A stretch of 63,619 nucleotides of DNA, counting the filler, from Basidiobolus ranarum (taxonomy: Eukaryota): assembly GCA_040143965.1 (NCBI GenBank). It is 10 parts of 10 records of this genome, joined end to end, with 100 filler letters (N's around TTAATTAATTAA, not from the genome) between each part and the next. Parts side by side here need not be neighbours in the genome. Positions count along the whole stretch, not along the records: positions 31,893 to 38,164 come from JASJQH010001358.1; 9 more parts are not named here. The stretch is one strand, 5' to 3'. The notes under the pieces were generated by a model. The model did no database searches and was not told where the DNA came from. It was given only the letters and a program-made list of their open reading frames with translations. How positions within the stretch are numbered: the stretch's first letter is position 1; each line of letters starts with the position of its first letter. The position numbers and the translations under genes were made by a program. Shown here one piece after another: positions 1-63,619 of the stretch.

Positions 1-27421: not shown

Positions 27422-29585
27422 CTAGATGGCGACATTGAGAACGTTTAATAGACCACCAACTAAATGTATACTGCCAGTAGTCAATATCTGTACATTCTTA
27501 TCGCTGGATTTCATGTACTCTTCTACCCACTTGACCGATTCATCGATAGATGCAAAGACGTGGGTTATACACTCAGAATTGCTATTCACTTCTCTGGTGG
27601 ATTCTACCCAAAAGTCCGCCAATGATTTCTGCGGTGCAAGAGATTCATCAAATTCAATGGTGAAATTACGGGAGTCCGCTAAATAGAAGAAAATGAGGGC
27701 ATATTTAAAATGATGCAAATGTGACGACAAGTCAGTGCTTTCACTAACCATTAGACGAAACGTGAGCATATGGCAGATTTGGGCAAAATAATATGTGTTT
27801 AAAGTTCATTTTAGCTTGTAGCTCGGTGAGAATTTTCAATAATTTGGTTCCACTGCGTCCTTTAGCTCCATTGAAAAGTAGGAATCTTTCAACATCTCCT
27901 TCAGTCTTCTCGAATGCAGCTCCCTTGAACCACTCGGCACAAATCTGGGATATTTAAAGTGTTATATGAGACGCTTTCAAATCTAAAGTTCATTTATGTG
28001 TTCTTCATCATACCTGCATGCTTTCCAAAGTATGAGCACCATCAATAAACCATGTAACATTAGGGATCTTCTCTACTTGAAGTCTTTGACCTCTACCGGG
28101 CCAGGTTACCTGCTCCAATCCGTGGATAAAACTTTGAGGGATTTCTCCCTCGGCAGTTTTGGCTAACATATTAGGCCTCTTCTTTGATAACCAGGAGTGA
28201 CAAAGGGAAATGGCTAATGCTGCGTTTTCCAATTGATGCTTCCCTGATAAGCCTATTGATTGAAATAAAAGATTAATCCAAAAGTAGCTACTTAGACTCA
28301 TTTAACGTTTGATGAGTTACCCAAGTTTTTGGGAGCATTTGAATAAGAGGAGTATGGTTTAACAATACTGCATAATGCCTATGATTTTTCCAGAATAAGT
28401 TTAGACAGAAATCACTGGTGAGAATTCATCATTCTCATACCTTTTTTTCCTTTGCTCTTGTTTCTATTACTTCCATGGCTTCCGGTAGCTGGGGGACAGT
28501 GAAAACGGGTGTTGCGTTCTGTATTGTTATTGTTTAGAATCTTAGCATAGAGGTGATCAATGTCGAAGCCAAAAACACTAACTTTGATAATTCCAGACTT
28601 GTGCCAAGCTATCTCGGATATAGTTGTACCAAGTATATTTTCGTGATCGATTCCAAGTGCACTAATTCCGCAGACTACTGGCTTCTCAATCACATTAGTA
28701 GAATCATACTCTCCACCTACACCAACCTCCATCAAAGCGACATCCACCTTAAAGAAGATAAGTCATCAATAGAGACTCTAATATGAACGATAGAATTTAA
28801 AAATCTACCTTCTCTTGCATAAATATGTGAAATGCCAATAAGGTTAAGTATCTGAAGTACGTGGGACGAATAGGTTGTTCAGGAGAAACCAATGCCTAGT
28901 AATATCCACTTTCTCCTTAATTTTACACACACGCATCAACTTGCTTAAAATTCATTCCTTACTTTAGTGGCTTCCAATTTATCCCAGCATTCGTAGAAAT
29001 ATTTGGCAAAACTATCTTTACCCAAAGGCCGTCCATTGATTCGGATTCTTTCGCGAACCTCGACCAAATGTGGTGAAGTAAATAGACCTTTAAAATTCAA
29101 AAAAGTGCATATACAAAGCACCATACTAATAAGTATGTGTATTTAGTGAAGATTCAAAGAAGAAATATATCAGGTACCTGTTTTGATAGGAGAAGAATCA
29201 TCAACATTACGAAGTATCGACTCGGTTAGCGCACAAGTAGACCCTTTTCCTTTGGTACCGGTGACATGTATGACGTTCAACTGGTCAAATTCGGGGATCT
29301 ATCGAGGTTTCAAGTATTTTAATTAATGATAAAATCTATGAATAATATAATGAATAAAAAAAGTAAATTCACGAAATAACTCACTTGGTATCCTACGCGT
29401 TCCAAGAAACACCTCATTTCTGGTAGACTCTTTAAATTTAAGATACCTTTGGATTTGCGTACTGCTTCTAAGGAGGCAGCATTAGTTTGTAAAGAATTCA
29501 AATCTCCCACAGCATCCTGATATGAAAAAGCCTTTAGTCTAAGTAGAAAAAATACATGTGGTGAGCGAGAAGTCCAATACCTCAT
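27422..29585 (-). CDS. MET7: Folylpolyglutamate synthase
   Basis: LNSLQTNA, HVTGTKGKGS, FTSPHL, EVGVGGEYDSTN, WPGRGQ, DGAHT and TGSIHLVGG motifs across many exons. Confidence 0.95.
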
Positions 29586-30471
29586 AAGTTCTACTAGTTT
29601 TAGTCATTGTGGAATAAATGTATTAAGTAAAATTTCAGATATGGAGACCCGTAGTTATAATACTTGATACACCAAGGTTCAAAGGTAAAAGAGATAAGGC
29701 ATCGCATAACTAATCGAAGCGACTTTAAGCTTACCACGCGAATAAATTGGAATGTTGATGGAATTTCAACAATTATACACTATATATAAATATTAGTAAT
29801 TTAAACAAGGAGGATCAAAGATATTTCGACTATAAAATGGATTCGACTAACTAAAAAATTAGGAATATTAGAAGAATCCTATTGGATTAAGCAGTGTCAT
29901 GTCAAATTTTTCAGTTTGTTAAACAGTCCATGCCGATACGTTATCTTATCTGATATTACCTTGACATCTCTTCCACTTATTCCACATAGTATGACAACTG
30001 GTATAGGATAGATGTAGGGTAGAGTATAGAATAAAGTACCTAGTCTAGGGTTGTCATAGCACGTTGATCGCTAAATAAGGCGATCTCAATTTCATCCTCT
30101 CAATGGGATTGGGGAATGAATCTAACCCATCTAACCTTAAATCTGCCCATAGGACTATGATGTCTCTACTTCGCATTCACCCGTCCACCAGTTAGCAAAG
30201 CACATATGGGATATTTCTCTATTATTTCGCCATACTGTACAAGCATTAATTCGCATGGTACAAAAGAGGGTTTACGAATGATTAAAAATATATGTCAATT
30301 CAAAGCGGAATCCGTTGCGGCCATATCGTAGTGAATTCTGATAGGTAAGGGTATAGTGAGAATTCATGTGACGGTAAGGTAGAACTGGAGAGACTATTAG
30401 AATGGTGGAGGGATCGTTGGGAGCGGGTAACTTTACAGGAAACGATCAAAATTGTGTGTATTTAAAGTAGA

Positions 30472-31753
30472 CTATGGGTGATCACTGGCATTGTCTAAGA
30501 CAATCATAACATTATCAACCAGTGCTAAATCTTCAAGGACTGGGATCAAATCTAAAAGTTCAGTATCATGAGGATCATTAAACCATGAACTAATAGGAAC
30601 CGCATTAGAGGGGTGGAAGAGGTAACTTGCTGGTGAGTTGTCTACAATCATTACGTGACGAATATCACGGCCTAACTGCGAAAGATCCTACGGTTACAAA
30701 CATTAATACACCGATGCAGATATGTGTCTTATTGAGCCATACAATGCACCAACCTTGACGTAGTTGCCACAGTGATTATAGCACGACTCGCGGAAAAGAC
30801 GGTGCGTGATTGTTTTGTGAATGTCAAGGAGATCCAGTACCGGATCAGCATACTAGAGACAATGTTAGTCTACTACACCACGGTCGCTTCTGTGAAATAG
30901 CACTTTACCTTTGAAAGACTAGCAGTGAAAATTACAACTTCAAATGTGTCAGCAACACGCCTAAGAAATTCATCTACGCCAGGACGTTTCAAGGCATAGA
31001 CATTATGAATTTGACCTTCAATATCCACCGGAACAACAATATCTGCGTTTTCTACCAACTGATGACTCACTTAGACTCAGTTCCACGAATTATATAAATG
31101 ATACATACAGACCTTGAACGAACTATGAATTAATGTCTCATCAAGATCCAATACTAGGCACTTCTTTCCAATATGTTCAGGGGCTAGCGGCGGCAGTAAG
31201 GCTTTAGTATCAGGCTGTGGGATAAGTTAAAAATTAGTATTCTTGGATTTCTCAGGTGAATGGAATAGAGTTATCTGAGGCTAACCTGCTCAGTTGTAGT
31301 CATGAGTTGAAGCGGCGGTGCATTTGGACTTTTTTCATTACAAAGTTGTCCAGCTACAGCACTGACTTCTTTGTTTGTCACAGCCTCAGGAGTATCCTGC
31401 TTCTTACTAATTGGCACTTTCTTAATAGTTGCATTAGACTCTTTTGACTCCGGAGGAGCCCCACGGACACACTGAAATAACTTCGAAAGGAAACCAAAAC
31501 GAGGTTTGTGTACTTTAGCTTCAGGTTTGCTGAACAGAGAAAAAGGCATCCGGTTTTTAAAAGACCTAGGTAATTTTTTATCTTGAAGGCTGTTAACATG
31601 GAGACTAAAACATCAAAACACTCTTTATTTTCGTTATATACCTCGACTTAAAAGGGCAGTTTTTACAGGAGGTCTTCTGTTCGTATCTGAGCTCAGCGTG
31701 CCTGACTGGGTTAACTCCGTTGGACTCACTTGGGTTATGAGATTCTCAGCCAT
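30472..31753 (-). CDS. PSR1: Psr1/SCP-like (NIF/FCP1 HAD) small CTD phosphatase
   Basis: [39 protein letters not shown] and IVDNSP motifs across exons. Confidence 0.93.
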
Positions 31754-31892
31754 GTCAAAAACAAGTACTCCCTCAACCTTGCAAAAGTGTTANNNNNNNN
31801 NNNNNNNNNNNNNNNNNNNNNNNNNNNNNNNNNNNNTTAATTAATTAANNNNNNNNNNNNNNNNNNNNNNNNNNNNNNNNNNNNNNNNNNNN

Positions 31893-32879
31893 TAACTCAT
31901 GGCAGCAGGGAGCATCACGCAGCTTGTATACCCATGAGGGCCTTTGCCTGCTCCACCGAGAGCGTGCGCAATCGCAGGCGGTGCTCCCTAATCCACTTCC
32001 TTCATGACAGAAGCCTGTGTAGCTTCCCATACACCAAGCAGACTCTGAAGTCTCGAAGATATATCCTGTCGATTGTGGTTTGTCTGTAGAAGAGATCCTG
32101 TTAGTTTCTTCAGTGCAATGGCTGCTAGATCATCCGATTCAGAATTGGAATTTAATGAAGACAGCGTTTCCACACAGTGGTCTACAGATCGCATCCCTGT
32201 GTAGAGCCACAGCCAATCTGGTGTGTGTAAAGTGATCACGGGATCCAAGATAATGGACTTGGGTACACAAAGTGGATGGCGAAAGATTCTTTTAGCTCCA
32301 ACTCTCGAATCAGTTGCGCCCGAACCACTGTTATACTCTCCTCCAGATAGGGAGGTTGGGATGCAGATTAATTGGATATTTGGGGGCAGAACGGTGTCTA
32401 CTGACTGTTCATCGAAAACTAAAGTATTGAGATCATCAGGTGTATTTACCTCATTTGCCACTGCTAGAAGGGCCACCTTTGCTGCATCCGTAATGGAACC
32501 ACCTCCAAGAGTGATAATCACATCTGCCCTTTTAAACAATGATATTTTTGTAAATCAAAGGTTTGTGGAGGCGTAAGATAAGTACCTACTTTGCGCTTTG
32601 GATTTCTTTGGTTAGTTCAATAATGTCTTCCCATGGAGTATGTGGTCGAATTCCGACTTTCTTTCCAACGAAATATTGACCTAAAGCTTGCTCCAACCGT
32701 ACTACCAGATCAGTATCACTATTGAGCGATTTAGATACAACAAGAAAGGCTCGCTTCGTAGACAGCCGATGGAGTTCGTTGACAACCGCATCGGTGTATG
32801 ATTTTCCCCATATTACACGCTCCACTCTCGTTGAAGATTGAGGCGCCTCACCAGCAGATACGGATACAGTGGTTGTCAT
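31893..32879 (-). pseudogene. Iron-containing alcohol dehydrogenase / maleylacetate-reductase-like gene with an in-frame stop
   Basis: GGGSITDAAK, IPTSLSGGE and DHCVE motifs, intron ~32530-32589. After the TAG at 31988-31990 the frame continues GAPPAIAHALGG..PHGYTSCVMLP. Confidence 0.8.
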
Positions 32880-35800
32880 TTTGTTTAAAAATTCAAGAGT
32901 TTATTTGTTGAATATTTACTGAGAGTTGATGGATTTATACTGGAAGATTACTAAGCTGACGTTGGATCAATCCCTTTCCTCATGATCAGCCTACATGCGT
33001 CACCTATCCCATTCTTTTGAGACCGGTACCCACACTATCCAGTGGTATGATGCTCGAGAATCTGATACAATATCATCACTTTATCTGGCGCTTGGTTTCA
33101 TTTCGCCGAATTATTATTTCCTAATCAAATGTGAGAGTTTGCTGGAATACTTAGGGTTAGGGTATATATGACAAAGTTGATGTGTGAGTGAGGTTGGTTA
33201 TACTATGTATGGAGGTGCGGTATTTACAGTCACGTGAGAATGATTTTGGCGAGGATAATCCTCAATTACATCAGCAACATGCGGGCTTCTTATTGCCTCT
33301 TGGTATGATGGGGGAGGCATGGTGATTGGCGTTTCTATATTAGTCCATGTGGATGGAATGGCTGGGACGGTATTTCCATTAACAGTGGGTAAAGAGTCTT
33401 CTCGTTGCTCTAATAATGGTTTTGGTTAATTCACAGTTGGTTACTCCAGTAATGCATTAAAATTTACCTCGTCTCTTTCTACTGCACACTCGGAACAATG
33501 CACATGCTACAAATATGATACCAAGCACAATATAAATTAAAATGAAGGTCATATTGTGTGCTTTGTGCTCTAACTGCTGCAGAAGAGTTGAATTAAAATG
33601 GGATTAGTTAAGAGATTATGAAAAGTAAGATTTAGTAGAGCCGAAAAAATATAAGGGATGTTGGGAGAACTAGGTTGGGATTTATACGTTTTGGTATGCG
33701 GATCGAGCACCACTCGATTGCCTAATCTAGTCGAGACAGTCATGTAACTCGAATGGGGGTCTTGGCAACCAATTGGGAGAGGAATCAGAGACGATATATT
33801 CGTTTGAGTAAATGCTTTTTCCAAAAGATAGTCTATAGAGAAATATGTGACGTAACATACCAATCTCGTTGTGATCATAACTGTAGCAGTAATCAACTGC
33901 TTTCAATCATCAATTCTAAGAAATACTGGTAGATGTATTCTCCAGAAATATTGACGAGAGATGGGCAATATTTTCCTTTTCTAGGAAGAGAGGGGGTCGC
34001 CCTAAGAGGAGCTTGGGCTGGTACGAGGTAATTTTTTGAAGTAACTTTCAACTTAAAAACCTAATAATTGTTGTTAATATTCACCTTAGCTTCCTTCAAC
34101 ATGTCCATATTCAGCCGCTCAAAACCATAGAATTTCTCTGACTGTAATGCATAAATATTCAATCGAAAGATCGTTGCTTGATGCTTGGTAGCTGACATCA
34201 TCCAATTGTAATGCTCCCCCAGATCACCGAGATGCACTAGCCTTGATTCGGGTTATAAAATCACGATTACTGAACTCACATCCGGAATTCAAGACGAATT
34301 TTCAAGGCCAGGGCATTTGGATGTGAGTGGTATTAGTTTAGCTTTCACTCTGATACACATGTAGCCTAAGAGAGCGCTATGCTAGACAACTTTTATGGTG
34401 CGAAAGAGCATAATAATGATGAATCTTAGATCCTGTAAACCAGAGAAGAGTGGGCCTGGCATGAAGCGAAAGTCATTCTGATAGTATAACTAGAGGTATT
34501 AGGATGATCTGCAAGCTGCGATAATTGGTAGGCTGTATGGATGATATATGTAATAGAGTATCATATTATTCTTTTTCGACTAGCCCACATACCGAGTTTC
34601 TCAGAATGGATGTGTACTGCGGGTTAAGCCTATTATCAGTCTATGTCAGTGTGCAGTGAAGCTGGGTCAGATGTGGGCTAAGAATAAGATTCTGCGGTGA
34701 TTGGATCAGAGAGAGACATGTGGCTTCTTATCACCGCCTCCAGTCTATCTCTTTCAACTTAGTCGATGGCAGACCACATGGAGCATACTTTAATTTACTA
34801 ATAAGAGTTAATCAGGCCCACTATTGGCCATGAACAGTTCAATGGCGGTACTCATATATTATTCATATAGGTTTTGCCGAATTCATGGTAAAACTTCAGC
34901 ACATGTGAATTGTCTTCAGTTAAACAACCTACAAATGTTAAGACTCGCTCAATAGTATACTAGAGTGTACGAAGAGTTGAGTTTATTGCATTCCTTCAAG
35001 CGACTCACTTAAATCATACTCTATTGACATTATTTTTACTTGTAAGTTTACTCTTTGGGCACTGCCTTTGGTATACACAAGTTTTAAACAACTTAAACCT
35101 CGTAAGTTACTTGAGTTACTAGTAGCAGAGAGCATATCTATAAATACGTTCCTAGATATTACCAATCTTTATACTTTGAGTAATCTTTCGACTCATTTTC
35201 CATTGCGACGAATAGTAGGATTGTCTTCTATCTCTTCTTCATTTTCTGCTTTATGTGGAGATGCGAAGCACTTGCCGAATTTGACAAGCGCTTGGCTTGG
35301 GGTAGACGTGATTATTCTTGTATAAACTTCAATACGCCTCCAGCCGAGGCCAAGCTGAAGCTGGGTAGATAGTCCAACTTAAGTGGGAATTAGATCAATT
35401 TGGTATCAGTGGTACTACTGTTACAAATTTCGATTTTGATCTCTTTAATAACTTAGAATACACTACTTTCGATTATTCACCATTAGCCAAATTTTCATAC
35501 AAGATTGCCAAAAATGATTGAGTCAATCTCTCACTTACACCTGGAAAGTCCCCGAAGTCAAACAAGCCGGAGTAAATCCAAACTCTATTATATTCGCGTC
35601 ACTACTTGGTCGCAGTCCAACCCTGACCACCCATCACTCTTTGGTATAGCGGGGCCATTTACTAACTTTATTGAGTTCCTGAACAAGAGAAACGGTTCTC
35701 TTCACTAAGCATTATCCAATCACTAGTTCTGTGTTCACCAACTGATATAACCGAAATAAATGGACATTTTACTCTCCATACTCTGCATTTAATTTCATCA

Positions 35801-36810
35801 AGAATCATTAATTTGGTTTCCTTTCATTGCGATAGAATCAATTGATTGCAATATGAGTAATGTCCGAATCGCCTGTCTGCATAGCAAGTATCGTATATGT
35901 GAATACCACTTGCATGTTGATTCTATCGTCAGATGATGCTGTGGTGCTCCCATTAGCCCATTTCAATGGTAAGTCATTGTAGTTGGATCATGCACTGGTT
36001 TACACCACTAGTAATACAGATTAGAATGGAGTAGATACGTAGTTGATGTAGCACATTACAACAAAGATTTAATCAATCCATTGAGCCTTGGTCCAAATGT
36101 TTGCTTAAAAGATAGATTGACAATTATTGTTGTGCCAGTGACAGTAAATGTAACCAAGGTGGTGTTCGTTGATGGAAACGATCCTGGGGATGCGATGCCA
36201 ACTTTGTAACTGTCGAAAACCAGCTTAGTAGATGAAAAAATGGTCAGAAAGTACTGGTGCACAGCCATCAATGTCTTTTCTTCGTCGTAACAGGCATTAC
36301 TCCCCACACCGCTCTAGATATTGCTAAAGGCTATGGCACGGGAGATGGCCTCAAAATTGAAAGTAATAGCTATTTGACTCAGTACAGAGCTTGGTTGTTA
36401 TCTGTTTGCGTACCACTATACCGGATAAGCAGCACTAAAGTGACCCTGAAAACGTTCTTACGGTGAAAGTATTATGATTTATATGAGGTGAGCTTGCTAC
36501 TTGATCTAGTGAGTAAAAATCAGATGTTGCTAGTAAGGCTGTGGAGTCTTATCGAGTTACAACAAACATTGCCAATACAAAAATGGAGCATTTGGACAAG
36601 CGTAGCCTCGGCCTTCATTTTGAACACTAATGCTGGCTCATATGAGGGAATGAGAGAGAGTCTGGTCTGACTATATACCCACCACACTCTCATGTTAGCA
36701 TTCATTCTCGTGCCTAAGCCACCAATCTTGCACCTTGTCACAAATGAATCTGTCGAATCCACCAAATCCAGCTGAACTAAGCCACTACATAAGCAAACGT
36801 AATAAAACAA

Positions 36811-36842
36811 CTATAAGTGAACAAAAAAATTGTAGACAAATT
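36811..36842 (+). mobile_element. Putative Tc1/mariner-like left end of the Fanzor element
   Basis: TA-TAAGTGAACAAAAAAATTGTAGACAAA resembles Tc1-type TIRs and lies ~115 bp upstream of the Fanzor ATG. The partner end is outside the fragment. Confidence 0.4.
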
Positions 36843-36929
36843 GTGTAATTCATTGCTGTAACTCATCGGTTTTTTTTTAGAGTATATGCTTAACAAACTT
36901 TTCTATCCGTAAACTTTTCTCTTCTCTTT

Positions 36930-38164
36930 ATGGAACCACCTCTAAAGATTATAGCAGTCAAGAGCTCAATCGCTGGTATTGGGCGGAAGCCACAATATGT
37001 TCCACTACTCATGTCACTTATAGCTAATGTTCATACCCTTGTGTCGTATACGTTTCCTTTTTGAAGTACATCTTTACTCATGAACTGGAAGCTGACCCTG
37101 CTTCGTTTGGAGGATTTCATTAATGTTAGCTTTTTTAAAGGTTTTTTTGTCACTCCTCAATAACTACAAGCCAGACAAACAGAAAGCTTCGACAGAATCA
37201 AGAGCCTACAAAGATCTAAACACGCCATTCAACTGCTGTCCGTTAAGAAGGGGCTTCATACCATGCTATATGACAATCGATACATATATTTTGAATACTC
37301 AAATTTTAAAGAATTCTATCACCAGTCACTTGGATAAAGAAGTAGTATGGGGATTCATTATTGACCTCACATCAAAGGCAATGAAACCACAAGGAAAAGG
37401 CAAGTCAATGAAGTTTAGAGGTATGATGTACACAGATGGTGTAGGTGTGTCGGTGTTAAAGCAAAACCACGATACGAAGAAGGGTGGCGGTGGCGCAAAG
37501 TCTCTTGCTTCAGAAGAGGAGGAGTTTAAGTATGTGGAGAAGTTGGGAAGAGAAGAGTTGTTGGCCGGTGTTGGAAAATGTGTGATAATTGATCCTGGAC
37601 GTCGCGATTTGCTGTACTGTATACACGAAGAAAGTACCACTGAAAACAAAATGGTTTATCGATATATAAACCAAAAAGTAATTGAAACAAAATGCAGAAA
37701 ATTCAGGAAGCTCAGAGAGAACTTAAAGATAGACTAGGTCATCACAGCTGAGCTTTCCCTATCACATTTTTAATCTTCGACTGCCAACAAAGACAAGTTT
37801 GCCAAGTATCTTCAAGAAAAAGCCAAAGTCACTCCGGTCATGAGAGCGCATTACTCAAATGAAGACCGCCCTGCAGGAGAAGACCGGCGTACCAGCGGTT
37901 TGTTACCTTTTAGAAGATTGAAGCTCTCAAGTTTCAATAACCAACTACAATCAGACAAACGGTTTGCCAAGATTCTTCGAGAGAAGTTTGGGAAAGATAC
38001 TATAGTAGTACTTGTTAACTGGTCGACTGGAAATGTAAATCAAAGAAGGCTTCCAGCTATACCTCCTTGACGAGTTTAAAACTTCAAGTCTGTGCCCTAC
38101 TTGCCAGAACGATGAACTGGAAAAGTTTAAAAAAGTACAAAATCCTAGACCATACAAAAGAGAA
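36930..38164 (+). pseudogene. Fanzor1 (eukaryotic TnpB/Cas12-related RuvC nuclease), degenerate
   Basis: FRGMMYTDGVGVSVL, RuvC-I IIDPGRRDLLYC, VLVNWS, RuvC-II LLDEFKTSS, zinc finger CPTC and NPRPY. Stops at 37735 and 37771, plus frameshifts. Confidence 0.85.
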
Positions 38165-38264
38165 NNNNNNNNNNNNNNNNNNNNNNNNNNNNNNNNNNNN
38201 NNNNNNNNTTAATTAATTAANNNNNNNNNNNNNNNNNNNNNNNNNNNNNNNNNNNNNNNNNNNN

Positions 38265-38875
38265 AAGACGCGAGTTGAGAGACTCTGACTTTTTGCCTAT
38301 ATCGTGCCATGCAATGTCCTGGCGCATGATTGCGTGTAGATATTTCTCACGGATACGCTTAGTCTGATTCTCAGCCGACAATGTAAAGAAACACATTTGG
38401 CCATACGCGGCAATAAGTATAACGGCACCAATGATAGAGAACTTGATGACGATTTCGCGCAGAGCTGCAACTTGCTCTTTAACCGTATCAGGATTAAATT
38501 CTCCTGTGATGCCGTTGATAACATCACCCATCAATTGGGCAACCAACGGCTGACCCACACCGCATCCAATAGCACAGATGGTACCCAGACTAATAGAGAG
38601 AACATTTTTACAACCATTAGATCTTCTTTAAAGTATGTTTTTGATGGGGGTACTGATACTTACATGATACAGGTGACATCCCAGGAGTCGGCAAAGCGGT
38701 AGAGCTTGAAGTAGCTGACTTTGGGACCTACTTCTTTTGCAACCTTCTTTTTCTTTTTGTTGTCATCAATATCGTCAACGCTAACGTGCAGGTCTTTTTC
38801 GTTATTCACAGAAATGGGAACAAGATTTTCATGATTGTGAGTGGATGAATCCTCGAACGCCTCGTCCTTGGACAT
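38265..38875 (-). CDS. ABCB/MDR1-type P-glycoprotein, 5' part
   Basis: VSYFKLYRFAD, intron, GQPL, AENQTKRIREKYLHAIMRQDIAWHD. Cut by the linker. Confidence 0.9.
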
Positions 38876-39849
38876 GGTTGGTTAGAATGAGTTCCTGATT
38901 TAAGATGAGTACTTGTTGCAAATAGCGTCAAAAATGAGTACAAGGCAAGTACCAAGAAAATGCGGGGTGAAGAGTATTAAGTACTAGGGCTCAAGTAGGG
39001 GAGCGGGAATATATTTAGATTCAAGAAAAGCGAAGGAAAATTAGAACAGAGTAGTCAATTGTGATAAGAAAATGATAAACTGATTGCTTGATTTTATAGT
39101 GATTGCAACACTAAACTCTAACTTCAATAGAACATTCGTGACTTAAAACAGACTTAGCGGACGAGTGACATATATGATTTAAATTTAAGAAATTTACATT
39201 CAGTTGAGAGATCCGCAGTGTATGAACGGATTGTGTAATCACTTTACTTTTGGCACATACTCATCGAAGTATATATGGCTACAATCATTACTATATAAAA
39301 ATGTTTCCAATATGCTCATATTTTGAAAATTAATATTTGTGAAACATCCACATTTTGCATTTCCGCAAGTGCGGTCAAACCGTTATCCCCACTACGCGTG
39401 CGAGAGGTAACCACGAATCTGGTGATGTACATGTAGTCTGTCTAAATCAAGCGATAGGAAATCCATATATAGCTAAAGTAAATTCAATTTTGTTTGACAA
39501 TCAACCGATCACTTGCAGATACAGATATATGTAAATATATATAAATATGTATGTATTAAAATACAACACTTTGCACACTGAAATGCTGTCACATCTCAAA
39601 TATTATTCATGATAGCAGGATGTTCTTGGAGTTATCAATAAAATGGGCTATCTATATATAGTATTGGGCGTTATATACGTGCCCGTGTTTATTGATATTT
39701 AGCCCACCTTTACCGCAATACTCACACAACAACCAAACACAGATACAATGGGTTACTATGCTTGAATAACCACAAAATTCACCTTTAATCGGTACATATC
39801 AAGATTTTTTGGGTCAAGCACATTAATTAAACACTCATATAACTGCATT

Positions 39850-40545
39850 GAAAGTGTTGTCATGAAGTGAACAATTGAACAAAACGGGCTCTTGGCCAAC
39901 AAGAATCATACGAGAGCGAATATTGTTCCATTGAAGATCCTTGATATCTCAGTTGTCAATAGCAGCCTTTCCTTTGATTGTATCGTACCAACACTTCATC
40001 AATGCAACAATCATGGACTTTTCTCATTCAGAAGGCAAGTGAGTAAGCACATAACATGACAAATATGAATGAACTCATACCAGCACCAGTGACGAAGGCT
40101 TTCTTGACAACTGCTTTGCGGGCTTCATTTAGTATATCTCCTATGCGCTTGACCTCATAGAGCGCCACAGATTTCATTAAAGAGAATTTACATAAAAACG
40201 AGTTAGACAGCCATAGTCTAAATGATGCATCCACAAATAGGATTTTGTATTGCTTACACCCCATGACAGAAATAGCAGTCAAGAGAACCAAGACCATCTT
40301 CTAACTGGCCATGAAAGCGATCACGAAGCTGGTGACGAAAGTCAAAAGTAACATCATGCATATGCCAACTTTATTAGATATACCGATAAGTACAACGGTC
40401 CCAATGATAGTGAACTTGATAACGATTTCACGCAAAATAACGACTTGCTCTTTAACCGTATGGGGTTGACTTCTCCTGTGATGCCGTTAATAATATCACC
40501 AATAAATTTGGCTACCAACCACACCGCATGCAATAGTACCAGTTT
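39850..40545 (-). pseudogene. Heavily deleted ABCB paralog
   Basis: Juxtaposed fragments of TM1, DKVGICM..FMAS, AVVKKAFVTG and NBD sequence (VGQEPVLF) with stops and deletions. Confidence 0.8.
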
Positions 40546-41624
40546 AATGGAGAAAATATTTATAAAGCGATTAGATTGTCTTTAACATATGCTATTGATT
40601 CAGATTGAAAAGCTAGCGCATTGCACATTGTCTCATTAATCAAGTAAAAGTCATTGGCAATCTGTGTATATATAAACATGGAAGTATAAATGGATTATCA
40701 AGACCATAGTTAACCCTGAGCGCTGATGGTATTTACCACATTTTTTCTTAACCGAACAATCGGAATCTTGCTAAAAACATATATTCGGATCAAACATGGT
40801 TAATTCATGCAGAAAAAGGGTTGAACAGTAGAGACTAAAATTTTCCATTGAGTACAGATCGGTCTAGAACCTCTACAAAATCCATATGACCATCTTTTCA
40901 AATACACGAAGAGGCATCAAATAACGCTGAATAATGAAGTAAACGCAATAAAGTTAGCATATGGACTAATGGAATATTACCATAGCCTACTAACTTTCTC
41001 AATGAGGACGGCGATTAAAGCCCTAGTCAAGGCAGTGGCTAAAGTCATCAACACTGTATCGTTGACGAAAGTGCCCACGCCATCAATATAAATTAGCGGC
41101 TAAGTTACCACGGTGTTGTCATCGAAGTGGGGATAGCATATTGCTATAAGATATGGGTGTATGAGTTTGTCTTGGTGCAAAATCTATCGTTATACAAGAA
41201 ACTGCTCTATCTTTAATAATACAGTCTTGGCATCATCACAACTTCCTGTTTCTAAAATATAAATCAACACCTCCCCATCAGGCATTTTACGTTTACGATT
41301 ATCTCATATTTTGAAACTGCTCACAAACCCTTCATACGAATTCTGTTGGACAGTGCATTACTATCGCTTACCCAGGAAGCGCCAACTCTAGTGTAGATAA
41401 AAGAGCCTCTTTCACGACATTTTAATATTTAATATGTATTGACCTGTATTTTGGATATAACATCATTGGACCAAGCACCCTGGTAAATAGCTTCTTTGTG
41501 CAACATTGGGCAAAGGCTAGCCAAATATGTGATCGACGTGTGAAAATTCACATACATTTAAATTTGCTTAAATTCATATTAATACTAGTCTTTAAAATAA
41601 AATAGAAATATATTTCGATTAATC

Positions 41625-42514
41625 TTAGAGAACCAAAGACATCTTCCAACCAGCCATGAAGGCAATCACGAAGCCTGTAACGAAAGTTGAAAGCGACATG
41701 ATACACATACCGACTTTATCAGACATGCCATCAAAGATCAATTGAGTGTCAGAGTTGAGACGCGAGTTGAGAGACTCTGACTTTTTGCCTATATCATGCC
41801 ATGCAATGTCCTGGCGCATGCTTGCGTGTAGATATTTCTCACGGATACGCTTAGTCTGATTTTCGGTAGATAATGTAAAAAAGCACATTTGACCATACGC
41901 AGCAATAAGTATAATGGCACCAATGATGGTGAACTTGATGACAATTTCACGCAAAGCAGCGACTTGCTCTTTAACCGTATCGGGGTTGAATTCTCCTTGG
42001 ATGCTGTTAATAACATCACCCATCAATCGTGCAACAAAGGGCTGGCCCACACCGCATGCAATAGCACAGATGGTGCCTAAAGCAATGACTTGTTCTTTAA
42101 CCTTATCGGGGTTGACTTCTCCTGTGAGGCCGTTAATAACATTGCCCATCAATTGGCCAACCAAGGGCTGGCCCACACCGCATGCAATAGCACAGATGGT
42201 GCCCAAACTGATGGAGAGAATATTTGTCAGACGATTAGGCTTTCATTAAGATATGTCATTGATATAGGAAAGGACACTTACATGATACAAGTGGCATCCC
42301 AGGAGTTGGCAAAGCGGTATAGTTTGAAGTAGCTGACTTTGGGGCCTATCTCTTTTGGATCTTTCTTTTTCTTGCCCTTTTTTGTATCTTGCTTTTTATC
42401 GTTATCAATCTCGTCAATACTGAGGCTCAGTGCTTTTTCGTTGTTCACGGAAATGGCAACAATATCCGGGTTGTTATGATTGGACACACCCTCGATAAAC
42501 TCTTCGTTGGACAT
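41625..42514 (-). pseudogene. Truncated ABCB paralog with an internal 126-bp duplication
   Basis: Same first intron as the 38875 gene. The 42-aa block GTICAIACGVGQP..KEQVxAL occurs twice. Ends at GWKMSLVL*. Confidence 0.85.
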
Positions 42515-44404
42515 AGTTGATTGGAATGTCAGTTACTGATTTATTGTGAATGCCTGCAGTTAAATGCGTCACAAGTTAATACTGAACTAAGTATCAAGAA
42601 AAAACGGGGTGATGAATAGCAAAATATAGAACGCCCAAAGATAACTGAAAGTAACCTTTAATGATTTGAGCAGGAACGACGAGTGTAGACTATCAAAGAA
42701 GGTTGTTGACAATGAATAAGTGGGCAACGAAAGGATTGTTTGATTTGTAGTAATGGTTTGTTGCGTAAACTCTTACGCTGTTTTAAGGTTTGGAACCTCC
42801 ATTTTGAGAAGTTTCGTATGATTTCTGTTCTACTGAGAGATCCGCAGTGCATGGAAGTATAATGTTGTGGGGTTCGAAACATGCTGGGCTAAAACCACTA
42901 CCATATATGAATGCTTTCATATTATGGCCAGTTTTTGCGATGCTGATTGTACTTGGAAAATATATATCTGCCGGCTTTATATTTCCGCAGTTAAGGCCAA
43001 ATCGATATTCTTAACTACAATATGAATCTTACCAACCTCAAAGTGCTCCAATCTTGATAGGAATTGGGCAAGGTCGAAAAGCTATCTCGTTGCATATTGT
43101 CTCATTGATCAAGTAAAAGTTATTGACCATCAGCGGGTCACTTGCAGATGTGTGTATATGCACGCGTATATATAAGCATGTAAATACAAATAGAACATGT
43201 CAATACCAACATCTAGCGCTGATGGTATTTACCACATTTTTTGCCTAAACGAATAATCAGAATCTAGCTAAAACACATGTTCGGATCAAACATGGTCAAT
43301 TCACGTAGACAAAAGGATTGGGCAAGATTTTCTATTGAGTGCATATCGGCTATAACCTCTTTAACATCCACATGGCCATCTTTTTAAATACACAAAGAGG
43401 TATCAAATAAAGCTGAATGATGAATCAAACGCAACAAGTTAGCATATGTACTAATGGAATATTACCATAGCCTACTAACTTGCTGAATGAAGACGGCGAT
43501 TAAAGAGCCAGTCAAGATGGTGACCAAAGTTATGAAAGATGTATCGTTAATGAAAGAAAGTGCTCACGTCATCAATATAAAACAGGTGTTAAGTTGGGGC
43601 GGATATATCGACTGCACTATTGCCAGCTGTTACCGTGGTGGGTCCTCGAATTGGCGATAGCAAATTGCAGACCAAATGTGACAGGTATATCCCAAGTTAT
43701 ATAGCTCTGTAAGAGAAGATACCTCGACTTTTACGGTCGTAATAGTGTTTTACGTTCAAAAGTACTACTTCGATGATCCCAAACATAATGAGTACAATTA
43801 GAGTAAACTTTGATGATTTTAGTCTTCTCAGATCAAACTTCTTGTATTCTTCATCATTCTAATCCTTGTGTATGGTCCAGAACTCATCTAGATTTTTTAA
43901 TGCCTAGCCTTCTGTATAGGCTGTTTGCTATTCCTTCCTGTCTTCATTCTATCTTGATTTTAGAATCTCCTCACAGTATCCCCACTAATTGTACTTGTCA
44001 AGATACAGCTAATCAACTGTGTGCCTTCAGTAGCTATCTTTACATAATTATATTTTAAATTTAACATGCTTGGATCAAGCGTCCTAGCTTCATTCCACAT
44101 AATGGGTGCAAAGACCAGACGTTTGGAAATTTGCACTATATAAAATATATGCACATAAAACTGATTCTTTGCCATCACTATATGTGAATACTATTAGCAT
44201 ATGGACATGCATATTCAAAGTTAGTAATATCCTTGTCATGTTTAAGTTCTATACGGGAAAATTTATGTATTTTTAAATATGTTCAAATTCATGTTAATAT
44301 TAGTCCTGAAAATAAGATAGCAATGTATTTATGTTAATCTTGCGAAATATTCTTTCAAATCATTATTCTAGCTTTCCTTGACTAATAATTTTGCATAGTA
44401 TTCT

Positions 44405-44532
44405 TTACAAGTTCTGTTTCTGGCAGAGTTCGGCGTAGACACCACCCAATGTAACCAACTCATAATGCTTTCCAGACTCGACAATGTTGCCACCCTTGAC
44501 TACTAGGATAAGATCAGCATCCTGAATAGTGC
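44405..44532 (-). CDS. 3' end of another ABCB transporter
   Basis: TIQDADLILVVKGGNIVESGKHYELVTLGGVYAELCQKQNL*. Confidence 0.9.
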
Positions 44533-44632
44533 NNNNNNNNNNNNNNNNNNNNNNNNNNNNNNNNNNNNNNNNNNNNTTAATTAATTAANNNNNNNNNNNN
44601 NNNNNNNNNNNNNNNNNNNNNNNNNNNNNNNN

Positions 44633-44755
44633 TGGGGATGTATAACTAGCAGCTATGTGAGCATTACCAGGAAATGAGTAAGCTTGAGCCGTTTGGTCGG
44701 AAGAACCCGAAATTAGAGACGTAAGCGGTGGAAGCTTAATATGAGTAGAGTACAT
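44633..44755 (-). CDS. N-terminus of an unknown protein (possibly a transcription factor), cut by the linker
   Basis: MYSTHIKLPPLTSL... TATAAA upstream at ~44885-44890 on the minus strand, and a long gene-free upstream region. Confidence 0.45.
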
Positions 44756-47700
44756 TGTATTCAATGGATTTTGGATGAACCACACGTTGTAATCAACTGG
44801 AAATCAAATAATTAGCAATTAGGTGAGGATAAAATAATGAAAAGTGGGTCAATGGATTCCTCGCATTGAAGGATCCGTGAATCATTTATAGCTTTTTGTC
44901 CAAAGGGTGATATTGGCGCAAAATGGCGCGATTTCGTCGCTGGCCATTCATTGGCTATGATGCCATATATGTGACACCGACCCAACGAAATCTTACCAAA
45001 TGTAGATGATCCAACTTATGCAATCGAGATCAAAAATCTGAGTGGCTGCCAATGTGAGATATCAGCTCTCGGCGATAGGGTTCAGAATGTTATGTTAGGT
45101 AGGCTCAGTTGCTCGTTCCCAGTTAGAAGAGTACTATGGCACTGATATATCGGCCAATCGGTCATGCCAGTTGCATTCAGAAAAGCCCTTTGATTAAGCC
45201 GATAATCAAGGGGATTAGTATGCACCCGCAAAGCTCGTCAAAAGATATCATAATCACTCAAAATAGAGCCATCGTAGCAATGTAGCTCGTGCAAATATCA
45301 ATGTTTCACCTTGAGGTGATTAGTAATGGTGATTCTGACCTGTGGCCTTTTTTAATGGATCTAAGCTCCTTATTACACCATCTGTATGGTGCCTTTGTAT
45401 AGTATGCAAGAGAGGGACGTCACGCACTTAATTGATAGTTACTCCGTACTGACGCTTTTGCAAGAGAAATTGCGCAATCGTCATCTGGGCGCTCATTGGC
45501 TGCTCTGGTCCATTGTACTACGGAAATCCTATCCCTAGCTCGTCATTGAAATGACCAATTTCTTGTTACTATTTCGATGCCTTCATAGGCTAGCCTCTAC
45601 TGTGATGACGACTTAACAAGGTATCTTTTAGGTTATGATCTTCCATGAACAACTTATCCAAATGCCGCCAAACCATACCTTCGGATCAGATCGGAGAGCG
45701 TACTAGCACGTGTCATTGTTGGTATTGCAACTAAATCACCGTGTAGGTTAACCCGAAGTTAATCAAGATTGAGGCAAGGTCAGAAGATCCAGTGTCCAAC
45801 ATGGATGCAATTGGTGGGCTTAAGATCAGAGAATTTCCCCAGGTCATGCTAGGTTGAGATGGATTCAGTACTATTGGATTGATTAAAATACAATCGATGA
45901 ACACAAGTTTACTGCCAACATGCTGATGTATCAGAGATAGGCGATGGCAAGTAGTCACGCATAGCTTCTTGGTACCTACTGGGCCAGATTGAACTTGATC
46001 AAAGAGAGGCTTCGATATAGGTCTGACAGGAGACGTATGAACGTGATCTTATCAATATGAGCATGGTGGTAAGGCTGCACTTCATAGAAGAAACAACAGA
46101 TATGCTGGTAGCCAAGCGAAGGGGTCCACCGTGGTTGTTTACTATGGTTGTTGATACATACGTAAAGCAGGGGCTCCACATTGTACATCCAGGAAATGCA
46201 CTGGGAAAACGAGCTGACCCATTCACGCAAATCAGACAGTCCACCATCGCAAACAACAATCAATGCTTTAACAGCGTCGTATGACTCAGCCAAGGAAGGT
46301 TGACTACATGCGCAGGAACAATTAGAAGCGGATGAATAGGCTAATCACTAAACCAAAACCTGGAACGATCTAAGCACTCAGATGTGTACTATGGCCAATC
46401 AGATGAATTGCAGGATCAATGTTCCTGGCGTTCTTTCTAATGAATAGAGTGGGATTTGAGGTGTTTTGTTTTGGACCATACAATTCGGAATTTACTTCGA
46501 TTTTCTGCGCTAGTGGGTTCAATTCTGGTCCTTTATTTACTCTTTTTATCATTGGTCGCTCTATTTTGAATTCTTTTTTCATCCACTCATGATTCAGCCA
46601 TTTCTTATGTCGCACGCCACCATCTGGACACGTTGTCACTGCTTTTTCTGCACTGTGGTTCTTAAATATCCGTAGTTGTCACCTACCTACTTCATACTCA
46701 CTTCTTTAATTCACTGCTTACTGGATTAGGGTTGGGAAATCTCTCGACTTATAGCTCCTTTAACAATATCACCTCCATTTGCTCGTGCCTAAAACCCACT
46801 CACTCTTTGGCGTACCAGATCCAAACCAAGCGTTCTTAGTACCTAAATTATGGTTTGTATCATGATCCCAGAGCGGTTTTCTACCCGCGTTTTACATCTC
46901 AATTGCCGCCATTGTCAAACTATATTTACCGAACGTGGCATGAAGGTAAGCGGTGTTATCCTTGAATTATCGCATCCACCCTAATCTCACACTAGGTTAC
47001 AAAGGCCAAACTTGTGGCTCAGCCAGGGACATTTCGATACTCTACGGATGTTCGGCCCTACAACTGTGCTCTAATCGAACCCGCTTGTAGTGAGAATGCT
47101 TCCAATATATTAAATAAGACATGTGCCTGCTTTGCTCAAGAAGTTGGCTGTTTAGGATGGTAAGTAAAGAGTTTCCTCATTTTGTATTTATTCAATAACC
47201 TGACTCTTTGAAATCCCAGTGGGACTATCGTGGGGTATTTCATCGTTCACCCGTGTTCTACCTGTAATACACGAAGTACCAATGGGCATCTGTGGGTGTT
47301 TTACCTGGATAATATCGAGGAAATATTCCGTTTAAAAGCCAATGGTAACTATAAATTATGTGGTTACGTTCTTATTCAATCGAAGCAGAGAATTCACCTT
47401 GCTATTTTGTTTCAAGGTAGAGACTACATTCATTGGGATCAGTTGGATGATGAAGTGAATTGTAAAAATCAATGTTTAGACTCGGATATGGTCATACGTT
47501 AGTCATAGCATCCACATTTGAATAGAGAATAGATCGTTATTAACCCCTCCCTATGGTTGCTTTACCAAGTTCCATTGCGGAATTGACAACATTCGTATCC
47601 ACCTTCTTCCACATCATCCAAGTGTATTGTTCTAGCTCATTTTCCGATTTTGAGTACATGAAGTTCCTTTATCTATCCGGCCAACAACTGAATCCAACTG

Positions 47701-49249
47701 CTGTCCTCCATTTACTCTTAGACAATTCTAAGCGAATTACCCACCTACATACATCAAACTAAATGTAACATAAGAATTCATAACCACCTCTTTTAACAAT
47801 GCGCCGAGTTCATCCGCTACGCAACTATAGAAATTGGCTAATCCCAAAGTGGATAAAGGTGTAGTGTCTGATGAAGTACAATTCAGATTGTATCTCTGAT
47901 TATGTGTGAACAATCACTGCTTAGTTTAGTGTTCAACATTTTAGACGACGGATTCTTGAAGCTACATAGTATCCCTTGCACACATTGAATGCGTTGAACT
48001 ACTATTGACCATACGAGTTCGAAGCGATTATATATGTCAGTACATAGTGCTCTTAAACTGCTGTTGCCTCTACCCCTATACTATTATCTAGATATGCAAA
48101 ATATCAAGATGGTGCAGGATTTCCAGGGGCGTTCTGTACCGAAGAGAGGATAGTTTTAAATAACAACAAGCGTTAAAGGGATCAATGTTGAATCCTTTCA
48201 TGATATAACAACCATAAACAAAATCATCTTTATATATTGCCTCTTTAACACTGTCACCACATTTTTTAGTGATTTTATCATCATTGGCTCAGTCGCAGCC
48301 TCCACAGTTCAATCTTATACCATTGACTACTGTCAACGACAACATTAAAGAGAGTACACTAATAATAGACCTAGATATAATATAGTCACTATCTAGACCG
48401 TATCCAGTTAGAATTCTAGTTAACTTAGGAACATGTACCCTAATGACATCAGGATCTAGAAATTGTTTCTGGTTATTAAGATGTCAATCTCTTCAGTAAG
48501 AGTGAATTTATCAATACCCCCCTGGCAGGTTAATTGTCTGCTATCATCACCTTCAACTTAAAACCAGCAGCAACCGCTCATTCGACTATAATATCCAAGA
48601 TTGTTGAATGGTTGAAATTCCACAAATCAGTATGCGCCTTCAAAAGTGTTCAGATACCTGAAGTTGAATAGCAAATTGATATAAATATTTGTCAATGCAG
48701 AGATTAGTGAATCTAATACCTTACCCAATACCTAAGCTATATCCAGTTGCATGTGCGCTGGCAATAATTGCATATGGAAATAAGCCATTAAACGGGATAT
48801 ATCTGCAGTAGTTTTATCGACAGGAGACTTTTGTATCATGCATTGAATGAGTTGGCTGCGGAGACTTTCAATCACTGAATTATACTTTCATTTCACTAAA
48901 ATTACCGTCCAATTGGTATTAACTAACTACACAGATGTTAACCAGTGGCACGTGACGCAACTATGAGAATATGGCTCTACATGGTAAAGATGTCTAATCA
49001 CTTAAACCGAGCGCTACACCTACTATACTTTGAGAGAAACATGTAGGTAATGCAAATATGTGTCCTCAGTGTAAAACTCTGACCAAGAGTGAAATGTGGC
49101 CAGTATAGATTCTGTTGTCATATTATTTGAATTACAAACCGTATTATAGAGTGATATTGAGGTATTAGCACTAGATGTACCCTTTAAATACCAACAAGTA
49201 AGATCCTGTTCTTCTTATCTGATAGTTACACTGTAACTTTGGCTATGCT

Positions 49250-49423
49250 TGTTAAAGTATATCGGGAGTTTGTTGGAAGTGGCTTGGAAAACAAGAATTG
49301 GTGGTGTTGACTTATTGATTTATTGAGTTGAAAGTGATATTTTGGTTTTGACAAGATGTAAGCCAACAAATGTATAGAATGAGCCAAGGAAGGTCTCAGG
49401 TGACTGTATGCAAAGTTGGGGGC
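49250..49423 (-). mobile_element. Partial copia LTR
   Basis: Aligns to 6848-7027. Confidence 0.75.
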
Positions 49424-49705
49424 ATCTAACATAAGTAAAAATTTGTTAAAATACTTGTAGAAGTAATAATACAGTGTCAGCAGATATTGTCAGGGCTGAA
49501 ATATACACAGCAACCTCTTTTACATAGCTATGGCTGCATATGGTGGAAGTCAAAACTTTCCTAATATTAGATGTTAAGCTATTCTCCAAACCAAGCTTGA
49601 TATTACGTAGCATTAGGCAGGCCTCCAGGGTAACTCCTATCTTTCAGATATACAGCTTTAGCAACATATTTTGCCCAAAATCTATGAGAGAAATTTTATA
49701 CACTG

Positions 49706-50160
49706 TGTTGAAATTAAAATTGTCGAAGAACAATAGTCACATATAGCTTAGTATTTGGTTTTCCTATATTTGACTATCACCCAATATTCTCATTTGGAAT
49801 TTATTTCGAATATTTCTTCTGACTTGAAGGTTCATAGATGTATAGACTTTTTAAGCTTGTATTTGAAGCCTCAAAACTTGCACACATATCCCTGTGACCC
49901 TCCTTGATGCCCTTTATATGTTACTTTGCTTACATCTTGATAAATATATATGTATGAGCGTTCTACTCAATATATCAATAAGTGAAGAGCATATATTTCT
50001 CTGATTCTCATGCCACTTCCAACAGCCTGTTAAATACTTCAGCAAATTATGAGCCCCAAGTTTGCACTCTTGGTAATGTCAACTTCCTGTTTTTCTACCA
50101 CTTTTCCCTCTTCTCAAAAATTAGAGAGAACCAAATATCAAGTTTATATTTTAAAACCAA
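49706..50160 (+). mobile_element. Copia 5' LTR (49706-50044) plus PBS and gag remnant
   Basis: TGTTGAAA...ACTTCAGCA, then AATTATGAGCCCC (degenerate GGTTATGRGCCC PBS) and an ATGTCAACT.. gag-like start. Confidence 0.75.
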
Positions 50161-50362
50161 GCAGCTGCTGCAAGAAAAAAGACTTTGCAAGATTGTTATA
50201 AGAGAAAAAAAGCAATGATAACTATCCAAAACCAAGTTCCATCAAAGTATTCAAAGCCTCTTTGAAGAGGCTGTTCACTTGTGGATTTATTAAGTTGAAT
50301 ATTAATACTTATACTTTTGAAAGGATGCAAGTAAACTGACATTAAGAATGTGCAAAGCAAGA

Positions 50363-50559
50363 TACCAGGAACATGTGTGCCAAGTTTGGGGCTTGTAGCA
50401 CAAGCTTGAAAAATCTATATATTTGATAATTAAGTTGGCAACAATATTCTGAGTAAATTCCAATTAAGATTAATGGGTAATATCTTAGTGAGGTATCAAT
50501 AGACTAAATACTAGGCTATATTTGACTATATGGATGTTAAAGCAATGCTGATTTCAATA
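50363..50559 (-). mobile_element. Partial copia LTR
   Basis: Aligns to 7000-7167 and ends ATTTCAATA. Confidence 0.75.
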
Positions 50560-50997
50560 CTCTCTCTCAACTAAATATTCATACAAAGCAATCCCAAGTA
50601 AGGTCTAAATTTCTGTATAGATAATGGTTTGTTTCTGTTGGAGAATATTGACATAATGGGGGTAGACTTTGGGTATCAGAAGCAACCTACAATAGTGTTT
50701 TTAGTTACTTTATTCTTAAGAGTATATGGTGACTTATATAGTAGAAAAGTGAATCAATTGTTTGAGATATTCAGAAGTTTGTGCAATAAGATATAATAGA
50801 TCAGTGGGGGTATTAAGACATACTTGTTATATAGTTATAGAGATATTCCTATTTAGAATATAGGGGCTATAAATATGTTGCTTTCTGTTTCTGATATNNN
50901 NNNNNNNNNNNNNNNNNNNNNNNNNNNNNNNNNNNNNNNNNTTAATTAATTAANNNNNNNNNNNNNNNNNNNNNNNNNNNNNNNNNNNNNNNNNNNN

Positions 50998-51213
50998 CTC
51001 TTTTCTTGTAAGCTTCCAATAAAGAAGGGTCAGAAGGTTCCTTTTCATCTCCAGAGACTACATCCCAAAGCTCCCTGTCTTCCAGCATGATTTGCATCTT
51101 GAACTTCCAGAAATTGTAATTTTCTCCATCAAGCTTTTCAACACTTGAGTTAATAAAAGTGGTAGTAGTGGTTTCTGTCATGCTGTAAAGGTTAGAACAT
51201 GGGGCTCATAACC
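50998..51213 (-). mobile_element. Ty1/copia PBS and gag N-terminus
   Basis: PBS GGTTATGAGCCCC at 51213-51201. ATG at 51181 gives VEKLDGENYNFWKFKMQIMLEDRELWDVVSG. Confidence 0.92.
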
Positions 51214-51215
51214 TA

Positions 51216-52736
51216 TTGGGACAGTCTCACATTGCCTTTCTCAAAGGTGCTACGGAGAGAGTTGTAGAGTGTTGTACACGTGTTCGAATTGGAGACAGAG
51301 AGGTCACTATTGAAAAGAAGGAAGAACTTTTGCAAATGGTTGGTAGTAAGGTGGATTTATTAGCATCCAATGGACTTCGCGTACTGTCTCTTGCTTATCG
51401 TTATATCGACCCTCAACTTTCGGAAACTCATCCTGATTATTGGGAACGGGAACAGGTTGATAAAAACATGGTTTTCTTGGGGTTGGTCGGAATCTATGAC
51501 CCACCCCGCGCGGAGTCTAAAGATGCGGTGCGTGAATGCTACAAGGCTGGCATTCGTGTACACATGTTAACTGGTGACCATCCCGCTACTGCCACTGCCA
51601 TTGCTAGAGAAGTTGCTATCTTACCTGCCGATTATCATTCTAACAAAGAAGGCCCTAAACTTGTTATGACCGCTCACGAGTTTGACTCCCTTACCAGCGA
51701 AGAGATAGATGCTCTCCCCCAATTGCCCCATGTAATTGCTCGTTGCAGCCCCGATACCAAAGTAAAAATGATTGAAGCTTTACATAGACGTAAAAAGGTC
51801 GCAGCAATGACTGGTGATGGTGTCAACGATTCTCCTAGTTTGAAGATAGCCAATATTGGTATCGCTATGGGCATGGGTGGCTCTGACGTAGCCAAGAATG
51901 CATCTGATATTGTGCTTACCGACGACAACTTCTCCACTATTGTTTGTGCTGTTGAGGAAGGTCGACGAATCTTTGCCAATATTCAAAAATTTGTCTTGCA
52001 TCTGATGTCTACCAATGTGTCTGAAATCATTGCTCTGATAATTGGTCTTGCTTTTATTGATGTTGATGGTAAATCTGTCAACCCCATGTCTCCAGTACAA
52101 ATTTTATTCTTAAATATGGTTACGAGCTCTCCACCAGCTATGTCCCTAGGCCTTGAGCCTGCCAACCCGTTAACTATGCGAGTTCCACCAAGACTTGCTA
52201 AACGTGGCCTATTCACCCATGAAGCTATCGCCGATATTGTGCTATATGGTACAGTTATGGGCTTAATTGCTCTCGGAAACTTCGTTTTGGTTGTTTATGC
52301 TTTCGGCAATGGATCACTAGGTACTGAATGCAGTCGTACTTATTCCGACAGCTGCGATGAAGTCTTCAGAGCTCGTGGAACTCTCTTTACAACCTTGACG
52401 CTACTTTTCCTTATCCACGCGTATAATTGCCGTAGTCTGCGCCAGCCCCAGTGGCTTCCAAAGAGCTTGCCAAGCTTATTTGAGAACAAAGCACTCGTTG
52501 GCAGTTTCACCTTTGGCACTATCTTTATTTTCCCTATATTGTATATTCCCTACCTTAATACCGAAATCTTCAAGCACAAGCCTCTTACCTGGGAATGGGC
52601 TATTGTCGCGGTCTCCGTTATAGTATTCATTGTATTCTCAGAGCTTTACAAATTCCTCAAAAGAAGTATCCTCAAAAATCGGGTGATCGTTATGGACGAA
52701 AATGACGATAAAGAAGAGGAAACTAACGAAGCATAA
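51216..52736 (+). CDS. ENA1: Type IID P-type Na+/K+ efflux ATPase (ENA), C-terminal half
   Basis: KGATE, GIYDPPR, MLTGDH, TGDGVNDSPSLK and VFRARG motifs. The N-terminal half is absent. Confidence 0.92.
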   Translation: MGQSHIAFLKGATERVVECCTRVRIGDREVTIEKKEELLQMVGSKVDLLASNGLRVLSLAYRYIDPQLSETHPDYWEREQVDKNMVFLGLVGIYDPPRAESKDAVRECYKAGIRVHMLTGDHPATATAIAREVAILPADYHSNKEGPKLVMTAHEFDSLTSEEIDALPQLPHVIARCSPDTKVKMIEALHRRKKVAAMTGDGVNDSPSLKIANIGIAMGMGGSDVAKNASDIVLTDDNFSTIVCAVEEGRRIFANIQKFVLHLMSTNVSEIIALIIGLAFIDVDGKSVNPMSPVQILFLNMVTSSPPAMSLGLEPANPLTMRVPPRLAKRGLFTHEAIADIVLYGTVMGLIALGNFVLVVYAFGNGSLGTECSRTYSDSCDEVFRARGTLFTTLTLLFLIHAYNCRSLRQPQWLPKSLPSLFENKALVGSFTFGTIFIFPILYIPYLNTEIFKHKPLTWEWAIVAVSVIVFIVFSELYKFLKRSILKNRVIVMDENDDKEEETNEA

Positions 52737-53342
52737 ATTCATAGCTATTGAGAACTTCTCGTTATTTTGTGATCCCCATATATTTGAACTGATTATTTAT
52801 TCGTTATATATATCTTTCTTGACATTGATGTTGATAGTTTGTTGTATCCTTTATACCTCAGTTTCACTAAGTTTTATCGTGAATCATCAAGTATTATATA
52901 TAATAAATTCGTGGCCATTTGAAAAGCATCCTGCTAGTAGCAATGACTTGTCATATATTACTTCTCATAATAGACGGTGACCACGTGCTCAATAGCTCGG
53001 GCAATAACAATCTAGCTTCGATGATAAGAGGATGCACTCACGAAAGCTATCCAAACCGATATTAGCTTTCCTATCAGTAACTCGAACATTTCCCGGGTTT
53101 ATCTCAGACAAGAAAGAGTAACCAATGAAGAATGATTTAGTGTATGGTAACTTTCTAACTGAAATAAAGTAACAACATGGTTAACTTCATATTTTCATTC
53201 GTGAAGCTATTTCATTAATCTCCTTGATAATCTGGAACACTTGGATTAGGCATAAGTGGAGTGATATAGAATATAATGTTATCGGACATGTGGTATTACA
53301 TAATAGGAAATCCAATGCTTAAGTTAGATACTGGTTTAGGTA

Positions 53343-53372
53343 CCCTAACCCTAACCCTAACCCTAATCCTAG
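53343..53372. repeat. Short interstitial telomere-like tract (CCCTAA)4
   Basis: CCCTAACCCTAACCCTAACCCTAATCCTAG. Confidence 0.85.
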
Positions 53373-54695
53373 TTACAGGAAATTAGTATGCATTGACATA
53401 CAAACAGTGATATGGATACGCTAAATGCACAACTTTGATCTCTAACGCATCTGAAAGACTCAGCCATTGTACCACTCGCTCGGTCAGCATGTTTTCTTAT
53501 CAATAGCGTGTAGTTTTCTTCGCTACTGGACGGTATCTGTATAGCCAATACTCATGTGAAAGATGAAAGGATATGTAGGTGTATTACAATACGTTGTGAG
53601 TAATGGTTACAGTCGTCCATAGATAGCATACTTGTAGGTTGAGAAGGAATAATTAATTTAGAAACGGTTACATCTACAAGATCGGAGTATGGTAACCATC
53701 ATCGTTATGTGAAGCATCATCCTCGATTTTCGTCTGTCAGTTAGTTACAATACTGGGCTTGAATTGAGCATATATGTAGTAATCGATGACGAGATTTAAT
53801 CTACTAAAAAGAATGACTTGTATCACCGCTAACCTTGAATAATGAAAAGCATTAAGTACAAGGCATTTCAATAATATTGATCCTATACAATGCACCTGAA
53901 AATGACGCCACTTCTCAATAGATAAGGATGAATGCCTCGGATAAGTCTACATCACCCAGTAGGTTGACCGAAATGTTGCGCCTTAGTCATAAGAGCCACC
54001 TTATCAAATATGGCAATTCTTCACTGCTTCTCCACATAAACTCACAGCCAAGAAAAATAATGGGATTCTTGGTTTCCTTGTGACTTCAACATATCATGGT
54101 ATAGACAGCATTCACGGCGACGAGCGTAAGGAGATCACTTCAGCTGTATCAAAATCGCCTTACTGCACCTCCCGTGGTAAAAAAAGATGGAATTTTTTGC
54201 CAAATCTAATGCTACAACTATGCTCTAATCAAACTTATCGCCAAATTCGATTGCTGGTCAGACCTTATTTTAATAAAACCTAAACAGATAAATAGAAATG
54301 TTCCCTAATCTTTGATCAGACGATTGTATGTTTATCTGAATGGGAAATCACCCCTTTCTTTTCAAATTATTGGGGGAAGTTAGGATATTGTGTGGATATT
54401 TGCCAATGTGCAGATATAAGCTATGCCAATTTAGGAAATACCAGCGTTCAAATCCTTTACTTCAGATACAACTTTATAGATTACGTAGACAAATCCCACT
54501 TAGGTTTACTCAAATCTTGTGGCTTGAAAATTTATGATATAAATACCAAGCAGTCTTCATCCGGTGGTAGATACGTCTCCAATCTCTTTGATCCTTTCCA
54601 TTTTTTTGCCCCTCCATACGTTTCTTCTATTAGCAAGAAAATATATATAAGTCCCTCCTTCTAGTATAATTATTCCCGAGAAACTTCGCTGAAAG

Positions 54696-63619: not shown

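Follow-up and report, generated by a model that had tools for sequence, protein, structure and literature searches.

A decayed Fanzor1 copy in Basidiobolus ranarum and the transposable element family to which it belongs

A Fanzor1 pseudogene at a contig end

We analysed a window of 63,619 nucleotides from the Basidiobolus ranarum assembly GCA_040143965.1, a chain of separate contigs in which an N-linker repeats every ~6.36 kb. A Fanzor1 pseudogene occupies positions 36930..38164 (plus strand) at the end of one of these contigs (C1358, JASJQH010001358.1; window 31893-38164). It comprises the WED/REC start, RuvC-I, RuvC-II and the first zinc-finger pair before it is cut by the contig end at 38164. 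An artificial, non-genomic linker without strand follows (38165..38264), beyond which a different contig carries an ABC transporter piece. The initial annotation of this DNA had expected RuvC-III and the omegaRNA of the copy past the linker. This is refuted: because the linker is an artificial join and another contig follows, the 3' part of the copy is unassembled. Its intron, RuvC-III, omegaRNA and right terminal inverted repeat (TIR) are known from sibling copies only. An ornithine oxygenase and a GNAT acetyltransferase gene were also noted, fitting the description of Basidiobolus as a siderophore-rich genus (PMC7466969).

All protein motifs claimed for this gene were found in place, namely the ATG at 36930 with MEPPLKIIAVKSSI, PLRRGF (37240), TDGVGVSV (37432), DPGRRD (37591), NWS (38017), DEFKTS (38069) and CPTC (38093). 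The TDG motif (37432..37440, plus strand) is described as a typical mark of the Fanzor1 WED domain (PMC10711439). Sequence comparison places the RuvC-I aspartate within the DPG motif (37591..37599, plus strand), and the RuvC-II glutamate (38072) lies six residues ahead of the CPTC zinc-finger pair (38093) in the stretch 38069..38104 of the same strand; the DPG aspartate and a glutamate six residues before the zinc finger are regarded as Fanzor marks (PMC13565253). Among the fetched loci, the DPG aspartate is kept in 23 of 23 motif matches and the NRD aspartate of RuvC-III, before which the window copy stops, in 33 of 38, with the metagenome element L099 included in the latter count.

The gene is broken at several points, all on the plus strand. 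Compared with the siblings L002 and L003 and with L099, three frameshifting deletions fall within 37053..37141 (-1 near 37053, -2 near 37100 and -2 near 37140), and a deletion of ~490 bp with its junction at about 37218 (37213..37219) has taken away ~163 codons of the REC region. Two premature stops are apparent from the reading frame (37735..37773; TAG at 37735 and TAA at 37771). After NWS, a further frameshifting deletion of 43-44 bp relative to siblings (38031..38040) probably hits the RuvC lid region. The stops were thus confirmed, and the frameshifts and the internal deletion that had been proposed are real, with their positions now refined. Because of these frameshifts, deletions and stops the window copy cannot encode RNA-guided cleavage, and no nuclease can be made from it.

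A search for protein relatives, which had been proposed as a check, identified Fanzor1. The open piece at 37147-37734 matches only two PDB sequences, both of solved Fanzor1 proteins: PpFz1 of Parasitella parasitica (9CF0, E = 4.8e-43) and SpuFz1 of Spizellomyces punctatus (8GKH, E = 8.3e-16). A second piece of the gene matches PpFz1 at 3e-8. A profile built from 16 relatives matches all three solved Fanzor1, and homology to characterised Fanzor1 proteins is present in the window pieces as well as in their relatives. Pfam searches with the window pieces returned nothing over the cut-off, with only a Cas12f1-like TNB match at E = 0.014. Among 55 longer database relatives, one JGI protein and Rhizopus proteins are closest, at no more than 75% identity to the decayed window piece. 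PpFz1 (PDB 9CF0-9CF3; PMC11423790) is the closest solved structure, from which the window family differs by the missing ~100-residue FRI insertion and the missing long N-terminal extension, and the window copy also by being dead. Together with the sibling copies described below, the PDB matches support the view of the initial annotation that a dead Fanzor1 marks a multi-copy family in this fungus, and we consider it virtually certain that the window copy is a dead Fanzor1. By itself this relic is ordinary. Its interest comes from the family, for which repeated transfer between phyla is probable and whose right-end layout predicts an intron-split omegaRNA.

Element ends and sibling copies

Upstream of the ATG, positions 36813..36839 (plus strand) represent a remnant of the long left TIR, matching its inner end as seen in L063 and L104. 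Position 36813 had been taken for a TIR-like left terminus, which we reject. Sibling homology runs further upstream, to 36672 or 36652. The true terminal motif occurs nowhere in contig C1358, even when up to 6 mismatches are allowed, and this copy has no terminus. Copy boundaries do not align near 36813, so that the TIR call fails. Between the remnant and the ATG lies a 5' spacer (36840..36929, plus strand) that is common to siblings and contains no transposase, as had been claimed for this interval. In place of the outer left TIR, the window copy carries an element-associated 5' segment common to many siblings (36652..36812, plus strand), whose homology stops at 36652. A duplicated host segment (35665..36651, plus strand) is joined directly to the truncated element, with the junction at 36651/36652. 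This segment is 87% identical to contig C7140, where its source consists of the 3' end of a CBS-domain gene and the DNA downstream. The window copy shows no TA duplication and retains only the inner TIR remnant.

Sibling elements end in TA followed by CAGTGTTTTAATCTAAAATGA. This terminal motif has 110 genome matches at up to 2 mismatches, compared with 0 for the control. TA stands ahead of 20 of the 22 left ends that were collected with a pattern lacking TA; the higher figure of 90 of 93 ends comes from a biased set, because most of these were found with a pattern that itself holds TA. Complete elements with TIRs and TA on both sides are L051 (2,653 bp), L130 (611 bp) and the metagenome element L099 (2,856 bp); L111 has TA on one side only. 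The TIRs measure 133 bp in L099 and ~113 bp in L051, within a family range of 110-135 bp. We are highly confident that the family is a TA-duplicating TIR element.

The 10 DDE_3 and 2 DDE_1 matches in this fragmented assembly, examined with 1.5-kb flanks, included no transposase that carries the family TIRs. Two Tc1-like open frames (L140, L144) were rejected as partners, having no TIR and, as read by eye, apparently missing catalytic residues, as was a pogo-like locus without family TIR. Likewise, inspection of open frames by eye at 27 unclassified TIR ends showed no Fanzor-less element carrying a transposase; most of these ends are short remnants of the TIR that pass into host DNA. The TA duplication and the TIR shape speak for the initial assignment to a probable Tc1/mariner-ended element. 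Since no transposase with matching TIRs was found, the name is drawn from these two features, and we classify the window relic as a Fanzor1 pseudogene carried by a TIR element that duplicates TA and whose superfamily is unproven. An element from another DDE superfamily with a TA-like target duplication, unrelated to Tc1/mariner, would agree with the outcome of the transposase search and with reports of Mucorales Fanzor1 in MuDR-like and unclassified elements (PMC3627910). We regard this as improbable in view of the 2-bp TA duplication, the unrelated bases beyond it and the termini starting with CAG, which together are a Tc1/mariner hallmark (PMC3627910).

That Fanzor1 occurs in Rhizopus, in Mucor and in elements of the mariner type has been known since the same study (PMC3627910). 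The mariner-type PGv-1, PUl-1 and PUl-4 described there likewise combine TA duplication, TIRs and Fanzor-only members; their TIRs match those of confirmed mariners, whereas no partner was found for the window family. The name Basidiobolus was not found in the searched supplements of PMC10432273 and PMC10711439. It was also not found in those of PMC10530073, which is uninformative as Rhizopus is missing there too.

Searching the genome with the DNA of the copy gave at least 80 matches, most of them at 76-89% identity (40 of 103 candidates scored), and a protein search gave at least 88, none intact (74 of 229 candidates scored). The search for siblings that had been suggested earlier thus yielded many copies, true right ends and TA, but no intact copy among the candidates scored. 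Past the point equivalent to 38164, siblings continue with a 50-59-nt coding intron, RLWNRD and ~300 nt, and then reach a common end. Three subfamilies can be distinguished, namely the main subfamily of the window copy, a younger one and a distant one (L044, L050, L051). Ends of the main subfamily are about 89% alike. Its copies differ by 7-9% from the column majority at all codon positions alike (match to the majority: 0.924 at codon position 1, 0.928 at position 2 and 0.907 at fourfold sites), and this even divergence points to neutral decay. In the young subfamily, ends are 95.5-95.8% and coding overlaps 97-99.6% alike, and the best pieces comprise 125-245 codons without stops. Many of these near-identical pieces are broken at contig ends, where an intact copy may hide. 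An insertion at the FRI position in the L051 subfamily has no sequence match to PpFz1. Viral contigs contained no relatives by protein and none by TIR.

Relationship to Mucorales elements

Fanzor1 elements of Rhizopus arrhizus/delemar (KAG0753763, annotated as hypothetical protein or transposase; L099) form the sister group of the window family. They share 81-83% DNA identity with the best siblings over 1.0-2.2 kb and have the same coding intron, TIR and right-end layout. They differ in belonging to another phylum and in their 5' spacer, while the B. ranarum copies are decayed and carry mosaic 5' arms. L099 lies on a metagenome contig and is assigned to Rhizopus by protein identity only (99.6% to an R. 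arrhizus protein). Compared with the majority sequence of the B. ranarum family, L099 agrees at 90% of first and second codon positions and at 88% of 58 intron sites; at 207 fourfold sites the agreement is 72.5%, where 27% would be expected by chance. As to the host, another contig of the window carries a phosphorylase-kinase-like gene that shares 86% identity with Basidiobolus meristosporus and 65% with Rhizopus. The phyla of Basidiobolus and Mucorales split more than 600 million years ago.

Phylogenetic analysis placed the window family as sister to R. arrhizus/delemar (SH-aLRT 86 in a quick tree of 47 rows and 96/94 in a careful LG+G4 tree of 25 rows drawn from the same set), and the two trees agree on this family. 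The young subfamily groups close to R. microsporus (83; 88/83), with the third subfamily placed elsewhere. AU tests rejected a single clade of all B. ranarum copies (p = 0.0006), a clade of B. ranarum plus Syncephalis (4e-5) and a clade of the named Mucorales without B. ranarum (4e-51); the groups were named after the first tree had been seen, and long branches are present.

We consider it very likely that the Fanzor element moved horizontally from Rhizopus-like Mucorales into Basidiobolus, probably in two to three transfers. The competing explanation, vertical inheritance of a Fanzor ancestral to both phyla or Mucorales-contaminant contigs, could draw on the thin Fanzor sampling of Zoopagomycota (one Syncephalis protein among 55 database matches), on the fragmented assembly of 13,754 contigs and on the location of the phosphorylase-kinase-like host gene on another contig than the Fanzor copy. 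We nevertheless judge it quite unlikely. Fourfold, intron and TIR identity are unsaturated, and the three B. ranarum lineages nest separately among Mucorales with the alternatives rejected. Copies that are 76-89% identical to the window copy lie on dozens of contigs with differing neighbours. Further, a Sec31 gene that adjoins a TIR remnant of the family shares 41-44% identity with three Mucorales orthologues and 44-49% with those of Glomeromycota and Mortierellaceae (10 of 150 matches looked up); not being closer to Mucorales, it speaks against a Mucorales contaminant. Tc1/mariner transfer is reported to be common in fungi and rare between major groups (bioRxiv 10.1101/2025.06.16.659975), and transfer of Fanzor has been called likely in general terms only (PMC10432273). 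The horizontal movement favoured here would provide a concrete case of repeated Fanzor-element transfer between fungal phyla.

Predicted scaffold, splice signals and proposed guide at the right end

In siblings, a hairpin (SL1) with the loop TTATCG is located at the stop codon, as in the omegaRNAs of PpFz1 and SpuFz1; with PpFz1, the family also shares an AG-GTAAG motif. In an alignment of 29 rows, which includes the misaligned L054, 89% of the SL1 cells are paired, and changes on both sides were seen at 3 of 7 pairs. This covariation is modest (31 of 500 shuffles attain its score), and most folds of single sequences do no better than shuffles. The omegaRNA is absent from the window, with one match at E = 0.16 elsewhere, and Rfam gave no match to it. 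Unlike in SpuFz1, the motif following SL1 stops 75-184 nt short of the right element end (33 rows carrying a TIR). The sequence TACAG stands directly before GTAAG and is complementary to the last three element bases plus the duplicated TA. This closing stem covaries with the element end, being TACAG/CTGTA in the main and young subfamilies, with compensatory variants TATAG/CTATA in L099 and TACAGG/CCTGTA in L044 and L051. The second stem of SpuFz1 omegaRNAs, as read by eye, also closes on the element end plus TA (PMC10432273), and in the structures reported, the scaffold includes the 3' duplication (PMC13565253). From the pairing and covariation we infer that the host flank right of the element likely serves as the guide in RNA form.

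The five bases GTAAG, a canonical 5' splice site, follow the 5' stem arm in all three B. ranarum subfamilies, in L099 and in both Parasitella omegaRNAs. The bases after GTAAG diverge between lineages, and its AAG, for which pairing does not account, is conserved over six lineages. A CTAAT branch motif is mostly found ~30 nt before a TTTTAG acceptor, which in turn lies 12 nt before the element end. Branch site and acceptor are both inside the TIR, whose repeats are constrained by a transposase anyway. The predicted intron measures 68-177 nt, and exon 1 comprises 40-41 nt in 9 of 10 modelled ends, with a spacer of 76-177 nt. After removal of 8 left-end false matches from 55 right-end rows, the remaining 47, among them L079 (274 nt) with a spurious donor, showed GT in 43 and GC in 4, YAG in 46 and the branch motif CTRAY in 38; the donor and acceptor counts are partly circular because the donor and the TIR motif were search conditions. 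A donor-retention count of 36/58 was contaminated by false SL1 matches and was discarded.

Over the 10 modelled ends, the spliced scaffold measures 54-55 nt (46 in L044) compared with 131-231 nt unspliced, and the closing stem forms with a probability of 0.84-0.98 in 9 of 10 spliced models. In unspliced models, the corresponding values are 0.00-0.03 in 4/4 main-family copies, 0.96-0.98 in 3/3 young copies, 0.46 in L099, 0.24 in L051 and 0.96 in L044. In L099 and the young subfamily the unspliced long-range stem reaches 8 bp, so that pairing partly explains the donor GT. A search of the genome for copies lacking the intron found none (6 matches at 2 mismatches compared with 3 in the control, none of them Fanzor). 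A short intron in Parasitella, considered from a CTAAT in its RNAs, was dropped because this stretch is similar to L044 at the inner end of its TIR. Judged from these sequence signals, the omegaRNA may be spliced by the host spliceosome, a proposal to which we give about the same weight as to its opposite.

At insertion sites, T at position -5 was observed in 18 of 23 left flanks compared with 21 of 57 right flanks (p = 0.001; background 29%), A at -3 in 14/23 compared with 15/57 (p = 0.005) and G at -3 in 0/23 compared with 12/57. Within the young subfamily alone, the flank contrast is not significant (15/20 vs 6/13, p = 0.14), and the motif was chosen post hoc, after the data had been seen. 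With this qualification, a TAM near T-N-A/T-T-A accounts for the one-sided bias better than a symmetric preference of the transposase does, and the bias would be indirect evidence of Fanzor homing in a eukaryote. The ATA-rich left flank of siblings agrees with the TAM reported for PpFz1 (ATN; PMC11423790).

The whole explanation that we favour, with moderate confidence, is as follows. The window copy is an immobile, 5'-truncated, dead member of a non-autonomous cut-and-paste element family whose sole gene is a PpFz1-type Fanzor1 without FRI insertion. The family would have entered from Rhizopus-like Mucorales and undergone a burst of spread followed by neutral decay. A transposase in trans would have moved the live element between TA sites, and a transcript through the gene and right end would have yielded the omegaRNA, with SL1 at the stop codon and TACAG paired with the last element bases plus TA as second stem. 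Host DNA right of the element would act as the guide, while the transposase-binding repeats that separate the stem arms (70-180 nt) would be removed as a spliceosomal intron. Fanzor1 would have cut empty alleles with a TAM near T-N-A/T-T-A beside the guide match, and repair may then have copied the element back, a homing step suggested by PMC13565253 and by the one-sided flank bias. A broader proposal is put forward tentatively: in the Fanzor1 clade of PpFz1, Rhizopus and Basidiobolus, a TIR-holding spliceosomal intron would split the omegaRNA, and its removal by the host spliceosome would join a scaffold exon of 40 nt to the final 12 nt of the element, TA and the flank guide to give a scaffold of 54-55 nt. 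Splicing would then switch between a fixed internal and a locus-specific guide, the PpFz1 structures would represent the unspliced yeast form, and Mucorales-to-Basidiobolus crossing would have occurred more than once.

Two other readings of the right end have to be weighed. A long unspliced omegaRNA would keep the same stem and flank guide, with the 70-180-nt TIR interior as a large loop and GTAAG as a mere donor look-alike. The 8-bp stem of the young subfamily and L099 and the unspliced folding of the three young copies, of L044 and in part of L099 are in line with this, as are an 8-bp stem around an internal segment in SpuFz1 and a 229-nt RNA entered for a Batrachochytrium Fanzor1 (PMC10432273). 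However, the stem does not form in any of the four main-family models, the conserved AAG is left unexplained by pairing, and yeast RNPs of two Parasitella Fanzor1 contain short RNAs that end inside the element (PMC10432273), so that we hold this reading to be unlikely. Alternatively, the omegaRNA could end inside the element and carry a fixed, subfamily-specific guide against a rival element, a Fanzor-less relative or a host site. The cryo-EM target of PpFz1 consists of the TAM ATA plus the sequence right after GTAAGC (PMC11423790). In yeast, the PpFz1 RNA was accordingly unspliced and its internal stretch served as guide, so that an internal guide works in vitro; being common to two Parasitella loci, the stretch is element DNA and not flank. 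Budding yeast splices foreign fungal introns poorly. In B. ranarum, the sequence after GTAAGTCTTTGAACA differs between subfamilies. Yet scaffold-free matches to such a guide in the main family do not exceed chance (3/30 compared with 7 in the control), and of 13 young-family matches (control 3) only L189 lies outside an element, as a partial match without ATN TAM. The covariation of TACAG with the element end and the left-flank bias would be left unexplained, and both Parasitella proteins were entered without TAM in 2023 (PMC10432273). A fixed internal guide therefore also seems doubtful, if marginally less so than the long unspliced RNA.

Returning to the intron-split, flank-guided omegaRNA, its relation to known systems can be outlined. 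PpFz1 made in yeast was published with an internal, unspliced guide, whereas a flank guide after splicing is proposed for the window family. Spu-1 of Spizellomyces punctatus, which carries SpuFz1 (PMC10432273), is likewise a non-autonomous Fanzor1 element bounded by inverted repeats, with SL1, a short linker and a stem closed by the element end together with TA, as well as partial and Fanzor-less copies. It differs by 30-nt inverted repeats and a contiguous omegaRNA of 88-90 nt, while in the window family 110-135-bp TIRs with splice signals lie between the closing-stem arms. An intron-split omegaRNA would explain how an element with long TIRs can still draw its guide from the flank. Further, it would link an RNA-guided nuclease to the spliceosome, call for native PpFz1 RNA to be re-read and predict a very short natural scaffold that may outperform the current one in editing. 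No description of a spliced Fanzor omegaRNA was found in the titles and abstract openings of the literature searched. The host/element mismatch and the omegaRNA scaffold inside the right TIR both go beyond the initial annotation. In bacterial IStrons, splicing and guide-RNA production also share one transposon end (PMC10690162, PMC13565253); there, self-splicing group I introns remove the whole element, whereas in the window family a spliceosomal intron within the guide RNA would aid the production of that RNA.

Mosaic left arms and truncated copies

The left arm of the young subfamily of Fanzor elements has a mosaic structure, as seen when eight of its loci (L059-L061, L065-L067, L071 and L078) were compared with window 36672-37100. 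It starts with the subfamily's own terminal inverted repeat (TIR) and a copy of the Fanzor start of ca. 45 bp, followed by a 5' segment of the window type, the remnant of an inner TIR and finally a second ATG. Since the first ca. 430 bp of the arm are 79-83% identical to the window whereas the remainder reaches only 71-73%, the alignments suggest that this arrangement arose through recombination between subfamilies within the host.

In several copies, for example L019 and L025, the segment that aligns with window position 36672 is preceded, ca. 520 bp upstream, by a shared decayed coding-like stretch, probably a captured host gene end. L025 carries an additional 390-bp insertion, of which the window copy retains only the last 20 bp.

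Private internal deletions were found in nearly every Fanzor-element copy. Short elements with such deletions (L130:242-852, L064 and L073) retain the omegaRNA region and the right TIR and resemble the 'ghost' loci of Spu-1, the SpuFz1 element of Spizellomyces punctatus. Further, many of the 27 unclassified TIR ends (e.g. L089, L095, L097, L119 and L121) are solo remnants of 25-100 bp that give way to unrelated host DNA.

Related Fanzor elements and transposase-like loci

On the metagenome contig Ga0164308_10011698, L099:1723-4578 is an element of the Rhizopus type that is complete, has TIRs of 133 bp and adjoins a tyrosine-recombinase frame at its insertion site. Its reading frame is shifted by one extra base within a T run near codon 70, and database proteins of this Fanzor family therefore begin at an internal methionine. 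In the third host subfamily, L051:1070-1525 (minus strand) encodes an insertion of ca. 110 residues at the position of the FRI domain of Parasitella parasitica PpFz1; no sequence match between this insertion and PpFz1 was found. In PMC11423790, the FRI domain is reported from Parasitella and Rhizopus only.

Two intact Tc1-like frames of 336-339 residues without TIRs are present in the host genome (L140 on contig C1558 and L144 on contig C280). Their catalytic residues are apparently missing and both are probably domesticated transposases. A further element, at L149:288-2223, consists of a decayed DDE_3 frame enclosed by 347-bp inverted repeats (87%) and is unrelated to the Fanzor TIR.

Other features of the window

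On the contig following that of the Fanzor relic, window 38266-42500 holds several tandem pieces of an ABC transporter gene, all from its N-terminal portion and 83-90% identical. A dispersed repeat of ca. 300 bp is common to three contigs at 74-90% identity (window 2715-3024, 6848-7156, 49865-50009 and 50274-50394). The adjoining ornithine/lysine N-oxygenase and GNAT acetyltransferase genes at window 58374-60705 are a hydroxamate siderophore pair. An open frame at window 62922-63590 contains a tandem repeat of 20-21 residues (RGFGRQYEDEE-type) with a 60-63-bp period.
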